Shown: positions 1 through 64,000 of the stretch, one piece after another
How positions within the stretch are numbered: the stretch's first letter is position 1
Layout of the letters: each line of letters starts with the position of its first letter
From: Escherichia phage A221
Length of the DNA stretch: 64,000 nucleotides
Reading direction: 5' to 3' (one strand)
Sequence record: ON862890.1
Notes under the pieces: model-generated
What the model saw: only the letters and a program-made list of their open reading frames with translations
What the model was told of the DNA's origin: nothing
Databases searched by the model: none
Program-made: the position numbers and the translations under genes

Positions 1-263
1 TGGTAGGGCGTGATCAGGTCGACCTGGCGATTCATCCGGATATGGAGTATGATCAGAACTCCTGTCGTGCCATCCACAACTACGTAGGTGTCATTCTAGA
101 AAACTTGTACTCAGCCATGGAAGAAGTGATGGCAGCAGAACAACAGGAAGAAGTGATTCGTCGTATCCGCGAAGATATCGAAGGGAAGGTGAAACAGGAT
201 GTTCTAGGGGAATATCCACCAGAGTATTTCCCTGAAGTTCCAAACTTCTACTTGTCCAAATAA
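1..263 (+). CDS. hypothetical protein, C-terminal part (gene begins upstream of window)
   Basis: Frame stays open from window edge to TAA at 261-263; track ORF 42-263 is its tail. Confidence 0.35.
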   Translation, partial: VGRDQVDLAIHPDMEYDQNSCRAIHNYVGVILENLYSAMEEVMAAEQQEEVIRRIREDIEGKVKQDVLGEYPPEYFPEVPNFYLSK

Positions 264-283
264 CTCCACTGTGAGAGGTGTGT

Positions 284-559
284 ATGAAACGTTATCTGAA
301 GCTGACGACTGTCCTTGAGTCGATCATAGAGTATTTCATCATGCAACACCTCCGCGCCGACAACATGCATTTAGACGGTTGCCTGACGTATGACCACAAG
401 ATCATTGTCCATTCTGTTGAAGTGGTGGATGATGATCTGATGATTGCAAATGTAGAACACTGTCTGTTTGATGAGTCGGTTGATGCGTACTGTCAACCAC
501 GGTTCGCAAAAGTCGAGCTAACAAATTGTTGGCCGCCGGAAATGGTTTTTCTATATTGA
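284..559 (+). CDS. hypothetical protein
   Basis: ATG 284 with GAGAGGTG Shine-Dalgarno upstream; no recognisable motif. Confidence 0.35.
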   Translation: MKRYLKLTTVLESIIEYFIMQHLRADNMHLDGCLTYDHKIIVHSVEVVDDDLMIANVEHCLFDESVDAYCQPRFAKVELTNCWPPEMVFLY

Positions 560-651
560 CGTAGAAAGTTAATATTCACGCAAGTTCGCGCTCCGCTTGG
601 TCGCGCACCTTATAACACTAAGGTGTTAACTTTCTTTTCAATAAAAAGTAG

Positions 652-680
652 TTTACATCTATGAAAATGCAGTATATTAT
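652..680 (+). promoter_or_regulatory. sigma70-like early promoter candidate
   Basis: TTTACA (652-657) - 17 nt - TATTAT (675-680) in a 190-bp AT-rich gap; GTTTAC -35 resembles T4 early promoters. Confidence 0.4.
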
Positions 681-748
681 GTTCTCACTACACAGTCAGA
701 ACAACAATATGCCGCGGATACGGTCTTAATAACGAAAGGGTTTTTATT

Positions 749-1585
749 ATGTCATATATTCTTCATGTGGAATCTGGAACCAAAATTGAAATTGAAGGCA
801 AAGACGTTGCTGCTATTCAGGCTGAAATCAAAGAAGCAGGTCTGATCATCGGAAACGTTACCCTGCGCCGTATGGTTGAAGGTGTTCTTCAGGCTGCCAA
901 CGGCTTCGAACTGATTGAAGGTCTGAGCGCCGAAGAGAAGGAAGAAACCCAGCAGGCTCTGGCGCAAGCCCAAGAGCAAGCCCAAGCTGAAGTATCCCTG
1001 AAAGTCGCTGAAACCGTTGATACTGAAGCACCGATCTCTGCCGATGCATGTGTAGCCCCAGTGTCCGACGCCCCGGTAGACGCGGTTGAAGATGCCGTCA
1101 ACGCGGCGCTGGAAGAAGGCAATCAGCCGTCCGACGCGAAAATCGGTTCCTTGGCGTCTTCGATGCTGAAAGAAGCATCGAAGGGTAAGACCCTGACCCC
1201 GCAGGCAGCGCTGGTAGAGCGTAAACGCCGTCACACCAAACGTGAGGAAATGGTTGACTTGGCTCGCGCTTCTAATCACGGTCCGGTCTTGGCGGCGATT
1301 GAAGCTGGTGTTGTCCCCGGCGTGTTCCTGAGCTACGTGAACCCAGACATGCGTTGGTTCCAGTTCCCGGTCACCGAACTGGCTAACCCTGAAAACCTTC
1401 ATGCTCGCACCAATACGTATGTCGACGTTGCGCCTATCGTTTCCGGTGGCTGGGGCTTCAGTCTGTACGTGAACGGCAAGTCCTTCACCAAACGTCAGAA
1501 GATCAAAGAGTCTGATGCTGAGTCTCTGGTTAAGGCGATCAATGAATGGCTTCCACAGGCTCTGGCTGAAGCGAAAGCTGTGTAA
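749..1585 (+). CDS. hypothetical early protein
   Basis: 278 codons, first gene after promoter; Ala/Glu-rich acidic linker; no family recognised. Confidence 0.55.
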   Translation: MSYILHVESGTKIEIEGKDVAAIQAEIKEAGLIIGNVTLRRMVEGVLQAANGFELIEGLSAEEKEETQQALAQAQEQAQAEVSLKVAETVDTEAPISADACVAPVSDAPVDAVEDAVNAALEEGNQPSDAKIGSLASSMLKEASKGKTLTPQAALVERKRRHTKREEMVDLARASNHGPVLAAIEAGVVPGVFLSYVNPDMRWFQFPVTELANPENLHARTNTYVDVAPIVSGGWGFSLYVNGKSFTKRQKIKESDAESLVKAINEWLPQALAEAKAV

Positions 1586-1602
1586 ATTTAAGTTCAGAAA
1601 CT

Positions 1603-1630
1603 GTTCAATAGATGAAGGGGTTGCTATAAT
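1603..1630 (+). promoter_or_regulatory. promoter candidate GTTCAAT-N15-TATAAT
   Basis: Box 1603-1609, -10 TATAAT 1625-1630, 30 nt before ATG 1661; motif recurs elsewhere in window. Confidence 0.35.
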
Positions 1631-1660
1631 AGCAGCTCCTTTTGTTTATCGGAGCAGTTT

Positions 1661-2320
1661 ATGTCCTACTCCCTGAAGGGGCTGATGAAGCGCCCCGTCC
1701 ACACATTCTTTAAACCACCCGTCGTAAAGGGGATCTACCCAGCACGAGGGCAAATCTACTACGTCAAAGGCTCCAATGGTAGCGGTAAATCCACTGTGCC
1801 GTCTCAGCTGGCGGAGAGGGATCCTCAGGCGTATGTCGTGACCCATAACGGCAAGGTAATGCTGACTGTCTGTCCTTCGTTCAACGTGGTCTGTATCGGT
1901 AAATATGACAAGTCGAAGTCCAAGGGGGTTGATTCCCTGAAGGACACTGAGCAGATGTTGTTCGCGTTGTCTATTGCTGACCAACCAGAATACTTGAAAT
2001 ATGATGTGATTTTCGAAGGTATCATTCCATCAACATTATTGAGTTCTTGGATCCCCCGCCTGACACGCCCACCACGTGAATTGGTTGTGCTCTTTATGGA
2101 CACTCCCCTTGAAACGTGTATCTCCCGCGTTAAATCACGTAACGGTGGTGTGGACTTCAATGAAGGTCTGGTGGTCGAGAAGTGGGAGAGAGTTCATGAC
2201 CATCGTCAACGACATAAAGACTTGTTCCCTACGGTAGCTGCGGGTATGATGAAGTCTCACGGCCTAACGGTAGACCAGGCTGTGATGGCATTCCTCTGTC
2301 GTGATTTTGGGAGTATCTGA
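1661..2320 (+). CDS. P-loop nucleotide kinase (candidate modified-dNMP kinase)
   Basis: Walker A GSNGSGKST; GGAG RBS; stop overlaps start of downstream TS-family gene. Confidence 0.55.
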   Translation: MSYSLKGLMKRPVHTFFKPPVVKGIYPARGQIYYVKGSNGSGKSTVPSQLAERDPQAYVVTHNGKVMLTVCPSFNVVCIGKYDKSKSKGVDSLKDTEQMLFALSIADQPEYLKYDVIFEGIIPSTLLSSWIPRLTRPPRELVVLFMDTPLETCISRVKSRNGGVDFNEGLVVEKWERVHDHRQRHKDLFPTVAAGMMKSHGLTVDQAVMAFLCRDFGSI

Positions 2321-3366
2321 TGGAAATCAAAGCAATTAACAACAATGACATGCTGAAGCAGGCTGTCTTGGCTATCCGTGAATTCGGGATCGAATCTGAT
2401 CCTGGTAATGCTGAAATAAATACTGATAGCACCCGCTTCCTTGATGGCGTGACCATAACCGTCGCCGACATCCGTGACCGCTGGCTATCCGTTGAAGGTC
2501 GTAACTCATCGGCTATCGCTGCCATCGGCGAGACCTTCTGGGTTCTGTCCGGGCGCGATGACGTTCGCTTCCTGTCCCGCGTGTTGCCCCGCGCCGCCAA
2601 CTTTTCCGACAACGGCCACACATGGCGAGCCGCTTATGGTCCGCGTCTGTACGCCCATGGCCAGCTGGATAGCGTTATCAACCGCCTGCGCAAGAACCCA
2701 AACACTCGCCAGGCGTACCTCACCATCTATGACCCGGCTCTAGATTCGGATGCTGGTCTGGCGAAGTTCAGCGAGAGCGGCGAAGCGAAGACCAAGGACA
2801 TGGTGTGTAACTTGGCTCTGTTGTTCGCCATCGTTGAAGGTCGTCTGAACCTGACGGTCATCAATCGCTCACAGGATGTTCTTTGGGGGATGAGTTCAAT
2901 TAACTTCATTGAGTTCTCTATTCTTCAGGAAGTGATTGCTCGGGTGCTGGATGTTGATGTCGGTCAGTACAAGCTATTCTCTAATAATCTTCATTACTAC
3001 AACAATGAAGTCAGCCAGAAGCAGCTGGGCAAGATCACGAAGGACACCAAAGTAGAAGCTGGGTTCATCAACTCCATGATTCACTTCACGAACGTGACCA
3101 ACCAGAACCATATCCGCAATCTGTTCACTGGTGTGCTTCATCACTGTGATATCGGCAGCCCGTGGGAAACTGTGGTCGCCCACCTGAAGGAATATGATGC
3201 TGATCGTGGCCTGATTGTACAGATGGCGTACTGTCTGCACTGCAAACTGAACGAAAAGCTCATTAACCTGGACCTGATTCAGGATCATGGCTTGAACATC
3301 GCGCTCACCCATTCCCCGGTTGACCGCAAGATCGTTGATCCTAAGTTCCTGGAAGGTGTAGTATGA
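2320..3366 (+). CDS. thymidylate synthase-family pyrimidine hydroxymethylase-like enzyme (T4 gp42-like)
   Basis: TS-fold motifs: NTRQAYLTIYDP, catalytic Cys in DMVCN, NRSQDVLWG (compare T4 dCMP-HMase RSNDVVFG), NNLHYYNN; 348 aa, longer than ThyA. Confidence 0.65.
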   Translation: MEIKAINNNDMLKQAVLAIREFGIESDPGNAEINTDSTRFLDGVTITVADIRDRWLSVEGRNSSAIAAIGETFWVLSGRDDVRFLSRVLPRAANFSDNGHTWRAAYGPRLYAHGQLDSVINRLRKNPNTRQAYLTIYDPALDSDAGLAKFSESGEAKTKDMVCNLALLFAIVEGRLNLTVINRSQDVLWGMSSINFIEFSILQEVIARVLDVDVGQYKLFSNNLHYYNNEVSQKQLGKITKDTKVEAGFINSMIHFTNVTNQNHIRNLFTGVLHHCDIGSPWETVVAHLKEYDADRGLIVQMAYCLHCKLNEKLINLDLIQDHGLNIALTHSPVDRKIVDPKFLEGVV

Positions 3367-3932
3367 TGTACCCAAATCTTGAATTCTTTACGGGGCGCAA
3401 ACGCTCCGGTAAGGACTTCTGTTTGGAGTCCCTCATCAGCTATCACCAACTACAGGGTGATATGGACATACAGCGCCTTTCTTTCTCTGATGAACTGCGC
3501 CGTGTAGCCAACTACATCTACCCATGGCTCCCAGCGGAGGTAGAGGATGCCGTGAAGGACGTTCCTTACGTGCACCCTGATAACCCCAAGGGCTTAACTC
3601 CACGGCAGATCTGGCTTCATCTAGGCAGCGATACGGGCTTGCGTTACGTACAACCCGATCTGTTCCTGGCATTCTTCAAGCGCTTCCAGCTTCCTCTGGT
3701 AGAGCAGAACCCCCACGTCCATTATATCGTGAGCGATCTGCGTACCCCTCAGGAATATGAATGGGCGCTGAGTACGAAATGTCCTATCACCCGTATTTCA
3801 AAGGCCGACCGTGCTGGTATCATAGAGGATGATATAGAGGCTTTCATTGACCAAATGAAAGTGGACTACGAATTCCTCAATCCATTTGATGGTTGGGAAC
3901 CGTTCGTTAAATTCTACGGAGAACGTAAATGA
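3363..3932 (+). CDS. deoxynucleoside monophosphate kinase (T4 gp1 family)
   Basis: TGRKRSGKDF P-loop and YIVSDLRTPQEYEWA match T4 gp1 SGVKRSGKD / YIVPDTRQDHE; ATGA overlap with upstream gene. Confidence 0.7.
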   Translation: MMYPNLEFFTGRKRSGKDFCLESLISYHQLQGDMDIQRLSFSDELRRVANYIYPWLPAEVEDAVKDVPYVHPDNPKGLTPRQIWLHLGSDTGLRYVQPDLFLAFFKRFQLPLVEQNPHVHYIVSDLRTPQEYEWALSTKCPITRISKADRAGIIEDDIEAFIDQMKVDYEFLNPFDGWEPFVKFYGERK

Positions 3933-4483
3933 TCACAGCAGGGCATATCAAAAGCCTGCTCGAACTCCAAAAGGCCACCAACGTGGCCTACTTTGGGGAA
4001 GAGTGGAAGAATGTATGGAGTCAGAACGCAGTCATCAACTCTATCTATCGTGAGTGGGCAGAGTTCCTTGATGAAACCACCCGTGACTGGAAGGTCTATG
4101 GCAACGACATCGGGTTTGACCATACGAACGCAGTTTATGAACTGGTGGACGTGGTACACTTCATGTTGTGCTTCATCCTTGTGGACCGCACCAAAGGTGA
4201 GATCGAAGAAGAATTTGAAGTCCTTAGTAATCGCGAATTCACCCCATCTGCTTTGGGTGTTGTAGGGCATCGCAATGTTACGTACCGCCTTGGGCAATTC
4301 ATGAACGATCCTTGCGTTGAGACTCTCATGTTCTTCCTGTCGTCTGCGTGTTCTTATATGGAGATCGACATTGAGACTTACATACTGGCACACAAACGCA
4401 AGAACGATCGCAATCGCCTGCGTGCTGCTGGTGGCGCGGATTACGATAAGTCCGCAGAAACCCCTCTGACCCTGGAGTTCTAA
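3929..4483 (+). CDS. MazG-like dNTP pyrophosphohydrolase (T4 gp56 dCTPase-type role)
   Basis: ELVDVVHFMLCF motif like T4 gp56 ELVDIFHFVLNMF; coupled to flanking genes by overlapping stop/start. Confidence 0.5.
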   Translation: MITAGHIKSLLELQKATNVAYFGEEWKNVWSQNAVINSIYREWAEFLDETTRDWKVYGNDIGFDHTNAVYELVDVVHFMLCFILVDRTKGEIEEEFEVLSNREFTPSALGVVGHRNVTYRLGQFMNDPCVETLMFFLSSACSYMEIDIETYILAHKRKNDRNRLRAAGGADYDKSAETPLTLEF

Positions 4484-5025
4484 TGTTTACAGTCGTCGTT
4501 TCATATCATGCAGACAACGCGGCGAACGCATCCGCTAATTTCGCCGAGCACATCATCGGCGGCGGTCATAATGTATTCCTTACTGAATACACCAGGCCTG
4601 TTAAACCAGGCGACGGTCTTTCGGCGACTGTTACGCATAAGATCGCCAGCGAGCAACCAGAGTCTCTGTTCAGGATGATCGAAGAGTATGCCGGTGGTGG
4701 CATCAAGATACCAGATGAACTGGTAGACGTCTATTTTGAAGGCTCGATCTATTACATCCACGCTATGCCAAAGGATGTAACCATTGAACAGATGATGTAT
4801 ATCCTGAATATAGCACTGAACACTGCGTGCATCAACCGCACGAACTACAACAATCTGCGCAATATGTACCTAACCGACCGGCATAATGACGCATCGTCAC
4901 TTGTTGAGACAATGTCCCTGAAGAGCATCCAAGAGGCGGTTAACATTTTGTCCCAGAAGGTTATGGGTGTAGAATTATTAACGACGATCAACAATAAAGA
5001 GGAAGTGAAATGGCCAGTTCATTAA
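4483..5025 (+). CDS. hypothetical protein in nucleotide-modification operon
   Basis: 180 codons, TAATG overlap with upstream gene; occupies position taken by beta-glucosyltransferase in T4; no motif recognised. Confidence 0.5.
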   Translation: MFTVVVSYHADNAANASANFAEHIIGGGHNVFLTEYTRPVKPGDGLSATVTHKIASEQPESLFRMIEEYAGGGIKIPDELVDVYFEGSIYYIHAMPKDVTIEQMMYILNIALNTACINRTNYNNLRNMYLTDRHNDASSLVETMSLKSIQEAVNILSQKVMGVELLTTINNKEEVKWPVH

Positions 5026-6095
5026 TGGACCGCATGCTGAAGGTTGCTAAGAAACACGATGACCAGGCTTCAGTGCTGTCCAAATCCGACGCTCTGGAAC
5101 CGTCTATCATCTGTTCTACTGGTATTCCCCTGATCGATATCGCATGGTCTGGGCGTATTGACGGCGGTCTGATCTCCGGTATCAAGATGATGGTGGGTGA
5201 TTCCCGTACCTTCAAAACGATGTTCGGTCTGGTAGACGTCAAGGCGTACATGGACAAGTTCCCTGATGCTATCTGCGTCTTTGCGGACTCAGAAAAGGGT
5301 GCCAACGCCGATTACTGGACCTCTATGGGCATTGACATGGACCGCGTCCTGTACGTACCGATCGACAACGTTGAACAGACCAAGATCCGCTTGCTGCAGA
5401 TCCTACAGGAAGTCAAGAAAGGTGACCATGTTATAATCTTCATCGACTCTATCAGCCAACTTCCCTCCACCAAGGAAGTTGAAGATGCGATCAAAGGGAA
5501 CGACACTCAAGACATGACCCGCGCCCGTGCCCTTAACAGCTTCTGGCGTGTCATGACTCCCGAAATCAACAGCAAAAATCTCGTGTGTGTTTGGATCAAC
5601 TCCTATTACGATGAGATCGGCAACCAATATGCCGAGCCTAACATCAAAGGCGGCAAACAGGGCTTCTTATCCTCCAACTTGATCTGGTTTATCACCCGTT
5701 CTCAGGTGAAGGAAGACAAAGATCTGCTGGGTTGGAACTTCAACATAAGCATCATGAAAGGTCGCCATGTCAAAGAGAAAGCCAAGCTCCCTGTGACGGT
5801 ACTGTACAACGGTGGTATTGATCGCTGGAGCGGCCTGCTTGAGATCGCTCGTGCTCTGGGTTATGTTGATATGCCGTCTTCCGGTTGGTATGTGCGTACA
5901 GCCAAGGGTGGTTTCGATCCTGAGAAGGAAAAGAAATATCAGAAGCGTCAGATGGATGATGATTTCTGGTATCCGCTGCTGGAGAATGTCAACTTCGCCG
6001 ATGACGTGAAGAAAATGTTCGGTGTTTCTAACGGTACTGTTATGCCTGCTAACATGCTGGAGCAAATGGACCATGTTATCAACACAAGCGAATAA
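5010..6095 (+). CDS. uvsX: UvsX RecA-like recombinase
   Basis: Alignable by eye to T4 UvsX over most of length (VIIFIDSISQL, DMTRARALNSFWRVMTP, KGRHVKEKAKL). Confidence 0.9.
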   Translation: MASSLMDRMLKVAKKHDDQASVLSKSDALEPSIICSTGIPLIDIAWSGRIDGGLISGIKMMVGDSRTFKTMFGLVDVKAYMDKFPDAICVFADSEKGANADYWTSMGIDMDRVLYVPIDNVEQTKIRLLQILQEVKKGDHVIIFIDSISQLPSTKEVEDAIKGNDTQDMTRARALNSFWRVMTPEINSKNLVCVWINSYYDEIGNQYAEPNIKGGKQGFLSSNLIWFITRSQVKEDKDLLGWNFNISIMKGRHVKEKAKLPVTVLYNGGIDRWSGLLEIARALGYVDMPSSGWYVRTAKGGFDPEKEKKYQKRQMDDDFWYPLLENVNFADDVKKMFGVSNGTVMPANMLEQMDHVINTSE

Positions 6096-6402
6096 CAGTG
6101 GAGGGGGAGGAGACTCCCCCAATAACTACACAATCATCGACCCTGGTGCTGATCAGCTGGCGATCATCAAGATCACTTCTGGCAAATTCCGTGGTGTTCA
6201 ATTCCGGTTCGGCAAGGTGGCCATCAACGAAGTGGACTGCGAACCCCGCCTGTCTTTCGTGACTGATATATTGAAGAAACCATTGCGTCTGATGTTTGTG
6301 AATTTGAAAGAAAATGACTTGTTCACTGAGGTGTCAGGGGATATCCTTGTAGACCTCATGCAGCGTAATGCTCAGGAATATAATAAATTTTTGGTGGGGT
6401 AA
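6022..6402 (+). CDS. small protein between uvsX and helicase (start uncertain)
   Basis: ORF overlaps uvsX 3' end and contains the hairpin; occupies T4 gene 40 position; no internal ATG after residue 18. Confidence 0.3.
   Translation: MFLTVLLCLLTCWSKWTMLSTQANNSGGGGDSPNNYTIIDPGADQLAIIKITSGKFRGVQFRFGKVAINEVDCEPRLSFVTDILKKPLRLMFVNLKENDLFTEVSGDILVDLMQRNAQEYNKFLVG
6103..6120 (+). other. GC-rich hairpin with GNRA tetraloop after uvsX stop
   Basis: GGGGGAG-GAGA-CTCCCCC, 7-bp stem, no U-run; possible RNA stability or processing element. Confidence 0.35.
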
Positions 6403-6409
6403 GTGGCCA

Positions 6410-7834
6410 ATGTTACTCGAATCTGTCGTGCTTTCACAGTTGATTTACAATGAAGATTACCAAAGAAAGATCCTGCCGTACCTGAAAGCCGATTATTTTG
6501 ACAACGAAGGCGAAAAGGTCATCTTTGGTCTGATTGACAGTTATACCTCAGAGTACAATGCCCGCCCGTCTGTCGAAGCACTATCTATAATTCTTGAACG
6601 GACAAAGCTGAACGAATATGTGTTTGACCAGGCGGTATCTGCCCTGGAGAACATCAACGACAACACCTTCAATGAAGAGTGGCTGGCGAAGGAAACCGAG
6701 GCTTGGGCGCGACAAAAGGCCGTACACAACGCAATCAAGACCGCCGTTAACATCTACGGTGACGAGAAGCGCAAGGACGAGATGAACAACATCCCGACCA
6801 TGTTGCAGGAAGCCCTGGCTATCCGGTTTGATTCATATCTCGGTCACATCTATTGGGAGATGGCGGCAGAGCAGTATGACCACATGAACTCCAACGAGGC
6901 CAAGATCCCGTTCGCAGTTGAGATATTCAATAAGGCGACACGTGGTGGCGTTGGTAAGAAGACACTGAACATCGTAACAGGTGCGATCAACGCAGGTAAG
7001 ACCACAACGCTGATTGACCTGACCGCAGGGTACTCGGAGCAGGGGCTGAACGTCTTTGTCTTCACCCTTGAAGTGGCCGAGAACGTCTGGCGACACCGTC
7101 TTGATGCCCGTATCATGCGACGCGACTTTGAGTCTTTAGAGAAACTCACAAGGCACGAGTATATTGCAACGATAGAGAAGCTCCGCAGTCGCCAAGATGG
7201 TGCGCCCAAGGGTGATATCGTCATCAAGGAATATCCTTCCGGTACTGGACACACAGGTTTATTCCGCCGCGATATCCTTGAGTACATCCAGGCAACAGGT
7301 CGTGCTCCTGATGTTATCGTTATTGACTATCTTGGCGAAGCTGCTTCCTCGCGCCTGCCTGCCCACCTGATGCAGAACACGAACGTCTATTACACGTCTG
7401 TGGCTCGTGAGTTTCGTGCGCTGGGATTTGAGTTTGATGTCCCTGTATGGACTGGTATGCAGTTCAATCGTGAGAATCAGAATAGCACTGATGGCGGAAT
7501 CAGCGATTTGGCAGATGCTATCGGTATTCCGAAGGTGGCCGACTTCATCATGGCATTCTATGCTCCTGACGAACTGGCGGCGGTCAAGAAAGCCCGAGCC
7601 TCAATACTCAAGAACCGTTATGCCAACAAGCAGAAGCTGAAATCATTCCTGTTTGGTATGGACCAAGACAAACAGATCCTGTTTGACCTGGACTGGAATG
7701 AAGTTAAGAAGGACCTGACTGAGGCTGAGGCCAAATATGTCGAAAACGTACACATCAAACATGACCTCAACAAGTCCGGGGCTGCTGCCAGCGATGAGCA
7801 GAAAGCCCAAACGGTCAATAATTGGAAATTCTAG
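6410..7834 (+). CDS. 41: replicative DNA helicase (T4 gp41, DnaB-like)
   Basis: Start trimmed to MLLESVVLSQLIYNEDY matching T4 gp41 N-terminus; Walker A GAINAGKT; C-terminal KNRYANKQK..NNWKF like gp41. Confidence 0.9.
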   Translation: MLLESVVLSQLIYNEDYQRKILPYLKADYFDNEGEKVIFGLIDSYTSEYNARPSVEALSIILERTKLNEYVFDQAVSALENINDNTFNEEWLAKETEAWARQKAVHNAIKTAVNIYGDEKRKDEMNNIPTMLQEALAIRFDSYLGHIYWEMAAEQYDHMNSNEAKIPFAVEIFNKATRGGVGKKTLNIVTGAINAGKTTTLIDLTAGYSEQGLNVFVFTLEVAENVWRHRLDARIMRRDFESLEKLTRHEYIATIEKLRSRQDGAPKGDIVIKEYPSGTGHTGLFRRDILEYIQATGRAPDVIVIDYLGEAASSRLPAHLMQNTNVYYTSVAREFRALGFEFDVPVWTGMQFNRENQNSTDGGISDLADAIGIPKVADFIMAFYAPDELAAVKKARASILKNRYANKQKLKSFLFGMDQDKQILFDLDWNEVKKDLTEAEAKYVENVHIKHDLNKSGAAASDEQKAQTVNNWKF

Positions 7835-7837
7835 GCA

Positions 7838-7866
7838 ATTCAATAAGGCGGGTCATAGGGTATAAT
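7838..7866 (+). promoter_or_regulatory. promoter candidate ATTCAAT-N16-TATAAT
   Basis: Box 7838-7844, TATAAT 7861-7866, upstream of ATG 7899 (AGGAG RBS). Confidence 0.35.
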
Positions 7867-7898
7867 TCTATGATCTGAATGTAAACCAGGAGCACATC

Positions 7899-8234
7899 AT
7901 GTCACACAATGATTTTATGGCTGGCCTGGTGCAGGCCGCCAAACAGGTGTGCCACACCAAACAAGCGATTGAGCTGAGTCCGGAGCAGACTCTGGAGTTC
8001 TTCAACAATCGTAAAATCTGGGAGGAATATGGAATTGGTATGATATGCCAAGAGGGTGAACTCGTACAGCTAGATCTGCCGTCATTCCCCCTTCCAGTGC
8101 GCACCAACACAGTGGAATGGTATACGACGGAAGATGGTGTAGAGATCATCCCGAAGTTCCAGTATCACTCAATCGTAAACTTCTTTTTACGCCGTTGCGG
8201 GACTAATCTGATCCCACAAGGTATGAGATCTTAA
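7899..8234 (+). CDS. hypothetical protein
   Basis: AGGAG RBS; 111 codons. Confidence 0.5.
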   Translation: MSHNDFMAGLVQAAKQVCHTKQAIELSPEQTLEFFNNRKIWEEYGIGMICQEGELVQLDLPSFPLPVRTNTVEWYTTEDGVEIIPKFQYHSIVNFFLRRCGTNLIPQGMRS

Positions 8235-8249
8235 CAAGAGGAACACCAA

Positions 8250-8564
8250 ATGTCTGTAGAACAAATCGGCTTTTATGTACTACCATCTGATCCTGAATCC
8301 CGTCGCAAGCTGATAGGTGCAATTGAAAACTGTCGTGCCGCCCAGGTCCGCATCAAGTCGGAACAGACTTTCATTACTGAGACTCTGGCCGAGCTGGCGA
8401 AAGACACGGGTATCAAGGCCAGCGACTTGCGCAAGGTTGTATCCGACCGCGCCAATGGAACTTACCATAAGACGATCGAAACGAGCGAGAAATATCAAGA
8501 CTTATACGAGTCTCTATTCCCGAACGCCAAGCCCGATCGAGATCCGAATGCCAGTGGCGAATAA
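8250..8564 (+). CDS. hypothetical protein
   Basis: AGAGGA RBS; 104 codons. Confidence 0.5.
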   Translation: MSVEQIGFYVLPSDPESRRKLIGAIENCRAAQVRIKSEQTFITETLAELAKDTGIKASDLRKVVSDRANGTYHKTIETSEKYQDLYESLFPNAKPDRDPNASGE

Positions 8565-8581
8565 GTCAATAGAACACCAAG

Positions 8582-8606
8582 AAGCCCAGTCAAGTACTGG
8601 GCTTTT
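8582..8606 (+). terminator. rho-independent terminator
   Basis: AGCCCAGT-caagt-ACTGGGCT followed by TTTTT, 18 nt after stop at 8564. Confidence 0.6.
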
Positions 8607-8679
8607 TAACTTCAATAACTTTACTTTCAAGAAATAATCGCCTAATATTTAATCTGTATTGAAGAGTTACAACTACATC

Positions 8680-9885
8680 ATGAGGCTGGAAATGAACGTC
8701 AAAACATTCAATATTCCGATCGACAATGGAGGGTTGGTAGTTGAGCGACTGAAGAAGCTCGAGCGCACTGCCGAAAGGCTGGGTGTTCCGTTTCCGACCG
8801 TGACTTATGGTGAACCCTTCAAAACCCACACCCGCGACTTCACTGGTGAGATCCTTACTCACTGGTGGAAACCTGTTACTCTCGAAGGCGAAGGCATTGA
8901 CCGCCCCATCTCTTATGGTGGCTGGAAGATCATCGGTCAGTTCAATCACGAATATCCAAAGGTTATTCTTAACCGCCTGTCCGACAACATCAATCCCGAC
9001 TTCATCCGTCGCTTCGAGGCAGAGAACGTCTCTTGGTGCCAGCATTGCAATCTAGCCATCCGTCGCAAGAACACATATGTGATTGAAAATGAGGAAACAC
9101 ACACCCAGATGCTGATTGGTAGCACCTGTATGCATCATTATGTGCCTCATCAGAAATCGCTTGACGCGATTATGTCTTACTATCTGGAAATCCAAGAGTT
9201 CTTCATGCCAGACGAGGACGATCCAGAGGGTATATATCGCGTCCAAAATGAGCGCTTCACCGACACCCACAGTTTCCTGCGCGCATGCTTCCAGGTGATG
9301 CTGGCAGGCGTGGATATCAAGTCTGAACTGTTTGACAAAGTACTGGGCTATGTCCGGTCTCACCAGAAACCAAAAGCAGGTTCCGATGAAGAGTATTTCG
9401 TAAACAAGGCACACGAATACCGTGAAGATGCCGAGTCGGAAATGTACCATATGAAGCTCTTCATCAGTGCGCTGTCCGAATCTAATGAGTTCAATGTTCG
9501 CCTGAAACGCATGTGTGAACCCGGCTATCACCTCATCAAGGATAACAACACAGTCCGCTGGGGTGCCAAGAAGTATTACGATTACATCCATCGTCCTCGT
9601 ACTGACCGCAAGGTGGAGAACAAATGGGTGGGTGAAGTCGGTGAAATGCTGGAAGTGCAAGTCAGGTTCGACAAGCGCACCTTTCTCTTCTCCAATGAAT
9701 ATGGTGATAGTTACCTGTTTACTTTCAAAACAGCAGAAGGCAATACAATTACCTGGAAGACCTCTTATATGGATACAGAGTTCTTGCAGGGCGATATGAT
9801 CATCCGTGGTCGTGTCAAAGAACTGACTGAGTACAACGGCGTTAAACAAACTCAGGTCACCAGAGCCAAATTGAGGAAATTATGA
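8680..9885 (+). CDS. hypothetical protein with Cys/His cluster
   Basis: Track ORF starts at TTG 8659; first ATG 8680; CQHCN...STCMHHY possible zinc site; no family recognised. Confidence 0.5.
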   Translation: MRLEMNVKTFNIPIDNGGLVVERLKKLERTAERLGVPFPTVTYGEPFKTHTRDFTGEILTHWWKPVTLEGEGIDRPISYGGWKIIGQFNHEYPKVILNRLSDNINPDFIRRFEAENVSWCQHCNLAIRRKNTYVIENEETHTQMLIGSTCMHHYVPHQKSLDAIMSYYLEIQEFFMPDEDDPEGIYRVQNERFTDTHSFLRACFQVMLAGVDIKSELFDKVLGYVRSHQKPKAGSDEEYFVNKAHEYREDAESEMYHMKLFISALSESNEFNVRLKRMCEPGYHLIKDNNTVRWGAKKYYDYIHRPRTDRKVENKWVGEVGEMLEVQVRFDKRTFLFSNEYGDSYLFTFKTAEGNTITWKTSYMDTEFLQGDMIIRGRVKELTEYNGVKQTQVTRAKLRKL

Positions 9886-9998
9886 ATTTGATTGAGTTTG
9901 TTCTGAAGTCGTTCGCCTTTGGTCTGATAGCATGTGGGATGATTACAGCTATGCTTCTCATCATAGCCCTGGTCATCCCCTTTAAGAGGAAACGCTGA
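9882..9998 (+). CDS. small hydrophobic protein (38 aa)
   Basis: ATGA overlap with upstream stop; MNLIEFVLKSFAFGLIACGMITAMLLIIALVIPFKRKR single TM; below track cutoff. Confidence 0.35.
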   Translation: MNLIEFVLKSFAFGLIACGMITAMLLIIALVIPFKRKR

Positions 9999-10210
9999 TG
10001 GAATGTTCATGCGGAGGGCAGGGCACAAGTGCTTACCTGCCATTCACCACTGTGAAGGAAGCCGAAGCCGCTGGATTTGCCGTGGACAAGGCTCCCTGTG
10101 TAATCGCCACGAAGGATTGCCCGTGCTGTAAGAGGCACTCTCAGGACGTCTTCTACGCCCCTGATGCGCGCCCGGCTACGGTCAACCTTCTTTCACTGAT
10201 GAGGAAGTGA
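9998..10210 (+). CDS. hypothetical Cys-containing small protein
   Basis: GAGGAA RBS; CSCGG...CPCCKRH. Confidence 0.4.
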   Translation: MECSCGGQGTSAYLPFTTVKEAEAAGFAVDKAPCVIATKDCPCCKRHSQDVFYAPDARPATVNLLSLMRK

Positions 10211-10211
10211 C

Positions 10212-10586
10212 ATGATCAAGTTTATCAACTGGTTGTTCTGTATACCGCCGCTGAGTGCTGAGATTCGTTGTCTGATTGACGCCATTGACGCTGATGACGT
10301 TGAATGGAACGGAGAGCGGCTGGTCGGGATCGACGCTGTGATCTATAACGGTGTCAAAGTGTATGCTTACACGGTCAACAACAGTTCAGGCTACACAGTC
10401 GATATTGGTTATCACACAGATTGCCTGCCTCGCCATGAAGCCAAGGCTGTGTACAAAGCTCTGGAGCGACACCACAAGCGCCGGATTAATCGCGCAGAGG
10501 CTCAGACCGAAATTAAAATCGTGAAGAAGTCCGCAAGGCTCTGGGTTTCCATAACAAATAATTCAATAAACTATTCACCCATATAA
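10212..10586 (+). CDS. hypothetical protein
   Basis: GAGGAAG RBS; 124 codons. Confidence 0.45.
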   Translation: MIKFINWLFCIPPLSAEIRCLIDAIDADDVEWNGERLVGIDAVIYNGVKVYAYTVNNSSGYTVDIGYHTDCLPRHEAKAVYKALERHHKRRINRAEAQTEIKIVKKSARLWVSITNNSINYSPI

Positions 10587-10587
10587 T
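10561..10587 (+). promoter_or_regulatory. promoter candidate ATTCAATAAAC-N10-TATAAT
   Basis: Box 10561-10567, TATAAT 10582-10587 overlapping upstream stop; near-identical to minus-strand copy at 59616-59642. Confidence 0.4.
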
Positions 10588-10615
10588 ACATCGGAACTTA
10601 CAGAAGGAACAGACC

Positions 10616-10957
10616 ATGACTACACTCGTAGAAACATTATTCCCAGGCTGCGTACTTGGGCGCGGTGGATCCGAAGCCAACGGGCTACCGATTGACGTCG
10701 AACCTCAGAACTGTGTTATTGTTGACAAGTTTCACGACAACCATTATGCCCTGAACAATCGTCGTGACCACTATCTTGTTTCCGTAGGAGATTCTTTGGT
10801 CAGTCTGCGCATCTGCAAGGCTATGCCAGGATCCGGCTATGGAGCATTCGCCTATATTCACAGCGTGTCAAATGACGAGCTGGGTAAAGAAGCTCTGGTT
10901 GAAAAATTCAAGAGTTGGAAGGATTCTTTCACCTCAATTGAACCCCCGAAGAAATAA
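10616..10957 (+). CDS. hypothetical protein
   Basis: AAGGAA RBS; 113 codons. Confidence 0.5.
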   Translation: MTTLVETLFPGCVLGRGGSEANGLPIDVEPQNCVIVDKFHDNHYALNNRRDHYLVSVGDSLVSLRICKAMPGSGYGAFAYIHSVSNDELGKEALVEKFKSWKDSFTSIEPPKK

Positions 10958-11018
10958 CTGAGGACTACACACTGACCTCATTATCGGCCAGGCAAAATCC
11001 CGCACCTGCCAATAATCT

Positions 11019-11041
11019 ATTGAAGTCCCCAGGGTTATAAT
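11019..11041 (+). promoter_or_regulatory. promoter candidate ATTGAAG-N10-TATAAT
   Basis: TATAAT 11036-11041, 29 nt before ligase ATG; same architecture on minus strand upstream of rIIA. Confidence 0.35.
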
Positions 11042-11070
11042 AGCAGCACATATAACCCTGGAGACACCAC

Positions 11071-12501
11071 ATGATCCCTATCCTTGAAACAGTCCACCGA
11101 CTTCGCGAAACCAAAGGCAGCAATGCGAAGAAAGCCGTGCTGACCGAAGCATTCAAGAACAACCCAGACTTGGCAGACTTCCTGCAGTATGTCTATGACC
11201 CAATGACGTCGTTCTATCGGACTGAGTTGAAGCTCAGCGCGTATCCTCGCATGCTCGTCCGTGAGAAGACTGATGACATTAGCGAAGTCTATGAAGTCCT
11301 CGACCAGATGGCACAGCGCCTTGTCGGTGGCCAAAAGGCTGATGCCCTGTTGGCCTCTGTCGCCCTGAAGATGGATCCCCAATACCACGAACTCATTCAG
11401 ATGATCCTAGACCGTGATATCAAGGCGGGTATCGCTGAGAAGGGCATCAACGCTGCATTCAACGCCGCCGGAGGCACTGGACGCCTGATCAACATCCTTC
11501 CATATCATCGTTATGACAACATGACGATTGACCTGCTGAAGAAGATGGACTTCAAGCGCGGCGTCTACAGCCAGCTGAAGTCAGACGGTATGTTCGCCAA
11601 CATCATATGTCGGTACAATAAAGAGCCTGAGATTCGCTCTCGCTCCGGTTCCCTTATCGCAGGTGGTTCGGTTGATAACCTTTCACTGGTGTTCAAAGAC
11701 CTGATCTACGATGCGGGGATTGGTGAGAGTGTGTTCCATGGTGAACTTCTCGTTGTTGACCTCAAGTCGAATACCATCCTGCCTCGTGCTGTCGGTAACG
11801 GTAAACTCAACAGCGTGATTCAGACAGGAGAACCCCTGGAAGATCGTTATCGGGTGATCTACCGGGTGTGGGATGTTGTGCCGTATGAACAATGGTTCAA
11901 CGCCCAGCGCGTGGACACCCCGTATGAGCGCCGCTTCGATATTATCCAGCAACTGTTTGATGAAGACGACGGTCTGGTTCAGGTTCAAGAAACCCGCGTT
12001 GTTCACTCATTTGCCGAAGCCGTCGACCACTTCAAAGACGCGCTGGCTCGCAAAGAAGAAGGCACGATATGTAAGGCCGCAGACATGCCGTGGGAAGATG
12101 GTACTTCTTCTGAAGGTCTGAAGCTGAAGATGGAGGTTGAGTGTGACCTTGAAATCGTGGGCTTCAACGAGGCTGACAAGAAGGGTAAACACGCCAAGAC
12201 TTTTGGCTCACTGATTTGTAAAACTTCCGACAGCCTGCTTGTCGTTGGCGTATCAGGGATCTCAGATGAGCTGAGACGCCATATGTGGGAGAACCAGGGC
12301 GACTACATTGGCAAGATCGCCGCAGTGCTCTCCAATGGCGTACAGGATAAGACCGATGATGCGATGAAGTCTTTGTTCCTACCTCGCCTTGTAGAAGTCC
12401 GCATTGACAAGAAAGTGGCCAACACACTGGATGAAGTCTATGCGATACAGAAAGCGTACATTGAAAACATCGCATTCCTGTTGGAGAAGAGTAATGGGTG
12501 A
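11071..12501 (+). CDS. 30: ATP-dependent DNA ligase (T4 gp30-like)
   Basis: N-terminus, KSDGMF (motif I KxDG), FHGELLV, RVWDVVPY, EGTICK, DLEIVGF and C-terminal LFLPRLVEVRIDKKVANTLDEV all align to T4 ligase. Confidence 0.85.
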   Translation: MIPILETVHRLRETKGSNAKKAVLTEAFKNNPDLADFLQYVYDPMTSFYRTELKLSAYPRMLVREKTDDISEVYEVLDQMAQRLVGGQKADALLASVALKMDPQYHELIQMILDRDIKAGIAEKGINAAFNAAGGTGRLINILPYHRYDNMTIDLLKKMDFKRGVYSQLKSDGMFANIICRYNKEPEIRSRSGSLIAGGSVDNLSLVFKDLIYDAGIGESVFHGELLVVDLKSNTILPRAVGNGKLNSVIQTGEPLEDRYRVIYRVWDVVPYEQWFNAQRVDTPYERRFDIIQQLFDEDDGLVQVQETRVVHSFAEAVDHFKDALARKEEGTICKAADMPWEDGTSSEGLKLKMEVECDLEIVGFNEADKKGKHAKTFGSLICKTSDSLLVVGVSGISDELRRHMWENQGDYIGKIAAVLSNGVQDKTDDAMKSLFLPRLVEVRIDKKVANTLDEVYAIQKAYIENIAFLLEKSNG

Positions 12502-12727
12502 GTATATGAGTTTCTGGTGGGCGAAGTTCTTGGTTGAACTTCAGATATCCGGCATCGTCTTCTTGATCGCCGTGATCCTAGTTGCCCGTTCGGCGTTCAA
12601 GCAATGGCGCTGCAAACACAGCACCTATCGTGAGAACCATGCTTGCCATGCTATCTGCACCCATTGCGGGAAGGATCTTGGGTTTGTAGGCACTGTTCGC
12701 GAGATGAAGAAACACAAAGAGGTGTGA
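12494..12727 (+). CDS. small membrane protein with CxxC pair
   Basis: ATG 12494 overlapping ligase stop; TM ISGIVFLIAVILVA; CHAICTHC. Confidence 0.35.
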   Translation: MGEYMSFWWAKFLVELQISGIVFLIAVILVARSAFKQWRCKHSTYRENHACHAICTHCGKDLGFVGTVREMKKHKEV

Positions 12728-12731
12728 TCTG

Positions 12732-12989
12732 ATGGACGAGCTATTCGCATTGGTGATTGCATTAACGTTCTTACTGTCCTTGATTATCAGCTCGCTTGTG
12801 TTGTTGCTGGTGTGGATAGCTATTCCCGAGATCAATAACCACAAGGCGCTCGTTGTCGTGATTATCCTAGGTCTGAGTGCTTCCCTTACTCTTCACTATT
12901 CCAAACAGGAGTATAATCCTAACAAATATTACAAGACATTAGCGGACAAGTATCATGAGTTTAAGAATGAAAGAGCTTCCGGTAAATGA
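12732..12989 (+). CDS. small membrane protein
   Basis: Two hydrophobic helices in 85 codons. Confidence 0.4.
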   Translation: MDELFALVIALTFLLSLIISSLVLLLVWIAIPEINNHKALVVVIILGLSASLTLHYSKQEYNPNKYYKTLADKYHEFKNERASGK

Positions 12990-13206
12990 CAAGAAGTACA
13001 TGTACAAGGTTCTGCTGAGCCTCGGGGTGTCACAATCTGGGCTGGCTCGTTTATTGGATTGTTCTAATGTTGTGAACTACTGGGCGAAGGGTTATCGTGT
13101 TGTCCCCCGCTCCTTCCGTCGCTTCATCCTGGTGTTACAGTTCATCAAGAAGAAAGGGCTGATGGAAGAGTTATTGCAATTTATTAAAGAAGAGGAACGC
13201 AAATGA
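12955..13206 (+). CDS. small helix-turn-helix-like protein (start uncertain)
   Basis: GVSQSGLARLLDCSNVVNYWAKG HTH-like segment; immediately upstream of HNH endonuclease gene. Confidence 0.35.
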   Translation: MSLRMKELPVNDKKYMYKVLLSLGVSQSGLARLLDCSNVVNYWAKGYRVVPRSFRRFILVLQFIKKKGLMEELLQFIKEEERK

Positions 13207-13898
13207 ACTATACCCGAGCGTTGGTTTCTATCCTTGAAAGGTCTTATTCTCGCAATCTGATTGGGTATTCAGAAAGACACCATAAAGAACCCAGGAGCTT
13301 GGGAGGGACTGATACTGCGGAGAATATTGCTGTTCTAACTGCTCGGGAACATTTCATAGTTCACAAACTTTTGGCCAAGATATTCAGTACGTCTCCTGCA
13401 TACGTGAAAATCTTTTCTTTGATGAGAAATATATCAAAATCACAAACTTCACGTCAATACGAAGAGTTCGCTCTCAGAAAATGGGAAAGGGTGAAGACAG
13501 CCAACAGTACTCCAGAGTTTAAACAAAAATGCAGTGAAAGATTCAAGGGGGTGGCGTTATCCCGTGAACACAGATCGAAAATTTCCGATTCGCTGATGGG
13601 CAGACCCAAATCAGATTCACAACGTTCCAAATTAAAACAAATCCATTCAAAGCCTTGGGAAAGTCCAAATGCGACACATACCCGCAAATATTGGGCTTTG
13701 GCAGGAATATTCTATGATTGGTGGGTAGCCGATGGTGCCAGGTTAGGCATATGTCGAAATGTAACGATGGTCAAGGAATTGGGGGTGGATCGCGCCGAAA
13801 TGACCGCCAAAAGTTGCATACAAAGATTTCAAAAAGGATGGGTGCCGTACAATGATGAGAATTGGGTTAAGTTTTTCGAGGAAATGAAAAATGCGTGA
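13203..13898 (+). CDS. HNH homing endonuclease (free-standing)
   Basis: HHKEPRSLGGTDTAENIAVLTAREHFIVH HNH motif; NUMOD-like EHRSKISDSLMG; paralog of 29335-30166. Confidence 0.8.
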   Translation: MNYTRALVSILERSYSRNLIGYSERHHKEPRSLGGTDTAENIAVLTAREHFIVHKLLAKIFSTSPAYVKIFSLMRNISKSQTSRQYEEFALRKWERVKTANSTPEFKQKCSERFKGVALSREHRSKISDSLMGRPKSDSQRSKLKQIHSKPWESPNATHTRKYWALAGIFYDWWVADGARLGICRNVTMVKELGVDRAEMTAKSCIQRFQKGWVPYNDENWVKFFEEMKNA

Positions 13899-14556
13899 GT
13901 ATACCGATTGGGAAAAAATGCAGTTCGAGCGGGCGTTCAACGTTTACTGTGTCTTCATGGCGATCAAGCTGCACTTCACCACTAAGGACTTCGATTACAG
14001 CTTGTATGGACCGATGAATTACAAGTTCGAGACGTTCTTGGCGAAGGAGGCCGTGTGCAAACAGTTTGCTCGCCTTGCCCGTCGATTCGAGTCATCACAG
14101 GGTGAAGTGGTAGAGAACTACATCATTGCCAACTTCATCAAATCACCCAAGACCTGGGTGACGACATTGCTTACACGCCAGGCTCAGGCCAATTATGATG
14201 AATACCGTAAGCTGTACGAGAACTTCACATATAACTTCCTTGAGGAGTTCGAGCGGGAGATGATCCCTGCCATAAGGGAGCGCAACTGCACCTTCATTGA
14301 GTACATCAAGGGGACGGGTACAGGTCATCCACCGTTGCTAACAGACATCATCATCAAGAAGTTCCCGATTTGGTTCCTTGTCGGTCTGAACAAGATCGTT
14401 GGTTTCATTCATCTATACGATACGATTCTGCGTGATGACATCTACTGGAACTCAGAGGCGTTCTTGCTCAGGAAGACGAATGCTGTGGTTCCGGATGAGG
14501 ATACCACATATTCAAAACAGAGACTCCGTGAGCTAATACAAGCCCACGGAATCTGA
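13891..14556 (+). CDS. hypothetical protein (weak resemblance to T4 gp59 helicase loader)
   Basis: 221 codons; loose pattern similarity to gp59 N-terminal region only. Confidence 0.4.
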   Translation: MREYTDWEKMQFERAFNVYCVFMAIKLHFTTKDFDYSLYGPMNYKFETFLAKEAVCKQFARLARRFESSQGEVVENYIIANFIKSPKTWVTTLLTRQAQANYDEYRKLYENFTYNFLEEFEREMIPAIRERNCTFIEYIKGTGTGHPPLLTDIIIKKFPIWFLVGLNKIVGFIHLYDTILRDDIYWNSEAFLLRKTNAVVPDEDTTYSKQRLRELIQAHGI

Positions 14557-16503
14557 TTACCATTCCCACAGGATGCGGGAATTATCTGTTTTGTTCTCAG
14601 GCTCAAGATATGAGCTGTTGAAGTTATTGGTCGTGTTGATCCTCTTAGAAGCATCCACATTCTGCTGTACTGGCATCACGACGCTGGCCGGAGGCGGTGA
14701 ATAGCCGCCTTGTACTTGCTCAATATTAGACAGCGCCCTCCCTTGTGATGGCATGGCCCCGCCCAGAGTACCACCCCCGATAGAACCATACGCAGCTTTC
14801 AGCTGAGAGGTGCGGTCATTAGTCATATTCTTGTAATCTGAAGACGCACCAGAAGGTATTGGAGTCAGCGTTTGTGGATCGATGTTCGGTTGTGCTGGCG
14901 TCTGTGGCTGCTGGGTCTCTGTCACATCAGGAGACGGATTCTCATCAGTGTCAATCAGCATAGACTGGCGAGCCTCATCCATCTTCTGCTTCGCAGCCTG
15001 TCCACCCAGAGCGTCAGGGATGATGCTGACGAACTTGTCAACGATATCGAACATCGCATTGGTGATTGTGTTCAGCATGTTGAAGAAAGGTTTCTTCACA
15101 TTTTCGGCAAATCCCTTCTTGATATCGTCAATGACCTTGTTGGCCACACCCATGCCCTCGTCGATCACACTACTGATACCCCCTGTGATCCAGTCTACCA
15201 GCTTTATCAACTCGGACTGTAGGTTGTCTGCTAACTTGCCAGGGATATCCGTAAGAGACGTGTCTCTCCCGATCCCTGCAAACAAGTCGTTGCTAATCCA
15301 GTCGATAATACCATTCAGCCAACGAGCGGGAGCCTCAGTGATCATGAGGGTGTATTTGCGCAGGGTTTCACCCGCCTCGGTATCAAAGCCAAAGATCTTG
15401 GACACCCAGTCAAATAGATCACCAAATCCACCAACCAGTTCTGATATCCCCGCCCGTACTCGGTCAACTATCGTGACAGCACCTTTACCTAGGATCTCCT
15501 TCGCATCAATGAAGCCTTTACCGAAGTCCCAGATCATAGACAGGAGAGCCAGTGGGCCGACTTTCAGGAACTTGAACACCTTCCCAAATGGGCCCAGAAG
15601 TTTGGTGATACCTTCTCCCAGTTTGGAGAACATGCCGAGGAAAGTCCCGACAACACCACCGATGATCTTGAACGGCTTGAGCAAGAAGCCCTTCAGTGCA
15701 TTCAGGCCAAGCATGGCCGCCACAGCAGCCCCGATACCGGAGGAATCGTCTTTCTGGTCATCGTCTTTGGGTATAACAGAACCCGCCTGAGGATGACCAC
15801 CCGTTTCTTTGTCGGTTTCCCCACGGCGCATCTCGTCCTTCTCACGCCACTTCTGGTCTTCATCAAAGATGCGTGTCAGCACTCCAACGATATGACCGCC
15901 CGTGCGCCCAATCTTGTTTTCAATGCTAGACAAGCGAGTAAGGGTGTCATCGGAGTTCTTTTTCAGTTCAGCAACATCGTCACGAACCTCGATCATCACT
16001 CCGTCGATCATGTTCAAGAATGATCCCACGCGGACCAGAGACACACTCTGCTCGTCCATGCGCTTGAGGGTGTCATCATTAGCAGACTTCAGCTGGTCTG
16101 AGATCAGGTTAAGATACTCCAGGGACGTGTCATCTGTTGGCATGCGGGTGATCTCACCGAGGCGGTCAATCTTGCCTGCGATATTCTCCAGTTCCCGATT
16201 GCCTTCGTTACCCACATCGACAGTATCCTTCATCCATACGCTGAAGTCGCGGGTGAAGATCGGAGACATGCGAGCGAATCCCATGACGATCTCATTGACT
16301 GTCGGGATACGGATTTCAAATGGCTTGGACTCGGCCTTGGTGCCCTGTTTAGTGGCAGATTCCAGCTTGGCCAGATTCTTGTTCATCCGGTCAAGCTGTT
16401 TGTTGGTTTCATTCTGAGCGCGGAGTTGTTTGCGCTGCATCATCTCCGCCTTGATCTTGTCTAGAACTTTGACAACATCATTGTTCGTTGCTTCCTGTGC
16501 CAT
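14557..16503 (-). CDS. virion structural protein, tape-measure/hub-like
   Basis: Coiled-coil N-terminus, Gly-rich hydrophobic core, Gln/Pro-rich tail; first gene of minus-strand structural block. Confidence 0.4.
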   Translation of the reverse strand: MAQEATNNDVVKVLDKIKAEMMQRKQLRAQNETNKQLDRMNKNLAKLESATKQGTKAESKPFEIRIPTVNEIVMGFARMSPIFTRDFSVWMKDTVDVGNEGNRELENIAGKIDRLGEITRMPTDDTSLEYLNLISDQLKSANDDTLKRMDEQSVSLVRVGSFLNMIDGVMIEVRDDVAELKKNSDDTLTRLSSIENKIGRTGGHIVGVLTRIFDEDQKWREKDEMRRGETDKETGGHPQAGSVIPKDDDQKDDSSGIGAAVAAMLGLNALKGFLLKPFKIIGGVVGTFLGMFSKLGEGITKLLGPFGKVFKFLKVGPLALLSMIWDFGKGFIDAKEILGKGAVTIVDRVRAGISELVGGFGDLFDWVSKIFGFDTEAGETLRKYTLMITEAPARWLNGIIDWISNDLFAGIGRDTSLTDIPGKLADNLQSELIKLVDWITGGISSVIDEGMGVANKVIDDIKKGFAENVKKPFFNMLNTITNAMFDIVDKFVSIIPDALGGQAAKQKMDEARQSMLIDTDENPSPDVTETQQPQTPAQPNIDPQTLTPIPSGASSDYKNMTNDRTSQLKAAYGSIGGGTLGGAMPSQGRALSNIEQVQGGYSPPPASVVMPVQQNVDASKRINTTNNFNSSYLEPENKTDNSRILWEW

Positions 16504-16513
16504 GGGTCACCTC

Positions 16514-17902
16514 TTAAACCTTCTGTGCTTGGCCTTTCTCAATCGCCTGAGGAGTAGTGGTGGAAGCAGTTGTCTGATTGGTCTGAGGTGGAAGCACCTG
16601 CTCCAGCAAACTGTCCTTGGCAATCTCAGCGATGCACTGATAATCTTTGGTCAGGCGGGAAATCTTGTGACGCACTTTGGTCACGATATAGTGGCCTGTA
16701 GATAGCTTACTTAACTCTGCCAGGTTTTCGTTCTTCTTAGGACGGTTGGACTGGTCTTCGACGTAGAACACCTGACCGACGTTCAGGCGGTTATCACCAA
16801 CGAGCAACACGCGCATCACAGTGCTGGCAAGACTGAAGTTGATAACACGACGAGCATAATCAATCTGCTCCGCTCCATCCGGCTGGGCTTCAATGTAACG
16901 GACGTTCTGACGATTGAATTCATCTGAGAACATTGGGAACGGATCAAGGTGAGCCGTCTCTGCAAACCACTCAGTATAGATGCGCTGTGTTGGGGTAACT
17001 GTCTTGGTCTCAAAGTCGTAGACGCGCTCGTTCACCGCCAGGACATCGCGGTAGTTTGCCATGAACTGGTCACGCGCCAGCTTCTTCTCTGCCTTGATGA
17101 TCGTGCGCATAAAGCGCTCAGAGTTGAAGTTGTTATCCTGCATGAGCGGCGCGTCCTGAGGATCACGGAACAACTTGTTCTGCTGAGCTAGTTCCTGCTT
17201 CTCTTCTGCTGTCAATGACTGGCTGCCCTGGTTGAACAACGTCGTCAGGCTCTTGAAGTGATAGCCATTGAAGTCTTCATAGAACACGAATGGCATGAAC
17301 AATTCGTCATAAGAACGGCTCGCCATATAATCAATAGATCGCAGCACGGGCCAGAGCGGGGTGGCGAACCGCTCTTGAATTCCATATGAAGGGTCGATGT
17401 CTTCGAACTTGGTGCGCGACTCCAGCTGATTGAAGATTGTCTTCGCCATGTCAGAATACGAACCGTCAAGACCGAGGGAGCATCGGATCATGCTGTCCTT
17501 ATAGGCATCGGTGGTCACCATGTGCAACCAGAATGCTTTCTTGGACGAGCTGTTGGACTCATCAGCTACACGCCCAACACGCGCTACGCGCAGGGAGAGA
17601 GTGGTGTATTCCGAGGCCGCCGGACTCTTGAATGACACCACAACTTCTTCACCACCCAAGATAGGCATTGTGTCAAGAATGTCCCACCCCTCTTTTATCA
17701 AGACATTGGCTGTAAGTGATGGAGATGACTTCCCTTCAAGACCCAGATCCTGGAAGACGTTGAACTCCTCAAACAACGCCGTCAGGTCATATGGTGTTGG
17801 TGATCCACCCTGGGGTGTATGAGGGAGTATCGCCATATACTTCAGGTCAAATGTTGTTGACGGTGTTACAATACCGTCTTGGGTCTCTCTGTTTTCGATC
17901 AT
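16514..17902 (-). CDS. putative baseplate/tail structural protein
   Basis: 462 codons in structural block; no motif recognised. Confidence 0.35.
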   Translation of the reverse strand: MIENRETQDGIVTPSTTFDLKYMAILPHTPQGGSPTPYDLTALFEEFNVFQDLGLEGKSSPSLTANVLIKEGWDILDTMPILGGEEVVVSFKSPAASEYTTLSLRVARVGRVADESNSSSKKAFWLHMVTTDAYKDSMIRCSLGLDGSYSDMAKTIFNQLESRTKFEDIDPSYGIQERFATPLWPVLRSIDYMASRSYDELFMPFVFYEDFNGYHFKSLTTLFNQGSQSLTAEEKQELAQQNKLFRDPQDAPLMQDNNFNSERFMRTIIKAEKKLARDQFMANYRDVLAVNERVYDFETKTVTPTQRIYTEWFAETAHLDPFPMFSDEFNRQNVRYIEAQPDGAEQIDYARRVINFSLASTVMRVLLVGDNRLNVGQVFYVEDQSNRPKKNENLAELSKLSTGHYIVTKVRHKISRLTKDYQCIAEIAKDSLLEQVLPPQTNQTTASTTTPQAIEKGQAQKV

Positions 17903-18453
17903 TTCGCCAACTCCTGCTCCAGCTGATTGACAAACGAAGACACATAATCTGGGTCGAGTACTTGGATGTTCCGTTTGGCTTCATTCTTACTGATTGCATC
18001 ATCATGGTATGAAACTGCCGTCAGACCATAGTTAGCAATTATGGACGGCTCATCCAGGTCTAGGTTATATGCAAATTTGATAGCACGGGCGTCGGTTACA
18101 TTGTTGAACTGGTCGACATAATAGGCTGTATCCCACATACCATCGATGCCATAATCTGCAGTCAGTTCTTCAATAATACGGCGTTCCGGTTTCGGCCAGT
18201 CCTTATTGATGTCCATGATGCCGTTTATCAGACAAGGTATCCAAAACAACTCGAAGGATCCGTAAACGCGTTCTGCAAAAGACCTTGGGGTTTCCCCCTC
18301 TTGGATCGTATACGGCAGGAGAAGCCCTTCGATGTCCTTAATTTTCTGTAAGATCATCACCCGGCGCGTTAAATTCTGTAACAGCACCTGATCATTCTCT
18401 TGGACATCTTGCAATTGATGCCAAACAAGTGGAAACTTCTCAAAATATTTCAT
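17899..18453 (-). CDS. putative baseplate protein
   Basis: 184 codons, ATGA-coupled to downstream gene. Confidence 0.35.
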   Translation of the reverse strand: MKYFEKFPLVWHQLQDVQENDQVLLQNLTRRVMILQKIKDIEGLLLPYTIQEGETPRSFAERVYGSFELFWIPCLINGIMDINKDWPKPERRIIEELTADYGIDGMWDTAYYVDQFNNVTDARAIKFAYNLDLDEPSIIANYGLTAVSYHDDAISKNEAKRNIQVLDPDYVSSFVNQLEQELAK

Positions 18454-18464
18454 GGCATCCTCTC

Positions 18465-19433
18465 TTAGAAGCTATCGCCTTCGGTTTCAAAGCGCCCTTT
18501 ATGCAGAGGCTCCAGTTCGATGAAGGTCATGTCAACCTGCGTGGACACGATACCATCATCTTTGTGAACCGCGTATGAACTGTCCGGCGTCTCGTTGACG
18601 AACATGTTGGAAAGTACACAAGTGGAGATGCGGTGCAGCCACTGGTTACGCTCCCCATTGACCATGAACGTAATGTCGAATGTTGAAGGATGCAAGTAAA
18701 ACGCGCTGGAATTCTTGTTGTACTTGTACTCTGGGTACATATGCATCTTGAACATGCGGATGATCTCACGGACCATCTTGGCTTCCTTCTGAGATCGCGG
18801 CGTGAATTTGAATGTAAATGGAATCTCACGGTTGCGAACACCCTGGAAGATCATCTCCACATATGGGTTGGTCATGGTGCCTGTGAACAACTCAAGGGTG
18901 TCATGGGCGTTAATGCTCGGCAGGAATGGAATAGCCTCCGACGCAGATTGGATAGCCTTGGTGGCAGCGAATCGCCCCATCTCCTTCCCGACGTTGAGCG
19001 CATCACCCAGTTTAAACTGAGTCATGTCTTGGGCGGCGCGGGAAAGGAACTGTGCCCCCATACCAGCCAACCCCAGCTCGCTACCGTTCCAGCCAACACC
19101 ATAGTTGGTTGTAATGGACTCGGGCATACAAAGTACGATAGACTCGTTTGAACGAACGTGACGCGCCCATGCATATTTGGTGATGGAACCAGACTTGGAC
19201 CCATAGACCACAGGAGTATTCCCCAGAGGGTTCTGTATTGGGTTCTCGATAGTCTGAGTAGCCGTGTTGCCATAAGATGAACCGGAGATACGGTTGATGT
19301 TGAATAGGACATAGTGTCCTAAAGTCTTACCCCCAGTGACGTCTAGGGGATAAGACAATTGCTTCTGAGCCTGGGACAATCCCTTCGTGTTCAGAACCTT
19401 GATCTTATCGATTGTCTTCTTGAAGTCGGCCAT
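18465..19433 (-). CDS. putative baseplate/tail-tube-associated protein
   Basis: 322 codons; position and size comparable to T4 gp48/gp54. Confidence 0.35.
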   Translation of the reverse strand: MADFKKTIDKIKVLNTKGLSQAQKQLSYPLDVTGGKTLGHYVLFNINRISGSSYGNTATQTIENPIQNPLGNTPVVYGSKSGSITKYAWARHVRSNESIVLCMPESITTNYGVGWNGSELGLAGMGAQFLSRAAQDMTQFKLGDALNVGKEMGRFAATKAIQSASEAIPFLPSINAHDTLELFTGTMTNPYVEMIFQGVRNREIPFTFKFTPRSQKEAKMVREIIRMFKMHMYPEYKYNKNSSAFYLHPSTFDITFMVNGERNQWLHRISTCVLSNMFVNETPDSSYAVHKDDGIVSTQVDMTFIELEPLHKGRFETEGDSF

Positions 19434-19483
19434 GGTCTCAGCCCTTAAATAGATAGAGTGTTATGGCTATTTAGGACTAGATT

Positions 19484-20098
19484 ATGAGCAACTATCTTCA
19501 GGGGAAGTACACCCCAGTTAATCCCAAGAAGTATCAGGGGAATGTGAATAACATCATCTTCCGCTCTTCGCTGGAGTTGGTGGCTTTCAAGTTCTGTGAT
19601 ATGAACTCCGCGATAGTGAAGTGGTCTAGTGAGGAGACTGTTATCCCTTACATTTCCCCAGTCGACGGGCGCACCCATCGTTACTTCATGGACCTCAAGG
19701 TCTGGACGCGCCGTGAAGGGCAAGAGGAACTACAGGTCACCCTCATTGAGATCAAGCCCAAAGACCAGATCAAGCAGCCGAAGAAGACTCCGAACATGAA
19801 GGAGTCGACATTCAACAATGCGATGCGAACCTGGTTGGTCAACTCTGCCAAGTGGGAGGCCACCCGCGAACTGTGTGCCAAGAAGAACTGGAAGTTCATT
19901 ATATGGACCGAAGAGCATCTTGTTCCGGGTGAAGATCCGGATGTTCGTAAACAGTTTGAGCTGAAGTCGAAAAAGAAACGGGATATGGAGATGCAAGATC
20001 GCCGACATGCCGAACGTGTCAGGGTGCTGAAGGAACAGATGCGGAAGGAGATTAAACCCGCCCCAACGGAGCGGGATGATGGACTGCTCTTACCTTAA
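19484..20098 (+). CDS. head completion protein (T4 gp4-like)
   Basis: HRYFMDLKVWTRREGQEELQVTLIEIKPK resembles T4 gp4 RYFLDYRYCVRQETSSGEELLFIIEVKP. Confidence 0.45.
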   Translation: MSNYLQGKYTPVNPKKYQGNVNNIIFRSSLELVAFKFCDMNSAIVKWSSEETVIPYISPVDGRTHRYFMDLKVWTRREGQEELQVTLIEIKPKDQIKQPKKTPNMKESTFNNAMRTWLVNSAKWEATRELCAKKNWKFIIWTEEHLVPGEDPDVRKQFELKSKKKRDMEMQDRRHAERVRVLKEQMRKEIKPAPTERDDGLLLP

Positions 20099-20307
20099 CT
20101 TCTCTTGTGGCCAGGGGCGTAACAGGTATGCCTGTCGCGCCCAATTTGCCAGCCGTCTGCTCGCGCCTGTTTGACACACTCACCCCAAGTCTCACCAGTG
20201 TATTGTTTGAACCCGCACTTGGGGTGATGCTCTTCCCAAGCCCAACTGCATGCCTTGCAATCTGAGCATTCACAATAAAGATCGATGGTGTAACCTGAAA
20301 TGATCAT
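20095..20307 (-). CDS. small Cys-rich protein
   Basis: CECSDCKAC...HHPKC...C...C pattern. Confidence 0.4.
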   Translation of the reverse strand: MIISGYTIDLYCECSDCKACSWAWEEHHPKCGFKQYTGETWGECVKQARADGWQIGRDRHTCYAPGHKRS

Positions 20308-20309
20308 GA

Positions 20310-20717
20310 TCAGTCTTCTAGGTGATCGTAGATCTTCTGGCGGAACGCATTACCACCAGCACAACCCTTGGCCAGCAGGTGGGTGCCGCCCGTACCGATC
20401 ACGCTGATTGTTGAGAAGCCCAGGATGCGACCTGTGATGGACTGATCAACCTTCACTGTCTCCACCTTACCAATGCGCAACTCATCAGCATCACGACGGA
20501 TGAAACCACGTTTGACGATGACGCGCTTGTTAGTCACAGCGAATTCAGTTGTCAATACATTTAAAATTGTTGGTATCAGAAATAACAAGCTGAATCCAAA
20601 TGTTGGGATAAACGTTAAAATAACCAGAACGTAAATCCAAAAACCGCTCCACCAAGTCGGGCGGGTGAAGGCAATAACGTGCTCGTCTTTGCCGAGCATA
20701 CGATCTACATAACGCAT
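20310..20717 (-). CDS. membrane protein with bacterial PH-like domain
   Basis: Two N-terminal TM helices then VTNKRVIVKRGFIRR beta-rich domain. Confidence 0.4.
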   Translation of the reverse strand: MRYVDRMLGKDEHVIAFTRPTWWSGFWIYVLVILTFIPTFGFSLLFLIPTILNVLTTEFAVTNKRVIVKRGFIRRDADELRIGKVETVKVDQSITGRILGFSTISVIGTGGTHLLAKGCAGGNAFRQKIYDHLED

Positions 20718-20727
20718 GATAAATTCC

Positions 20728-21237
20728 TTATTTGTCAGGGTTCACTAAAACAGGGGTGGATACCAGTTCGCCGCTCTTCACAGAATGCTGGACTACAACA
20801 ATCTGATCGACCATGCGATATACTTCAATCCCAGCAGCCAGCATTTCAATAATGCCGTCTATGATACGATATGGTCGGTCATAGAACACTTTAGCGATCT
20901 TGCCACTGTCGATAATACGACGGGTGCACTCTGGGCATGGACTATGAGTGACAAACATCACCAGGCCACAACAGTCTTCAGTGTGCTGGGGGAGTTTGCT
21001 CAGAGCATTCTCCTCGGCGTGGATAACACCCACCGATACCAGTTGACCGTCTACTTCCTTCTCACAGACATTAGGAGCGCCAGGAGCAGTCCCGTTCCAA
21101 CCGATAGACAGGGGCTGGTCAACACGCGGGTCAACGATAACACAGCCGACCTTCAGGCGCTGGGCATAGCTGGACAGAGCGTATGCATGAGCCGAGCGCA
21201 TATGCGCAAATAACATACGGGGTTTGATAGCCATCAC
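20728..21237 (-). CDS. cd: dCMP deaminase
   Basis: Zinc deaminase motifs HAEENAL and SPCPEC with preceding CVIVD...GWNGTAPG. Confidence 0.75.
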   Translation of the reverse strand: MMAIKPRMLFAHMRSAHAYALSSYAQRLKVGCVIVDPRVDQPLSIGWNGTAPGAPNVCEKEVDGQLVSVGVIHAEENALSKLPQHTEDCCGLVMFVTHSPCPECTRRIIDSGKIAKVFYDRPYRIIDGIIEMLAAGIEVYRMVDQIVVVQHSVKSGELVSTPVLVNPDK

Positions 21238-21548
21238 ATCACCAGTTTCTTTTCAAGGAGGAAGATCATGTCGTCTTGGTCTGCACGACCAAAGATCTGA
21301 CCCATGGCGACCATCTGGTGGACTTCCCTGACAATGATTTCTTTGCCAGGAGTAACTTCATCCAGGTCCATGATAGTGCTGACGCGGTCTACCATGCGCG
21401 GCGGGTGATTAATGTAGCGCTGCAGGTACTTCTCACGAGTGGCGATCAAAGTGTTCAGCTCGGACAGTTCTGTCTCTTCTTCTGAGAAGCGCTTTTCCTT
21501 CGCCTGTAGTTCAGCCAGACGCTCATACATTTCTTTTAATGGGGTCAT
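21234..21548 (-). CDS. hypothetical protein
   Basis: 104 codons, ATGA-coupled. Confidence 0.45.
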   Translation of the reverse strand: MTPLKEMYERLAELQAKEKRFSEEETELSELNTLIATREKYLQRYINHPPRMVDRVSTIMDLDEVTPGKEIIVREVHQMVAMGQIFGRADQDDMIFLLEKKLVM

Positions 21549-21617
21549 TTCCGGTTCCTCTTAATAAACGAAGGGAAGTATATACTCCCCCTTCTTCAAT
21601 AACCGCTGAATCTTTAT

Positions 21618-21956
21618 TCAGAGATAAGATTTACCGAGTTCGGTCAGGCGATAGAACGTCACCTCAGTGTTCGGCCAGTTCACGTAAGAACCGTCATGAA
21701 CCATTGAGCCAGCTGGTTCGATCAACCCCTTGGCGAGCAGGGAAGCCCCTGTGCGGGTGTCCCATGGGTCGCCTTTGACGGAGGTGAAACCACCAGCGTT
21801 CGGGCATACCTGGAACGTCCAGACGGTGTTGCCCTTGTCATTGGTCCAGGATTTGGGATGCAAGTACCATTGACCATAACGGTAATGACCTTTCTCAAAG
21901 TTCTCTATCCCGTAGAGAACCGAGAGTTGGTGTCCTGTGATGCGCGGCTTTTTCAT
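21618..21956 (-). CDS. hypothetical protein
   Basis: Start trimmed to MKKPRITGHQ to abut upstream gene. Confidence 0.4.
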   Translation of the reverse strand: MKKPRITGHQLSVLYGIENFEKGHYRYGQWYLHPKSWTNDKGNTVWTFQVCPNAGGFTSVKGDPWDTRTGASLLAKGLIEPAGSMVHDGSYVNWPNTEVTFYRLTELGKSYL

Positions 21957-22270
21957 GACAATACTCCTTTCAGAGCCAAAACGGAAAGCACACCAATAAT
22001 CAACCATGTCGGGATAATCGGCTTGCAGTTCATGTGGGTTTCTCCACCTTCGATGTTCGGACTTCCTTGTATAAGAACGTGTTTACAGGAAGCTCTGAAC
22101 GTCATTACACAGCCCATCAACACAATCGGCCTGATATAATAACCCGTTTTAGTTTGCTTCACGATACATGGAGAGGAGAAGCGCAGATATGGATCCCCTT
22201 TCCGGTAGCCTGTGATTGTGACCTTCTGCACTTCAGAAGGCACTTTTTGGCCAGGAAAATAAATTTTCAT
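21953..22270 (-). CDS. membrane-anchored hypothetical protein
   Basis: C-terminal TM IIPTWLIIGVLSVLAL. Confidence 0.4.
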   Translation of the reverse strand: MKIYFPGQKVPSEVQKVTITGYRKGDPYLRFSSPCIVKQTKTGYYIRPIVLMGCVMTFRASCKHVLIQGSPNIEGGETHMNCKPIIPTWLIIGVLSVLALKGVLS

Positions 22271-22845
22271 ATTTCAATCCCCAGATTGGTGTATAACAAC
22301 TCAGACAGGGTTACAGGGCGCTTGAATTGTTCCCAACTACAGTTCAGGTATTCACGTTCTTCACGCATTTCACTGTGAAGATGACCATGGATATTATACG
22401 CCCAGCGGTCTAATTGATAAGGAACGTGAGTGGTCAGCACACGACCAACCGGAGTATCACGCTCATACATCGCACCAAAGGAGCTAATCTATCCCTCTTG
22501 ATATAGCTTCATCAACATCTTGAAGCTGTCATGGTTGCCTTGCGCCACCCTGATGATAAAGTTCGGTCGCCAGTCATCGGGAACCGGGCGGCGCTTGAAC
22601 TCATCAATATTCCGCTTGGCACCCTCGCGCATCAGGCGAATGAACCCCTCAGCCCCGATGAAGCAGATGTCGCCTGCAAGTTCAAGGACGTCTCGTGACT
22701 TCAGCCCCTGAAAGATACTGTCGATAACTGCAGCATCATGCGCCTCTTGGGTATCGAACCCACGGGGCTTGAAGATCTTCTTGTGCCCAAGGTGGGTGTC
22801 TCCCAGATACTTCACAATTCCTGCCATTATGGTCTCCTCAACCAT
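22267..22845 (-). pseudogene. calcineurin-like metallophosphoesterase interrupted by in-frame TAG
   Basis: N-part has GDTHLGH, LAGDI, GNHD; C-part has IHGHLH; joined in same frame through amber at 22489-22491 (...KLYQEG*ISSFGAMYERD...). Confidence 0.6.
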
Positions 22846-23168
22846 TCTAAAATCGGTACGTTCACAAACCCTTTATGCCAGCGATGTGGTTTATGGCCTC
22901 TGTTGTGTTCGAGCAAACACGTATCCGGTGGGACACTGAAGTGGATGCCTTCGATGTCGTAGTAATGCCCATCAATCAGAGTATACACATGACCTTCGGT
23001 CTGACTGTAATGGATCTCTGCTTGAGGGTACACGTGCTTCAACAACAGAGCGACCTGGTAACACTTCCCGTTCTTCCCCACGTACTCGACATCCACCTGT
23101 TGTGGAAACACATCTTTGACAAAGTTTATCAATCTCGTGATGTCATTTACAACAACCGAACGTTTCAT
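22827..23168 (-). CDS. hypothetical protein
   Basis: Start set at internal ATG 23168 with GGGAGAGG RBS. Confidence 0.4.
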
Positions 23169-23221
23169 ATCGCCTCTCCCGAGGATTCGTTGGTGAACCA
23201 ATGATACTCTATACCGGATAT

Positions 23222-23242
23222 AGAAAAGCCCCTCACGGGGCT
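23222..23242 (-). terminator. rho-independent terminator
   Basis: AGCCCC-tcac-GGGGCT with U-run on minus strand; stop codon of upstream gene sits in loop. Confidence 0.45.
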
Positions 23243-23535
23243 TGATCGTCTTCATCAGGGAATATACGCCATCGACCTATTCCATACCACTCACCGATAG
23301 AGTTCCATGTCCTTTCCCCAGGCCAGCCGCCGACCGTGTAGTAATGCGCTACCAGCCGCCAGTAAGGAAGAGAGGCCATGTTCACGCCGCCGTCGGCCTT
23401 TAGGCAGGCCAAGTACCAATTCGTGAGACTGAACGCCTGAAATAACGGATGAAGGAACATGAAGTATAGGTAGCCCAATATGGCTGCGAACACCCCAGCT
23501 GTTACGATCACACCGATGACAGTGAATACAATCAT
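23233..23535 (-). CDS. small membrane protein
   Basis: Two hydrophobic helices in N-terminal half. Confidence 0.4.
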   Translation of the reverse strand: MIVFTVIGVIVTAGVFAAILGYLYFMFLHPLFQAFSLTNWYLACLKADGGVNMASLPYWRLVAHYYTVGGWPGERTWNSIGEWYGIGRWRIFPDEDDQAP

Positions 23536-24164
23536 CCCACAACCTCCAGCCCCATCAGATCTTCCATGGTCTTCTGAATACGCAGCCAGTCAAGCGCAGC
23601 GTCATAACGAGGGTCGTGATAGATCATACCTTCCAGTTCCCATGCCTTGATGCCAGCGTAGCGATCCTGTTGACCAACACCCTTCAGCCAGCTCACGATG
23701 TCGAAGGTGTGGTGGTAATCCCAAGGCTCGTTGGAGTCCTGCTTACATGTCACCTCAATGATGTGCTGAGCCTTGCGCAGATCGAACAAGTTACGGTCAC
23801 ACCAGTCAACCGAGCGCGGGTCTACCCCAAGACGATGACAACCCTTGCGGATTTCATCGGCCAGCTGGAAGATAGAGATGTCCTGCTCAGTCGGGTACAG
23901 ACTGACGGCGCGAGCCGCATCACACGGGTTACGTTTACCCGTCCCCAACCACCATTCTACCGTCCCCTGGTCCTTCACGCGACCGAGTTCGAGCTGCTCT
24001 TTGACATTCAGCTTAATGAACGTCGTGCGCTCCTCAACCAGCTGCTGAAGAGTATAACGCTTGGTCAGGTCGGCGATGGTGTGTGCCCAAGACAGCATGA
24101 CTGCATCATCCCAGCGCCCCAGGGTTTCGCTGTCGGCAACTGCAAGGAAATTAGACTTGTACAT
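23532..24164 (-). CDS. dexA: DnaQ-like 3'-5' exonuclease (T4 DexA-like)
   Basis: NFLAVADSETLG (Exo I DxE) and YHDPRYDAALD (Exo III) align with T4 DexA FIIDFETMG / AHDSIHDCAKD. Confidence 0.6.
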   Translation of the reverse strand: MYKSNFLAVADSETLGRWDDAVMLSWAHTIADLTKRYTLQQLVEERTTFIKLNVKEQLELGRVKDQGTVEWWLGTGKRNPCDAARAVSLYPTEQDISIFQLADEIRKGCHRLGVDPRSVDWCDRNLFDLRKAQHIIEVTCKQDSNEPWDYHHTFDIVSWLKGVGQQDRYAGIKAWELEGMIYHDPRYDAALDWLRIQKTMEDLMGLEVVG

Positions 24165-24764
24165 TTACGCCTCCTCGTCGATGATTTCTTGCTCATCTTC
24201 GACAATCATGATACCTTCTGTGTCCAGATGAGAAAGTTCCATCAGATCATCATCGAATCCGTCTCCTTCCCTGATATAGAAGACTGGGACGACACGACGG
24301 CGGGTCTCTTCATACACGCTTTCAGAGATTCGATTGATATGGCGCACTACACTGTAGAGGTTCAGGCCACCAATGCCACAGCCGATAGCAGGCAGGCCGA
24401 CATAGACAGTTTCGTCTTTAGTTGCTTCCACAATTTCATGCACCTGCTCAAACAGGGTCTGAACAGAACTGATGACTGACGGCATTCGAGCGTTCGGACC
24501 TGGATAAAACTGAGTGTAGAGGTTCGCGCCCCAAACGCCCTTGCTGTGGTCAAATGCATAGGACATACCACCCAGGCGTTGCTCTGGACCACGAGGGTCG
24601 TTCGCATCGACTTCACGCAGGGCTGGGAAGTTGTTACCGATGTGCAGAGCAATGCCCGCGCCCATGGTAGACCAACAGTTGGCACCGTGGGCAAAGATGT
24701 CGATCAGATTGAAGCTACAGGCGGCTTTCAGTAGATCGCCACCATTGATTACATATGTGGTCAT
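24165..24764 (-). CDS. macro-domain protein (ADP-ribose binding/hydrolase-like)
   Basis: VINGGDLL...IFAHGANCWSTMGAGIALHI and LPAIGCGIGGL match macro-domain Gly-rich motifs; start trimmed to ATGA overlap. Confidence 0.65.
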   Translation of the reverse strand: MTTYVINGGDLLKAACSFNLIDIFAHGANCWSTMGAGIALHIGNNFPALREVDANDPRGPEQRLGGMSYAFDHSKGVWGANLYTQFYPGPNARMPSVISSVQTLFEQVHEIVEATKDETVYVGLPAIGCGIGGLNLYSVVRHINRISESVYEETRRRVVPVFYIREGDGFDDDLMELSHLDTEGIMIVEDEQEIIDEEA

Positions 24765-25003
24765 GCGTACTGTCTCCATTCAATAATGCTGTTGTCAACA
24801 CATGACACCTGGATGATGCCTGTGTGGTGGTGATAATCAGTCATCTGCATGATAAAGTTGTTCCCATTGCGGATAATGGTGTTGACAACGATACCCTTGG
24901 CAGCAAGGCGTATTACAATGGCAGTGCAAAGGCGGTCCATGTAACCGGACACAGAACCTGGTTCGAAGCATCGCTCGAACAGATTTTCAAATTCTGGGCT
25001 CAT
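24761..25003 (-). CDS. hypothetical protein
   Basis: 80 codons. Confidence 0.35.
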   Translation of the reverse strand: MSPEFENLFERCFEPGSVSGYMDRLCTAIVIRLAAKGIVVNTIIRNGNNFIMQMTDYHHHTGIIQVSCVDNSIIEWRQYA

Positions 25004-25053
25004 TTGATGTTACCAAACAAGGGGTCGAGGCGGTAATAATACCGCCTTTTTCT

Positions 25054-25464
25054 TCAATAGAGGTCTTCGGAAAAGAGTTCGCGGAAAGGGGTTGTCTTCA
25101 GGCGCACCTGATTGATCTGTCCAGCTTCACGGGCTACGATGCATGCCTCTTCACGAGTGAGGAAGTTGCCCTGGTTGTCGATGAATCCCTGTTCGCGGGT
25201 ATGGGTGGATTTAATGACGCCTGCCTCTTTCAGGATCTTGAGCTGACTGTTCATGAATTTGCTATGGTGACGGTCGGCAACGACGATTACATCACCATAT
25301 TTGTTGGCGGCAGCGACCACACGGCGCTCCCAGGCACCTTCGGCAGGAAGTTCACGAGTGTACAATGGAATCATCGTATCACCGATGTCATCCCCCTTCA
25401 CCTGTGAGAACAACTTGCCTTCAGTTCCCGTTGGGAGTTCACGAAAATATCCCAGTAATTTCAT
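25054..25464 (-). CDS. hypothetical protein
   Basis: 136 codons. Confidence 0.45.
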   Translation of the reverse strand: MKLLGYFRELPTGTEGKLFSQVKGDDIGDTMIPLYTRELPAEGAWERRVVAAANKYGDVIVVADRHHSKFMNSQLKILKEAGVIKSTHTREQGFIDNQGNFLTREEACIVAREAGQINQVRLKTTPFRELFSEDLY

Positions 25465-25467
25465 AAT

Positions 25468-25746
25468 CTATTCAATCCAAATTTCAGGTTCAGAGATGTC
25501 GGCCATATCCACTGTCTGGTTCTTCAGATCATGGAAACAGTCGCCGAGGAATTGTATTTTGCCGTCGGTCAGGAACAGATGGCAAAATAATGCTGGATCG
25601 GTTGCATTCACCAGCAGGCTCGGTGTGAACGTAGGCTCAATAACATTGTTGTTCCACATCCACATCGGACCTTGGGCTTCGCCCTTAATGCGATATAGAT
25701 GAAGTATACCACACCCAGGACAATGAAAATACAAGGAATCATCCAT
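25468..25746 (-). CDS. hypothetical zinc-ribbon protein
   Basis: CPGCG ... CHLF ... C.H. Confidence 0.4.
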   Translation of the reverse strand: MDDSLYFHCPGCGILHLYRIKGEAQGPMWMWNNNVIEPTFTPSLLVNATDPALFCHLFLTDGKIQFLGDCFHDLKNQTVDMADISEPEIWIE

Positions 25747-25781
25747 AGGCAGAAGTTTAGGACTCAGAAGCTATGTTACGA

Positions 25782-26069
25782 TCAACCGTCTACAGTGGCT
25801 TCAGGAACGTAGGGGCGCAGTTCACCAACTAGTTTCGGAAAGAGTGCAATCCCGAACAGGTTGAAAGAACGCATGGTGCCGACCATTGCAACATCTTCCC
25901 CTTCCTCGATATCTTTCAGGGCGCACATTGGGTAATATTCATCGACCTCTGGGTCTTCCGTCTCACCATAGAGACCAAACGCTACCTCTTCTTTGATAAA
26001 GCGAGGAACCAGGAAATCAAATAGGAAAATGATGAATACCATAGGTGCTGCAGAACGGAGATAGAACAT
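25782..26069 (-). CDS. hypothetical membrane protein
   Basis: N-terminal hydrophobic helix. Confidence 0.35.
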   Translation of the reverse strand: MFYLRSAAPMVFIIFLFDFLVPRFIKEEVAFGLYGETEDPEVDEYYPMCALKDIEEGEDVAMVGTMRSFNLFGIALFPKLVGELRPYVPEATVDG

Positions 26070-26110
26070 AGCACAACCCTCCAGGTGAGGAGGGGCGAAC
26101 CCCTCCGATG

Positions 26111-27442
26111 TTATAGGCCAAGAGCCTTTTCAAGGTCATCAAGGTCTTCAGTGTAAAGATCGATGTCCTCTTTCTTACTTAATTCCTTATATTGTGCTTC
26201 AAGGTTCTCAATCTGCTTGAGTAGGCACTCACGGGCGTCCAGAGTAATAGACGACAGAGGCATCTTGAACAACTCGTCAAGATCACCACCAAAGTCCGGG
26301 TAGTCCTGCATGAACAGAGACTTCAGCACGTCAATCTTTTGGCGGAGATCAACACGCGTCGCCCATTCAATGAACACCGCCCGGTCACCCAGCTTGCGGA
26401 TCCTGTCTGCCATGTCCTTCAACAGATACTGGCGACGGTCTTCGTACCGTGACAGGCGATAATTGAAGAACGGCAGCAACATGTCCCGCCAACCAGAATA
26501 ACGATGAATAACACCGTCTTCATCCCACGCTGTCCAAACAGGCTTGGTGGCTGAATACAGCTTGAACATCTGCTCAACCTGCTCGTCACTCAGCTTAGAG
26601 AGTTCGCCGCGCTTAAACACAACCGTGATATCCCAGCCATCTTCGGTCGTGTCGTTGGCGTACTCGGTGAGGATACCTGCCTTGTACAGAGGCAGCAACA
26701 CCTTGGTCTCATAGGTTTTGGCAAACCAGCCCACTGGGACTTCGGTGATATGCAGGGTCGTGGCATTGACCCGACGGAAGATACCACGACTGTATGCTCT
26801 TCCTTCCTCAGTATAGCCTGTCTCTCCTTTGAAGCCGTTCCAGTACGGTTTTAAGTCTTTCGGGTCTTCGCCACGGAGAAGCGCTCTCAGGGCACTGAGC
26901 ACGGACTTAACGCAATGACACGGGGTGTCGGTGGAATATCCGGTGCCGATACCATTGATCCCATTCACCAGGAACATGGGTAGGATGGGCAGAAAGAACT
27001 TCGGCTCCAGCCTTTCTTCACCAAGGTAGTTGTATTCCAAGATACCCTCATCCTCCTTGCGGAAGATCTTACGGATAACGTCAGATACAGCGACGGATAT
27101 GTATCGGGCAGATGAAGCATCACGCCCCATGATAGAACCAAACTGGCCATCGCGGTCAAAGTACGGGATGTTGTTCGTGCCTGGGAACCCCTGAGCCATG
27201 TTCACGATAGTGCCGCTCATGTTCTCACCACCAGACTTGTAGTTGGTCCGGGCGGCGGCGAACATACCAAGGCGGTCAACAATCTCCTCCTTGTTGTACT
27301 CAAGAGCAGCGAAAAGGATCTTGCGCTGGCTTGGCTTGAGGCTGTCAATCAGCTGAGGGATTTGACGGATGCTGTTGACCACAGAAAACTGTTTATGGTC
27401 AGTGTTGACAAAGTCCGTTACAGTAATGCTCTTAGCAACCAT
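26111..27442 (-). CDS. 52: DNA topoisomerase II medium subunit (T4 gp52, GyrA-like)
   Basis: PSQRKILFA and GyrA-like core; start set at ATG 27442 (GAGG RBS) just after gp39 stop rather than overlapping ATG 27523. Confidence 0.8.
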   Translation of the reverse strand: MVAKSITVTDFVNTDHKQFSVVNSIRQIPQLIDSLKPSQRKILFAALEYNKEEIVDRLGMFAAARTNYKSGGENMSGTIVNMAQGFPGTNNIPYFDRDGQFGSIMGRDASSARYISVAVSDVIRKIFRKEDEGILEYNYLGEERLEPKFFLPILPMFLVNGINGIGTGYSTDTPCHCVKSVLSALRALLRGEDPKDLKPYWNGFKGETGYTEEGRAYSRGIFRRVNATTLHITEVPVGWFAKTYETKVLLPLYKAGILTEYANDTTEDGWDITVVFKRGELSKLSDEQVEQMFKLYSATKPVWTAWDEDGVIHRYSGWRDMLLPFFNYRLSRYEDRRQYLLKDMADRIRKLGDRAVFIEWATRVDLRQKIDVLKSLFMQDYPDFGGDLDELFKMPLSSITLDARECLLKQIENLEAQYKELSKKEDIDLYTEDLDDLEKALGL

Positions 27443-27443
27443 C

Positions 27444-29342
27444 TTATTCATCCTCAGTTTCAAATAGGCAAACATCGCTAAACCAGGTTTTGCGGTAATC
27501 GGCGGCCTCATCACCGAAGCCATTCTTCAGTGACTGTTGATAGCCATCGTCCAGCGTGACCGTCGTAGTATACGCATCCAGGTTGTTTAGAATACGTTTG
27601 AAGTCTTCAGTGCTGTTACCGCCAAGACCTTTCAGATATTTCTTCTTCGTGATCTTCTTGGCATCAGGTGTCTTCAGGAACTCCTCATACTCTGCGTTGT
27701 TCATGAACTCATACATCACCTTACCACACCACACACGCATGTAAGGGGTGCGCAGGAGCTTCAGTCTGCCCTGACGGACGTACTCCGGCCAGTAGGTGCA
27801 ATACAGGGTGATCAACAACCCACGGATGTGGATGCCGTCATCGTCCGCATCGGTAGCCACAACAGTCTGTGGGTAACGGGTGATATCAAGGGGCTGGCCT
27901 GGCACTGCGCCGCCATGGATCGTACACAGGTTCTTGAACTCTTCATTGTTCATCACCTTTGAGCGCGGGGCGTTCAGGCAGTTGATGAACTTACCACGAA
28001 GCGGGAACAACCCGATCTTCTTGGTGTCGCGGGCGTTCAGGATAGGATTGGAGGCACTATCACCCTCTGTCAGCAACAGGGAGCATCCGCTGCGGTCACC
28101 ACGGGCGGTCGCCGGGTAATACTTCTCAATCTCACGATAATCCCGCTTGCTGATGTCCTTCTTGGCCTTTTCAAACTCAGCATCGTCCTGCTCATTGCGC
28201 AGGGAAGCCAGTTCTTTGCTCAGACCAGCCGTAACGAACTCAAGCGCCTTGCGGATCAGTTTATCACTGGGCTTGTACGACGTACCGAACTGGCTGACAG
28301 GAGTGGTCATGCGCTCCTTGGTCTGGCTGTCAAAGCGCGGGTTGTTGATGTCGGCGGCGATGAACAAGGACATGTGGTTCTTGATCATTGCTGGCTTCAG
28401 TTCGGTCTTGAACTTCTTCACCAGCTGGGGACGAATCGCTGCCACGATCTGGTCAGCAACATAATCAACGTGAGGACCACCGATGTGGGTGGCAATAGAG
28501 TTCACGTATGATGCGTGCATGAACGTACCGGATGAAGGGGCTACAGCAACAGACCAATCCCCGGTTTCGTCAACAGCCGAACCAGCATGGAAGTAATCAA
28601 CGAAGTGGCCAAAGCGGTCAATCCGGATTTGCTTCCCATTGAGAACAATCTTCAGGCGCGGGTTACACGCAGCCACTTCAAACGCGCGGCGATAGATCAT
28701 CAGCAGGTTGTTCTGGTCAAGTCCTTTGACGCCCAGACGAGCATAGTCAGGGATCCAGGCGATGGATGTGCCGGGACTGTTCACGTTGCTGATGACTGGG
28801 TTAGATTTCTTGCTCATGTTGTCTTCAAACGTCTGAGTATAAGACTTCTTGCCGTCATTAGTCGTGACGCGGAACCATTTGGAGAACACGTTGACGAGGG
28901 ACGCCCCTTCGCCATTCTGACCACCGGACTTCTGGTTGTTGTACTCTTCGTCTTCGTCGTTGAAGTTCGATCCCGCAAACAATTCTGAAAATAACATTTC
29001 TGGCAACCACATACCAGATTCATGCTTGACCACAGGGATACCCCCGTTGTCAGCAACGATGATTTGACCGTTCATCGGGGAAACTGTGACGGTGATTTCC
29101 GTCAGGGATTTACCCTCAGGGGTCTTGCTGTGGTCAACACAGTTGGTGATGATTTCATCAAACTGTTTGATAAGAGCGGGGTTATATTCAAAATTGTCTT
29201 TAAACACAACTTTGTCTTTGCTGAGATCATATACCCAAGCCATCCCGACAGAAGAACGGATACTCCCTAGATGGCGCTCTGGGCGAAGGAGTATATGCTC
29301 GATGTGTGAGAGCTTTTTGTATTTTCTGTTTACATCAACCAT
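27444..29342 (-). CDS. 39: DNA topoisomerase II large subunit (T4 gp39 with gp60-equivalent region fused)
   Basis: GHKL ATPase N-terminus, Toprim-like LLLTEGDSA, KGLGGNSTEDF; 632 aa single ORF. Confidence 0.85.
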   Translation of the reverse strand: MVDVNRKYKKLSHIEHILLRPERHLGSIRSSVGMAWVYDLSKDKVVFKDNFEYNPALIKQFDEIITNCVDHSKTPEGKSLTEITVTVSPMNGQIIVADNGGIPVVKHESGMWLPEMLFSELFAGSNFNDEDEEYNNQKSGGQNGEGASLVNVFSKWFRVTTNDGKKSYTQTFEDNMSKKSNPVISNVNSPGTSIAWIPDYARLGVKGLDQNNLLMIYRRAFEVAACNPRLKIVLNGKQIRIDRFGHFVDYFHAGSAVDETGDWSVAVAPSSGTFMHASYVNSIATHIGGPHVDYVADQIVAAIRPQLVKKFKTELKPAMIKNHMSLFIAADINNPRFDSQTKERMTTPVSQFGTSYKPSDKLIRKALEFVTAGLSKELASLRNEQDDAEFEKAKKDISKRDYREIEKYYPATARGDRSGCSLLLTEGDSASNPILNARDTKKIGLFPLRGKFINCLNAPRSKVMNNEEFKNLCTIHGGAVPGQPLDITRYPQTVVATDADDDGIHIRGLLITLYCTYWPEYVRQGRLKLLRTPYMRVWCGKVMYEFMNNAEYEEFLKTPDAKKITKKKYLKGLGGNSTEDFKRILNNLDAYTTTVTLDDGYQQSLKNGFGDEAADYRKTWFSDVCLFETEDE

Positions 29343-30166
29343 TATTATCTCCGTAAAATTTCAACCAGGCGGGATCTTCTTTTGGTATCCAACCTTTCTG
29401 AAATTTAGATATACAAGTTTGAGCTGTGGCCTTAGAACAAACAGAGCTTAACCCGGTTTCTTTCAACATTAAACAATAACGGTTCTTCACTTTGTCTTCA
29501 CCGTTACTATACCACCATTCAAAGAATTCACCAGCCAAGAGCCATTGTCGGGATTTACCCGTCTTTACGACAGTCGGGTGTTCCCCAAGGTTGTATGTTA
29601 TTCATGGGATTGTTCTGGCGCCACATAGCAGAATACCTCTCCCTTTCTTCTGGTCGCCTCATCCGTTCGGTGACTGATTTGGTAAGATTGGCTTTGTGTG
29701 CTTCGGAGTGTGGTATCCCTTTCCTGGATTTTGACAACCTGCGCCTTGATTCGTCATTCCAAGTGTAACCTCTCAAGCTATCCGCACGTTTCTTCTGTAC
29801 TTCTGGGTTCAATGAGTTTTTCTTGGATTGCTTACGACAACGTTCCTTTTGTTCATCAGATGACATCACTTCTTTCATTCTGGTGGAATTATTTCTCCTC
29901 AATTCCCCAAACTCTTTGTTGTTCCTAGACATGTTGTTCATCCCAGTCCATGCCTTCCTGATACCGGGGTTGAGTGGTTTTGTTCTCCAAAGTAGGTGAT
30001 GTACGACATAATGTTCTTCTGGTGTCAACCATACAAGATTAGAGAAGTGGTTAGTGCCACCCAAGCACACAGGGATTATATGGTGGCGTTCTTGATAAAC
30101 GCCATCCATTTTACCTCTCTGTATTGCTCTCTGTATGAGAGCGTCTAAGATGATTTCGTATTTCAT
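29335..30166 (-). pseudogene. HNH homing endonuclease, frameshifted
   Basis: ERHHIIPVCLGGTNHFSNLVWLTPEEHYVVH plus NUMOD-like repeats; paralog's C-terminal region continues in another frame (track ORF 29335-29538 from TTG); shift near 29555-29580. Confidence 0.7.
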
Positions 30167-30744
30167 AAGCCAAATTTGCTACGCCACTTTTCAACCTTGT
30201 GTTCAATAGCGTGCTCCACTTTAATGCGAGTGGCCATCAAAGAGGATCCACGGATCGCCCCTTCCCCACACCCCATGCGCGCAACATGCTTGATTAGGTC
30301 ATTGACAAGATGATCCAATCTGTCTTGACTGCGATAAGGCTGGTTGCACAATCGGATAATCCGGCCATGATAATGATGAATAAGATTCAGATGCTTTTGA
30401 GGATCACGATCAATCAGACGGAACCAGTCTTCTTCCAACAGATTAGAAGAAATATCGTTCACTGTCGCCATGTGGTTGATGACAGAGTCGATCATTTCGG
30501 CCTTGTTCAGAGAGCCGCGCATTTGGACGTCGTCATAATCCATGACGTACAGAAGGTCAATAGCAGAGATAATGACATCAGCAACTTCGCCATTCAACGG
30601 CTCGGAAGATACTATGCCATGAAACACATCAGACAGTTCACAGATCTCTTCACCTAGTTTGTTCAGAACAAACACAGGCGAACGGTCTGGGGTATGAGCA
30701 GTGCAGTCATAAGAAGCGTCGACGATAGTGTGTAGAAATTTCAT
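30163..30744 (-). CDS. hypothetical protein (possible MazG-like fold)
   Basis: EEICELSDVFHG...EVADVIISAIDLLYVM weakly MazG-like. Confidence 0.4.
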   Translation of the reverse strand: MKFLHTIVDASYDCTAHTPDRSPVFVLNKLGEEICELSDVFHGIVSSEPLNGEVADVIISAIDLLYVMDYDDVQMRGSLNKAEMIDSVINHMATVNDISSNLLEEDWFRLIDRDPQKHLNLIHHYHGRIIRLCNQPYRSQDRLDHLVNDLIKHVARMGCGEGAIRGSSLMATRIKVEHAIEHKVEKWRSKFGL

Positions 30745-31244
30745 TTCAAAGTTCCTTGTATGCGGAGACGATTAATGTGGGCAATGATATAGTCCATAGA
30801 GTTTTGAAAACTGTATTTCCCGTTCTGAACATATGCATGGATCAGGGGTAGGCGACTGTACGCCAATCTGATCTTCAGACGTTCAGGCATTGTCTGGAGT
30901 TTCATGCTAGTTGCAAATAGGATATCGCGCTTGAATTCTTCGGTAGACGGGTCCAGGACAATGAAGCGAGAAGCCGCCAATCCCTGTCCATATTGCTTGG
31001 CCTCATAACCGTCGAGCAGGCGCAGGTTGTCATCCCTATACTTCAGCCAATACCAGTACCCCTCCATGGAGTTAAACACACCATGTTCATGGGTAGTCAT
31101 TGGATGATGGGTAAAATGCGAGAGGAAGCGCCCGAGTTCCGTCTGGCTCCGGCTGTAGATGTTGAAGTGATTCTTGCCCTCTGTTGCAGGGGTCATCTTG
31201 TTCTGTGGAACGCTCATTAACAGCATCATGATGTAGTTTCTCAA
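30741..31244 (-). CDS. hypothetical protein
   Basis: 167 codons, ATGA-coupled. Confidence 0.45.
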   Translation of the reverse strand: MRNYIMMLLMSVPQNKMTPATEGKNHFNIYSRSQTELGRFLSHFTHHPMTTHEHGVFNSMEGYWYWLKYRDDNLRLLDGYEAKQYGQGLAASRFIVLDPSTEEFKRDILFATSMKLQTMPERLKIRLAYSRLPLIHAYVQNGKYSFQNSMDYIIAHINRLRIQGTLK

Positions 31245-31271
31245 ATCAAAGTATTGCTGTGTGTAGTGAAA

Positions 31272-31469
31272 TTACTTCTTCATGCAGCCCATATAACTAC
31301 AGGCCAAGCCGATAGCGGCGAATACGATAGCCAGGACAAATCGGGTTATCTGCATTTGTGGTATTGTGAGCAGCCCGATCACGTTTTCGATCGTCAGGAA
31401 GAAACACACCCCAGCGACGACACCGAATTTGAACGAGTTTCGTTCTTTGTAGATCTTGAACCTGAACAT
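31272..31469 (-). CDS. small membrane protein
   Basis: Two hydrophobic helices in 65 codons. Confidence 0.35.
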   Translation of the reverse strand: MFRFKIYKERNSFKFGVVAGVCFFLTIENVIGLLTIPQMQITRFVLAIVFAAIGLACSYMGCMKK

Positions 31470-31514
31470 ATGCGCCTCCTGATTGAAGCGGGGAGTTTCC
31501 TCCCCTGTAACTAT

Positions 31515-32015
31515 CTAGCCCAGAAACACTACTAAAGTCAAATTAGTGAGGGCGCTGCGACCTTCCCGCAGCATTTCATGCGCAGATGCAAGGCGCTTGG
31601 GGTCATGCAACGTATCAGAGAACACGATGATGTTTGCTTTATCGATGTCCGTGCCCATGTAATGGGAGATGGTTGTCGTGTGCTGTTTCTTGTCTACATC
31701 GGGCAATGATACATCCGCGCCTGCTCGGGAGCGGAAGAAAGAATCGCGTTCACTAACGCTATGGAAGACACCCATGATGTTGAGGTTGTTCTCTGTCTGG
31801 AAATCATAGGACAGAATCTTCTTCAGCGCGGCGGTGTGCCCAGTCTGGCGCAGCATGCGATAGTACAGTATGTTTCCAGGACAGGTGGGGTCCGTCACAC
31901 CTCCCCTCGATTGGCGATCTTTCTGGATTTCATACGCATCCAGGATAAGTTGTTGGACCATTTCAATATGGGTAGTCAGGGAGATTTCGACTTTACGTTT
32001 GACCATGGATTTCAT
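31515..32015 (-). CDS. hypothetical protein
   Basis: 166 codons. Confidence 0.45.
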   Translation of the reverse strand: MKSMVKRKVEISLTTHIEMVQQLILDAYEIQKDRQSRGGVTDPTCPGNILYYRMLRQTGHTAALKKILSYDFQTENNLNIMGVFHSVSERDSFFRSRAGADVSLPDVDKKQHTTTISHYMGTDIDKANIIVFSDTLHDPKRLASAHEMLREGRSALTNLTLVVFLG

Positions 32016-32082
32016 TTGGTGTATCCTCAGTTAGGTTCCGCTCATGGGGAACGGGTCCATTATACACCAAATGCTGGAAATG

Positions 32083-32106
32083 AAAAAGAGGCCGGAGCCT
32101 CTTTTA
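32083..32106 (-). terminator. rho-independent terminator
   Basis: AGAGGC-cgga-GCCTCT flanked by A-run and T-run; shares GAGGCCGGAGCCTC core with terminator at 34161-34182. Confidence 0.55.
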
Positions 32107-32358
32107 GTCTTCATATTTGCCTGTCCTGAAGTTCCACTTTCGCGCATTCTTCAGGTCGAGGTCTTTGAAGATGTTTCCAAAGATCTTTTGGAAGGAGGTC
32201 TGCTCTTGTTCTTCCTCAAGATCCTTGGGCTTCTTGACAGGCTCTTTCACCATACCGCCTTCGGGTTTCCCCACATCGGCGGTCGTGGTTCCAGGGGCTG
32301 CCGAGTCTTCAAGGAAGTCCTGGAAGCCTTTCATGATTAGACCGCAGCCATTTCGCAA
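32104..32358 (-). CDS. hypothetical small protein
   Basis: 84 codons, Glu/Lys-rich. Confidence 0.35.
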   Translation of the reverse strand: MRNGCGLIMKGFQDFLEDSAAPGTTTADVGKPEGGMVKEPVKKPKDLEEEQEQTSFQKIFGNIFKDLDLKNARKWNFRTGKYED

Positions 32359-33146
32359 CGAGTAGAGGTCACAGAGTGGCCGTCAGCGTCTTCAACAACA
32401 CACCAGTACTCACCCTCGTTTTCGGCAGCAACTGCAGTGATAACCAGGCTCGCAGTTGCAGCAGTGGGGTTAGTGCCAGCATCGATCACCTCACCTTCAC
32501 CACCAGGGACATCAGAGAAGTACCAAGTATGTGTGTATGGGGTAGTGCCGCCTGTAGCAGCGATGGTGAAGGTTGCGGATTCACCTGTTGTTACATCCTG
32601 AGAAGCAGCCAGATCGGTAGACAGAGACAGAGCGCCAGCCACTGTGATGACGGTAGAGTCAGTGTGGTCACCTTCGATGGTAACGCCATAGACTGTTACC
32701 GAGCCGGGGGCCAGCAACTTGAATTTACCACCACCGATGTGTACAGCTTTGGTCAGATCGCCAGAGTACCAGTTGACACCCTGGTAGGTCGCGTTCTCCG
32801 GAGCGACGACCGCCTTCAGTTCAACAACCTGACCGACTTCACCATTAGCAGTTTCAGGGGTGATGGTCAGGCCAGTGGTCAGCACAGCGCTTGGGTCGTG
32901 GATTTCATAAGACAGCTGGAAGCCAACGGGCTTGGTTGGATCCACTTTGGTGACGCCATCGGCCTGCAAATTGCTCTTGGTCAGCAGTGCATCCAGACCT
33001 TTACACTCAGTCAGGATCTCGTCTGGGTCTTGGTTAAGACTGGTCTTTTCCCAACCACGAGCAGTACCTGTTACAGTGTGAAGACGCTCAGTTTCCGGTT
33101 TGTTGCGAACAACTTCCGGTGCTACTAATACAGTGATCGTTGGCAT
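32337..33146 (-). CDS. Ig-like domain protein (Hoc-like capsid decoration candidate)
   Basis: Big_2-like NATYQGVNWYSGD...SVTVYGVT and Ig I-set-like C-terminus GEYWCVVEDADGHSVTSTRCEM; start at ATG 33146. Confidence 0.55.
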   Translation of the reverse strand: MPTITVLVAPEVVRNKPETERLHTVTGTARGWEKTSLNQDPDEILTECKGLDALLTKSNLQADGVTKVDPTKPVGFQLSYEIHDPSAVLTTGLTITPETANGEVGQVVELKAVVAPENATYQGVNWYSGDLTKAVHIGGGKFKLLAPGSVTVYGVTIEGDHTDSTVITVAGALSLSTDLAASQDVTTGESATFTIAATGGTTPYTHTWYFSDVPGGEGEVIDAGTNPTAATASLVITAVAAENEGEYWCVVEDADGHSVTSTRCEMAAV

Positions 33147-33517
33147 GGTTTCCTCCACTCATCCAAATCGTTGTTCAGAGCCATCATCAGCTCATTATCT
33201 GGTTCGTATGAACCGGAACATAAATCATCGCGCCATACGCCTAATGTCAACAAAGCAGCCTTGAGGCGTGGCAACTGGGGCTTATCCACCTTCAAAACGA
33301 GCATGCGGCAAGCGGCCTCTGTTTCGAACGTATTGAAGACAGTAATCAATTGATTGAGAATCAACCGAGGACTCTTACCAGGGACAAATCTCTTCAATGA
33401 TTGATTAATTAGCGAAATCCGCTGAATGTCTACCAGCAGTTCATCCCACGAGACAGAATCTACAATATAATGCCTCAGTGCATAATCCATCAAGTTGCTT
33501 TCGTCAACGATAGGCAT
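33125..33517 (-). CDS. hypothetical protein
   Basis: 130 codons. Confidence 0.45.
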   Translation of the reverse strand: MPIVDESNLMDYALRHYIVDSVSWDELLVDIQRISLINQSLKRFVPGKSPRLILNQLITVFNTFETEAACRMLVLKVDKPQLPRLKAALLTLGVWRDDLCSGSYEPDNELMMALNNDLDEWRKPCQRSLY

Positions 33518-33547
33518 ATTGAATAAGTTCAGCTGTTGTACACCGGC

Positions 33548-33973
33548 TTATTTAATCTGCAATTTTTCGATCAGCTTCGCAATCAGCTGAATGCGATCTT
33601 CTTCTGTGATACCCAGCGGCGCAGCCAACAACTTGAGATCGTCAACCCCCAACAGGTTCAGAGTCTCGACTGTGATGTTGGTTTCAATCACAGCCCCGGT
33701 TTCAAACGGCTTGCCGAACTTGTCGCGACCATAACGCTTGAGGGTCGCAGCCAGCCCTGGAAGCTCCTGGAGGAGTTCCTTCGTGCCGTCTTGGTATTCG
33801 CACACCCAACCGTACCCGCCAGCGTAGACGACGCCTCCGTCTCCCCCTGGAGGGATGTTATCGATGGCGCGTTGTAGGTAGGTAGGCAACACACCTTCCT
33901 CCTTCGCCTGGATGTCATCGACTGGGGCTTCGGTTTTAATTTCAACTTTCTTGACTTCAGGTTTCTTCGCCAT
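33548..33973 (-). CDS. hypothetical protein
   Basis: 141 codons. Confidence 0.45.
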   Translation of the reverse strand: MAKKPEVKKVEIKTEAPVDDIQAKEEGVLPTYLQRAIDNIPPGGDGGVVYAGGYGWVCEYQDGTKELLQELPGLAATLKRYGRDKFGKPFETGAVIETNITVETLNLLGVDDLKLLAAPLGITEEDRIQLIAKLIEKLQIK

Positions 33974-34160
33974 GTTTGGTTCTCCTATAGACTGTTACGT
34001 ATTTACCACAGCAATTGCAGCAGTATACGTGCATCACGTATCCTTCGTCTGTGAAGTCGCAACCACCACAGCGACAGAACAATTTCACGAACTGTTGGTC
34101 ATGAACTTCACGGGGAGGAAAGTTCTTGTGGGAGTATTCCCTGGTCTCGCCTTCGAACTG

Positions 34161-34182
34161 AAAAGGAGGCCGGAGCCTCCTT
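34161..34182 (-). terminator. rho-independent terminator downstream of rIIB
   Basis: GGAGGC-cgga-GCCTCC then UUUU on minus strand, about 17 nt after rIIB stop. Confidence 0.55.
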
Positions 34183-34198
34183 GGTGGATGGGGTTTGG

Positions 34199-35764
34199 TT
34201 ACTTGTACAGACCTGTCACGTCAATGGACTTGTGCTGGCGGTTGTACTCAGCAGTGTAGTCATCCAACACCAGGTATTCACAGCAGCGGATCTTGCTGGA
34301 GCCATAGTCGTTGGTAATAGACACGATGTCTTTCGGGTTCAGCTTACAGCGAACAACGCGCTGGCCAACAGAACCGAAGCACTGTTTCAGATAGGCCAGG
34401 GAGCAAACGTGCAAACCGTATGAACACAGGTCAGAGTTGTTGTCGTTCACGAATGAGCGAGCCATCCGCACGATAGTGCCTGGGGCGTTGCTGATCGTGT
34501 TGCTGTGCTTGTCCATGTAGTTGCCGCGCACCGATTTGTAGAGGATGATGTCACCATCGTCGTCAATTTCGATGTCAGAGTACGCCATGAACTCATAGAT
34601 GCGCCCAGACTGAACCAGAGAAGCTGACGGGTTCTGGAACATTTTGTCCATAAACTTCGCCATGCGGTCCAGGTTGTGGAAGTCACCCTTCAGCATCAGC
34701 GCCAGTACACGCTTGGCGATGGATGTGCCTGTGATGTCATGACCGGACCAGCGGACACGGTTGTCAGACACGTCTACTAGACCAGCAGCGTACTTCGCGA
34801 TGGCTTCACGAGGGCGCATCAGCGAGTATGCCAGTTTCACGTCTTTGTCTTTGATCGCCTGTACGATGCGGTCATAGGCCGGGTGTGAAGTGGTGATCGT
34901 TTCCGGCTTGCCGTCAATCGCGATAACAACGCTGTCAGGAAGAATCAGGATCTGGTGTTCGTTCAGGAACACGTCCAGGTCTTTCGCGCCGAAGTCCTGC
35001 TTGGTCTTCTTATCATCAGCCACTTCTTCAACGTCTTTGACAGCGACGGCGAATTCTACAGAAGACAGAGCCAGGCGCAGGGTGCGACCGAGGATGCCAT
35101 CAAAGTAACCAACACGGCGACGGGCATCCAAGGATCCACGAATAGGATAGGTTTCCCCGTCAACCACAACGCTGATTTCAACGTTGCCCGGGACTTTGTC
35201 CACACCTTCTGACAGCGCCACAGAAATTTCTGCCATCTTGCCGATATCTTCAACATCGAAAGCGCGACTATCACCTTCCACAGGAGTCAATTCAGACTTT
35301 TCAAAGAAAGCCCCTTTGAAATTGCCGTCGTTAGTGAGACACAGATACTTGTTGTGGTTCGGCAGATATGCCCCAACATACCATTCTGTGCCATCTTTGT
35401 CTTTAGCCGTGCCGCCCGGTTGGACCTCGAACACTTCTTGTTCTTCCGGCTTGATAGGAGAGATCACAGTTACCTTGTTTTTCTCCTCGGTAATCCGGAC
35501 CAACAGGGCACGGGCGATCGTCTTGGCGGACACACCGTACACCTTAGCCAAGAATGCATTGCTGACATTACCTGCCGCCGAATCCCTTTGGATATTGGCG
35601 ATCTGATCTGTTGTCAGGGATTTCAGCGAAGTAGGGTCAACACCGAGTTCCGTGTCGGAAACACGTTGTACAGTCGAGCGGGGTATGCCCAACAGAGTAG
35701 CAATTGCGCTCTGGCTTTTGCCTTCCTTCAAATATTTCAGGATCTTTTCGTCAATCTTGTTCAT
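34199..35764 (-). CDS. rIIB: rIIB protein
   Basis: C-terminal 100 aa align to T4 rIIB (HSNT..NAPG..VRMAR..YGLHVCS..VGQRVV..NPKDIVSI); start trimmed to MNKIDEK at 35764. Confidence 0.85.
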   Translation of the reverse strand: MNKIDEKILKYLKEGKSQSAIATLLGIPRSTVQRVSDTELGVDPTSLKSLTTDQIANIQRDSAAGNVSNAFLAKVYGVSAKTIARALLVRITEEKNKVTVISPIKPEEQEVFEVQPGGTAKDKDGTEWYVGAYLPNHNKYLCLTNDGNFKGAFFEKSELTPVEGDSRAFDVEDIGKMAEISVALSEGVDKVPGNVEISVVVDGETYPIRGSLDARRRVGYFDGILGRTLRLALSSVEFAVAVKDVEEVADDKKTKQDFGAKDLDVFLNEHQILILPDSVVIAIDGKPETITTSHPAYDRIVQAIKDKDVKLAYSLMRPREAIAKYAAGLVDVSDNRVRWSGHDITGTSIAKRVLALMLKGDFHNLDRMAKFMDKMFQNPSASLVQSGRIYEFMAYSDIEIDDDGDIILYKSVRGNYMDKHSNTISNAPGTIVRMARSFVNDNNSDLCSYGLHVCSLAYLKQCFGSVGQRVVRCKLNPKDIVSITNDYGSSKIRCCEYLVLDDYTAEYNRQHKSIDVTGLYK

Positions 35765-35795
35765 CTTGTAGTTCCCACGTTGGTTAACAGGACTA

Positions 35796-38552
35796 TTATG
35801 CCCTGATAATGGAATTTGAAATAACGTCCAAGTAATCCGAAGAATTTTCAATCGGGTTCAGGGCGCTTGGTTTATAATTCTCTTTCAAGAACCGGACAAC
35901 ACGATGACGCTCGATGGTCATGCGGTTCGCCTTTTTCGCGTTCCGTGTTGGCGTCTTCAGTAAATCAAACGGCACGAATCCATGAATCCTCAGAACTTCC
36001 GATGCGTGACTGAAGATTTGCAACATGCGTTGTTCTGCGCGGAACACCCTTTCATCCCGCTCATTGGTGTACAGATTCAGATTCAGAGTGCTGATCGTAT
36101 CCTGGAAATGTTTGAAGCGGCGAACATCATGAAGGGAAACACTACGCTTCGACATCGCCTGATAATGGCGGATAGTTTGTTCGTCCAAGATATCGTCAAC
36201 ATAATCCAGCATTTGGTTATACCGATTAACCAGCTGATTATAACGCCCGTCTTCCCCTTCACCGAACGCCTGTTTTACCAGATGACACCCGTATTTCAGG
36301 CGATTAGAACCAAGGTGAAGTCTCTGATGAGATTTCAGCAACCGTATCGCGTTGTGGCGTTCCAGCATCGGTCTGGCATTCTCCAACATAATCTTCAGAA
36401 TCTCATCAATCGGTATGAAGACCTCTGGGAACTTCTTCATCATTGGCACGGATTTACGGCGAGCCAAGAAGATTCGGTTGTGAACGTTCAACATATCGCT
36501 GATATACACCGGCTTGCCATCTTCATCCGCGTGAACGGCATGTTTGTAGAGAGACTCGCGAATACCCCGCGCCGCATCTGTGGTCAACGTTCTGCCCATC
36601 ACCTGGTGGATACACTCATAGCCAGACACCTCAATATAGACGATGCGCTCGCCCTTGTTGATGATATCTGAGATCTGGTCGCCCGTCAGTTCTTCATGCT
36701 GGTATATGTCGAAGTTGCTGCGCGTGAACGGAAACAGGCCAGGGTCTTTGGTGACCGGGGGCGTGACATACGACAGTTCGTTCATGAACTTGACTTCAGC
36801 AGGCTCCAACACCGCACTCAGCCAATCGACGAACTTGTCGGCGAAGCACAGATAATCAACCGTCGTTTCTTCTTTACCAATCCAAGTTTCAAAGAAATCA
36901 TAGAGAGCCTGAGAATTCTTGAACGCAGGGTTGTCCTTAGATTGGTTGCGCTTGGTGACATAGGATGTGTTCGGCTTGGCCACGATGACTATCGTCCCTG
37001 TATCTTTCAGCTGCTTGATCTTCAGGTTACGAGCACGAACACTATCTTCGATCACCACAGTAACATGCTGGCCGCGATCAATCCACTTCTGGATTTCTGA
37101 AATGGTCAGGGTACTGGACTCGCCCCAATCATAGAAGATCTCCATAGAGAATGGCGATGACAGATCATTGAACGGCGCGGTATGGTCATAATCGCGATCA
37201 ATCTCAACAGGCAGCGGGTAACGGTAATATGAATCATGAAAGCGCTTGTCTGCCGGGTATTCCTTTTCAACCATCTTGCGGAACCCACTGCCGAACATTT
37301 CACTCAGTTTTACCTTCTCCATATACAGGGCAAGAGGACCGCGCTTACACGCCAGCTCCAGGTCACGCATCTTTTCTTTCAAGATTGCATTGGCGGTCTC
37401 TTTAAACTCCTCAGAGAGCGTCTCACGCGTGAATTCGTCATATGAAAGGTCTTCACGCGACGGTGGTACGTTCAGCGAGCCAAGTTCGAAGAACGTATAG
37501 GACGATGGAAACTTGCTCATGATGGAAGCAGTGTCCGGGTCCAGCTGGTCCAGGTCAATCGGGTACGACACACCACCCATTACAGCGTAGTGGGTGTTCC
37601 CCTGGCCTTTCGGCTGGATGTACGTGTTGTTGACCTTGAATTCATAACTGATATCTTCCCAGCTGAAGCGGTATGAAGCGTTCTCAACAATTGGACGTTG
37701 TTCAGGGCGCATAACACGACCAAGGCGAACCAGCTCATCAGAGAATGCAGAGAAGCGAGCGTTCTTCACCGGGATCTTCACCGTCATGCCGTTGAACTCA
37801 TCGGTGTCTTCCGGCTTAGGATCACGGGTTTCAAGATCTTTGGTGATCAGATCAACAGTCGGGATGCGCTTGGCATTCAGGTACATCAGGAAGCGATGGA
37901 GTTTACCGTCCATGCGGCTTTCCACAGTGAACGAATCCGATACCGCAAATGGTGATTTGGAGCCAAGACCGAATGCCCCAATCTGATCATCATCTTCTTC
38001 CTTCGTACTGTGGAAAAGAGTGGTATACAACCCAGGCGTACGAATGATTTCACCATCTTCGCGACGGAACACTAGACCACCATTATAGAACGCAGGCACG
38101 CCGATGACCTCAGCTGAGTCAGGGATCTCGTCTTCCTTGACCACCATGTTGCCTTCCAGCAACACTTCATCTTCCTGCGCTGGGATAGGCTCGCCAATGA
38201 TCTTCTCTAGTGGCAGACCGATGCCGTAATCACGGATTTCCAGCCATGGTTCAAAGTCGTCAGGCAGATGGACGATGACTGGTGTACCCTTCGGTGCCAG
38301 GAACTTACTATGGCGCTGTGGAGGGGGAGTGAGAGGCGCGTAGTGGGATGCTACCATACGGTGCATACGATCACGCATGCCATGGGAGTCGATGGCGTTA
38401 CAGACGGTTTCGCGCAGGGCTGCAGCCTCTTTGTAACGATACAATGATGAGAACAGAGTCTCAAACATCTTATCGTTCATCTTCACGTTGAACGCCTGCC
38501 CCTGAATGGAAGACGACGAGCGGATAAAGTGCTCGGACTTGCGCATTTTCAT
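35796..38552 (-). CDS. rIIA: rIIA protein
   Basis: N-terminal GHKL-like region FETLFSSLYRYKEAAALRETVCNAIDSH and GAFGLGSKSPFAVSDSFTVES match T4 rIIA. Confidence 0.9.
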   Translation of the reverse strand: MKMRKSEHFIRSSSSIQGQAFNVKMNDKMFETLFSSLYRYKEAAALRETVCNAIDSHGMRDRMHRMVASHYAPLTPPPQRHSKFLAPKGTPVIVHLPDDFEPWLEIRDYGIGLPLEKIIGEPIPAQEDEVLLEGNMVVKEDEIPDSAEVIGVPAFYNGGLVFRREDGEIIRTPGLYTTLFHSTKEEDDDQIGAFGLGSKSPFAVSDSFTVESRMDGKLHRFLMYLNAKRIPTVDLITKDLETRDPKPEDTDEFNGMTVKIPVKNARFSAFSDELVRLGRVMRPEQRPIVENASYRFSWEDISYEFKVNNTYIQPKGQGNTHYAVMGGVSYPIDLDQLDPDTASIMSKFPSSYTFFELGSLNVPPSREDLSYDEFTRETLSEEFKETANAILKEKMRDLELACKRGPLALYMEKVKLSEMFGSGFRKMVEKEYPADKRFHDSYYRYPLPVEIDRDYDHTAPFNDLSSPFSMEIFYDWGESSTLTISEIQKWIDRGQHVTVVIEDSVRARNLKIKQLKDTGTIVIVAKPNTSYVTKRNQSKDNPAFKNSQALYDFFETWIGKEETTVDYLCFADKFVDWLSAVLEPAEVKFMNELSYVTPPVTKDPGLFPFTRSNFDIYQHEELTGDQISDIINKGERIVYIEVSGYECIHQVMGRTLTTDAARGIRESLYKHAVHADEDGKPVYISDMLNVHNRIFLARRKSVPMMKKFPEVFIPIDEILKIMLENARPMLERHNAIRLLKSHQRLHLGSNRLKYGCHLVKQAFGEGEDGRYNQLVNRYNQMLDYVDDILDEQTIRHYQAMSKRSVSLHDVRRFKHFQDTISTLNLNLYTNERDERVFRAEQRMLQIFSHASEVLRIHGFVPFDLLKTPTRNAKKANRMTIERHRVVRFLKENYKPSALNPIENSSDYLDVISNSIIRA

Positions 38553-38602
38553 AGTATAGAAATCCTATCAATGTCAAAGGGGAACATATTGGTTGAGTGG
38601 GT

Positions 38603-38625
38603 ATAATACGGTGGGTGTCTTCAAT
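38603..38625 (-). promoter_or_regulatory. promoter candidate ATTGAAG-N10-TATTAT for rIIA
   Basis: Minus-strand box 38619-38625, -10 38603-38608, about 50 nt upstream of rIIA start. Confidence 0.35.
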
Positions 38626-38627
38626 TG

Positions 38628-38651
38628 AAAAAGCCCTCGGCTGAGGGCTTT
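38628..38651 (-). terminator. rho-independent terminator
   Basis: AGCCCTC-ggct-GAGGGCT with UUUUU on minus strand, 8 nt after stop at 38659. Confidence 0.55.
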
Positions 38652-38658
38652 GTTCAGA

Positions 38659-39087
38659 TCAATCTTCGGTGGCGAATCGCGCCTGGAAGTCGAATGTTGG
38701 GCGCTGGGCACCAGGTTCCAACTTCTCTTCCAGATAGCCGATGATGGTGCGAGTGACCGACACAGGCTCTTTGCGTGGGTTGACTGGAGTAGCCAGCGCG
38801 ATGATAGAGGACTGCTGCTCTTCTACACGCGTGTATTCCACATTAAAGTGATAGCGAGAACCAAAGGCCGCCACTTCGACTTTAACGATTTGTAGATCTT
38901 TCAGGTCAGTGCTGCTCAGGGTTCCCACGTTCAACTGTGAGCGCAGGTGCTCAACAATGTTGGAGTACACATACTGTGGGGTGATCAGCTGTTCAATAGA
39001 ACTCATAACATATCCTCTACTTTTGGGTTCGGTTTTACTTAATCGAGCGACCTCTGCTCGAAGGAAGATTATCTCGTCGGTCATCAA
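38659..39087 (-). CDS. hypothetical protein
   Basis: 142 codons. Confidence 0.45.
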   Translation of the reverse strand: MMTDEIIFLRAEVARLSKTEPKSRGYVMSSIEQLITPQYVYSNIVEHLRSQLNVGTLSSTDLKDLQIVKVEVAAFGSRYHFNVEYTRVEEQQSSIIALATPVNPRKEPVSVTRTIIGYLEEKLEPGAQRPTFDFQARFATED

Positions 39088-39146
39088 ACATCACCCATGA
39101 TCTGGCCAACTTTGGAGTGTCTGTAGAAAGATCCTTCAGACACTCC

Positions 39147-39347
39147 TCACTTACGTTTGCGCTTGTTCTTTCCATGAGTCTTCGCCTTCTTCTTGCGGGT
39201 TACAGATGGACGACCATGTCCCGGTTCGCCGGGTGTGCCACCCTGAGTGTAACGACGCCCCCACATATCATCACCACGATGCGCGGCGACGATTTCCATT
39301 TCTGACAGCGCTAGCATAGCAGCAACAGCCGCAGATGATTTCTTCAT
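39147..39347 (-). CDS. small basic protein
   Basis: Lys/Arg-rich C-terminus. Confidence 0.35.
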   Translation of the reverse strand: MKKSSAAVAAMLALSEMEIVAAHRGDDMWGRRYTQGGTPGEPGHGRPSVTRKKKAKTHGKNKRKRK

Positions 39348-39880
39348 TTCGTTTCCCCCTTGGCAGCATAGGACAGTGCCTGAACAATCATTATAGCCAG
39401 ATCGATCGGCGAGTAGGTGCTGTTCAGATCTTCTCGAACACTCTGCTCGATTTCTTCATCAGACTGGACCACAGGACAGTTCTTTCCCTGGCGACGGCGT
39501 TCTGTGTTGATCATATCACGCAGGAGCAGATTGGTGAAGGAGTACTCATCAAAGTTCTCCAGGTATTTCTGAATCCCAGTGGATACAGGGGTTGGCTCCG
39601 GCTCCTTTGCCCCAGGATCTTTCAGGGCAGCAACAGTGGCATCAATATCCCACAGAGGGTTCATCAGTAACAGAAGATTAACTGTTTCTCCTGACTCTGA
39701 AGTCGGGTTATTTCCCAGCACCTTGTAAAGATTCTTCAGGGTATTGTCAAAGGTCAGAACGGCCTGCGCCAGTTCTTCATAAGTTGGTTTGGTAGTCATC
39801 AGCGTTTGCTCCGGCGTTTGTTCTTCATCTTTCTTGGCTTGTCTGTCATGTTCCTGTCCACGAAAAAGGGGATAGAGCAA
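39344..39880 (-). CDS. hypothetical protein
   Basis: 178 codons. Confidence 0.45.
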   Translation of the reverse strand: MLYPLFRGQEHDRQAKKDEEQTPEQTLMTTKPTYEELAQAVLTFDNTLKNLYKVLGNNPTSESGETVNLLLLMNPLWDIDATVAALKDPGAKEPEPTPVSTGIQKYLENFDEYSFTNLLLRDMINTERRRQGKNCPVVQSDEEIEQSVREDLNSTYSPIDLAIMIVQALSYAAKGETK

Positions 39881-39911
39881 TAATACCCTATCCCCTTTTA
39901 TTGAAGAACGA

Positions 39912-40325
39912 TTAGTCTTCAGATTCTACTTTGCCGCCTCGTAGATCCCGAACTGGTTTACCGTCCGGTGTCATCACATAAATGGTGTTGATTGTCTCAA
40001 ACCAAGACAGCTGGTCAACACCCTCGGTGTATGGGGTCACCGGAACAGAAGTCTTGACCTCTTTGCCTTTCGTGTTCGGATGTTCAACCACATCCAAGAA
40101 CGCACATTTCCCGCTCGGAAGGATCACACCATCAGTAAACAGCACGATCTTCTTGCGAGGGTTGCTGGCCTCACCCAGGCACACCACCAGATGATGGATC
40201 ATCTCGGGGCGGTCAATCAACATGTCGTCTTTGATAATCCCTTGCTTGATAGCAGAGATCACCACTTCATCCAACAGAGCCTGCTGTTGGTCCAGTGTCA
40301 AGGATTCAGTGAGTTTCACGCTCAT
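39912..40325 (-). CDS. hypothetical protein
   Basis: Start trimmed to ATG 40325 (AGGA RBS). Confidence 0.4.
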   Translation of the reverse strand: MSVKLTESLTLDQQQALLDEVVISAIKQGIIKDDMLIDRPEMIHHLVVCLGEASNPRKKIVLFTDGVILPSGKCAFLDVVEHPNTKGKEVKTSVPVTPYTEGVDQLSWFETINTIYVMTPDGKPVRDLRGGKVESED

Positions 40326-40329
40326 GATA

Positions 40330-40899
40330 TCATCCTTTGAAGTTAATCGGTTTCTGAATACCAGCGTCGAACGCGGCCTGGGTACGGGTATCACTCACCA
40401 CCTGGCAGGTCTTGTCAAGGTCGATACGCGGGTAGCCGAACATGCCAGCAATCAACGAACCAGGGAACTGAGCCAGCTTGGTTTCGTATATTGTGCAGAT
40501 ATCCAGCTTCTTGGTCTGGCTGATGCGGAATTCATCACGCCCAGAACTGATCACCACCTGGATCTCTTTGTACAGGCTGGAATCGAACTGAATATTCTGC
40601 TCCTGGATCCACTGCATGACGGCCTTGGAACCATCAGCGCCATAACGCCCTTCGAACGTGCCTTTGATCACTTCCTTCAGGCCGTCTTTATACATGTCAG
40701 GAATCTGCGCCGTCTCCTGAACTTTGAGCGTGTAGTTGCTCAGGTAGTTCTCGGAGTCTTTGTTGAACTTCTTGACCTGCTGCTCAGTGCGGTTGAAGTC
40801 GTTGAAGTAGCTGATGACTGTACCGATGCCGAGAATCACTATACCCAGCAAAGCCAAACCAACTATCCAACCTGTTGCGATACCCTTAGATTGAGACAT
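40330..40899 (-). CDS. membrane-anchored protein (possibly LemA-like)
   Basis: N-terminal TM then soluble domain. Confidence 0.4.
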   Translation of the reverse strand: MSQSKGIATGWIVGLALLGIVILGIGTVISYFNDFNRTEQQVKKFNKDSENYLSNYTLKVQETAQIPDMYKDGLKEVIKGTFEGRYGADGSKAVMQWIQEQNIQFDSSLYKEIQVVISSGRDEFRISQTKKLDICTIYETKLAQFPGSLIAGMFGYPRIDLDKTCQVVSDTRTQAAFDAGIQKPINFKG

Positions 40900-40917
40900 T
40901 CTTACTTCCTCTTTTGA

Positions 40918-42033
40918 TTAAAAATTAAACGGATAACGACGACGGCCACCATTGTACTCCATTCGCTGTAATATGAAAATTGCGGTGAATGGTAAGCAGC
41001 CCAGCAGAACAACAACCACAACTTCCCAGGTCTTGAGTTCCCGCCACTTCAGGTACTCCATTTCCTTCATCTCAACGCGGTTGTAGCCTTTGGTGATGTT
41101 AGCGACAACATCAGCCATGACACCGACGCCCATGTCGTGGCCTGTGAGAGTCATGCCATTGCGAGAGTGTAGTTCACGGTTGTGCATACCATCAGCGAAC
41201 GAAGTGCTCTTACCCCAGTTGATCTTCAGGTCTTTGTTGATGTCGGTCACGACGATAACGTCGTTCTTTTTACCACCATCCCAAGCATAGACCAAGCCCT
41301 GGAAGTATTCAACTGGCTGGCCGGAAGTCACAACCCAGACGATGTTCACCTGCTTGGCTGCGCCCAGCTTCTTCAGGGCATCGTTCAGATAGTCGTTCCA
41401 GTATGTGGTCGGTAACGCCAGACCAGACACATTCAGTACACGAGTGACGCGATAGTAGTCATAGACTTCGGGATACTTCGGAATCTTGTCTTTGAAGCGC
41501 TCAGCAAACTGCTGGTCTGAACGAGAGAACAGAGAGTCCTTGTTACCCAGCACATAGTTCATGTAGGAATGCTCACGGGCTGCGGGTTCGCCGATCTGAA
41601 CCTGCGCCCAGCGCGGGGGCTGACCAAGGCCGCGACGATCAATGCGGTCAATCGTCAGATTACCGACAGTCGTCAACACATCCCAGTCCACGTCATATGA
41701 ATGCTCATAACATGTACTGCAATGGCGAGTGCGGGTACAGGACTTGCTGCTGCCGGAGCCGGAGCATGATGTGGTGTAGTAGCAGTTGCATTCATATGAA
41801 TGCTCACAGCTCACCTTATTCCGCTCCTTTGCAGTGACGTACCCGTTCAGGATCTCAACATCCCCTGAACTGCCAAGGGAGAACGCAGCATAAGCCCCCG
41901 CCTGAATCAGACAGGATAGCACCACTACAATCGCGGTCGCTATCAGAGTCTCTTTCGGCTCATGGGTCTTGCGGTGGTAGATCACAAACAGGATAGCCAG
42001 TACCAATGGCACACCAAACAGGAGGTAGATCAT
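40918..42033 (-). CDS. Cys-rich membrane protein
   Basis: TM helices at both ends; CEHSYECNCYYTTSC...CSTC cluster. Confidence 0.45.
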   Translation of the reverse strand: MIYLLFGVPLVLAILFVIYHRKTHEPKETLIATAIVVVLSCLIQAGAYAAFSLGSSGDVEILNGYVTAKERNKVSCEHSYECNCYYTTSCSGSGSSKSCTRTRHCSTCYEHSYDVDWDVLTTVGNLTIDRIDRRGLGQPPRWAQVQIGEPAAREHSYMNYVLGNKDSLFSRSDQQFAERFKDKIPKYPEVYDYYRVTRVLNVSGLALPTTYWNDYLNDALKKLGAAKQVNIVWVVTSGQPVEYFQGLVYAWDGGKKNDVIVVTDINKDLKINWGKSTSFADGMHNRELHSRNGMTLTGHDMGVGVMADVVANITKGYNRVEMKEMEYLKWRELKTWEVVVVVLLGCLPFTAIFILQRMEYNGGRRRYPFNF

Positions 42034-42248
42034 TTGGATTCACCGACGAGCTGCGCCTTGGTCATCCCAAGGAGTTGATCTTTATGCTCAGGTTTGGCAC
42101 CGTTCTTTAACAACAAATCCCAACGCTCTTCATGGTACTGTGGGTCCAGTGCTTCATCAAATGTGATATGGTGGCGGAACATAATAGTTGCCACTGAATG
42201 GACGCAGTGAGCAGTTGCGCGCCTTAAAGTCCGCGTGGTTTTGATCAT
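42030..42248 (-). CDS. hypothetical small protein
   Basis: Start trimmed to ATG 42248 with GGAGGG RBS. Confidence 0.35.
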   Translation of the reverse strand: MIKTTRTLRRATAHCVHSVATIMFRHHITFDEALDPQYHEERWDLLLKNGAKPEHKDQLLGMTKAQLVGESK

Positions 42249-42469
42249 CTTGTACACCCTCCGACACAAATGATATTCAGTTCGCCACGGGCAAACCCAC
42301 TCTTACCGGAGGATTTGTTGCCGTTCAGCATTTTCCACAGCCCATCAGTGTCGCCCAATTCCGGCATCTGATACTGTACCACAGGGGTCTTGCGGTCTTC
42401 TTCGAGCATTACAGACACCATAGATTCGATATCCAGGGAGTCCATATCTTCAATTCGTTGCATTGCCAT
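42245..42469 (-). CDS. hypothetical small protein
   Basis: 74 codons. Confidence 0.35.
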   Translation of the reverse strand: MAMQRIEDMDSLDIESMVSVMLEEDRKTPVVQYQMPELGDTDGLWKMLNGNKSSGKSGFARGELNIICVGGCTR

Positions 42470-42481
42470 AGTGAAATCCTC

Positions 42482-42679
42482 TTAATAGAGTTTGGTGTAT
42501 GTTTGTTTGACACGCATAAAAGTGCTCATATATTTTTGTGATTCCACCAAATGAGCAAACGCAATTTCTGCCGAACTCTTGTCCTTGAACTCCAGAACGG
42601 AAGTGTCTACTGCAATAGATTGATTCTTCCCGTCGAAGCCAACAGTTGTCACTAAGATCTTATAATCTTGGGTTTCCAT
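42482..42679 (-). CDS. hypothetical small protein
   Basis: 65 codons. Confidence 0.35.
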   Translation of the reverse strand: METQDYKILVTTVGFDGKNQSIAVDTSVLEFKDKSSAEIAFAHLVESQKYMSTFMRVKQTYTKLY

Positions 42680-42694
42680 GATGTATATCCTTGC

Positions 42695-42737
42695 AAAAAG
42701 AAAGGGGAACGGGCTAATAATAACCCATTCCCCTTTA
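42695..42737 (-). terminator. terminator-like hairpin
   Basis: AGGGGAA ... TTCCCCT stem (42703-42734) flanked by A-run and T-run. Confidence 0.4.
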
Positions 42738-42761
42738 TTGAAGGAATCAACCCCAGTCAGA

Positions 42762-42929
42762 TTACTTTTTCTTCAGCTCTTCCAGTTTGGCTTCGATTTG
42801 TTCTAGGATATCTTTACCCTTCTGAACAATCACTTCACCATCTTGCGCGTGTTTACGGAAGACCAGAGCACCAGCAATGAAGCCGACAACCGCGCCAGGA
42901 AGCGCATAAACCAGCAGATCTTGTAACAT
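42762..42929 (-). CDS. small membrane protein (55 aa)
   Basis: Below track cutoff; ATG 42929 with GAGGA RBS; MLQDLLVYALPGAVVGFIAGALVF TM. Confidence 0.4.
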   Translation of the reverse strand: MLQDLLVYALPGAVVGFIAGALVFRKHAQDGEVIVQKGKDILEQIEAKLEELKKK

Positions 42930-42965
42930 GATAATATCCTCGCTTTATAGGCGAGGATATTTATA

Positions 42966-44201
42966 TCAGCGTTTCAAGAGTGCCATGAGGTTGACGCTGC
43001 TGGACTTCGACTTGTCCTCAACCTTACGCACAGGCATCTTCAGGTTCGTATATACTTCGGACGGTTCCCAGCGCGTACCCTTTTGCAGGTGCCAGATATG
43101 CAGAGGAACACCAGTCTCAAAGAACACAGGCATCTTCCACTTCTGGACGCCTGGAACGTGCCCTGCAGGAGCCTTTTCGCACAACAGGGTATCTGGCAGC
43201 CAGAGCGAACGGGCTTCCCAGAGCGCTGCGCAGGAGTATTCAGGCCAGACGCGTTCCATGTAGTCTATCTCATCCCAGGTACGCTCTGCGTCCCACCCGA
43301 TGTAACGAGTATTCTTCAGTCGGAAGAATTTCTTCAGCCAACAAGCACCGGAGGTTTCAAAGTTCAGGCGGTTGATGAACGTCAGGTGCCCGAACTCAGC
43401 CACACAATCCTGGAACGCCTGCTCAAGGTCGGCCTCAAGGATGTCACACTCTTCATCCGTGATAGGGCAACTGTTGATCTTTTTCTTCCCGTGTTTAGTC
43501 ACCCAATCGTCACGGTTGGACAAGAACGCCGCGCCATTACGGTTGGACTCGCTTCCATCACGATCACGCAACATGAAGCCAGGGACGTCAATGGTGTATT
43601 CGTTCCCGAAGACCATGTTCAGGGCTTCCAGGAAGTTCCAGGCGCTCAGGCGACCGAAGTATTTCCAGGACATCGCCGTGTCCCACAGCTGGGTGAATTG
43701 TTCTGTCTTATCGATGCACACCAACATCCCACGGAAAGCGTCATATTGAGTACGGCCAGCCAGCCAGTCAATATAGGACTGAACACACGGAATCATCTTG
43801 GACTTGCGGTAGCGACAGTCGGTATCGAATCGCATGCGATCAAAGTTCAGATTATACCAATCAGAGAAGCGCTGCATCTCTTCCTTAGACTGAGGCGGCA
43901 CAGGGAACTCACTGTAGATCGTCCACGGCCCGACGGCGTTATAGCAACAACCCCACAGGAATGCCATCCAGATCTTGCGCTCGACTTTCTGTTCGAGGCT
44001 GATGCCTTCAGTGACTTCGATCGCATAGTCCATCAGACGCATCTGCTGGTTGTGCTCTTCTGTGTAGGACAGCGCCTCCACCCAAGCCTTGAGCAAGTAC
44101 ATGCGATTCTCAGGCTTGCGATAATCAACAGCCAGGTCAATCGGGTACTTCCATTCAGCCGGAGGCGTATAGCCCGTCGGCATTTTAGATAAATGATGCA
44201 T
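42966..44201 (-). CDS. hypothetical 411-aa protein; candidate DNA base-modification enzyme by context
   Basis: Large soluble protein, Trp/Cys-rich, no motif recognised; same transcription unit as P-loop kinase 44759-45664. Confidence 0.5.
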   Translation of the reverse strand: MHHLSKMPTGYTPPAEWKYPIDLAVDYRKPENRMYLLKAWVEALSYTEEHNQQMRLMDYAIEVTEGISLEQKVERKIWMAFLWGCCYNAVGPWTIYSEFPVPPQSKEEMQRFSDWYNLNFDRMRFDTDCRYRKSKMIPCVQSYIDWLAGRTQYDAFRGMLVCIDKTEQFTQLWDTAMSWKYFGRLSAWNFLEALNMVFGNEYTIDVPGFMLRDRDGSESNRNGAAFLSNRDDWVTKHGKKKINSCPITDEECDILEADLEQAFQDCVAEFGHLTFINRLNFETSGACWLKKFFRLKNTRYIGWDAERTWDEIDYMERVWPEYSCAALWEARSLWLPDTLLCEKAPAGHVPGVQKWKMPVFFETGVPLHIWHLQKGTRWEPSEVYTNLKMPVRKVEDKSKSSSVNLMALLKR

Positions 44202-44564
44202 CTTTCGCTTCCTCTTCAGGAGCCACAGCTTCAGGCTCAGGAGCCAGCTGAATATCTTCCGGCTTCACGAACCCCATCGGACGTTCCCACATATCGACAA
44301 AGCGACGGTCAGCGGTCACGAACCACAGACGGGCTGCGGTGTGGGTCTTACTCGAGATGAACATCTGAGCGTTCGTCTGGGTACGGAACGGAGCAGCCTG
44401 CAACCACTTGCCAAAGTCTTTGGACGACGGATTGGCATTCAGCTGGAACTGAGGGATGACGCAGTTCTTTTCAGGAATCAGGCGCACGGCAGTAATGTGC
44501 TTGGCGTTTCCGGTGTAGTCGATCGCAACAGCCACAGCATCGCGAGGGATTTGAATTTTCATTT
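44185..44564 (-). CDS. hypothetical protein
   Basis: Start trimmed to MKIQIPRD at 44564. Confidence 0.4.
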
Positions 44565-44762
44565 TGGTTCCTTGAATATTTTGTAACCAGCAGCGCCGAT
44601 AGACATCACCGCGCCAATACAGTACATCACAGTCACGTTCAACTTCTCTGAGGTTGTTAAGTCCAGAGGGGTGAAATGATAGGCTAGGGCAGTACACATT
44701 GAAACGGCTGCCATAACCAGACCAATGAACAACAGATAATTAGACAACCGTTTCATGATCAT
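44559..44762 (-). CDS. small membrane protein
   Basis: Two TM helices in 67 codons. Confidence 0.4.
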   Translation of the reverse strand: MIMKRLSNYLLFIGLVMAAVSMCTALAYHFTPLDLTTSEKLNVTVMYCIGAVMSIGAAGYKIFKEPK

Positions 44763-45664
44763 CCCTTCTTCATCAGGTCAAGGAGAGAGCGCGACGCTGC
44801 CTTCGTTGCTTCTGGCTGGGCGCTCGCCTTGGTTTTAGTTTTGGATGCCTTCTGCGGCTTCTCAGGCACTCTGTGCGCCAAAGGATCATCACCGCCGACC
44901 TCACGGGTCATTGGATTGGTTTCACAGTAGGCATAAAAATCTTTGATGTCAAGGTTAACCGCGCCGATATCCATCTGATAAGCGATAGCATCCCCGACAA
45001 CCCAAAGAGGGGCATCAAACGGCATGACTGCCAGTTCGCTACGTGGATCCATTTCCCACTCATTCTGAGAAGGTTTTGTATACTCAACATCCTGCCCACT
45101 GTACACGTCTGCCAAAACGTTCCACCCCAGTGCCAACATTTCGGCCTTCGACTTCTCAAACTCCTTGTAGTAAGATTCGTTGCGCGACCAGCCGGAGTTC
45201 CCTGCTTCTTTACCAGAGCGACCACGGATACGAGCATCGTACTGATAGCGGTCGGGGTACGCAAAGTACAGCAGCGCCAATGATTCAATCGGATAGTTCT
45301 TGAACATCCATTCAGGACGCCATTTGTCCGATAGCATGAGAGGTTCTCCCTCGCACACCAGAGTGTATCCCTGAACCAACCAGCACTTGATTAGATCACG
45401 AGCAATATCGCCTGAGCCTGTAGCAGCATGGATTGCATCCATTGAAGTCCAGGAAGCCAGGCCGGATTTGTTAGACACGGTGTACTGTCCAACGAAGATT
45501 AACTTCAGCTCTCCGAACTTCAAGCCAAACGGGCGAGTCTTGTCACCAACGGTGTAGGTCAGTTCGGTAGGCTCCAGCTTAGTGCGCAGCCATTCGATGA
45601 ACTGGACCACTCTCGTACCCTTACCCACGCCACTTGTTCCCTTCACTACAATTATTTTAGCCAT
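44759..45664 (-). CDS. P-loop kinase (candidate DNA-level 5-hydroxymethyl-pyrimidine kinase)
   Basis: Walker A KGTSGVGKGT; 301 aa with Lys/Ala-rich tail; function inferred from context only. Confidence 0.5.
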   Translation of the reverse strand: MAKIIVVKGTSGVGKGTRVVQFIEWLRTKLEPTELTYTVGDKTRPFGLKFGELKLIFVGQYTVSNKSGLASWTSMDAIHAATGSGDIARDLIKCWLVQGYTLVCEGEPLMLSDKWRPEWMFKNYPIESLALLYFAYPDRYQYDARIRGRSGKEAGNSGWSRNESYYKEFEKSKAEMLALGWNVLADVYSGQDVEYTKPSQNEWEMDPRSELAVMPFDAPLWVVGDAIAYQMDIGAVNLDIKDFYAYCETNPMTREVGGDDPLAHRVPEKPQKASKTKTKASAQPEATKAASRSLLDLMKKG

Positions 45665-46343
45665 TCATTATTCTCCAACCGAGACATGTTTTAGCCCTAC
45701 CTTTCAAGAGATTCGTTATATTACCAGAAGGGAGGCCATATTGAAGTTCCATATCGCATCTTCTTAACTCAACAATGCGATCATCTTTGTGCTGCCATTT
45801 GTAAATCGTTTCATCGCGGCCAGGACCAATGTCTATCAGGCCAAGAGCATGCAACTGTTTCCTTGTCTCACCTGCTCGCCTCTGGGCTTCTGAAGGTGGA
45901 GGTAATGGCTTCTTTATCACTCCCTCGGAAATCAGTTTCCTTCTGGTTTCACCACCCTTTCTTTGTGACTCAGCCGATATGCGGGGAGGTGGCTTGATCT
46001 TACCCTCAGCGATCAAACGTTTGCGGGTTGCAGCACTCTTTGCGGATGAATTAGGCGTGGCCAATGGAGGCTTCCCACCCCCGACGACCATGTTGTAGCA
46101 CCACCCAGAGTCAAGGATCTCCTGGCAGACCAGTTCAGACTCTATCTGAAGGATAACCGAATCTTTCCCTCGGAACAGAACTTCAAACTTGAACTGGTCT
46201 TCACCGTATTTCTTGAACGCTCGTTGTAATGCAATGCTCCCCTGACCACACTTATGCTCAGCCAACCGCCTATCCGGTTCTGAGGTGACACCGATATAGA
46301 ATTTATGATTGACGAGATTCGTGATCAGGTAAAGCGACAGCAT
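45657..46343 (-). CDS. GIY-YIG homing endonuclease (free-standing)
   Basis: LYLITNLVNHKFYIGVTSEPDRRLAEHK GIY-YIG motif; repeated Gly/Lys-rich NUMOD-like linkers. Confidence 0.8.
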   Translation of the reverse strand: MLSLYLITNLVNHKFYIGVTSEPDRRLAEHKCGQGSIALQRAFKKYGEDQFKFEVLFRGKDSVILQIESELVCQEILDSGWCYNMVVGGGKPPLATPNSSAKSAATRKRLIAEGKIKPPPRISAESQRKGGETRRKLISEGVIKKPLPPPSEAQRRAGETRKQLHALGLIDIGPGRDETIYKWQHKDDRIVELRRCDMELQYGLPSGNITNLLKGRAKTCLGWRIMNG

Positions 46344-46648
46344 TACACAGCATCCTCAATACGCCAGCTCACGCCGCCCAGCCAAGGTGCCCAGAACACA
46401 GCAACCTGTGGGCAGCCATTCTCTTCAAACTTAACTTTATACTGGTCGTCGAAGTTATAGAAGATTTCATCCGCTTCAGAGCGCTGGCCGATCTTCACCA
46501 GTACATCATGAAGAGCCTTGGCTGCACCGATAGGAGTTGGAGTCTCCTGCTGGCGAATGAAGTTGTTCACATGGTTAATCACGCTATCCATGTCGCTATC
46601 ACCGGAACGCTTGTCTGGGGTTTCCCCAAACTTGGATTGTTCTTGCAC
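46343..46648 (-). CDS. hypothetical protein
   Basis: 101 codons. Confidence 0.45.
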   Translation of the reverse strand: MQEQSKFGETPDKRSGDSDMDSVINHVNNFIRQQETPTPIGAAKALHDVLVKIGQRSEADEIFYNFDDQYKVKFEENGCPQVAVFWAPWLGGVSWRIEDAV

Positions 46649-46657
46649 GATGTCCTC

Positions 46658-47437
46658 CTATCGGACGTATTGATAATGACTAATCAGGCGGTTAACCACT
46701 TCAACAATATTGTAATTCAGGAAGTCGAAGTGATTCTGGCCTTCTACTGGTTTAATATAAAGCATGTCTTCCGAATTCGAAAGATCCAGTTTTTCATAAT
46801 TGCCCTGAGGAACAAAGATGACAAAGATGTTGTTCAGGCCGCACGGCTCGACATACTTCGGATTGTCATCAATCAGGACATCGCCAGCCAGCAGATGCTT
46901 TTCGTCGGTGCTGACAAATCCGTTGAAGATACCAGGGAACTTGTCGTAGACAAACTGGCGCTTGCTGCGCTCGTGTTCCGGCTCACACTTGGACACTGCG
47001 ATGAATTCAACATTGTCGAAATCTTCGAGCAAGATATCCTTCAGATTTACCAGGAACTCGTAAGCGCCGGGGAGCGGGTTCATCTTGGCGTACAAGTCAG
47101 GGCGACGCCACCAGTCCATAGGATCGTTACCGCTTGGCACACGTTGTTTGTGCATCCCCAATTGGACTTCATGGTATAGCCACGCCGGATGCGCACGTTC
47201 ACGCATCAGAATAGCCAGGTCGCCAGCATGGGACATATAACACTCTTTGGTAATCGGCTGGAACTGGTATGACTTATGTTCCCCCGTAGCGATAGCAGCG
47301 GCGGCGATGTTCTCTTCGTTAAACCACTGCACCCAAGGGGAGAGGCTGTCGACCAACGTCAGGTCAACATCCACGAGGACGCGATACAGGCCACCGACCT
47401 TTGATTTCATATCATAGATACAAACCAGGTTGTTCAT
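46658..47437 (-). CDS. HAD-family 5'(3')-deoxyribonucleotidase-like phosphatase
   Basis: HAD motif I VLVDVDLTLVD (DxDxT); C-terminal GDVLIDDNP like NT5C family. Confidence 0.5.
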   Translation of the reverse strand: MNNLVCIYDMKSKVGGLYRVLVDVDLTLVDSLSPWVQWFNEENIAAAAIATGEHKSYQFQPITKECYMSHAGDLAILMRERAHPAWLYHEVQLGMHKQRVPSGNDPMDWWRRPDLYAKMNPLPGAYEFLVNLKDILLEDFDNVEFIAVSKCEPEHERSKRQFVYDKFPGIFNGFVSTDEKHLLAGDVLIDDNPKYVEPCGLNNIFVIFVPQGNYEKLDLSNSEDMLYIKPVEGQNHFDFLNYNIVEVVNRLISHYQYVR

Positions 47438-47784
47438 TTGTCTTCCTCAACTTTATCGTAGCCTGTAGCAACACACTGTTCTTCGGTACAATCTGCATAC
47501 AGAACGACGGAGGCCTGCTTCACGTAGGTGATGCAGTGGTAAGTTTCGTCTTCCTGGATGGAATCGTCATAATTGCAGACAGTTTGGAGCGGACCCGGAG
47601 TAGTGTTGTCCAGTGCTGCATGCGCCTTGATGGTGTCTTCCATCTTGGACACGGCCTGCTCATTGGTGAACGTCGGCGCGTCAAGGTCTACAGTAGACGC
47701 AACGTCCAGAAGGGTGGAACACGCAGTGGTAGAGAAAGCCAGAGCGCACACCAGAAGAATCTTATTGAGTTTCATTTCAATCAC
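47434..47784 (-). CDS. secreted protein / lipoprotein candidate
   Basis: Signal peptide MKLNKILLVCALAFSTTAC with Cys after hydrophobic core. Confidence 0.45.
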   Translation of the reverse strand: MIEMKLNKILLVCALAFSTTACSTLLDVASTVDLDAPTFTNEQAVSKMEDTIKAHAALDNTTPGPLQTVCNYDDSIQEDETYHCITYVKQASVVLYADCTEEQCVATGYDKVEEDK

Positions 47785-47837
47785 CTGTTTGTCAAAGGGT
47801 TAACAGGGGGAATTATATCCCCCTTTGGTTTATTGAA

Positions 47838-49419
47838 TCAACCTTTCTTCTTTTGCATCATGGCAAGAAGGTTCACACGGCGCTTGTGTGACCAGCCGAC
47901 CACGTCGAGGATAGACTGAATCGGATCAATGAAGGACTTCTCAAAGGCCGCCTGATAATCCACCCATTTGCCCAGACCAAGTTCCTCGGGGAAGAACTCA
48001 GGATATGCAAAGTAGTTCTGCCCAAACGGGTTGCCCGGCTTCAACAACACCATCTGTACCTTATCACCCGACTCGATCATCGGTAGACCCAGATCTTCGT
48101 TCTTCTCAACCAGACGGTTGTAGCCCACACACGCCTTGGCAGCAAAATGAGCACCAGAGATGAACGATCCGTCAGCAGCCACACACTTCTCTACGTCGGA
48201 CACGCCTGACGCCTTGGCGATATCGTCTACAGAGAGTTTCATGTACTCCTCTTTGTACTGGGAGATGAGCGTCTGTACTTCCTCTTCGGTGCCGAGTAGG
48301 ATCTTCTCATAGCACTTGACAAGGCGCTCACGACACCATTCCGGCGTGGTGGACTTGCGGGCTTCCAGACCTTTGAACTTGATCTTCGGCTTCTCGTACT
48401 TGATACCCTCACTGTCGTACACGGCCATGGCATACATCTTCTTGGCTCGCCAGACAGCGGCTGACGCAATGACCTCACGCTCCCACACCATGCGCTGTTC
48501 AAATCCGTTCATGGTGTTACACAGAAGCTGTGCCCACTCATTGGTCTTCGGCTGGTAGTTGTCTTTGATCCATTGGTCGATATTATCAACCATAGCATGA
48601 TGGTCAGTAACATCAGACCACAACTGCTTGACAAGACGCTCAATGCAGATGTAGTTGGAGTCGGTATCCCCTGCGATGACGAAGTCCTGGCCTGTTGTAC
48701 CACACAGCTTGTTCAGATAGTCATCAGTGTAACGCTTGTTCCACTTGTTGATCAGCTGACCGGATGTGGTGATGGCTTCGGCAATGTTGAGGTTGAAGTA
48801 CTCTTTGAACCAGACGTTCGAGATAGCGCCATAACCTGCGTTCATCAAGATCTTCAGACCTTGCTGTAGGGTATCTTGAGCGACGCCCAGGTCTTCCCAC
48901 TTCTTCATCACTTCGGTCAGGGCATCAAGATCAATGTTCTTGTGCTCTTCATACCACTCTGGGTCATAGTAGCGAGACTTCATGGCAGACTCAAGATGGA
49001 AGTCGCCCTTCGACATCTCTTTACACCAGCCAGCCCACTGCTCATACTTCAGACCCTTGGCCTTCTCTACTTTACGGTCGCTGTAGATACCACGCATGAT
49101 TTCAGACAGGAACGACATCTTCTCGTTGCTGAAGAATTGAACGTTCGGCGTGAACGACACGTTGTAGCGGCGCAGGGTTTCAAAGTGGAACTCACCCAGG
49201 GCAACCAACTCATCAACAACCTGCAGGCGTTCGTCAACCGCACGCAACAGCTTGTCGTGAAGGGCTTTCATCAACCGACGTTTGTGCATCGGCGTTGCCA
49301 TGTTATTCATCTGAGCAGCCAGCTCTTCACACATAGCCTCAATAATCTCGCGGCGCTGGTGTTTGTCGCCAACGATAGTCTCTGGACCGAGGTTGTATTG
49401 CTGAATGATGTGTGGATAT
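47838..49419 (-). CDS. 43: DNA polymerase (family B) exon 2
   Basis: Begins inside motif A (YPHIIQQYNLGPETI); KILMNAGYGAISN and VIAGDTDS (motif C); track ORF 47838-49466 includes 47 nt of intron. Confidence 0.85.
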
Positions 49420-49884
49420 CGCTTATGTTCAGGGATGCTCGCTATTTCATCCCCCGTGTTCGTCATTCAGTTTACCGAACACTGCTGTATGTCACCATAC
49501 AGGCCAGACTATATCACAATCTCCAGAACTGTCTAGAGATTCTCTCCATTTCGAGGCGCTTGCCCCTACTCTACTCGCTTCAGATCAGACGCTTAGTCGT
49601 CGGTCTTGCTTTCGATAGTCGTTGAACCTTGTCACCCACTACTTCAAGGAAATCATCTGGGTTTAACCCAGCGTAACCAAAGAGTCGTTTGAAGTTTCTT
49701 GCCAACTTGCCCCACTCATTCTGGCAAACATTTCCTTCATGACCTTACTCCTTCACCGAGGTTACAGAGTATTTAGATCTTCGTGGCCGACCTTGGCTGC
49801 TGATTATCTCTAAAGAGACTTCCCAGCAATTAAGAGAGTTATTCGATGGTTGTCGCCAACCAAAGCCCCTATGCTGCTAACTTA
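49420..49884 (-). ncRNA. group I self-splicing intron (no ORF) in DNA polymerase gene
   Basis: On minus strand: P-like AATTGCTGGGAAG, Q-like AATCAGCAGCC, R-like GGTTCAACGACTA, S-like GATATAGTC (P7 GACTA/TAGTC); exon 1 ends in U, intron ends in G; splice restores DLNSLYPHII. Confidence 0.75.
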
Positions 49885-51302
49885 AGGGAGTTCAAATCTT
49901 CCGAGAAGACCCAGAAGTAGATTCCTGGTGTCACATCCATGACGTATGCACCCTCAAAGTCGGTCGGACCATCGTATACACGCTGGATCTTAGGCACTAT
50001 CCCCTTCTCGTACAGGCGATAGTAGCACATGGCCAGCCACGGAGCCACAGTGCCCAGACCGTCTTCATAGTTGGACTTGGTGCGGTAGGCCAGGACGAAC
50101 ATCAGTTGGAGCAGGCGCAGCTTCTGTTCAAGTCGCCATACCAGCTTAACGTCTTTGATACCATATCGGGTGTGTTTGCAGTAGTCGTTGAAGTACAGAT
50201 CAAAGAGCGACTTGCTCTCACTGTAGTCCATCTTCTTCTCACCCAGCTCACAATACGCAATCCAGTCAAGAGAGTAGCGTTCACGGGTGGTGTACGTGTG
50301 TTTCTTGTAGATCTGCATATAATCGAGCATAGGGCAACCCACGAACTGATACGTCGTGATATCGCCCTTCTTATCGCGAATGATACGCTTCTTAATGATA
50401 CCCCAAGGACTGAGGCGCGACGTTTCAGCCTCACCCAGAACCTGATTCATGCGCTCAACAAGATACGGGCTATCGAACGTTTCAATGTTCCAGCCTGTCC
50501 AGCCATCAAACTGACGCTGTGACCAGAAGTCTAGGAACGAGCGCAGCAGATCTTGTTCGGTGGTGAACTCCTGATAAACAACCTCAAGGCCGCCGATCTC
50601 TTTGTCTTCGGTGTCGTATGCGAATTTGTTACGATCTTTGGCACAGGGCATACCCCAGACCATGAACTTATTGGTCGCCATATCCTGAAGCTGGATCAGG
50701 GTAATGGGGAACGCCGCATTCATGTCTTGGGTGATCTTGCCGTTGCTGTCAATGATAGGGAACTGATCAGTGACGTTGTTGCTGATGAAAGAACCAGGGA
50801 AGTGCTCACGGACAAATTCATGGTTGGCCAGCACTTGTTTATGGAAGCGGCGAATGCGCGCCTCATTCCCTTTGAACGTCTGCTGCTCAATGGTTGGGTG
50901 AGGGAATGGACCTTTGGTCATCTTTCCGTCTTTCCACCCGGCGGAGAACACTTCGATATCGAGGTTAGCAATATGGATGTTGGAATAATCCGGCTCAATC
51001 TTTCCAGGAAAGCTATGGGCGATGAACTGGTATGCATAATCGGTCTGTCCGTAAATGGCAGCACCCTGGACTTCCTTGTACTCTTCAAGATAGTTGTCAG
51101 CGTCACGCATGGAAGGGAACTGCTTGGCTACCAGGGGTTCATTGAGAAGACCGACCTTTTCAACATTTGAATAGTCAGCCGTGGGTAAATAGAGAGTGGG
51201 TTCGAATTTCTTTTTCAACAGACGGCGATTACCCATGTCATCTGCAATTCGAATCAACAGGTCATTGCCCCTTCGGGCAACGTTCGTATAGAAAACGGTC
51301 AT
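49885..51302 (-). CDS. 43: DNA polymerase (family B) exon 1
   Basis: N-terminus aligns to T4 gp43 (MTVFYTNV..); Exo I ANLDIEV, Exo II WNIETFDSPY; ends in motif A DLNSL. Confidence 0.85.
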
Positions 51303-51381
51303 GTAATTCTCCAGGTTATCCGTGCCGTTAGCACGTGGGCATATTTAACCATAGAGCCATTCATTGACCAAGGAGTTTATT

Positions 51382-51954
51382 ATGGCAATCCCCCTCGTTG
51401 GTATGATCCCAGGGGCGCTCAAGCAACTCTGGAACCTCGGGACTGATTTGATCCAATATAAGCGGGAAGTTGTACAGGCCAAACACGACGTCAAGCTGGA
51501 GGCCATCAAGTCCTCCTCAGATTGGGAGCTGTCTAAGATTACCGAAGTCGGCGGGTCTTGGAAAGACGAATTCTGGACTATCGTGTTGGCCATACCCGCC
51601 ATCCTCGTCATGACTGCTCCGGTTGTGGAACTGATTCTGTTCCCTGGTGAGTATCATAAAGGGGATTTCATCAAAGCAGTAATCGGTGGCCTTCAGGCAC
51701 TAGATACCGCACCTGAATGGTATACCTATTCGTTATTGACAGCAATTAGTGCATCATTCGGTATCAAAGGCTACAACCACTACAAAAGCAACAGGCGAAA
51801 AGCCCAAGCTATGGATGCTCTCAAGCAATTTGGGGTTCGGGTCGTACAGAAAGATCCCACTGTTGTTACTCAGTCGGGTTCTCCCGATCTTGAGTCTGCT
51901 CCCCCAGCTGGGTCTACTGCGACCTCTGGTGCGTGGCCTGATCTGAAGAAATAA
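51382..51954 (+). CDS. membrane protein (holin-like candidate)
   Basis: Start at ATG 51382 with AAGGAG RBS; TM FWTIVLAIPAILVMTAPVV. Confidence 0.4.
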   Translation: MAIPLVGMIPGALKQLWNLGTDLIQYKREVVQAKHDVKLEAIKSSSDWELSKITEVGGSWKDEFWTIVLAIPAILVMTAPVVELILFPGEYHKGDFIKAVIGGLQALDTAPEWYTYSLLTAISASFGIKGYNHYKSNRRKAQAMDALKQFGVRVVQKDPTVVTQSGSPDLESAPPAGSTATSGAWPDLKK

Positions 51955-51996
51955 GTTCAAGGGGAGGAAACTCCCCTTTCTTTTGGTGTTTAGGGA

Positions 51997-52209
51997 ATGA
52001 ATGTGGTAAACAAGAGATTGCTCGTCACCCAAGGCGGGGCGACGATAGTGCGCGGAAGGATCTATGAACAAACACAGCTGGGTGATCACAAGACACGCCT
52101 GACTATTAAGGCTCCCGATGGTGGTTGGCCAACAAAGGTGATTGTCCCAGACGGTCTCATAGAACGAGGGTCGGCGGTGTATAAAGGAGCGGAGTTCAAA
52201 ATTTATTAA
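51997..52209 (+). CDS. hypothetical small protein
   Basis: 70 codons. Confidence 0.4.
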   Translation: MNVVNKRLLVTQGGATIVRGRIYEQTQLGDHKTRLTIKAPDGGWPTKVIVPDGLIERGSAVYKGAEFKIY

Positions 52210-52226
52210 AATATTTATTGAATAAA

Positions 52227-52255
52227 GTTTACTTCTTCAATAACTGGCGTATACT
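52227..52255 (+). promoter_or_regulatory. sigma70-like promoter candidate GTTTACT-N16-TATACT
   Basis: Resembles early promoter at 652-680; 50 nt upstream of ATG 52305. Confidence 0.35.
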
Positions 52256-52304
52256 TCTAATTGTAGTACGAACAAACAACAATCTGAAGAGAAGGAAATA
52301 CATC

Positions 52305-52613
52305 ATGGCAATCACAAAAGAACAATTTGAAGCACAACTGGCTAAATCTAACAAAGAAACCGTTGTTGCTACCTTTAAGTTCCACGCAGTGAGAAACGCA
52401 GAAGCACTTATGATTGCCCAGTCTTGTACTCCAGACTCAACTTTCAACTCTGTCGTCTCTTCGGCTTTGTTTGACAACCCAGCGTGTGGGCTGGTTCCGG
52501 CTTCCTTCCTGAAAGCCCTACACAAAGCATTCAACGATTTTATGGTGGTTGACGCGGTTGAAGAAGTTTGCTCCCGCTTGACATTCAAAGATTCTAAATT
52601 CATCTTTGTCTAA
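52305..52613 (+). CDS. hypothetical protein
   Basis: Start at ATG 52305 with GAAGGAAA RBS. Confidence 0.5.
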   Translation: MAITKEQFEAQLAKSNKETVVATFKFHAVRNAEALMIAQSCTPDSTFNSVVSSALFDNPACGLVPASFLKALHKAFNDFMVVDAVEEVCSRLTFKDSKFIFV

Positions 52614-52617
52614 TTAC

Positions 52618-52641
52618 AAAGCCCCTCCGGGGGCTTACTTT
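52618..52641 (+). terminator. rho-independent terminator
   Basis: GCCCC-tccg-GGGGC followed by TTACTTT, 8 nt after stop. Confidence 0.55.
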
Positions 52642-52659
52642 GAACTGAAGGGCTATATC

Positions 52660-53211
52660 ATGACAATACCAAAAACTGCTGTCCGTATCGCTGTTGAGCC
52701 TCTGTTATCACAGGCTGAAGAAGCTGCCGAGCAGTACGCGAACAAAATCATCAAGAACGTGATGGACGACCTGGCCGCCAACGGCTGGGATCTTCAGAAG
52801 TGCGCCCCTTGGCCGTCAACTGTCGGCGTCCGGATGGGTCACCACGATTACCACCGCATGAAGGCAAAACAGTCCTTGTATATGAGCCTGACTACCGACA
52901 ATAACCCGCCAAACCGCTCTTATCAGGTCGGTGCGCCGAACATCGTCAAGGCCGATCCAGAGCGCCAACGTCTGTTCATCAAGGAAGCCCGTCGCAACGC
53001 TGCCTATCAGTATGAGTCTTTCATCTGTAAACTGGAAGACAAGATTGGCGGTCATAGCGCGGCTGTCCTCGACGGTTCCCACATTTGGGGACATTCAATC
53101 CTGACCGTGACTACTCCGGAAGGGGTTCAGCGCTGGAAGACTCAGACGATCATCAATGTGTCTAAGCTGGGCAAACTCTTTAACCAATATCCAACTCGCA
53201 AGGTGAAATAA
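52660..53211 (+). CDS. hypothetical protein
   Basis: Start at ATG 52660 after terminator, GAAGGG RBS. Confidence 0.5.
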   Translation: MTIPKTAVRIAVEPLLSQAEEAAEQYANKIIKNVMDDLAANGWDLQKCAPWPSTVGVRMGHHDYHRMKAKQSLYMSLTTDNNPPNRSYQVGAPNIVKADPERQRLFIKEARRNAAYQYESFICKLEDKIGGHSAAVLDGSHIWGHSILTVTTPEGVQRWKTQTIINVSKLGKLFNQYPTRKVK

Positions 53212-53570
53212 TGGAAAACAAAATCAAATTGACCTGGCGCGTCGCCCCTGAACCAACGGGGCGCTATCGCTCCTTTGAGCGCCGCGCATGGCCGTCAGCC
53301 GAGTACAAGAACGGCGCTTGTGCGGCCTATATGTCTCACGAAGAAAGCTATGAACCATCTGTTCACCGAAACGCGACTGATCTCGTCATTAAACTTCACA
53401 TCGCCAAATGGGATCAGAAAGAAGACGGGCGCTGGGGATTCAAATGGCGTGTGTTGAACAAGCGCGCTTCTTCCATTGCAGAAGCCAAACAAATCGTGGA
53501 AGAGTTCCTGAATGGTCAGGCGAAGAACTCTGTGGTGCACCCGGACTACCGTGGAGGGGAAGTGAAATGA
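53211..53570 (+). CDS. hypothetical protein
   Basis: TAATG-coupled; 119 codons. Confidence 0.5.
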   Translation: MENKIKLTWRVAPEPTGRYRSFERRAWPSAEYKNGACAAYMSHEESYEPSVHRNATDLVIKLHIAKWDQKEDGRWGFKWRVLNKRASSIAEAKQIVEEFLNGQAKNSVVHPDYRGGEVK

Positions 53571-53571
53571 A

Positions 53572-53595
53572 GAAAGGGGCTTAATGCCCCTTTTG
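53572..53595. terminator. bidirectional rho-independent terminator between convergent genes
   Basis: AAAGGGGC-ttaat-GCCCCTTTT between stops at 53570 (+) and 53596 (-). Confidence 0.6.
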
Positions 53596-54054
53596 TTATT
53601 CTTCCCAGAAGTCTTCGTCGTCCCCGACAGCAGCCAGTTCCGTGTCCAGTTCTTCATCGGTAAACGGTGGCAGCACCCCATTCTGGATCAGATAATCCAT
53701 CTCATCGTCTTCCAGCTGCAGGTCAGTGGCAATATACAGCGCTCCACTGCCCTCTTCGTCCGTCTCGATGCTATACGAAGTGTATGGCACCCCATTCACC
53801 GTGATAATGATAGACGTTGGATCCTCGGGATCTACGTGAGCCTCGAACGGTACGCCGTCAATCGGTGCATCTTCCAGGAAGGTGGCAAGGGCTACGGCGG
53901 CGCGGACAACATCAGTGCCTTCAACGCCTGCATAGATCTCTTCCGCGCCCGTCTCTTCACGATCAAACAGCTCAATCGTGATACCGTCTTGAACACCAGT
54001 CCATACAGGGATGTCATTGGTGTATTCTGATTCAAACAATTTGGAGGTTGGCAT
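53596..54054 (-). CDS. acidic hypothetical protein
   Basis: 152 codons, Asp/Glu-rich. Confidence 0.45.
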   Translation of the reverse strand: MPTSKLFESEYTNDIPVWTGVQDGITIELFDREETGAEEIYAGVEGTDVVRAAVALATFLEDAPIDGVPFEAHVDPEDPTSIIITVNGVPYTSYSIETDEEGSGALYIATDLQLEDDEMDYLIQNGVLPPFTDEELDTELAAVGDDEDFWEE

Positions 54055-54198
54055 GTTGGGTTCCTCAGTGGGTTAGCCATATGGGGTATTTAGGCTTCCC
54101 GCTTGGCGAGGCCTGGTTTGTACAGGACGCCTCTCGGAAATATTGGAGGAAGGTTTTCATAGATACCCCACACGGATTGTATGGGGTATTCAAGAGGG

Positions 54199-55473
54199 TC
54201 AGGAAGGGGTGAAGTCGTTTACAGGAACTGTTTCAGGGATAGCCAGCTCAGGGCATGCTGCCTTCATCGGCTCTATGTATGGCTTGCTACCCACAATCCA
54301 GAACAGAGTGTTCTCATTGAGCACCTCTGGCTTGTTCTGCTGGATCCAGGTCATGACCTTGCCTTCATAGCGAGGATGCAATTCGATATCACCCCACTGA
54401 TATTCCATCAGGTCATTGTAACGAACCCAATTAGTGGTGTGAAGATCCCAATGGTGTACCTCAAAGCGAGGAAGCACGACCTCTGGCTCTTCCTTCTGCC
54501 TGATACCACTTAGGAGGCCAGCCAGAGAAACGCTCTTAGAGGCATGCTGAAGCTCCTTCTTGCCGTGTACATAGTCTGGGTTGTCGTGATAGCGACGGGT
54601 GAAGTCGACAATGTGCGGTAGATTGGCATGTTTGCCGATGATACGCAGACGGCTCTCAATGAAGCCCAGGCGGTTCGGACCGATGCCAATCAGATACACA
54701 CGCTTCAGATTAGGCTTCGGATGCATTGCCAGCCCGGTCAGAATGCTTGTGCAAGAGTTGCACGATCCGGCTGGGATAATCAGATCGGTAATATGGTCAG
54801 GGATGTTGGCAACCTGCTCGCCACCCAGCATATGGAAGCCAGCGATGCGCTCAGGAGAATGCGCTGTATGGTCGAGGGTGATACCATATTCCAGATAATA
54901 CGCCTTTGGATTCTGTTGTTCGATCAACTTCTTACAGCGCGGCTGGATCGTGCTGTTGTAACCCGAGCCGACGAAGTTGAACTCACTACCAAACCAGGCT
55001 GACATTGCCACCATGTCGTGGTTCATACAGGTGGTGGGTTTGGTCGCTCCGAGTACAGTGGTTGTCTTGCCGCCGAAGTGCCGAGAGACTGCCGTCGCCA
55101 TAGGGGACTGCGGACTACCAACGACAGTACCATGGATGATGTCAGGGGAGCCTCCGGTCTTCAGGTGCTCAACCATCAACCAGATGGCCTGGCGCAACTT
55201 ACTGCCATTGATGCCCTGCTTGCCATTCATATAACAAGATAGCGGCGCGAAGTAATCTTCACGCTTGAACCAGACCTGCTGGTTAGTTTCGGGGTTGGCG
55301 ACGAGTTCACACGGAGTGTGTTTGTAGAGGTAGTCTTCCCAGTGAATATGTTCACGATGAAGAGAGAGGACATCAAAAATCGTTTTGTATGGACCTTTCC
55401 CTAACGTGTGGAACGGGATATACGTGCGGAACGGGATATATGGAGCGAGGGGTTGTGCAGCGAATTTGTTCAT
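54199..55473 (-). CDS. PLP-dependent enzyme, tryptophan-synthase-beta-like fold (candidate modification enzyme)
   Basis: GINGSKLRQAIWLM resembles fold-type-II PLP Lys motif; later Gly/Ser-rich loop IPAGSCNSCTS; AGGAGA RBS. Confidence 0.45.
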   Translation of the reverse strand: MNKFAAQPLAPYIPFRTYIPFHTLGKGPYKTIFDVLSLHREHIHWEDYLYKHTPCELVANPETNQQVWFKREDYFAPLSCYMNGKQGINGSKLRQAIWLMVEHLKTGGSPDIIHGTVVGSPQSPMATAVSRHFGGKTTTVLGATKPTTCMNHDMVAMSAWFGSEFNFVGSGYNSTIQPRCKKLIEQQNPKAYYLEYGITLDHTAHSPERIAGFHMLGGEQVANIPDHITDLIIPAGSCNSCTSILTGLAMHPKPNLKRVYLIGIGPNRLGFIESRLRIIGKHANLPHIVDFTRRYHDNPDYVHGKKELQHASKSVSLAGLLSGIRQKEEPEVVLPRFEVHHWDLHTTNWVRYNDLMEYQWGDIELHPRYEGKVMTWIQQNKPEVLNENTLFWIVGSKPYIEPMKAACPELAIPETVPVNDFTPS

Positions 55474-55542
55474 TCTATTTCTCCTGTAGACATTGGCTTA
55501 TCATAGCGTATCTACAGGAGTATAGAAAAGGAGAATCTCGGC

Positions 55543-56187
55543 TTATTTCTTGAATAAACGAAGGAACTTCATCATGTTTTCCATGAAAGTCGGCTTCTTG
55601 ACCTTTTGTTTTACCGGAGCGCCCTGATCATTCAGAACACGATTGGCCGGAGGAGTTGGATTCAAAGATTTAATTGCCTGATTCAAATCGGAATTATCCA
55701 CGACACCCACTTCTTCACCGACCGTAACGCATGGTTTGATTAGAACGGATTTCTTAGACTGCTCATACTGATGAGCGATATCCAGATATTTCTTGCGCTC
55801 TGCGTAGAAATCAACAGACTTGACCTTGCGACGACGCCAATTGGCGCTTTCTTCGCCATAGAAATCATATCCGTTTCTGATCAGCCAGTGCACGGCTTGT
55901 TCAAACGAACCGAAGACCATAAGTGGAGCGCCCTGGCCTTTCTCAGATTGTTCCAGGCTACCATAACCCATCAGCACAACCTGGCCTTTGATACTCAAAT
56001 CAAACGTCATACCAAGGTTCGGGATGTTTTTATCGCGGCGGAAGAACCCGCCATCACGGTAGACGTAAACAGGCGACAGGAACTCATTCAGAGTACGCTT
56101 GACACCCTTGTATTGGAAGAGTCTGACAATTGGAGGGGTGTCATGGGAAATCACTTCGTTCAATTCCCAGATAGAAACATTACGCAT
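55543..56187 (-). CDS. hypothetical protein
   Basis: 214 codons. Confidence 0.5.
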   Translation of the reverse strand: MRNVSIWELNEVISHDTPPIVRLFQYKGVKRTLNEFLSPVYVYRDGGFFRRDKNIPNLGMTFDLSIKGQVVLMGYGSLEQSEKGQGAPLMVFGSFEQAVHWLIRNGYDFYGEESANWRRRKVKSVDFYAERKKYLDIAHQYEQSKKSVLIKPCVTVGEEVGVVDNSDLNQAIKSLNPTPPANRVLNDQGAPVKQKVKKPTFMENMMKFLRLFKK

Positions 56188-56227
56188 TAGTGTATCCTCA
56201 AATCTATGATAGGGGGTTAACGGTTAA

Positions 56228-56255
56228 ATTTTAAACCCCCTTTGTATCATTGAAC
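56228..56255 (-). promoter_or_regulatory. promoter candidate GTTCAAT-N15-TAAAAT
   Basis: Minus-strand box 56249-56255, -10 56228-56233, upstream of gene starting 56187. Confidence 0.3.
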
Positions 56256-56309
56256 AAACTATGATAAAGGAGGACATGCTTGGGCCGATAAGAAGATAAT
56301 AAGACAGGG

Positions 56310-56340
56310 ATAAAAAGAAAGCCGGATAGGATATCCGGCT
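56310..56340 (-). terminator. rho-independent terminator ending tRNA transcription unit
   Basis: GCCGGATA-gga-TATCCGGC then UUUCUUUUU on minus strand. Confidence 0.55.
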
Positions 56341-56557
56341 ATACCACATCGATGGGATGGGTTGAAAGACTACACGCTTGCACTGGTACTACCCTATGGG
56401 AGAGCGCGTCAGGAGTCGAACCTGAAGTCGTCGACGTAGAGAAAGCTATTTGCATTTCACTATCCTCGCCTCGATTTTCTTAACTTCCTAAACACCCCGA
56501 TTACGAGAGAGTCGACATGCACATCTTCTAACTCTTCAGGAAGTCACGCCCGTAATT

Positions 56558-56646
56558 TGGCGGAAGGTGAAGGATTCGAACCTTCGGGGGCTAAAAGCCC
56601 CACTCGATTAGCAGTCGAGTCCCTTAAACCTCTCGGGCAACCTTCC
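56558..56646 (-). tRNA. tRNA-Ser (anticodon GCU)
   Basis: Cloverleaf folded by hand: acceptor GGAAGGT/ACCTTCC, anticodon loop CTGCTAA, long variable arm, T-arm GAAGG-TTCGAAT-CCTTC, CCA encoded. Confidence 0.85.
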
Positions 56647-56899
56647 AATTTGGACGGGCTTCACACCCGATTGAGCATTTGATCTGCCGTAGCCCAACTC
56701 CCCGCGCTTCTCAGCGCCGATTGGTTAACTGGCGACCAGTGCCTTCTGGTTCGATCTCCTGGAACTTTACAGGCTTTGCGCCCGACCATTTCTGGAAGTT
56801 GGGGCATCGTTTCCGATGCGGAGTCATCCCCATTTTATACACAGCTGGCTGCAACGCTTACTGTGTTTGTCGGAGTGTTATGTTTCACACCCCTTAACA

Positions 56900-56976
56900 T
56901 GGTGATCCTGATTGGGTTTGAACCAATGACCAATGAATTATGAGTTCACTGCTCTAACCAACTGAGCTACAGGACC
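56900..56976 (-). tRNA. tRNA with CAU anticodon (Met, or Ile if lysidine-modified)
   Basis: Acceptor GGTCCTG/CAGGATC, D-arm GCTC-AGTTGGTTA-GAGC, anticodon loop CTCATAA, T-arm ATTGG-TTCAAAC-CCAAT, CCA encoded. Confidence 0.85.
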
Positions 56977-58990
56977 AAATTATTGTGTACCAACCAAGGA
57001 CTGTCAACCCTTTATCCCGTTTGTGCATGATCAGTTCATGCATGCCTGTTTGTGCGCCTCACGGCATGCGCTTCTGTGGGTCTTTGGCTTGCACCATAGC
57101 CTCGCCACAGGCGTTTATTTTTCCAGGGCTTTCCACTTACAAGTCTTAACCAGACCGGGATACGGGCTTGTAAGATCGGGTTGGACACAACTTTGATAGC
57201 TCTGGTACTAAAGATCCCGCGTCACCCATAGACATGGTTTATAAAATCCAGAGCCATCAAAGTTGCAACCAAATGTTACAACTCGCAGCTTCCATACAGA
57301 AGCAACTTGTCCTCTAACGCTCGGACCAAACTAGGCTGGCTGGCTGGTTGATTCAGAGCCGCTGGTTGCTCCAGCAAGCATGGGTTGATAGCCCGGCAAC
57401 ATAGAATCACCCAAAGATGAAGAACATTCATGACTCACATCACACCACGAATGGTCTGAAAGAGAATCGAACTCTTTAAATGCTCTTCATTTTGTGAACT
57501 TGAGAATACTACGCCTGTCTCGGGTTTCCCCTTAGTTCGGCCTCCCAGTCCTCGCCGCGCCGGGTAGCTAACCCTGATGGCTCGTCTGCTACTGAGTTCT
57601 TCTTGGTGCCCACCAGTGTCCGGAATGTGTAGGCATCGCAATCTGCAAGGCATGGTCTATTTCACCCAATGCTCTCTAAAGTTCACAAATCGAAGTGCCC
57701 TGACTCAACAGTATGGCCCAATATGCTGTTATCGTCCACCGGATTGGCCGCCAAATTTGTAGATCAACCTTTGGGTTTAAGATAAATTGTCAAGGCACTT
57801 CGATTTGTGTGCCCTTCACCTGCCAGGGATCAGGGCTGATGGCAAGACTTCGCTCACATCTTTCAAGATACTCGTGAGAATATCCTCAAAGATGTGGAGC
57901 CGTTTTAGGGAGTCGAACCCAAATGCTTGGCCAGCGCTGACCTTACATCCCATCTGACTTAGGCAACCCACCTCTGCTTACTCAGGAGCTTATCCCCTTT
58001 GGACAGTCAGATATAACGGCATTGTCGACGGGAGATTATTAATCACACCCTCCCGTCTATTTTAGTGCGCCGAATTTGGTGATGAGGAATCGGAAGACCT
58101 CACTGACTTATAGGCTGTTACGCCGCCATCAGAACTTCGGAATCATTAGCAGTTATTTGCTTGGTCAGTTTCTAAAAACCCGCAAAGTCACTCACAACGA
58201 AAACGAAAACCTGTTTGAGCACAAGACACCATGTCCTGGGTTCACATCGAAGTGTTTGTCTAATGCCCAAACAGCTTTTCGCTTCAGTGGGTTAACTATA
58301 CTTTGTAACCCGTTATTGATAAAACCTTTTATTTTTGTTGGCGAGGGTATCACCATCGATTTACCGGAACTTACGCATCCGGCCTCGCCTGTTGGTGCTC
58401 CTTCGAATCCGGGAAGATCAGTAGGAACTATGAATCAAGTTAATTCAACCAACAGGAACCTTGTTGCCCTTTGACGCAACATTATGAACCCTCTATGGAA
58501 GACTCATAATGTTGTCGGCGTGATGGAGATTAGCGCCCCCGACCTCCCCTTGTGTTGGTGTCGACTTGCCAACGGGGTGCTCTCTGATTCTGAGCTAATC
58601 ACGCTACAACAGGGAGTTTCGTTCTCCGACGGTCAAGTGCGTCCACTGACACCATGCAAGGTGGATATTGACTTATGGAGCCGGAGTCCTCGTCCTAGGA
58701 CTGTGCTCGGCCTCAGCCTTTACACCGCTGGTAGCCCGACCCTTTACACCATAAAATTTACTATACTACAGCCCAGCTAATTTGAAAAGTCCTCTCCTCT
58801 TTGAGCTACACTGCCCACAGCAGTGCGGACGAACCTTCACTCAAAACCGGATGCGCCGAAGTGGGCGTCTGTTTACCGGACTGATCGGGTAGACCCAGGA
58901 GAGTAAAGGTAATCCCGATCAGGAGGATGAGGAGTAACATCATGTAAAACATAGTGTTCCCTCCCTTCCATGCAACTAACTTTACTGCAA
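56977..58990 (-). other. ORF-free structured region upstream of tRNA genes (candidate non-coding RNA)
   Basis: About 2 kb without credible ORF on either strand; long complementary segments 57188-57205/57248-57265 and 57684-57699/57794-57809. Confidence 0.3.
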
Positions 58991-59009
58991 TTATTTATTG
59001 AATAAAGCG

Positions 59010-59579
59010 TTATTTTAACACTTCTAACTTCACAATACGACGCAGAAGGTAAACATATTCGCCAGCAGCTTCATGCGTCATATAATGGGTAGAAGGTGTG
59101 GAATGAGTGTTCTGGGTTTCTTTTAATCCAACGCGTTCAGCCCAACCATTAATAGAGTTCCCATAGAAACCGATAATCGCGCCAAAATAAATGCGCCCGC
59201 TTTCTGGCTCTAAAACGTAGTTGACAGTGAAGCAAATGTCAGAACGAATAGACTCCAGTTTCATACCAACACGACCTTCAGAGAATTCGTTACGAACATA
59301 TAAATGACGGAAGCGATTGCGCCGTGCTTGTGATGATTCTTCCAATTCTTGTCGAAGTGAAGAAGTTATGTCAATATTAAATGAAAATGTTGGATTTCGT
59401 AAATCAGAACGGGCCAACTCTAACGCAGATTCAATAACGCGACGGAAATTGATACTTTTACCTGTCAGGCGTTTCACTTCATCGGTGATTATTTCAAAAG
59501 GGATTTTCGTGGCGCGTTCCCCTTCGTATTTTGCTAACAAAGGAACAATGTGTTTCATGATTGCTGTGTTAATGTGCAT
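59010..59579 (-). CDS. hypothetical protein
   Basis: 189 codons. Confidence 0.5.
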   Translation of the reverse strand: MHINTAIMKHIVPLLAKYEGERATKIPFEIITDEVKRLTGKSINFRRVIESALELARSDLRNPTFSFNIDITSSLRQELEESSQARRNRFRHLYVRNEFSEGRVGMKLESIRSDICFTVNYVLEPESGRIYFGAIIGFYGNSINGWAERVGLKETQNTHSTPSTHYMTHEAAGEYVYLLRRIVKLEVLK

Positions 59580-59615
59580 TCCGGAGCCTCACTGGATTGA
59601 TTAAATGTCTCCGTT

Positions 59616-59642
59616 ATTATATTGGGAGTATGTTTATTGAAT
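59616..59642 (-). promoter_or_regulatory. promoter candidate ATTCAATAAAC-N10-TATAAT
   Basis: Minus-strand box 59636-59642, -10 59616-59621, about 37 nt upstream of start at 59579. Confidence 0.4.
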
Positions 59643-59944
59643 ATAAACACAGGAATGACCAATAAAATAATGACAGTGATTATTAATAGGTAAAAACTAC
59701 TTTTCTACAACATCAAGAAACTGTATCCTAACGCAGTGCCCTTCGAGTTGTGAGTGTCAACGAACAACGAGAAGCAGCCTCCATGGCTGTGGAATGGTGC
59801 TGCCCGCACAGGGCGGTGTTACGAGCGAGGGCGTCAGCCCCCTCGCGAGTTATATTCGAATAAATTAAACGCGCGCGAGCGTTTTGATTCCCGTTGGCTA
59901 AATATCTTCAACACCATATTCAAACTTAGGTGATGGAGATTATC

Positions 59945-61723
59945 ATGGCCACGCAAACAGTCCCTTCACTCGATGTCAGGGCTTTCGAGTATCTTATCAA
60001 GAAGCGCATGAAAGCTGATCCAACTTTCAAGGATTATGACTTTGAAGGTTCTGGTCTCAGTGCAATCGTGCGTATCTTGGCCTCGGATGCCAACTCTATC
60101 GGGTTCATGCAGAACATGCTGAATGGCGAAAGCCATCTTCACTCTGCTCAACAGCGTTCTAATGTCGGTCTGGCGGCGGGGTTCTTATCTTACACCCCTC
60201 ACAACTACCAGGCCGCGTACCTGTACGCAAACGTCACAGTCACTCCATATGACGCCAGCACGGCTCCAGAAACGATTGTAATGGATCGCCGCGCGATGTT
60301 CATTGGGGTGAAGGATGGCAAATCCTATAACTTCACGGTTGACCAACCTGTGAGCGCCTCTCTTGTAGACGGCTCTTACAAGTTCGAGAACATCAAACTC
60401 ATACAGGGTAACTGGCTGTACAAGTCCTATGATGTGGAAGGCAGCGCGATCTCTACCTATGTGATCCCATCTTCTTCCGTGGACATCGACCATATGGTGG
60501 TGCAGGTGCAGGAATCTGAGACATCTGACGTGCTGTCTACCTTTTCACGATATGTCAGCCCGTTCGATTTGAGCCAGTATGCGCAACTCTACTTCGTTGA
60601 GCTGGGGTTGGACGGGATGTACACGTTCGAATTCGGTGATGGGTATATCTGTAAGCGAGTAGAAGACGGGAACGTCGTGTACCTCCAGTATCTGGAGACA
60701 GCTGGTGCAGACGGCAATGACATCACTGCCTTGTCCTCCGCGTCTTCCATCGGGGGATTCAACCTTGTAGATGTTGAGCTGGTGTCAGAGCGTTCTTCCG
60801 GTGGTGCGGACCCAGAGAGCATTGAGGACATCAAGCGCCTTGCTCCGCTGGCTTATCAGGCTGAGGGTGCGGCAGTGGCCGAAGTCGATTATGCTGTGTT
60901 GACCGAGCGTCTGTTCTCCAACGTCTCCCGCGCCAAAGCATATGGCGGCGACACGCTCTCTCCGCCCGACTCCGGATACGTTTACATTGCTGTGATACCT
61001 TCTGTTGGTGAGGCGCTCTCGGACGCTGAGAAGGCAGATATCGTGGCGACGTTAGACAAGTACAATGTGGGCACGATCACACCCAAGATTGTCGACGCTG
61101 AACTGACTTATGTTGATGTCACCACCCGCGTGTTCTGGGATCCGACTTCCACGTCCTATACCGAAGAGCAGTTGAAGACAGTCGTGAAGAACGGTGTTGT
61201 CAACTGGGGCTTGGGGAACCTAGAAGGATTCGACGAACTGTTCGATAAAGAGCAGTTACAGTCGGCCATCACCGACATGGACAGATCGATAGTGTCAAAC
61301 ATCACTTCTGTGAAGTACAAGCGCCATTTCAAGCCAGACTATGGGGTACTGGACAGCTTCACGTTCGATTATGGGCGCTCGATTGCGTCTGGTTCTGTGC
61401 GTATCAGTGGGTTTAAGCCGCTTCCGGCCGAGGTCGACTTCACTTACTACATGCGCGACGTCAGTGGTGTCCTGAATATGTACAAGGTGAGTACAACAGA
61501 CACGACCAAGGAATATCTGGTACAAGCTGTTGGAACAGTTGATTATATGACTGGCGTTGTTGAACTCCAGCGTATCATAGTATCCAACTACAACACTGAG
61601 GGTATGACAATAATTGTGTCTCCAGACGGTCTTGACCAGAACATTCAGGCCACACAGAATCAGGTGCTCCGCATCGGTGCTGTAACTGTGGAGCCGGAGG
61701 TGCGTTATGTCCAAAGATCTTAA
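59945..61723 (+). CDS. 6: baseplate wedge protein (T4 gp6 / Baseplate_J family)
   Basis: DYDFEGSGLSAIVRILASDANSIGFMQ... aligns with T4 gp6 DYDFEGSRLNVLCDLLAYNTLYIQQ...; start at ATG 59945 (GGAGA RBS). Confidence 0.7.
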   Translation: MATQTVPSLDVRAFEYLIKKRMKADPTFKDYDFEGSGLSAIVRILASDANSIGFMQNMLNGESHLHSAQQRSNVGLAAGFLSYTPHNYQAAYLYANVTVTPYDASTAPETIVMDRRAMFIGVKDGKSYNFTVDQPVSASLVDGSYKFENIKLIQGNWLYKSYDVEGSAISTYVIPSSSVDIDHMVVQVQESETSDVLSTFSRYVSPFDLSQYAQLYFVELGLDGMYTFEFGDGYICKRVEDGNVVYLQYLETAGADGNDITALSSASSIGGFNLVDVELVSERSSGGADPESIEDIKRLAPLAYQAEGAAVAEVDYAVLTERLFSNVSRAKAYGGDTLSPPDSGYVYIAVIPSVGEALSDAEKADIVATLDKYNVGTITPKIVDAELTYVDVTTRVFWDPTSTSYTEEQLKTVVKNGVVNWGLGNLEGFDELFDKEQLQSAITDMDRSIVSNITSVKYKRHFKPDYGVLDSFTFDYGRSIASGSVRISGFKPLPAEVDFTYYMRDVSGVLNMYKVSTTDTTKEYLVQAVGTVDYMTGVVELQRIIVSNYNTEGMTIIVSPDGLDQNIQATQNQVLRIGAVTVEPEVRYVQRS

Positions 61724-62561
61724 TAACGGACACAATGGGGTGAAATATGAAACCCCATTGTTTTACCAGAATGAATTCCCAGTATTCATCGAGTTTATGG
61801 ATACGTTCTTCAACTGGTTGTATCGCCAGCAGGGATTCACCGAAGAGGAGATCTTGGCGTATCTGGCAGACACTGGTGGTTGGGTGAACCCAAATACGGA
61901 TCAGTCTCCTATTGAGCAGTTGATTGACATCAAGAAGCGCAAGACGCCAGGTACTGAGGCCAAAGACTTCTTGGAAGACAAGTTCCTGACGCGCACGTTT
62001 GAGAACATGATGGCGCTAGATTTCGAAGATTTGCTGGACTTGGACGGTCGGCCATTAATCTCAATGGAAGACAAGAACGAACGCATCGACGATTGGTATG
62101 CTGATTTTGGATTCCAGAGAACGGTTGATAAGTCCTTCCTGGAGTTCGGGAAGTTTGTGCCAGTTGGTTCGGACAGTTTAGTGACTTCAGACGGAGACAC
62201 ACTCTCTGTGTATGTCGAGGGAACTGAACGCCGGACGCTGGACCATGTACGCTGGTTGAAGTTGCTTAAACACATTTATCGCATTCGCGGGACGAAGAAA
62301 GCGATTGAATTGTTCTTCTGGATTTACTTTGGTTGCCCAGTGAGTGTGTATTATCCCAAGGAAGCAATTGGTGGCCTAGATGACAACTTTGAATGTGACG
62401 GCGCGACAGGAATGCGTGACGATTACTACTATGATGAATTCACGTATGTGATAAGAGTTCCTGGCAACGTATCTGATTTTGAAGGTGTGTTTGATCGCGT
62501 CTTCCGTCAGCATTTCCATCCTGCTGGGTTTACTGTATTCCTAGAAAGTTCAAGGAGTTAA
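61707..62561 (+). CDS. baseplate/tail-associated protein (unassigned)
   Basis: GGAGGTG RBS; 284 codons immediately after gp6-like gene. Confidence 0.4.
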   Translation: MSKDLNNGHNGVKYETPLFYQNEFPVFIEFMDTFFNWLYRQQGFTEEEILAYLADTGGWVNPNTDQSPIEQLIDIKKRKTPGTEAKDFLEDKFLTRTFENMMALDFEDLLDLDGRPLISMEDKNERIDDWYADFGFQRTVDKSFLEFGKFVPVGSDSLVTSDGDTLSVYVEGTERRTLDHVRWLKLLKHIYRIRGTKKAIELFFWIYFGCPVSVYYPKEAIGGLDDNFECDGATGMRDDYYYDEFTYVIRVPGNVSDFEGVFDRVFRQHFHPAGFTVFLESSRS

Positions 62562-62563
62562 AA

Positions 62564-63835
62564 ATGGCCGATTTTCTGAGTCGATACACAGGTCAGCAGA
62601 TTGATGCAATCCTTTCTTCTGTTGACGATAAAATAAGCAAAACTGATGTTGTCAACGATTTCGCTGTTGATGATCCGTTGTTCCCTCCTTCGGCTCATTT
62701 GACATACGAGCTGAAGCGTTCTGTGGATAATATCTACGACACACTGGAAAACAAAGTGATCCGTACCGACGGTGGTGAACAAACGATCAACGGGAACAAG
62801 ACTTTTGCTGCGTTGTTGACCGCCAACGGCGGCCTGACTGTTCCGGCTGGAAAGAAACTGTCTATCATGGATGAACCTATGGTAGCGACAGATGGTGTTA
62901 ACCTGAGCATGTTGAGAAAGCATGGTGTCAGTGAAGACACTACCCCACCTGGTTCTGGTTTGGCTGGGGAGTTGTTGGCATCCGGATATTACAAATTCAA
63001 TTTGGATTTCACCAGATTGTCTGCGTATACCGGATCAACGATGCCGACTTCAATTCCAGTACAAACAGATTCTGGAGCGCGTTATTGGACAATGACTGCA
63101 TTTTTTGATGCGTTGTTTGCAGATAACCGATTTAATGGATATGTGACAACGACAGCGTATGACGCAGATATGCTGAGTCTAGAGTCCCAGATTAATAACA
63201 TCAACACGTCGTTGAACGGGAAAGTCAACACATCGACTTACAACACGAAGATGGCGTCGTTGGATTTGAGTATCTCCAATATCAATACGTCTCTGGGTAA
63301 TAAAGTCGAGGTCAGCACGTACAACACGAAGATGGCGTCGTTGGATTTGAGTATCTCCAATATCAATACGTCTCTGGGTAATAAAGTCGAGGTCAGCACG
63401 TACAACACGAAGATGGCATCTCTGGATAACAGCATCAGTTCTCTTTCCAGTGATAAAGTTAATGTATCAACGTATAATGCCAAGATGACCTCTGTCGACA
63501 ATAGTTTAGGGAACGCCGTTTATCGTACCAAAACGAATTTGTCTTCTTACACGGTTTCGGCTTCTGGGACGACGGCTCTTCCAGATTTTGATTTGGTGAA
63601 CCTTTGTCAAATACTGGTGACCGCGCAATGGGGAACAGGTAACGTTGTTGATACATATCGAGTAACCATAACTCGCGACGGAACGATCAAATCGGAGTTG
63701 TTAGTTCAGAAGTCCACTTCTGGTACAGTGACGTTCACAGGGGCTGTGGTGGGTGGTAAATTGAGAATTTCCGTTGTTAATGCGAATACGACGACTGCGT
63801 GCTCCGTTGACTACAATCTAGTCGCTTCTTTCTAA
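62564..63835 (+). CDS. tail fibre protein with 27-aa tandem repeats
   Basis: AGGAG RBS; Ser/Thr/Asn-rich fibre-like composition; repeated VSTYNTKMASLDLSISNINTSLGNKVE modules. Confidence 0.55.
   Translation: MADFLSRYTGQQIDAILSSVDDKISKTDVVNDFAVDDPLFPPSAHLTYELKRSVDNIYDTLENKVIRTDGGEQTINGNKTFAALLTANGGLTVPAGKKLSIMDEPMVATDGVNLSMLRKHGVSEDTTPPGSGLAGELLASGYYKFNLDFTRLSAYTGSTMPTSIPVQTDSGARYWTMTAFFDALFADNRFNGYVTTTAYDADMLSLESQINNINTSLNGKVNTSTYNTKMASLDLSISNINTSLGNKVEVSTYNTKMASLDLSISNINTSLGNKVEVSTYNTKMASLDNSISSLSSDKVNVSTYNAKMTSVDNSLGNAVYRTKTNLSSYTVSASGTTALPDFDLVNLCQILVTAQWGTGNVVDTYRVTITRDGTIKSELLVQKSTSGTVTFTGAVVGGKLRISVVNANTTTACSVDYNLVASF
63239..63417 (+). repeat. perfect 81-bp tandem direct repeat inside tail-fibre gene
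   Basis: Units 63239-63319 and 63320-63400 identical, third copy diverges after 17 nt; in-frame 27-codon modules. Confidence 0.9.
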
Positions 63836-63845
63836 AGTGAAAACT

Positions 63846-63884
63846 AAATACCCCTAGATGAAACGAACACATTTAGGGGTATTT
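63846..63884 (+). other. AT-rich hairpin overlapping RBS of downstream gene
   Basis: AAATACCCCTA (63846-63856) pairs with TAGGGGTATTT (63874-63884); 3' arm contains the Shine-Dalgarno for ATG 63888. Confidence 0.35.
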
Positions 63885-63887
63885 GAA

Positions 63888-64000
63888 ATGGCTAATAAAC
63901 CAACACAGCCTGTTTTCCCTCTCGGTCTGGCGGCTGAAGAGCAGTCTACTTTGGCTGGTGTCCTCAACACGGGTACGATTGAGCATGGACCAGATGCTGT
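63888..64000 (+). CDS. hypothetical structural protein, N-terminal part (continues past window)
   Basis: ATG 63888 then open frame to window end. Confidence 0.4.
   Translation, partial: MANKPTQPVFPLGLAAEEQSTLAGVLNTGTIEHGPDA

Follow-up and report, generated by a model that had tools for sequence, protein, structure and literature searches.

The genes that lie immediately upstream of uvsX in an Agtrevirus-type member of the Ackermannviridae, 98% identical to Escherichia phage PC3, raise the question of which base they serve and whether its modification is completed by their own products. In the stretch of 64,000 nucleotides that was analysed (the window), five such genes most probably (about 90%) form the first module of the ViI-type pathway of thymidine hypermodification in the Ackermannviridae, with 5-(2-aminoethoxy)methyl-dU (5-NeOmdU) as the predicted product. 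The original prediction, that these genes follow the logic of phages in which a canonical pyrimidine is replaced, was borne out by the presence of the PF18748, HMUD2 and ADDT families together with the gene order of ViI. The system is real but not new, as it has already been published (PMC5889632, PMC8989533, PMC6336734) and has dedicated Pfam families.

The five open reading frames (Table 1) are, as proposed, chained by four stop/start overlaps: TGATG (2318-2322) between ORF1 and ORF2, ATGA (3363-3366) between ORF2 and ORF3, ATGA (3929-3932) between ORF3 and ORF4, and TAATG (4481-4485) between ORF4 and ORF5, with a GGAG-type Shine-Dalgarno inside the upstream gene ahead of each overlapping start. 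Five linked genes were thus correctly recognised, but the chain reaches beyond 5025: ORF5 overlaps uvsX by 16 nt, uvsX overlaps the 109-aa ORF, and this ORF abuts or overlaps the helicase gene, giving a chain of eight linked genes that runs on to 7834. UvsX is linked to ORF5 by the overlap and is outside the modification chemistry. In the homologous 17 kb of ViI, 13 of the 27 co-directional junctions overlap, and because overlaps are usual in this type of phage, four in a row represent ordinary compaction. The same overlaps are kept in ViI, and the first is missing from Dickeya phage Ds25CZ. We infer that the genes of the cluster are translationally coupled.

Table 1. Features of the modification cluster and of related genes in the window.
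Feature	Coordinates	Strand	Assignment or evidence
Hairpin	1614-1642	+	Terminator-like, 13 pairs + T-tract; 5' boundary of cluster
ORF1, 219 aa	1661-2320	+	5-hmdU DNA kinase (by orthology)
ORF2, 348 aa	2320-3366	+	TS-superfamily enzyme
ORF3, 189 aa	3363-3932	+	dNMP kinase (predicted)
ORF4, 184 aa	3929-4483	+	All-alpha NTP pyrophosphatase
ORF5, 180 aa	4483-5025	+	ACT-like protein
uvsX	5010-6095	+	Pfam RecA and T4_UVSX_C; phrog_97
109-aa ORF	6073-6402		Between uvsX and helicase
Candidate second, MazG-like NTP pyrophosphatase	30163-30744	-	phrog_1247, 5.2e-35
Predicted amino acid:DNA transferase, aGPT-Pplase clade 2	42966-44201	-	ViI gp247 orthologue; ADDT PF18724, 7.3e-60
Second 5-hmdU DNA kinase, HMUD2 type (by orthology)	44759-45664	-	ViI gp243 orthologue; PF18747, 2e-150
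Candidate deoxypyrimidine 5'-nucleotidase-like protein	46658-47437	-	ViI gp239 orthologue; Pfam NT5C, 9.9e-9; phrog_2643, 6e-5
Predicted PLP-dependent decarboxylase	54199-55473	-	ViI gp226 orthologue, 90.1% identity

The hairpin 5' of ORF1 has a predicted RNA fold of -31.9 kcal/mol (z = -7.4) and is kept across six genera, with double-sided changes in 5 of 17 pairs. A consensus scan revealed an extended -10-like motif, TGCTATAAT (1622-1630), embedded within it, and a longer fold (1586-1665) pairs both the Shine-Dalgarno and the AUG of ORF1. The hairpin may act as a promoter, a terminator or a translational gate. It is conceivable, though unlikely, that together with the embedded -10 box it combines all three functions upstream of ORF1, an arrangement for which the T4 lysozyme gene offers a parallel.

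ORF1 matched Pfam PF18748 (HMUDK_HMUD1) over its full length (1.1e-108) and is 87.7% identical to ViI gp67 (YP_004327432), for which kinase activity on 5-hmdU DNA has been demonstrated (PMC8989533). It had been read as an extra P-loop nucleotide kinase, but its membership of a DNA-kinase family and its orthology to an assayed enzyme indicate that it is instead a 5-HMUDK of the HMUD1 type, which would convert 5-hmdU in DNA to 5-PmdU. The second kinase is 81.9% identical to ViI gp243; no paralogue corresponding to gp160 was found in the 64-kb window, and it is probably located elsewhere in the genome.

The identity of ORF2 was less obvious. Pfam Thymidylat_synt matched residues 67-235 only (1.4e-15), and against the NCBIfam ThyA models the best score was 56.6 bits, missing every cut-off (327 and above). 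Its AF2 model (pLDDT 94.6) gave MilA as the best fold match in Foldseek (5jnh_A; 342 columns, TMt 0.81), including the C-terminal five-helix domain, whereas ThyA structures aligned over only about 240-270 columns, and a sequence-profile search likewise put MilA first among solved structures (1.5e-51). ORF2 lacks both the C-terminal segment with which TS closes its active site and the W80/W83 positions, and has the MilA-type helical domain instead. The suspicion that it is not an ordinary ThyA was therefore justified by scores far below the ThyA cut-offs and by the full-length match to MilA. The suggestion that its RSQDVLWG block pointed to T4 gp42 was not, as all of the superfamily shares an RSxDV block and MilA is nearest in both sequence and fold.

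Mapping of the active site identified C163, E71, R183, D186, H225 and Y227, together with N195 for uracil and S184/R130 for deoxyribose. Asn195 aligned with TS N177, T4 D179 and MilA D186 and occurred without exception in the 49 family members, and its spacing to H225 (30 residues) is the same in TS and MilA. The one-residue ambiguity previously noticed in GMSSINF is real, but it does not make the choice between dUMP and dCMP undecidable: Asn195 is the equivalent of TS Asn177, and the substrate is therefore predicted to be dUMP and not dCMP. A dCMP hydroxymethylase of the T4 gp42 type was rejected because Asn195 stands where T4 carries Asp179. So too was a CMP hydroxymethylase of the MilA type, with which the C-terminal domain is shared: MilA, the CMP 5-hydroxymethylase of mildiomycin biosynthesis (PDB 5JNH/5B6D), has Asp186 for cytosine and Lys133'/Ala176 for ribose, whereas ORF2 carries Asn195 and Arg130/Ser184. 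Within the family the Arg/Ser and Lys/Ala pairs covaried perfectly (41 versus 8 members), and the MilA paper predicts such a pair for preference between deoxyribose and ribose. Thus, the prediction for ORF2, which is 75.7% identical to ViI 'thyA', is a dUMP hydroxymethylase with MilA architecture. In the literature found, the ViI-type TS homologue is called a dUMP hydroxymethylase by association and not from an assay, and a sequence does not strictly tell a hydroxymethylase from a methylase.

It had also been proposed that the TS-fold enzyme has a dNMP kinase and a MazG/gp56-type NTPase beside it, and this was confirmed by matches of ORF3 to phrog_139 (1.2e-47) and of ORF4 to Pfam dUTPase_2 (PF08761; 6.4e-9, 36.7 bits against a gathering score of 22.9). 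The T4 affinities ascribed to these proteins survived only at the motif or superfamily level. The P-loop of ORF3, GRKRSGKD, resembles GVKRSGKD of T4 gp1 (BLASTP E = 0.003), and the two have a weak motif in common (IVSDLR/IVPDTR); the score against Pfam DNMK (PF21448) was 12.4 bits, below the gathering score of 27.1, and the Vibrio K364 orthologue reached 3e-4 against the same model. ORF3 is 90.5% identical to ViI dnk and is predicted to be a dNMP kinase, a remote relative of T4 gp1, that converts 5-hmdUMP to 5-hmdUDP. ORF4 also matched phrog_173 (3e-40), and its best PDB match was the C. jejuni dUTPase 1w2y, to which the intact metal-ligand motifs E42xxE45 and E71xxD74 could be aligned; with T4 gp56, only a 17-residue ELVDxxHF helix aligned, so wider gp56 homology was not upheld. 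We predict that ORF4, a member of the dimeric dUTPase family, is a dUTPase and possibly a dTTPase too, feeding dUMP to ORF2.

The enzymes that would act on the DNA were found in the same window, 38-50 kb from the cluster. The transferase shares 89.3% identity with ViI gp247 and keeps 10 of 11 cysteines; the decarboxylase keeps K92, the proposed PLP (Schiff-base) lysine, and matched Pfam PALP at 1e-6, below the gathering score. Both activities have been demonstrated for the ViI proteins (PMC8989533), and by homology the transferase would put serine on 5-PmdU to give O-serinyl-T, which the decarboxylase would convert to 5-NeOmdU. The nucleotidase-like protein is a possible dTMPase, by analogy with hmU phages (PMC8989533). 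The MazG-like protein, which had no Pfam match and has a 96% identical relative annotated as MazG-like, is a candidate alternative dTTPase; ViI has a third pyrophosphatase outside the region matching this window.

Taken together, these assignments suggest the following scheme. Before replication, dUTP, and possibly dTTP, would be hydrolysed to the monophosphate by ORF4, a hydroxymethyl group would be transferred from methylene-THF onto dUMP by ORF2, and the resulting 5-hmdUMP would be phosphorylated by ORF3, with host NDP kinase completing the synthesis of 5-hmdUTP for use by the phage polymerase instead of dTTP. After replication, ORF1 and its paralogue would add a phosphate to the hydroxymethyl group that 5-hmdU carries in DNA, the transferase would exchange this phosphate for serine, joined through its side-chain oxygen, and the PLP enzyme would decarboxylate the product to 5-NeOmdU, which would stand for part of the thymidines and block many restriction enzymes. 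The kinase, transferase and decarboxylase functions are inferred by orthology from assayed relatives: the biochemistry of gp67, gp243, gp247 and gp226 and a pathway scheme are available for ViI (PMC8989533), and 5-NeOmdU has been reconstituted in lysates in a study that also lists 5-HMUDK phages including SKML-39 and AG3 (PMC5889632).

ORF5, in the slot where T4 carries beta-glucosyltransferase, had been suspected of being a decorating enzyme. This was not borne out: the DNA-decorating enzymes are the distant ones described above, and ORF5 matched Pfam PF24021 (3.5e-79) and has an ACT/ferredoxin-like, not a GT-B, fold. The AF2 model showed a confident beta-alpha-beta-beta-alpha-beta domain (residues 1-95) followed by low-confidence helices, and the best PDB match was the ACT protein 1zpv (E = 3e-3). 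The family is small, with only 18 clusters in a set of 1.84 billion proteins, and the gene is strictly syntenic between pyrophosphatase and uvsX, even distant members having identical neighbours. Proteins of this kind were confined to the same slot of Ackermannviridae genomes. At best guess, ORF5 binds a small ligand and serves the modification module or UvsX as a regulator or adaptor. It is unlikely, if conceivable, that ORF5 is an unrecognised component of the modification itself, either a ligand-sensing factor that sets the modified-thymidine fraction (16-40%) or part of a 5-hmdU to thymidine reversion.

The pathway might be present and yet end in a different base, with 5-hmdU kept, a stop at O-serinyl-T, or another amino acid attached through a different specificity of the Agtrevirus transferase. 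No chemistry has been reported for the Aglimvirinae, the modification in Limestonevirus PP35 being stated as undetermined (PMC6336734), and no nucleoside analysis of any member was found in the literature. Moreover, the substrates of clade-2 transferases vary (glycine in M6, serine in ViI, putrescine in PhiW-14; PMC8989533), as does the extent of modification, from 16% to about 40%. Against this, both the transferase and the decarboxylase stay close to their ViI counterparts, sharing 89-90% identity with gp247 and gp226, and the cysteines and K92 are kept as described above. The lineage is also bracketed by Kuttervirus and Taipeivirus, whose kinases share 88% and 77% identity with that of the window: 5-NeOmdU accounts for about 40% of T in Kuttervirus ViI and CBA120 (PMC11721090), and it is made even by Taipeivirus phiHS2, which is more distant (16.4%; bioRxiv 2026.05.19.726188). 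We therefore regard another end base as improbable.

A cluster working at the nucleotide level only, with two nucleotide kinases, a TS-fold hydroxymethylase for dUMP or dCMP, a purging NTPase and a 180-aa protein in place of the T4 beta-glucosyltransferase, would fit the synteny with T4 42 - b-gt - uvsX - 40 - 41 and the gp1-like and gp56-like motifs of ORF3 and ORF4, but seems very improbable given a DNA kinase in ORF1, Asn rather than Asp at the base-reading position of ORF2, the fold of ORF5 and the location of the decorating enzymes elsewhere in the window. Simple housekeeping without DNA modification (with ORF1 and ORF3 as salvage kinases, ORF2 as a diverged thymidylate synthase and ORF4 as an ordinary dUTPase) agrees with the 'thymidylate synthase' and 'dUTP diphosphatase' of public records and with the uracil-reading Asn and full set of TS catalytic residues in ORF2, but has next to no likelihood in view of the 57 bits against ThyA equivalog cut-offs of 327 and above, the MilA domain in place of the TS C-terminus and W80/W83, the complete post-replicative 5-hmdU-modifying enzyme set in the same window, and the 5-NeOmdU in the DNA of relatives.

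The favoured reading, a ViI-type thymidine hypermodification module, sets this locus among several known systems. Comparison of gene order confirmed the synteny claimed with T4, in that a hydroxymethylase precedes uvsX, a small ORF and the helicase, although the 109-aa ORF has no similarity to T4 gp40. As in T4, a pyrimidine would be hydroxymethylated and then decorated on the DNA; however, the base is predicted to be uracil here (Asn195) and is cytosine in T4 (Asp179), and decoration would rely on a DNA kinase, an amino-acid transferase and a decarboxylase instead of glucosylation. The hmU phages (Bacillus SPO1, SP8, phi-e and SP10; Delftia PhiW-14) use a dUMP hydroxymethylase, a dNMP kinase, a dTTPase/dUTPase and a dTMPase (PMC8989533). 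The window has candidates for each of these enzymes and would make the same swap of dTTP for 5-hmdUTP, but its TS homologue has MilA architecture, with a C-terminal helical domain of roughly 110 aa, and the final base is predicted to be 5-NeOmdU, with only partial substitution. The cluster is kept as far as Vibrio phage K364. The closest counterpart is Salmonella phage ViI (Vi01), whose 5-NeOmdU pathway was described by Lee et al. (PNAS 2018; NAR 2021/22). Its orf00067-orf00062 (gp67 5-HMUDK, 'thyA', 'dnk', 'dUTPase' and orf62) present the same genes, order, stop/start overlaps and upstream hairpin, and the second module (gp226, gp243 and gp247) is shared too. Identity is 55-90% for the five genes, of which ORF4 (61%) and ORF5 (55%) are the most diverged, and 82-90% for the second module, and the Agtrevirus lineage differs from ViI in that a GIY-YIG homing endonuclease is inserted beside the second kinase and the polymerase gene nearby contains a group I intron.

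The five open reading frames, ORF1 to ORF5, that had been proposed to form a coupled operon for modified-pyrimidine synthesis were all found at the proposed positions, and the window sequence confirmed the overlaps at their junctions (TGATG, ATGA, ATGA and TAATG). Each start is preceded by a GGAG-like Shine-Dalgarno sequence lying within the upstream gene. Translational coupling of the five genes is plausible from the sequence. The linked chain is longer than five genes, as ORF5 overlaps uvsX by 16 nt and uvsX overlaps a 109-aa ORF that runs into the helicase gene, which ends at 7834. The ORF1-ORF5 overlaps are also present in Salmonella phage ViI, and the first is missing in Dickeya phage Ds25CZ. 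Overlapping genes are ordinary for phages of this type, 13 of the 27 co-directional junctions in the homologous region of ViI being overlapped.

The TS-fold protein, ORF2, does not model as an ordinary ThyA. Its Pfam thymidylate synthase domain covers only residues 67-235, and it scored 57 bits against the ThyA equivalogs, for which the cut-offs are at least 327. A profile of the 49-member ORF2 family matched MilA, the CMP 5-hydroxymethylase of mildiomycin biosynthesis, at 1.5e-51, compared to about 1e-26 for any ThyA. Structure prediction (AlphaFold, pLDDT 94.6) likewise gave MilA as the closest relative (TMt 0.81). Because the match to MilA extends over 342 columns, whereas ThyA structures align with the model over about 240-270, the 'extra' 100 residues of ORF2 are the C-terminal helical domain described for MilA (PMC5175136).

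Whether ORF2 uses dUMP or dCMP could not be decided by eye in the original prediction because of a one-residue ambiguity near the specificity residue. The ambiguity is real, but the insertion is N-terminal of Asn195 and the base can be resolved from sequence. In a MAFFT alignment (T4 gp42 from the T4 record; E. coli ThyA as a guide only, with its numbered catalytic residues in agreement), Asn195 shares a column with E. coli Asn177, T4 Asp179 and MilA Asp186. The 30-residue spacing from Asn195 to His225 is also that of TS (177 to 207) and MilA (186 to 216), and Asn195 is invariant in the family (49/49). According to the MilA study, this position is Asp in cytosine users and Asn in uracil users, and Lys133'/Ala176 in ribose users are replaced by Arg/Ser in deoxyribose users (PMC5175136). 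The two sugar positions covary perfectly in the family (Arg/Ser in 41, Lys/Ala in 8), with ORF2 and every phage member in the Arg/Ser group. Asn195 and the Arg/Ser pair together give ORF2 what reads as a dUMP signature. From the MilA-like architecture, the co-occurring 5-hmdU-specific enzymes and the DNA chemistry of relatives, we infer that ORF2 hydroxymethylates rather than methylates its substrate.

The eight Lys/Ala members, classed as bacterial, combine this ribose-type pair with the uracil-type Asn. Two have bacterial source names (Paenarthrobacter, P0042, and Rhizobium rhizogenes, P0060). The one neighbourhood examined, that of P0042 (L013, 8001-9086, on the Paenarthrobacter chromosome), adjoins a MilB-type N-glycosidase gene, two genes of the ATP-grasp type and a gene for an MFS transporter. 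For the eight, UMP hydroxymethylase activity is predicted, within a cluster resembling those for nucleoside natural products.

ORF1 had been taken for an extra nucleotide kinase. It matched the Pfam family HMUDK_HMUD1 ('5-hmdU DNA kinase') over its full length (1.1e-108) and is the orthologue of ViI gp67 (YP_004327432); comparison with the PDB gave generic P-loop matches only. Since gp67, gp243 and their homologues transfer the phosphate of ATP onto 5-hmdU within DNA (Lee et al., PMC8989533), family and orthology identify ORF1 as a DNA-level kinase. Members of this family are labelled 'terminase small subunit' in RefSeq and in phrog_800, and 'baseplate hub' in some records (the misannotated records include NC_015296, NC_013693 and NC_019910). 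The terminase label is a propagated misannotation; the genuine small terminase of ViI is Vi01_162c.

For ORF3 and ORF4 the proposed enzyme classes held, but the kinship with T4 proteins proved remote. PHROG assigned ORF3 as a dNMP kinase (1.2e-47), although it scored below the Pfam DNMK threshold. Its likeness to T4 gp1 is at the motif level only (BLASTP; P-loop GRKRSGKD versus GVKRSGKD, and a weak IVSDLR/IVPDTR match), and phmmer gave no match to the solved gp1 structure. ORF4, proposed as a MazG/gp56-type NTPase, is a pyrophosphatase of the dimeric dUTPase family: it exceeds the Pfam dUTPase_2 threshold, the best match among solved structures is C. jejuni dimeric dUTPase, and its ExxE and ExxD metal ligands are intact. 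With T4 gp56 it has a single helix motif in common. Two further nucleotide-pool genes were found. A MazG-like protein is an alternative candidate for a dTTPase, and an NT5C-domain protein, encoded between the polymerase and second kinase genes, may by analogy supply the dTMPase activity described for hmU phages. After the MazG-like gene comes an ORF for an HNH-type endonuclease. The ViI MazG-like protein gp161 has no counterpart in the 64-kb window.

ORF5 occupies the position of the T4 glucosyltransferase gene, b-gt, and had been suggested as its analogue. This was ruled out by an ACT-like fold and the absence of any glycosyltransferase match. ORF5 belongs to Pfam ACT_phage (3.5e-79), and in its model an N-terminal beta-alpha-beta-beta-alpha-beta domain is predicted with confidence, whereas the helices after it are of low confidence; the best PDB match, with a weak E-value, was a stand-alone ACT protein. 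A fold search matched distant Ackermannviridae proteins (phiMAM1, Kuja), but hhalign gave no match between ORF5 and the protein that Vibrio phage K364 encodes at this position. Among 1.84 billion representatives the family accounts for only 18 clusters, and its most distant members also lie between the pyrophosphatase gene and uvsX. ORF5 is the one uncharacterised gene of the module, and it is strictly syntenic.

The post-replicative enzymes were located by tblastn with ViI proteins and by Pfam (see table); gp160 had no counterpart in the 64-kb window. Following the published scheme (PMC8989533), ORF2 would convert dUMP to 5-hmdUMP, ORF3 would make the diphosphate and host NDP kinase the triphosphate for incorporation into DNA. 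There, ORF1 and the HMUD2 kinase would convert 5-hmdU to 5-PmdU, from which the transferase would form O-serinyl-T and the decarboxylase 5-NeOmdU. Measurements put this base at about 40% of T in ViI and CBA120 (PMC11721090) and at 16.4% in Taipeivirus phiHS2 (bioRxiv 2026.05.19.726188). CBA120 has also served for in vivo tests (PMC8989533).

Features of the window
Feature	Coordinates	Strand	Assignment
Boundary hairpin	1614-1642		13 pairs and T-tract
Intergenic fold	1586-1665	+	80 nt
ORF1	1661-2320	+	5-hmdU DNA kinase
ORF2	2320-3366	+	TS-fold
ORF3	3363-3932	+	dNMP kinase
ORF4	3929-4483	+	pyrophosphatase
ORF5	4483-5025	+	ACT-like
109-aa ORF	6073-6402		
HNH-type endonuclease ORF	29555-30166	-	
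MazG-like NTP pyrophosphatase	30163-30744	-	phrog_1247 at 5e-35; no Pfam match
Serine:DNA transferase	42966-44201	-	ADDT at 7e-60; 89% identical to gp247
Second kinase	44759-45664	-	HMUD2 at 2e-150; 82% identical to gp243
GIY-YIG homing endonuclease	45657-46343	-	228 aa
NT5C deoxypyrimidine 5'-nucleotidase domain protein	46658-47437	-	ViI gp239 orthologue
DNA polymerase ORFs	51302-49869, 49466-47838		
Group I intron	49485-49894	-	Rfam RF00028, 63.6 bits (gathering score 50), E = 1.2e-15
PLP decarboxylase	54199-55473	-	90% identical to gp226; Lys92 conserved

Two insertions distinguish this region from that of ViI. A homing endonuclease gene lies between the DUF7254 and HMUD2 kinase genes, which abut each other in ViI, and a group I intron splits the DNA polymerase gene, which is uninterrupted in ViI.

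The hairpin that separates ORF1 from the 278-aa gene upstream is kept in six genera, some of the changes in it being double-sided. In the intergenic fold (-31.9 kcal/mol, z = -7.4), the Shine-Dalgarno sequence and AUG of ORF1 are paired as well. Within the hairpin GCTATAAT is kept in enterobacterial lineages, and its apical part contains TGCTATAAT, which we ourselves read as a possible extended -10-like motif. A sigma-70 promoter scan found sites no commoner than in shuffled sequence and called none in 1586-1660, and no significant recurrence of the 13-mer was seen in the rest of the window. The hairpin may serve as terminator, promoter and translational gate in one. The transcriptome literature yielded no useful data on this element or on the proposed 'early' timing.

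The base-replacement logic of the original prediction was right, the cluster being that of ViI-type thymidine hypermodification, although several specifics were wrong. The feature is real and the system already known: work on ViI (2018-2022) established the pathway, and dedicated Pfam families exist for the enzymes, so the discovery value is small. Lee et al. (2018) listed SKML-39 and AG3 and mapped the surroundings of the kinase gene (PMC5889632), the same six genes were named in the Limestonevirus PP35 (PMC6336734), and a Taipeivirus study likewise annotates them (bioRxiv 2026.05.19.726188). What is gained is the flagging of the terminase misannotation, the base and sugar specificity of ORF2 as read from sequence, its MilA architecture and the singling out of ORF5. 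This Agtrevirus-type phage is predicted to carry 5-NeOmdU, which if present would bear on resistance to restriction, BREX and CRISPR, on sequencing and on use in phage therapy.

Identity of the region is 98.3% with Escherichia phages PC3 and PH4, 96-97% with AV101 and vB_CECAV_050 (both classified as Agtrevirus) and about 92% with Ag3 and SKML-39; for over 200 further Ackermannviridae phages it is 80-90%. The gene order is that of ViI: orf00067 (87.7% amino acid identity), thyA (75.7%), dnk (90.5%), dUTPase (61.3%), orf00062 (55.0%), uvsX (70.0%), orf00060 and the gp41 helicase gene. It is also kept in metagenomic contigs and in the distant Vibrio phage K364 (kinase about 45% identical). In K364 (L012, 1-6000) the 6 kb preceding the kinase/TS-fold cluster hold both modification modules, with ADDT, HMUDK_hel and a 'guanylate kinase' that is HMUD2-like; the pathway genes are consolidated there, whereas in enterobacterial Ackermannviridae they are scattered. 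The proposed parallel with T4 (42 - b-gt - segA - uvsX - 40 - 41) is genuine as synteny, with no similarity between the 109-aa ORF after uvsX and T4 gp40. T4 has the arrangement in common with the window, but its chemistry is different.

Follow-up and report, generated by a model that had tools for sequence, protein, structure and literature searches.

A recurrent box paired with a near-consensus -10 element at putative pre-late promoters, many set in hairpins, of a ViI-like Escherichia phage

Is the sequence ATTCAATAAAC-N10-TATAAT, found at 10561-10587 on the plus strand of Escherichia phage A221, part of a promoter, and if so, what would read it? The window, a 64,000-nucleotide stretch of DNA (record ON862890.1), belongs to an Agtrevirus-like, ViI-like phage of the Ackermannviridae, with 97-99% nucleotide identity to Escherichia phages LHE287 and PC3 and about 90% to Shigella phage Ag3. 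ViI-like phages have been widely isolated, and Salmonella, E. coli O157, Shigella, Klebsiella and Dickeya are targets against which they serve in biocontrol and therapy. So far, little has been described of how these phages organize transcription, and their early and middle promoters are left without definition. In the case of phage CBA120, informatics failed to identify early promoters, and MotA and AsiA were absent; the authors considered that many promoters must fire early and that the canonical ones are too few (PMC3184105). In a review of the Ackermannviridae from 2024, neither transcription nor promoters are mentioned (PMC11721090). In the Ackermannviridae literature searched, no transcription start map and no RNA-seq, expression or binding data were found, nor a TTCAATAA promoter class, a mention of which in the 2012 Viunalikevirus paper is possible. 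The window was compared with the complete genomes of the close relative LHE287 and of Kuttervirus Vi01, with more than 20 IMG/VR genomes and, at greater distance, with 49 kb of T4 and 44 kb of Aeromonas phage TSW001.

Recovery, position and conservation of the motif

A sequence-only reading of the window had proposed recurrent promoter-like architectures on both strands, and all ten strings that it quoted lie where it had placed them, strand included. The pair of ATTCAATAAAC-N10-TATAAT sites that it described, at 10561-10587(+) and 59616-59642(-), has a third exact copy, at 47812-47838(-), which it missed. Its looser TTCAAT sites, at 1603-1630, 7838-7866 and 56228-56255(-), hold as well: TTCAAT-N13-16-TAWAAT has six matches in the window for 0.03 expected from dinucleotide-preserving shuffles. 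By the same measure, ATTGAAG-N9-12-TATWMT occurs four times for 0.01 expected, and TTTACW-N16-18-TAWWMT three times for 0.12. Also missed were TTCAATAA-N12-TATTAT sites with boxes at 39905(-) and 42742(-), ATTGAAG sites at 21577-21600(-) and 25036-25058(-), and a TTTAC-type site at 8620-8648(+).

In the main class, named A, TTCAATAA is followed after about 12 nt (10-14) by TATAAT or TATTAT, and the sites precede early and DNA-metabolism genes. Three tests that made no use of the earlier pattern converge on the same motif in the window, LHE287 and Vi01. In a k-mer test, the 8-mer most enriched in the intergenic DNA of the window is TTCAATAA/TTATTGAA, with 11 of its 17 copies within the 10.4% of the window that is non-coding. 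De novo expectation maximization (EM) on upstream regions gave TTCAATAAAn...TaTtAT as its top motif. Finally, when all combinations of hexamer and offset upstream of TAWWAT were ranked, first place in LHE287 and in Vi01 went to TTCAAT at offset 14, with nine copies in each genome against 0.08-0.13 in shuffles. The sites of the window are the following.

A1, 1604..1642, plus strand: box TTCAATAG at 1604-1611; TATAAT at 1625-1630, at the apex of a hairpin (1614-1642) followed by TTTTGTTT. Behind it lie the 5-hmdU DNA kinase gene and then the thyA-dUTPase-uvsX-helicase cluster, putatively driven by A1.
A2, 7839..7877, plus strand: box TTCAATAA at 7839-7846; TATAAT at 7861-7866, in the loop of a hairpin (7849-7877). 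Downstream are gene 7917-8234 and the DsbA homolog, 8250-8564.
A3, the site in question, 10562..10587, plus strand: box TTCAATAA at 10562-10569, 12-nt spacer, TATAAT at 10582-10587; no hairpin. An ATG at 10616 lies 28 nt downstream. Orthologs are found in Vi01 at 30005(-) and also in L045/L051.
A4, 39866..39905, minus strand: box at 39898-39905; a hairpin (39866-39897), with TTTTT after it, carries TATTAT (39880-39885) at its apex.
A5, 42701..42742, minus strand: box at 42735-42742; a 16-bp hairpin (42701-42736), with CTTTTT after it, carries TATTAT (42717-42722) at its apex. Hairpin and T-run are terminator-like here and at A4.
A6, 47805..47838, minus strand: the third exact ATTCAATAAAC-N10-TATAAT (47812-47838); the -10 (47812-47817) is the loop of GGGGGA/TCCCCC, in hairpin 47805-47824. 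The site is directly downstream of the DNA polymerase gene.
A7, 56211..56254, minus strand: box TTCAATGA at 56247-56254; TAAAAT at 56228-56233, inside a hairpin (56211-56241). The Vi01 ortholog is at 139709(+).
A8, 59616..59642, minus strand: ATTCAATAAAC-N10-TATAAT; a weak 4-bp hairpin seen by eye is absent from the computed fold. The region is divergent, with gene 59010-59579(-) on one side and, on the other, the gp6 baseplate gene (+), for which a separate late-type motif, CTAAATA, stands at 59898-59904.
rIIA site, 38603..38629, minus strand: TTCAAT at 38624-38629, 15-nt spacer, TATTAT at 38603-38608; directly after the terminator hairpin of the upstream gene, the T-run of which overlaps the box.
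B1, DNA ligase, 11018..11061, plus strand: inverted box TATTGAAG at 11018-11025; the -10, TATAAT (11036-11041), overlaps a hairpin (11029-11061) in its 5' arm.
B3, 21571..21601, minus strand: TATTGAAGA at 21593-21601; TATATA/TATACT at 21577-21584, at the centre of a hairpin (21571-21592). Downstream are a small gene and dCMP deaminase.
B4, 25027..25059, minus strand: TATTGAAGA at 25051-25059; TATTAT at 25036-25041, at the apex of a hairpin (25027-25048). Downstream is the Tk.4/dexA cluster.
Class C, 637..680, plus strand: TTTACA at 652-657, 17 nt, TATTAT at 675-680; TTCAATAA at 637-644, upstream of the -35. This is Porf069 of Ag3.
Class C, 8611..8648, plus strand: TTCAATAA at 8611-8618, abutting TTTACT at 8620-8625; 17 nt, TAATAT at 8643-8648.
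Class C cassette, 52213..52255, plus strand: palindrome ATTTATTGAATAAAG at 52213-52227, TTTACT at 52228-52233, TTCAATAA within the spacer at 52236-52243, TATACT at 52250-52255. This is Porf138 of Ag3.

Each of the 12 class A and B sites of the window points toward a gene whose start codon follows 28-80 nt downstream. The genes served include rIIA, ligase, the dexA cluster, cd and the hmdU-kinase/thyA/dUTPase/uvsX/helicase cluster, and in LHE287 box-type sites are also found upstream of nrdA, prs and gp32. At A8, a promoter is required because the intergenic region is divergent. The earlier proposal of two or three promoter classes stands as far as architecture is concerned, but the classes are not independent, since they share one TTCAATAA core: it is placed at -32 to -25 in A, inverted in B, and within the spacer or beside the -35 in C. 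The ATTGAAG class proposed upstream of ligase and rIIA is borne out by its enrichment and by the ligase site. Its rIIA member was rejected: distant genomes keep TTCAAT, not TTGAAG, and this site is therefore better read as TTCAAT-N15-TATTAT.

In the orthologous sites of Vi01 and of the more than 20 IMG/VR genomes, box and -10 are invariant and the spacers and flanks vary. Mere low divergence as the cause of this conservation is countered by the variable spacers and flanks and by compensatory changes in stems, the number of independent substitutions being small. The exact motif occurs only once in the 49 kb of T4. It is absent from the 44 kb of TSW001, where only degenerate TTCnnn-N14-15 is seen at orthologous places. 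Taken together, the statistics, the position and orientation of the sites, their conservation across genera, the divergent A8 region and the sigma70 geometry of class C support the view that these sites would be promoters in two or three architectural classes, a function for which the sequence evidence is good.

Geometry of the sites and the reader of the box

Class A and B sites carry the -10 element of a canonical sigma70 promoter. It is TATAAT in eight, TATTAT in four and TAAAAT in one of the 13 paralogous class A sites, and TATAAT, TATTAT or TATACT in class B, where TTGAAG stands 10-11 nt upstream. A canonical -35/-10 arrangement was nevertheless rejected for both classes on spacing and sequence. 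Between TTCAAT and the -10 there are 14 nt in 7 of the 13 class A sites (range 12-16), which corresponds to a 12-nt gap from the 8-mer TTCAATAA, again in 7 of 13 (range 10-14). The box is thus about 3 bp too near the -10 for a sigma70 -35, and TTCAAT agrees with TTGACA at three of six positions. An extended -10 (TGn) is absent from class A except at A1, where TGC precedes TATAAT; the other sites have G- or C-rich stem bases. In three segments, a scan for TTGACA-16-18-TATAAT gave 22, 27 and 31 matches where shuffles gave 22.1, 19.6 and 21.0 on average; the excess in the third segment amounts to about 2.7 sd, and overall the enrichment is at most weak. The scan recovers only 2 of the 12 class A and B sites, and 2 of the 3 class C sites. 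In the Ag3 paper, promoter readings forced a TTGACA-like -35, as for A6, read as Porf237 with TTGATT-N18-TATAAT (Anany et al., 2011).

The -35 feature is found only in class C. The earlier suggestion that the GTTTAC-type sites at 652-680 and 52227-52255 resemble T4 early promoters is well founded: they have canonical sigma70 geometry and match the annotated T4 promoter Pe133295 (GTTTACTT...TATTAT). GTTTAC(T/A)T, spacer length and -10 are common to this promoter and the three class C sites, and Aeromonas phage TSW001 has the same T4-early-type promoters, the GTTTACTT type being common there. The Ackermannviridae versions differ in that TTCAATAA is added in the spacer or upstream, and in that they recur as a cassette whose leader is conserved. 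The complete architecture (a GTTTAC-type -35, 17-18 nt and a TATAAT-like -10) was seen only at 652-680, 8620-8648 and 52228-52255; the focal site at 10561-10587 does not have it, and the T4-early -35 is missing from the main class, TTCAAT-N14. With only about 5-7 canonical early-type promoters per genome, unmodified polymerase may have to use some box promoters from the very beginning. As for late transcription, this T4-related genome likewise keeps gp55/gp33/gp45, but the TATAAATA-like -10 of T4 late promoters (gp55/gp33) was not seen at class A, B or C sites; CTAAATA is a separate motif, upstream of structural genes.

The closest layout is that of T4 middle promoters, where a MotA box lies 12±1 bp from a stringent -10 upstream of genes such as rIIA, dexA and uvsX (PMC2988021). 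Here as well, a stringent sigma70 -10 is found with no usable -35, together with a phage-specific box of about 9 bp, located some 12 bp upstream of the -10 and centred near -29/-30, and the sites precede rIIA and genes of the dexA, uvsX, gp32 and nrd types. The box itself is TTCAATAA(A) and not (a/t)(a/t)(a/t)TGCTTtA, with no TGCTT at that position; unlike in T4, it also occurs inverted and within early-type promoters, and most sites are nested in hairpins. In the present phage, activation through the box is putative.

As to what these sites do, we see about an even chance that they are pre-late promoters of the host RNA polymerase with sigma70, with a box most likely read by a phage factor and with hairpin units that stop and restart transcription. 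Such promoters would pair a near-perfect -10 (TATAAT/TATTAT) with a family-specific box of 8-9 bp, TTCAATAA(A). Ending about 12 bp upstream of the -10, the box spans about -32 to -24. It would hold the place of the -35 with a sequence wrong for sigma70 region 4, and since box and -10 are arranged as in a T4 middle promoter, a phage-encoded factor is its most likely reader. A box 3 bp too close for a -35, with no TGn, fits the dependence of one class on a phage activator, which the sequence-only reading had put forward as a possibility. A first wave of transcription would start from the canonical T4-early-like promoters (TTTACT/A-N16-18-TATAAT-like). The putative factor would then turn on the clusters for nucleotide metabolism, replication and rII; as early-type promoters carry the same box in the spacer or beside the -35, this one factor could also shut them off. 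Such a dual switch would resemble phi29 p4 or lambda CI, the position of the site deciding the outcome, activation in A and repression in C, and for this phage it is purely a model.

The search for a reader of the box gave no candidate. Sequence homologs of T4 MotA and AsiA were found neither by tblastn against LHE287, Vi01 and the window nor by phmmer against all ORFs of at least 40 aa of LHE287 and Vi01, the best E-value, 0.03, falling inside a topoisomerase gene. Pfam returned nothing relevant in 20 small or early-looking proteins, and PDB sequence searches of four proteins gave no DNA-binding candidate. With PHROGs, only 8250-8564 was flagged as a transcriptional regulator; it is the homolog of DsbA, a T4 protein with a link to late promoters, and is not convincing in this role. 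As regards the mode of binding, a symmetric dimer site for class A was rejected, the left half-site not being conserved. The inverted box core of class B, at nearly equal distance from the -10, is awkward for an asymmetric monomeric activator.

A simpler mechanism may be imagined, in which the sites are early promoters used by the unmodified sigma70 holoenzyme, with a consensus -10 and no phage activator. The box would be a displaced, weak -35-like element or a spacer or upstream element suited to hypermodified thymidine DNA. We hold this to be possible, though rather doubtful. The -10 hexamers are indeed consensus or one position off, and homology, Pfam, PHROG and PDB sequence searches brought no activator to light. 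The shortage of canonical early promoters stressed by the CBA120 authors (PMC3184105) is in line with this mechanism, as is the fact that the Ag3 authors read several of the sites as sigma70-like early promoters. Besides, the DNA would carry hmdU-derived bases, given the 5-hmdU DNA kinase gene directly behind A1, and such bases could shift the rules of recognition. Against it, TTCAAT matches TTGACA at only three of six positions and stands 14 nt from the -10, where 16-18 is normal, with no TGn to compensate. Moreover, separate promoters with a proper -35 and T4-early-like sequence exist in the same genomes, and the box is lineage-specific although the host sigma70 is common to other coliphages.

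Hairpins at the -10 elements

In 9 of the 12 class A and B sites, computed folds or a terminator scan place the -10 at the apex of a GC-rich hairpin or, at B1, overlapping its 5' arm. That a conserved terminator-like hairpin should carry the -10 at its apex is the most unusual feature of these sites, and it had gone unnoticed in the sequence-only reading. Fold z-scores range from -2.1 to -6.9 in the seven hairpin sites, out of nine, tested against shuffles. At A2, three pairs have changed on both sides, and 90.8% of cells are paired, against 34-47% in slid controls. The total folding energy is -159 kcal/mol for sense strands and -127 kcal/mol for antisense strands, and the folds contain 16 and 8 G·U pairs, respectively. 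A T-run follows the hairpin at A1, A4, A5 and, partly, B3; none follows at A2, A6, A7, B1 and B4. Computed folds gave no significant hairpin at A3, A8 and the rIIA site. No RNA family of Rfam was found at any site, the only matches being two tRNAs and a group I intron. It may be added that the AATAAA part of the box could be the A-tract of a bidirectional terminator.

Some of these hairpins have been described previously. Torf069, Torf248, Torf031 and Torf021 of Ag3 are orthologs of the A1, A5, B3 and B4 hairpins (Anany et al., 2011, Table S2), and the A1 ortholog is annotated as both Porf067 and Torf069. In that paper, terminators and sigma70-like promoters are listed separately; the -10 in the loop and the shared TTCAATAA box went unrecorded.

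Compensatory changes, sense-strand G·U pairs and the three U-tracts argue for promoters nested in terminators. As six of the nine hairpins have no clear U-tract, a terminator function would not be general. If the sites are such nested promoters, the hairpin of about three quarters of the box-type promoters would form in read-through RNA coming from the upstream gene and, with a U-tract, would act as an intrinsic terminator. With a start about 7 nt beyond the -10, a new transcript would hold only the 3' arm and would therefore not be terminated. The unit would thus stop incoming transcription and restart it within about 40 bp.

The same observations could be turned against promoters altogether. 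The sites would then be RNA elements, either intrinsic or bidirectional terminators or processing and stability hairpins, with a loop that mimics a -10 and a box that is an A-tract. Compensatory changes, sense-strand G·U pairs, the U-tracts at A1, A4 and A5, the opposite-strand T-run that the complement of the box gives at A6 and B4, and the terminators annotated in Ag3 all agree with this proposal. It is nonetheless very improbable, since A3, A8 and the rIIA site keep the box/-10 spacing with no significant hairpin. The loops are held to TATAAT/TATTAT across genera, while ordinary terminators there use GNRA- or UUCG-type loops; an A-tract leaves the TTCAAT part unexplained; and the fixed distance to the start codon and the divergent A8 call for a promoter. 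Very improbable, finally, is a box serving as operator for a phage or host repressor or a nucleoid-type protein, or a dyad extruding a DNA hairpin with an N4-like single-stranded -10: the box in the spacer and beside the -35 of class C does occupy classical positions of repression, perfect palindromes ATTTATTGAATAAAG do exist (52213-52227 and 58993-59007) and the -10 is exactly at the apex in A2 and A6, but the class A box is where an activator or -35 contact is expected, with nothing else there to recruit polymerase, class A sites do not conserve the left half of the palindrome, G·U pairs favouring the sense strand (16 versus 8) argue for RNA structure and not DNA, and the annotations of the complete LHE287 and Vi01 genomes list no N4-type virion RNA polymerase.

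Consequences for the transcription programme of the family

With pre-late promoters read by host polymerase and a phage factor as the preferred interpretation, a further step may be proposed, which we put forward tentatively and think unlikely as a whole. The family would possess a MotA/AsiA-independent counterpart of sigma appropriation, in which a single early protein acting at TTCAATAA switches transcription from early to middle, with promoters built into terminator hairpins. At -32 to -25, the box bound by this protein would activate promoters having only a -10; in the spacer or beside the -35, it would shut T4-early-like promoters, resulting in a one-factor early-to-middle switch. If this were true, middle promoters and several late ones would be located in the apex or 5' arm of hairpins, and gene clusters would be insulated by stop-and-restart modules of about 40 bp.

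Another question posed by the motif is how T-rich elements on hypermodified-thymidine DNA would be read by sigma70 and any accessory factor. A family-wide promoter motif with T4-middle-like geometry provides concrete start sites to test, and TTCAATAA is a bait sequence with which the missing factor may be pulled down; GGACGTCC is a mutated form of this box, as a design only. The compact terminator-promoter parts may find use in engineering. Finally, the motif would open a route to operon annotation in the approximately 170 genomes of the family.

A recurrent box upstream of the -10 element

The sequence-only reading had proposed recurrent promoter-like motifs of two or three classes, and all the strings that it quoted were found at their coordinates and on their strand. 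As compared to dinucleotide-preserving shuffles, TTCAAT-N13-16-TAWAAT was found 6 times (0.03 expected), ATTGAAG-N9-12-TATWMT 4 times (0.01) and TTTACW-N16-18-TAWWMT 3 times (0.12). Six sites were added to those already described:

47812-47838 (-): third exact ATTCAATAAAC-N10-TATAAT
box at 39905 and box at 42742 (-): two TTCAATAA-N12-TATTAT sites
21577-21600 and 25036-25058 (-): two ATTGAAG sites
8620-8648 (+): TTTACT site

Because the patterns had been set after sight of the sequence, three pattern-independent tests were run. The 8-mer most enriched in intergenic regions of the window is TTCAATAA/TTATTGAA, hereafter the box (11 of 17 copies non-coding). With 35 upstream regions as input, an EM motif search gave TTCAATAAAn...TaTtAT as top motif. 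Finally, every hexamer located 8 to 21 nt upstream of each TAWWAT was tallied in the complete genomes of the related phages LHE287 and Vi01, the latter from a different subfamily. The commonest hexamer/offset combination is TTCAAT at 14, with 9 copies per genome versus 0.08-0.13 in shuffles.

Box-to-(-10) spacings in LHE287 and Vi01 show three preferred arrangements, each peaking above the 0.1-0.3 expected by chance per spacing:

Class A: TTCAATA, 13 nt, -10; 7 in LHE287, 7 in Vi01
Class B: inverted TATTGAA, 11 nt, -10; 2 in LHE287, 5 in Vi01
Class C: TTCAATA, 7-8 nt, -10; 5 in LHE287, 5 in Vi01

The class A and B sites of the window are the following:

A1, 1604..1642 (+)
A2, 7839..7877 (+)
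A3, 10562..10587 (+), the focal site
A4, 39866..39905 (-)
A5, 42701..42742 (-)
A6, 47805..47838 (-)
A7, 56211..56254 (-)
A8, 59616..59642 (-)
rIIA site, 38603..38629 (-)
B1, 11018..11061 (+), the ligase site
B3, 21571..21601 (-)
B4, 25027..25059 (-)

The rIIA site had been placed in the ATTGAAG class; more distant genomes keep TTCAAT-N15 and lose TTGAAG, and it was therefore moved to class A. All 12 sites point to a start codon located 28-80 nt downstream. The 59616-59641 (-) site lies between divergent genes, with the gp6 late-type motif on the opposite side, so that a promoter is needed at this place. Alignment of 13 paralogous sites on the box gives the consensus TTCAAT(A)(A)(A). Seven of them have 14 nt between TTCAAT and the -10, the remainder 12, 13, 15 or 16 nt; the -10 hexamer reads TATAAT in 8, TATTAT in 4 and TAAAAT in 1. 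The box sites are very probably promoters.

Class C consists of canonical promoters of a TTTACT/A-N16-18-TATAAT-like type with the box in their spacer; a further box, or else the palindrome ATTTATTGAATAAAG, often stands immediately upstream of the -35. Their -35 region, GTTTACTT, agrees with Pe133295, which is annotated as an early promoter of T4, and promoters of this type are also common in TSW001, a distant phage of Aeromonas. Class C is a repeated cassette including a conserved transcribed leader, TTTACTTCTTCAATAAC-N6-TATACT...CATAAGCAGTACGACACCAAC...GAAGGAAC, with about four copies per genome:

Window 52228-52300 (+)
LHE287 121246, 111989, 76541 and 4695 (-)

The 15-nt palindrome, two overlapping box copies in opposite orientation, occurs twice in identical form in the window. 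The copy at 52213-52227 directly adjoins a class C -35; that at 58993-59007 is just beyond the 3' end of the gene at 59010-59579, with a 48-aa ORF ~50 nt downstream of it.

Genomic setting and conservation

The sequence places the window in the Ackermannviridae, as part of a phage of Aglimvirinae/Agtrevirus type; identity is 97-99% with the Escherichia phages LHE287, PC3 and AV101, and ~90% with Shigella phage Ag3. Gene calls transferred from PC3 leave 10.4% non-coding. Besides two tRNAs and the beginning of a baseplate/tail-spike block, the window contains:

1-14.5 kb (+): 5-hmdU DNA kinase, thyA, dUTPase, uvsX, helicase, ligase
Short block (-): baseplate
31-kb block (-): dCMP deaminase, dexA, topoisomerase, rIIB, rIIA, DNA polymerase

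In two IMG/VR scans around two parts of the window (21-23 related genomes), A1, A2, A4, A5, A6 and B1 each have matches at orthologous positions in 13-20 related loci. Orthologs of A3 occur in Vi01 and a few more. Among 14 aligned A2 sequences, the invariant parts are TTCAATA, TATAAT, part of the ribosome-binding site and a short ATCTGA block around the predicted start; variation falls in the spacer and in the 12 nt that precede the box. The motif is not general to coliphages or to the host. It accompanies one of 385 -10-like hexamers in 49 kb of T4. The exact motif was not found in the 44 kb of TSW001 searched, where orthologous positions carry only degenerate TTCnnn-N14-15 layouts, as judged by eye.

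Several other features were observed. TTCAAT-N14-TAAAAT occurs inside the RNase H gene of LHE287 (83054, -) and Vi01 (70652, -), outside the window; in both genomes, gene 55, for the late sigma factor, lies ~160 nt downstream. The site could serve gene 55 as an internal promoter or result merely from coding-sequence conservation. The first gene after A1 (1661-2320, +) encodes the 5-hmdU DNA kinase (PF18748, E = 1e-108), so that the phage makes hypermodified thymidine, which would fall within the T-rich box and -10. T4 DsbA, the dsDNA-binding enhancer of late transcription, has a homolog in the 104-aa protein at 8250-8564 (+), which is kept across the phage family as well as in phages of Aeromonas and Pseudomonas; both match phrog_639 full-length (8e-31 and 2e-40), with no match to each other by pairwise BLAST. 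A 124-aa ORF (10212-10586, +), unannotated in PC3 and LHE287, terminates within the TATAAT of the focal site. The corresponding intergenic stretch is ~150 nt shorter in PC3 and LHE287, and Vi01 has another ORF there, its TAA directly before TTCAAT. This stretch varies, and the 10212-10586 ORF may not be a gene. An ORF-less group I intron (49485-49872, -; Rfam RF00028, 58.8 bits) divides the DNA polymerase gene (47838-49466 and 49869-51302), identically in PC3; the gene is uninterrupted in LHE287 and Vi01. Finally, ~2 kb beside tRNA-Met and tRNA-Ser (56977-59009) lack called genes, as in PC3, and a near-consensus sigma70 promoter, TTGACA-N17-AATAAT (57007-56979, -), precedes tRNA-Met.

Hairpins around the -10 element

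Nine of the 12 window sites hold the -10 at the tip of a GC-rich hairpin. For A1, A2, A4, A5, A6, A7 and B1, this is seen directly in computed folds (ΔG -13 to -26 kcal/mol, z-scores -2.1 to -6.9); the B3 and B4 hairpins come from folds run without shuffles and were also picked by a terminator scan. No significant hairpin was computed at A3, A8 or the rIIA site. Stems vary among sites (e.g. GGGGGA/TCCCCC, GGCGGTA/TACCGCC, CCAGGGTTATA/TATAACCCTGG). In A2 orthologs, three pairs show changes on both sides, and 90.8% of cells are paired versus 34-47% with slid partners. Folds total -159 kcal/mol on the sense strand and -127 on the antisense, with 16 and 8 G·U pairs, respectively, the antisense having none in 6 of 9 hairpins. 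Variable stems, paired changes and sense-favoured folding and G·U content thus indicate selection on the structure itself, which acts in sense-strand RNA.

T-runs follow the A1, A4 and A5 hairpins, which score as terminator-like. LHE287 has additional hairpin-embedded sites with degenerate boxes, for instance upstream of gp32. In the Ag3 paper (2011), orthologs of the hairpins are annotated as terminators (Torf069, Torf248, Torf031, Torf021) and a separate list gives some of these places as sigma70-like promoters (Porf067, Porf237, Porf069, Porf138); neither the overlap nor the shared box is recorded.

A second motif, CTAAATA, looks like a late-promoter core. It is found at:

19468-19474 (-)
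54087-54093 (-)
59898-59904 (+)
63844-63850 (+)
LHE287 L005

All five window copies are non-coding. In LHE287, the motif is 25-45 nt upstream of the gp22, gp19, gp18, gp14, gp6 and tail-spike genes. In several cases, the copy is the 5' arm of a AATACCCC...GGGGTATT hairpin with a T-run behind it, and late promoters therefore appear likewise nested in terminators.

Reading of the box

If initiation occurred ~7 nt past the -10, the transcript would carry the 3' arm alone and thus could not be terminated by that hairpin. Read-through RNA from the upstream gene would contain both arms. Hence, the unit would halt incoming transcription and restart it.

How the box is recognized may be considered in the light of T4 middle promoters, where a MotA box located 12±1 bp from the -10 replaces the -35 (PMC2988021). 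The box position and stringent -10 of the present sites fit this definition, and the genes served are of kinds also expressed from middle promoters in T4: rIIA, ligase, the dexA cluster, dCMP deaminase (cd), the hmdU-kinase/thyA/dUTPase/uvsX/helicase cluster and, in LHE287, nrdA, prs and gp32. On account of this geometry and these genes, we favor recognition of the box by a phage factor, giving the statement as a whole about an even chance. Opposed to such an activator are the inverted box of class B and the searches for MotA and AsiA homologs and for a candidate DNA-binding protein, which found none; the CBA120 paper also reports MotA and AsiA absent (PMC3184105). Direct use of the sites by unmodified sigma70 holoenzyme, the main rival, would need no such protein; we consider it rather unlikely.

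A sigma70 -35, TTGACA, is expected at -35..-30. With the -10 set at -12..-7, the box spans -32..-25, and TGn was found at A1 only among the 13 paralogous sites. A canonical sigma70 scan of three segments gave 22, 27 and 31 sites (shuffle means 22.1, 19.6 and 21.0) and recovered just 2 of 12 box sites. The canonical sigma70 reading was rejected for classes A and B on box position and sequence; the lack of TGn elsewhere than at A1 and this poor recovery also speak against it.

Individual sites had received tentative annotation in Ag3; the class, its geometry and its terminator nesting were not found described in the literature searched. According to the CBA120 paper (PMC3184105), the transcription programme of the family is unknown; a 2024 family review (PMC11721090) does not mention it. 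We regard the finding as a promoter of activator-box layout that occurs in a family without the known activator system. The evidence for this clear, conserved pattern is all computational.

Follow-up and report, generated by a model that had tools for sequence, protein, structure and literature searches.

Results

A probable nonsense mutation in an accessory phosphoesterase gene

Our results suggest that an accessory metallophosphoesterase gene of phage A221 was inactivated by a real, recent and lineage-private single-base nonsense mutation, a reading to which we assign a probability of about 70%. Comparison with intact orthologs places the change at position 22490 of the window (the whole stretch of 64,000 nt of ON862890.1 that was analysed), where a G to A substitution on the coding strand (C to T on the + strand) turns TGG into TAG and Trp113 into an amber codon. 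We are dealing here with an ordinary recent loss-of-function mutation or with a consensus error, and not with a special decoding mechanism.

The minus strand between 22267 and 22845 reads as one frame whose sole internal stop is this TAG (...KLYQEG-stop-ISSFGAMYERD...GHLH...GIEI-stop). The sequence-only reading had described a single in-frame TAG between two ORFs that together carry GDTHLGH, GD, GNHD and then GHLH; the translation contains all of these, the first three before the stop and GHLH after it, and THVP as well, after the stop. It had also taken the two ORFs for the halves of one gene, and this was borne out by the alignment to intact orthologs of ~97% nucleotide identity, which is gap-free over the whole 561 nt and has TGG at the position of the stop. 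Note that same-frame adjacency is common in the window, where pairs of such ORFs (each of at least 60 codons) are separated 13 times by TAG, 18 times by TAA and 26 times by TGA, so it is the homology and not the adjacency that shows the two ORFs to be one gene.

The ORF limits first proposed (22489-22845, 118 aa, and 22267-22470, 67 aa) were right in the position of the stop and in the shared frame, but most likely not in the start at 22845. The true start of the phosphoesterase is most likely the ATG at 22827 (MAGIV...), which shares a base with the TAA that ends the upstream ORF (22827-23255; TAATG) and is the start annotated in most of the relatives and in the A221 GenBank proteins. With this start the N-terminal product has 112 aa, not 118. 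The 67-aa ORF begins at what was an internal methionine of the ancestral protein, Met120, whose ATG lies 21 nt (7 codons) past the TAG and has only a weak Shine-Dalgarno-like GGTG, 2 nt upstream. At the other end of the gene, the ATGA overlap looks like a translational-coupling junction. Since the phosphoesterase ends in a TGA that shares bases with the start codon of the downstream 105-aa ORF, the premature amber, 220 nt upstream, may abolish this coupling and lower the expression of that ORF. The coordinates are collected in Table 1.

Table 1. Features of the phosphoesterase locus and of other loci discussed in the text (window positions)
Feature	Position	Strand	Basis or remark
Ancestral metallophosphoesterase gene, 186 codons + TGA, broken at codon 113	22267..22827	-	Gap-free alignment to orthologs; PHROG 547
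Amber TAG in place of the invariant Trp113 codon TGG	22489..22491	-	Sequence; ortholog alignment
N-terminal fragment CDS, 112 aa, = UTQ72683.1 (phage A221)	22492..22827	-	Exact protein match
C-terminal remnant ORF, 67 aa, = UTQ72682.1 (phage A221)	22267..22470	-	Exact protein match
Motif I, GDTHLGH	22783-22803	-	N-terminal fragment
Motif II, GD	22669-22674	-	N-terminal fragment
Motif III, GNHD	22528-22539	-	N-terminal fragment
Motif IV, THVP	22420-22431	-	C-terminal remnant
Motif V, GHLH	22375-22386	-	C-terminal remnant
Shine-Dalgarno GAGGAG, spacing 6 nt to the ATG at 22827-22825	22834..22839	-	Read from sequence
ATGA overlap: phosphoesterase TGA (22267-22269) / start of the 105-aa downstream ORF (21953-22270)	22267..22270	-	Read from sequence
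HNH homing-endonuclease gene with extra G, ortholog of PC3_000150 (276 aa)	29335-30166; G-run ~29576-29600	-	Comparison with PC3 and CECAV_050
tRNA-Ser(GCU) and tRNA-Met(CAU)	56558-56976	-	Sole tRNAs found in the window

The TAG allele is private to one record

The region matches phages of the Ackermannviridae (genus Agtrevirus and its near relatives), with nucleotide identities that reach 97-98.6%; among the close matches are Salmonella phage vB_CECAV_050 and Escherichia phages PC3, PH4, RPN242, LHE287 and YX22. There are 580 phage records with the phosphoesterase gene, and in 571 of them at least 80% of its length is covered. The gene occurs throughout the Ackermannviridae, and homologs with 26-36% identity are present in T5-like phages, in Vibrio phage Va2 and in jumbo phages of Pseudomonas, Caulobacter and Brevundimonas. 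At the locus, all four relatives examined have one unbroken CDS of 555-579 nt in their annotation. The Ackermannviridae orthologs (among them Shigella phage Ag3 orf00029, PC3_000140, vB_CECAV_050 gene 021 [cecavS50_021], CBA120 orf033 and that of ViI), named either 'phosphoesterase' or 'putative serine/threonine protein phosphatase', share with the A221 gene synteny, 92-98% amino acid identity and the overlapping start/stop junctions; they differ from it in being one unbroken protein of 184-192 aa with Trp113, where A221 has TAG. Within this group, the LHE287 ortholog (L003, about 869-1429) differs by 1 nt close to the 3' end (GGGGATTTGAAATATG vs GGGGATTGAAATATGA), which shortens its protein by the last two residues (184 aa) and also changes the ATGA junction with the gene downstream.

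The sequence-only reading had suggested comparison with orthologs as a check, and in every relative the codon proved to be TGG. This holds for the four GenBank relatives aligned, for 16 of 16 orthologs of equal length and for the full set of 20 orthologs taken from GenBank and IMG/VR, whose ORFs (555-573 nt) are all intact. When we searched with a pattern permitting either TAG or TGG, TGG alone was recovered from IMG/VR (3 contigs) and from metagenomes (1 contig), and the prokaryotic genomes gave no match. Likewise, the 71-nt context of the TAG had no 100% match among the 165 matching phage records, the best reaching 97.2%. Thus, sought in IMG/VR, GenBank phages, metagenomes and prokaryotic genomes, the TAG allele was found nowhere else. 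At the protein level, every full-length homolog with an identity of 50% or more has Trp at position 113.

The gene is under strong purifying selection in the relatives, with a median pairwise dN/dS of 0.036 (114 pairs with dS >0.05). The private differences of the A221 gene are three synonymous changes and the nonsense change. Since nothing but synonymous changes accompanies the nonsense change, there has been no time for decay, and the gene was functional until very recently. From this comparison the TAG is either a fresh mutation or an artefact, in a gene that is under selection in nature and yet seems to have been lost very recently.

The split is already present, uncommented, in the public annotation of A221. 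Proteins identical to the 112-aa (MAGIV...QEG) and 67-aa (MYERD...) products are known from a single record each, UTQ72683.1 and UTQ72682.1. Both come from the 153,297-bp genome of this phage and carry the name 'putative serine/threonine protein phosphatase'. A221 (ON862890.1), a viable lytic Agtrevirus, was obtained with the pig E. coli strain GXXW-1103 as host and tested in piglet therapy trials (PMC10510151). In the part of that article's text that was searched, the sequencing platform is not given and the phosphoesterase gene goes unmentioned.

A predicted small metallophosphoesterase

To describe the ancestral protein we used the read-through translation with TAG restored to TGG (186 aa, hereafter the repaired protein). 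It matches PHROG 547, 'phosphoesterase', with E=1.2e-43, and it carries in order the five motifs of the metallophosphoesterase (MPP) superfamily: GDTHLGH (residues 9-15), GD (52-53), GNHD (97-100), THVP (H134) and GHLH (148-151). Residues D10, H12, D53, N98, H99, H134, H149 and H151 are invariant in 15 homologs, and H15, D100 and H147 are likewise invariant in the homolog alignment. Neither the repaired protein nor the fragments gave a Metallophos match in Pfam (PF00149, Metallophos, or PF12850), even at E<=10. NCBIfam gave sub-threshold matches only, to PdeM and SbcD-related models, and the only match of a sequence profile search of the PDB was a marginal one, to 1xm7 (E=0.044). Since there is no direct Pfam match, membership in the superfamily is set by the motifs, a profile search, the Pfam matches of distant relatives and the structure. 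The family profile search collected 2155 representatives at E<=1e-3. Ten distant ones were scanned against PF00149 (gathering score 21.5 bits); nine of them passed, and the tenth, at 20.6 bits, fell just short.

The AlphaFold2 model of an intact ortholog (P0001, 96% identical) has a pLDDT of 90.4 and shows the alpha/beta sandwich of the MPP superfamily. Here the structure-based searches were decisive where the PDB sequence profile search had been marginal: the closest solved structure is that of Aquifex aeolicus aq_1665 (1xm7), and phosphodiesterases and nucleases rank above the PPP phosphatases. The protein is thus best described, from its motifs and modelled fold, as a predicted aq_1665-like small metallophosphoesterase of the calcineurin-like MPP superfamily, in agreement with the metallophosphoesterase identity first proposed from the motifs. 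The aq_1665 protein itself is a small stand-alone cellular metallophosphoesterase of unknown function with ~20% identity to the phage protein, and, having no known substrate, it offers no clue to the function of the phage enzyme. The lambda Ser/Thr protein phosphatase (1g5b), a phage-encoded MPP, and the PPP family have the same superfamily fold and the same logic of di-metal motifs, and the GenBank product name originates from the lambda enzyme. We considered a PPP-type Ser/Thr protein phosphatase and rejected it: the protein does not combine the PPP signatures GDxHG, GDxVDRG and GNHE with a closest structural similarity to PPP enzymes. The product name 'putative serine/threonine protein phosphatase' appears not to be supported by the model. 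Note that the allele in the window does not encode a complete polypeptide with all the metal ligands, because translation stops at codon 113 and motifs IV and V lie beyond the TAG.

Other differences between the window and its relatives

We mapped 70 annotated genes of PC3 onto the window, and 67 of them have an intact counterpart. An in-frame stop was seen in the phosphoesterase gene alone; among the other PC3 genes mapped, one has suffered a frameshift, another lacks a counterpart and a third, which encodes a homing endonuclease, is largely absent. The frameshifted gene is the HNH endonuclease gene of Table 1, where the window has CCTTGGGGAACACC and both PC3 and CECAV_050 have CCTTGGGAACACC, so that the frame shifts after about codon 193. 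This additional G is the only other inactivating lesion among the 70 reference genes.

The largely absent gene encodes the PC3 homing endonuclease 'F-LimXI' (1497 nt, L024 44638-46134), of which only the last 126 nt match the window, around ~44760-46340. A small ORF of PC3 (L024 12404-12619) is without a counterpart, the window being different at ~12487-12731. Both differences are typical presence/absence variation of mobile elements. The 405-aa ORF at 42966-44183 (minus strand) has indels of 1, 4, 1 and 3 nt near its 3' end relative to the PC3 ortholog. A frameshift was considered for this gene and rejected, since the indels compensate, about 15 C-terminal residues are recoded and the frame is kept; the ORF is intact. 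Finally, the translation of the 169-aa ORF at 20728-21237 (minus strand) contains HAEENAL...PCPEC, which resembles the zinc-binding signature of cytidine/deoxycytidylate deaminases and makes this product a putative deaminase.

Alternative explanations for the amber codon

It is unlikely, but a possibility to be taken seriously, that the phage truly carries TGG and an intact gene, the A at 22490 being a base-calling, polishing or minority-variant artefact of the assembly. An error of this kind would suit a TAG allele that occurs in one record only, at an invariant codon of a strongly constrained gene whose other private changes are all synonymous, and no independent A221 assembly is on record (contig index, searched with the 112-aa product). 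Moreover, the second private lesion, a homopolymer +1 (GGGG vs GGG), is of a type typical of errors on certain platforms and makes the assembly a little less trustworthy. However, substitution errors are rare in high-coverage consensus assemblies, and since 67 of the 70 PC3 reference CDSs, with every large essential gene of the set, are intact in the window, errors are not frequent in the assembly as a whole. The two affected genes are both expected to be dispensable, and the essential genes of the 70 are unharmed; this fits real mutations filtered by selection, whereas random errors would not favour such genes. The disrupted ortholog of Escherichia phage FEC14 (see Discussion) also shows that a real lesion in this gene is tolerated.

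The remaining explanations accept the amber and propose that the gene is nonetheless expressed to some purpose; even taken together, they are improbable. The full-length enzyme might still be made in useful amounts through a host amber suppressor or a leaky TAG-A context. In E. coli an A after UAG favours amber suppression, and the base that follows this stop is indeed A; furthermore, the host GXXW-1103 is an uncharacterised field isolate. We give this only a slim chance, since the stop is conserved in no relative and neither the window nor the complete genome of PC3 (98.6% identical) contains a tRNA with a CUA anticodon. With any of the common suppressors, Gln, Tyr or Ser would take the place of the invariant Trp, and an in-frame stop was seen in none of the other mapped genes. 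In addition, TAG ends at least seven other long ORFs of the window, four of these with A as the next base, and basal readthrough in sup0 E. coli is far below 1%. Programmed stop-codon readthrough was rejected: with TGG in all orthologs examined and the TAG context absent from the 165 phage records, the stop is not conserved in any relative, and this excludes it as an evolved feature. The wider idea that a real amber leaves the locus useful, either because re-initiated fragments reassemble as a split enzyme or because expression is conditional on a suppressor host and acts as a host-dependent switch, is just as improbable as simple suppression. For the split enzyme taken separately, re-initiation at Met120 would yield 112-aa and 67-aa fragments that reassemble actively and would restore the coupling to the downstream gene. 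The ATG seven codons past the stop, the annotation of both pieces as CDSs in GenBank and the position of the break in the model, between a helix (residues 102-110) and a strand (116-118), are compatible with it. But the arrangement occurs in one record only and without compensating changes, the Shine-Dalgarno-like element is weak and badly spaced, and neither fragment would contain residues 113-119, a stretch with the invariant W113 and with I114 and F117, which are nearly invariant; the fold is not known to tolerate fragmentation at this site, and the chance of a split enzyme is slimmer still. A phage-wide reassignment of TAG to an amino acid, as in some gut phages, is suggested by the single in-frame TAG and by nothing else, and we regard it as extremely improbable. 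Frames split by TAG are not enriched relative to those split by TAA or TGA, only 1 of the 70 reference genes has an in-frame stop, and TAG closes conserved genes at the same place as in the relatives. TAG ends 8 of the 71 long ORFs in the window; the sequence-only reading had cited gp41 as an example of its use as a normal stop, and both the gp41-like helicase ORF ending at 7834 and at least six other long ORFs agree with this. The two tRNAs of the window are also the whole tRNA complement of the complete PC3 genome, and neither is a suppressor. A TAG-recoded phage, which should have many in-frame TAGs, no TAG terminators and a tRNA(CUA), was rejected on these grounds. Thus, of the three explanations originally offered for the amber codon, recent mutation of a dispensable gene and sequencing error remain, while readthrough or suppression is disfavoured.

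Discussion

We favour a real nonsense mutation that was acquired very recently by the A221 lineage. In this scenario, the TGG to TAG change would have hit an accessory gene of the early region of an Agtrevirus phage, and ribosomes would stop at the amber and release the 112-aa fragment. Motifs I-III are retained in such a fragment, but its beta-sandwich is incomplete at the C-terminal end and the three metal-binding histidines of motifs IV and V are missing. Given how enzymes of the superfamily are known to be built, a protein without these strands and motifs could form no active di-metal site, and the fragment is probably inactive. The gene would be dispensable on the laboratory host, and the mutant would have been carried along or fixed during isolation and propagation of the phage. 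If the base is real in the phage stock, as we infer, this origin is also the more expected one: the strong purifying selection seen in the relatives indicates that loss of the gene is probably costly in nature, so that a fixed natural loss is less expected than a mutation of the laboratory stock.

The change resembles the classical amber mutants of phages T4 and lambda (am alleles), in which one base is changed to give UAG and the protein is truncated unless the host provides a suppressor tRNA. It differs from them in that it would be spontaneous, in an environmental isolate and in a non-essential accessory gene, and because the gene is non-essential no conditional-lethal phenotype would be anticipated.

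A closer parallel is found in Escherichia phage FEC14, a Kuttervirus, whose ortholog is also split into two CDSs (ATW66909.1 and ATW66908.1), both called 'putative serine/threonine protein phosphatase'. In this phage the gene is disrupted not by a nonsense substitution but by a 23-bp tandem duplication (TGACACGCCTGTTGGCCGTGTGT twice; L030, MG383452.2, 401-984), which causes a frameshift near codon 132, and this is an independent event in another genus. Since FEC14 is viable despite the disruption, it argues that the phosphoesterase is dispensable in culture.

For the annotation of A221, the two 'phosphatase' CDSs are the halves of one gene disrupted by a nonsense codon, which should be annotated as a pseudogene or have this base re-checked. 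Beyond annotation quality the significance of the finding is small. Taken together, however, A221 and FEC14 indicate that a strongly conserved gene of the Ackermannviridae is dispensable for growth in culture, and this dispensability may be useful for finding its natural function or for engineering therapeutic phages.

Follow-up and report, generated by a model that had tools for sequence, protein, structure and literature searches.

Escherichia phage A221 (ON862890.1) carries, directly beside its topoisomerase II large-subunit gene, a frameshifted copy of an endonuclease gene that is intact in its relatives and differs from theirs by a single additional G. The gene is the ortholog of F-LimI from Dickeya phage LIMEstone1 and belongs to the T4 Mob-type free-standing HNH homing endonucleases. 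We consider it likely that the extra base is a genuine and very young mutation. The window that was analysed is a stretch of 64,000 nucleotides of this phage, and all coordinates refer to it.

The affected gene is encoded on the minus strand, between the gene for a MazG-like pyrophosphatase (RefSeq annotation; 30163-30744, minus strand), where the cassette described below has its sharp left border, and the topoisomerase gene (27444-29342, minus strand). From the ORF list and the translations, its first part is a truncated ORF of 203 aa (29555-30166, minus strand) with an ATG at 30166 and a TAA at 29555-29557. The product has the N-terminus MKYEIIL...ERHHIIPVCLGG, and the start of the ORF, MKYEIILDALIQRAIQRGKMDGVYQERHHIIPVCLGGTNHFSNLVWLTPEEHYVVHHLL, represents the HNH core. 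The remainder of the gene, corresponding to residues 195-276 of the intact protein, persists as an out-of-frame C-terminal remnant (29335-29582, minus strand; translations and PHROG 25551). It includes the block FQKGWIPKEDPAWLKF, which is encoded in another frame than the 203-aa ORF, and this frame is open from 29598 to a TGA at 29335-29337. Neither the 203-aa product, nor the 67-aa C-terminal ORF, nor the topoisomerase protein of A221 has an exact match on record.

Both ends of the gene overlap with its neighbours. The endonuclease ATG overlaps the TGA of the upstream MazG-like gene as ATGA (30163-30166), and by direct reading of the sequence the stop of the intact endonuclease frame and the topoisomerase start share the 8-nt overlap ATGGTTGA (29335-29342, minus strand), so that the overlap with the topoisomerase start that had been proposed from the sequence alone is real. 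The latter arrangement is likewise annotated in relatives. With a position between two genes and overlapping stop and start codons, the endonuclease is free-standing. No Rfam intron was found at the endonuclease site, the sole group I intron of the 64-kb window being located at 49485-49872. A promoter and terminator scan of 29000-31400 gave signals no better than those of shuffled sequences, and the T4 late-promoter motif TATAAATA was not found near the endonuclease locus. The topoisomerase gene is intact and codes for a T4 gp39-like protein of 632 aa, as assigned by Pfam (DNA_gyraseB, TOPRIM_C, HATPase_c and Toprim, every one above cut-off) and by the annotation of relatives. A GGAG is found at 29349-29352, six bases 5′ of its ATG.

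Among relatives, a single gene fills the whole interval from the MazG-like to the topoisomerase gene. Full-length ORFs of 276 aa exist in PH4, RPN242, LIMEstone1, LPST94, JA15 and a contig labelled as E. coli. The annotated length is 831 nt (276 aa) in PH4 and LPST94, and 774 nt, from an internal ATG, in RPN242 and LIMEstone1. The 201-aa proteins of JA15 and of the E. coli contig were considered as further truncated copies and rejected, being start-codon choices on intact ORFs.

Alignment with RPN242, LIMEstone1, LPST94, maane and ZQ1 reveals only one length difference, which is CCTTGGGGAAC in A221 and CCTTGGGAAC in the others. The additional base is one G on the minus strand (C on the plus strand) in the run at 29583-29586, which is GGGG here and GGG in every relative aligned. 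In the indel list, PH4 is one base shorter than A221 at this same run, and the gene spans 831 nt in all of the 31 near-identical phage records with the full gene, compared to 832 nt in A221. The extra G puts all sequence past codon W194 in the +1 frame. The intact reading ...NNIQPW-EHPTVVKTGKSRQWLLAGEFFEWW... is replaced by ...NNIQPW-GTPDCRKDG-stop, which leaves 194 native residues followed by 9 out-of-frame residues; residues 195-276 are lost from the product. Compared to the intact orthologs, the frame disruption removes a conserved domain, which is the mark of a pseudogene. A frameshifted HNH endonuclease beside the topoisomerase II gene, with its C-terminal block in a different frame, had already been recognized in the sequence-only reading, and the ORF list, the translations and the single-frame orthologs confirm this. 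That reading had placed the shift near 29555-29580 at the GTAAAGACGGGTAAATCC tract, and here it has to be corrected. The tract (29551-29568) is the same in relatives, or has one substitution, including those with an intact ORF, and it merely contains the TAA that is met by the shifted frame.

The assignment to the HNH homing endonucleases, also part of the sequence-only reading, is well founded. The gene matches PHROG 655 ("homing endonuclease") with an E-value of 2.7e-66, and the 203-aa piece alone does so with 3e-50. In tblastn searches, the N-terminal 90-165 residues are matched by mobD, mobE or "mobile endonuclease" loci of T4-like phages with about 31-48% identity. The family is large, with more than 10,000 cluster representatives. 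A family alignment of 43 sequences shows E26, H28, H29, P32, G37, N43, E51, H52 and H56 to be invariant, and all of these HNH residues are located inside the 203-aa truncated ORF. The family profile matches the McrA HNH core (E-value 3.6e-4), and the AF2 model (pLDDT 94.6) has a beta-hairpin and a helix at residues 26-62 (strands 26-29 and 44-47, helix 49-62); a long helical linker then leads to a compact domain of helices at the C-terminus. It is this catalytic motif of the family alignment that bears out the HNH core, although the Pfam HNH models remain below their gathering thresholds (HNH_5 with 18 bits versus 27.5; HNH with 15.7-16.8 bits versus 21.4). The Pfam HNH models are insensitive to this subfamily. 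The NCBIfam search matched no family, and the single protein, when searched against PDB sequences, had no significant match.

The proposed NUMOD-like repeats are weak. NUMOD3 (PF07460) stays below its cut-off of 20.4 bits in the intact ortholog (10.9 bits) and in the paralog discussed below (14.5 bits); the distant homologs P0005 and P0006 do have PF07460. The basic linker is at best NUMOD3-like.

LIMEstone1 ORF12, named F-LimI, has been described as free-standing, as homologous to T4 MobB/C/D/E and as having topoisomerase II as its downstream gene (PMC3296691). In a table of the same paper, F-LimI is printed as "GIY-YIG" (PMC3296691), a label that is contradicted by its sequence, and a later classification assigns F-LimI to the main HNH group, together with T4 MobA-E (PMC5714182). 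The A221 and LIMEstone1 genes correspond in identity, in place, and in their ATGA and 8-nt overlaps, with 98.7% nucleotide identity. They differ in that the LIMEstone1 gene is in frame (831 nt) whereas the A221 copy has the extra G and leaves the native frame after W194. The activity of F-LimI itself is a predicted one.

The part that is lost from the A221 product is a domain in its own right. When searched alone, the C-terminal piece (EHPTVV...FQKGWIPKEDPAWLKFYGDNNG) matches PHROG 25551 with an E-value of 2.6e-32, and AF2 folds it into a small helical domain (pLDDT 82). The columns W, A, G, W, P, D and W are invariant in it, and the motifs PWE.P, W..AG.FY.WW and GW.P..D..W are common to the paralog and to distant full-length relatives. 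This 82-aa helical domain is presumed to bind DNA and to provide site specificity. As predicted from its ORF, the truncated product still has the HNH catalytic core with the basic linker and is devoid of the 82-aa conserved domain. Because the catalytic residues are kept but the presumed specificity domain is absent, homing activity has probably been lost in A221. We infer that the topoisomerase is unaffected, apart from any translational coupling to the endonuclease frame, which would no longer operate now that ribosomes terminate 213 nt upstream.

A second Mob-type HNH gene occurs in the window at 13203-13898 on the plus strand, upstream of a gp59-like helicase loader. It is an intact ORF coding for 231 aa, as had been proposed, and was assigned by BLASTP and by PHROG 655 (E-value 3.3e-53). 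In BLASTP, the alignment of its product with the intact ortholog of the frameshifted gene extends from end to end (29% identity, E-value 2e-37), and the C-terminal block that the two copies had been suggested to share is confirmed by the three motifs given above. The paralog is also sporadic: it is found in full in 9 records and is cleanly absent from ZQ1, AV101 and LHE287.

The region around the broken gene matches Ackermannviridae phages. The closest relatives are the E. coli Aglimvirinae phages PH4, PC3 and RPN242 and Salmonella phage vB_CECAV_050, with 99.5-99.7% identity across a 2-kb region around the gene; PH4 and PC3 have about 98% identity to A221 over 25 kb. Only 35 of the 190 Ackermannviridae records that match the 2-kb region have any part of the endonuclease gene. 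When the insertion site is compared with a close sibling that lacks the gene, AV101, an empty site is found, where a 49-nt spacer separates the MazG-like gene from the topoisomerase gene. Where it is present, the gene is 96-99.8% identical across Limestonevirus, Kuttervirus and the E. coli phages. Its MazG-like neighbour has 12-25 mismatches per 50 nt when compared to Limestonevirus or Kuttervirus, and in comparisons with other genera the mismatch density changes exactly at the endonuclease ATG. The border on the topoisomerase side is graded: there are 0-4 mismatches per 50 nt versus LIMEstone1 and LPST94 down to about 28950-29100, with rising numbers thereafter.

The comparison with AV101, which is devoid of the HNH gene, gives the complementary picture. 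Mismatches number 8-15 per 50 nt between 29342 and 28951 and 0-2 on both sides, with one identical patch inside this tract (29051-29150). The topoisomerase N-terminus that goes with the cassette is also different (MVDVNRKYKKLSH versus MSNKIDIERKYKKLTH). Because the mismatch profiles versus AV101 and versus LIMEstone1/LPST94 are complementary, the boundaries of a putative mobile cassette can be set at 30166 and about 28951. The cassette, as deduced from these profiles, is about 1.2 kb long and consists of the endonuclease gene and about 390 nt of co-converted topoisomerase 5′ end (28951-29342, minus strand). Sporadic presence, an identity above that of the flanks and a co-conversion tract, the three hallmarks of Mob-type mobility, all apply to this gene. 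The sequence-only reading had proposed a recent mobile-element invasion of an essential gene. Recent invasion is backed by the sporadic occurrence, the high identity across genera and the tract of about 390 nt; the position needs to be restated, as the element lies upstream of the topoisomerase gene and not inside it.

For T4 free-standing endonucleases, the cleavage sites have been described as lying in a conserved gene next door, with co-conversion of flanking markers during repair (PMC2988022). By analogy with these, the 5′ part of the topoisomerase gene in phages devoid of the cassette would be the cleavage target. In our reading, the gene forms a promoter-less cassette between the MazG-like and topoisomerase II large-subunit genes. 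Upon co-infection, the intact enzyme would nick or cut the topoisomerase gene of a cassette-less phage, in analogy to T4 MobE/MobA and SegG, and repair off the cassette-bearing genome would copy the endonuclease gene and, along with it, the first 390 nt or so of the topoisomerase gene. In A221, the extra G:C in the G3 run shifts the frame after W194 and would inactivate the enzyme; the topoisomerase gene is intact and has its own GGAG Shine-Dalgarno sequence. We take the change to be a genuine and very recent inactivating mutation in a selfish gene that would be under no selection where it is fixed in the population, which would correspond to the degeneration phase of the homing-endonuclease cycle.

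Several known systems resemble parts of this picture. T4 MobE, an HNH free-standing homing endonuclease encoded between nrdA and nrdB (review PMC2988022), has a homologous N-terminal HNH module, and its start overlaps the stop of the upstream gene. It too is a promoter-less cassette that adjoins a conserved DNA-metabolism gene, its likely target, and its flanks are co-converted. The two differ in target gene and in C-terminal domain, of which each Mob protein has its own. Nicking and homing have been demonstrated for T4 MobE, whereas for A221 and F-LimI they are inferred. The description of MobE is reportedly also attributable to Wilson and Edgell in 2009. T4 MobA is likewise an HNH Mob-type enzyme associated with the topoisomerase II large-subunit gene. 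However, MobA lies within that gene, which is split into 39 and 60 with a 50-nt bypass, whereas in A221 the topoisomerase gene is uninterrupted and the endonuclease is located upstream. The defunct I-TevIII of T4 provides a further parallel, as in both cases one phage has a truncated endonuclease gene and its relatives have the full one, but I-TevIII is intron-encoded, and the A221 lesion is a single base with nothing else changed.

Decay of this gene is not restricted to A221. In maane, codon 124 has changed from CAG to TAG and the gene is annotated as two genes. ZQ1 has suffered a 5′ deletion and has kept the last 270 nt only, and in 4HA11 an internal deletion has left a short remnant. P0024, called as a 67-aa protein, is a fusion of the first 33 and the last 34 residues. 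The remnant-bearing genomes ZQ1 and 4HA11 both retain the cassette-type topoisomerase 5′ end. Because decay has occurred independently in maane, ZQ1, 4HA11 and P0024, the frameshift in A221 fits a pattern of recurrent, independent degeneration. Homing endonuclease genes are said to pass through a cycle of invasion, degeneration and loss (the model of Goddard and Burt), and point lesions and deletions that arise independently across lineages are what the two have in common.

The main alternative to a young mutation is a sequencing or assembly error, in which case a homopolymer has been miscalled, the phage truly has GGG and its 276-aa endonuclease is intact and active. We regard this as the less likely reading. 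The difference is one base long and is located in a homopolymer, where sequencing errors fall, and GGGG is unique within a set of 34 sequences of the gene. The allele is absent from the other database sequences scanned: the exact pattern gave no match in viral, metagenome and genome contigs, one viral-contig match being to the in-frame GGG allele, and megablast against complete E. coli genomes gave no match. Nothing else has changed downstream, and at the amino-acid level the out-of-frame C-terminal part matches PH4 with 100% identity; this is equally expected of a very young mutation.

On the other hand, the run is short (3 to 4), and the assembly is not error-prone and gives no indication of homopolymer noise, because there is no further A221-specific frameshift in about 58 kb of coding sequence when compared with two genomes of about 98% identity. 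There are only two isolated indels with a length not divisible by three that are specific to A221 versus both PH4 and RPN242, this lesion and one at 16514, which falls into an 11-nt spacer between two genes. All other isolated indels versus PH4 map between annotated genes, according to coordinate mapping, and between the genes of this lineage real isolated indels are common. In the ORF-by-ORF comparison, the endonuclease is one of only two disrupted annotated genes. The other is an accessory gene with a TGG to TAG (amber) change at 22489-22491, which shows that real disruptive mutations do occur in this genome. The sole frameshift affects a gene for which, unlike most others, disruption is expected to be tolerated. 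A real mutation is favoured because this lesion is the only A221-specific coding frameshift in 64 kb. The weighing between mutation and error is a rough one.

Far less probable is a functional split, be it by +1 ribosomal frameshifting, by a G run that acts as an on/off switch, or by a nuclease-only fragment that has a role of its own with or without the C-terminal piece. A reciprocal change in RPN242, where a G run of the paralog (G4 versus G5 at 13785) is altered and the paralog is truncated, would be in line with a switch, and separately annotated C-terminal proteins are common enough to form PHROG 25551. However, all other copies are in a single frame, so that the shift site lacks conservation, and the separate C-terminal proteins that were inspected represent decay by nonsense mutation or deletion (maane P0016). 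The C-terminal ORF offers no start codon before a TTG, which is not preceded by a Shine-Dalgarno sequence, and a run of four G falls far short of what efficient slippage requires. Programmed +1 frameshifting of the prfB type was rejected, as the site is not conserved and CCU UGG GGA is devoid of slippery re-pairing, an A-site stop and an upstream Shine-Dalgarno stimulator. We would therefore give very little credence to the idea that short G runs of Ackermannviridae Mob-type genes are reversible switches (G3/G4 in the F-LimI copy, G5/G4 in the RPN242 paralog). If this were true, a phage population could carry the endonuclease gene in a silent, non-toxic state and reactivate it at a low rate; alternatively, the nuclease-only fragment would have a separate role.

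In summary, a young inactivating mutation in an F-LimI-type gene is the reading that we prefer. The gene and its family have already been described, frameshifted alleles are to be expected at some point in the history of such an element, and the finding is of little importance beyond annotation. Pending read support, annotation of the locus as a frameshifted F-LimI-type homing endonuclease pseudogene is preferable to annotation as two hypothetical proteins. For the cassette, a natural series is now available, which comprises the empty site and the intact, point-mutated, frameshifted, 5′-deleted and internally deleted forms. The bound of about 390 nt on co-conversion narrows the region of the topoisomerase gene in which the putative F-LimI cleavage site may lie.

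In the intact paralog of the frameshifted endonuclease gene at the F-LimI site, the second Mob-type HNH endonuclease gene, a run at position 13785 of the window consists of five G residues in the window and in phage PH4, versus four in the sister phage RPN242. The corresponding RPN242 ORF (about 24783-25382 in locus L005, our handle for RPN242 sequence) is annotated with only 600 nt versus 696. RPN242 thereby shows, reciprocally, a G-run frameshift in the endonuclease gene that is intact in the window. A small ORF upstream of the paralog (position 13108) has six C residues in RPN242 versus five.

A second disrupted accessory gene of the window is found on the minus strand at 22268-22845, where TGG has become TAG (amber) at about codon 119 (stop at 22489-22491). 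This lesion is a substitution, and a homopolymer change is not involved. The same gene is undisrupted in PH4 (PH4_000140) and RPN242 (gp022), where it codes for a 186-aa hypothetical protein, the motifs of which (GDTHLGH, GNHD, and HGHLH) look metallophosphoesterase-like upon inspection by eye.

The DNA polymerase gene is split by a group I intron without an ORF (49485-49872, minus strand; Rfam RF00028, 58.8 bits). PH4 agrees with the window at this site, while RPN242 carries about 730 nt more, with an 879-nt ORF. Two small differences are intergenic. At 26095 and 26100, in a stem-loop downstream of the topoisomerase genes, there is a paired one-base difference from RPN242, with both hairpin arms longer (GAGGGGCGAACCCCTC versus GAGGGCGAACCCTC); this is a compensatory change within the stem-loop. 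A window-specific one-base deletion at 16514 affects the 11-nt spacer separating two minus-strand genes, just past the stop of the upstream gene and ahead of the Shine-Dalgarno sequence (GAGGTG) belonging to the gene that follows.

Within the endonuclease mRNA, a hairpin of up to 9 pairs (GGCGTT-TATCAAG-AACGCC, 30082-30106) lies directly 3′ of an internal ATG at 30109, which is preceded by GAGAGG and has been chosen as start by several annotations. The hairpin may be a translational control element, as in other T4-type endonuclease genes, or may be due to chance.

In the paper on Dickeya phage LIMEstone1, Table 1 uses the name F-LimI on two rows, ORF17 and ORF12 (PMC3296691). It labels ORF12 as GIY-YIG, yet the sequence is clearly HNH, and the table looks erroneous here.

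Escherichia phage AV101 lacks F-LimI but carries an additional ORF of 447 nt (3777-4223 in locus L008, our handle for AV101 sequence), located between the genes for the large and medium subunits of the topoisomerase. This ORF is absent from PH4, RPN242, and the window. Salmonella phages vB_STmST313_KE31 (PP856729.1, 10010-10840) and vB_Sen_ST2 (OR710291.1, 48622-49401) have a divergent allele of the F-LimI-type endonuclease, with identities of about 69% in amino acids and 71% in nucleotides. In both it occupies the same position, with the MazG-like gene on one side and the topoisomerase on the other, and this suggests an older or separate cassette lineage.
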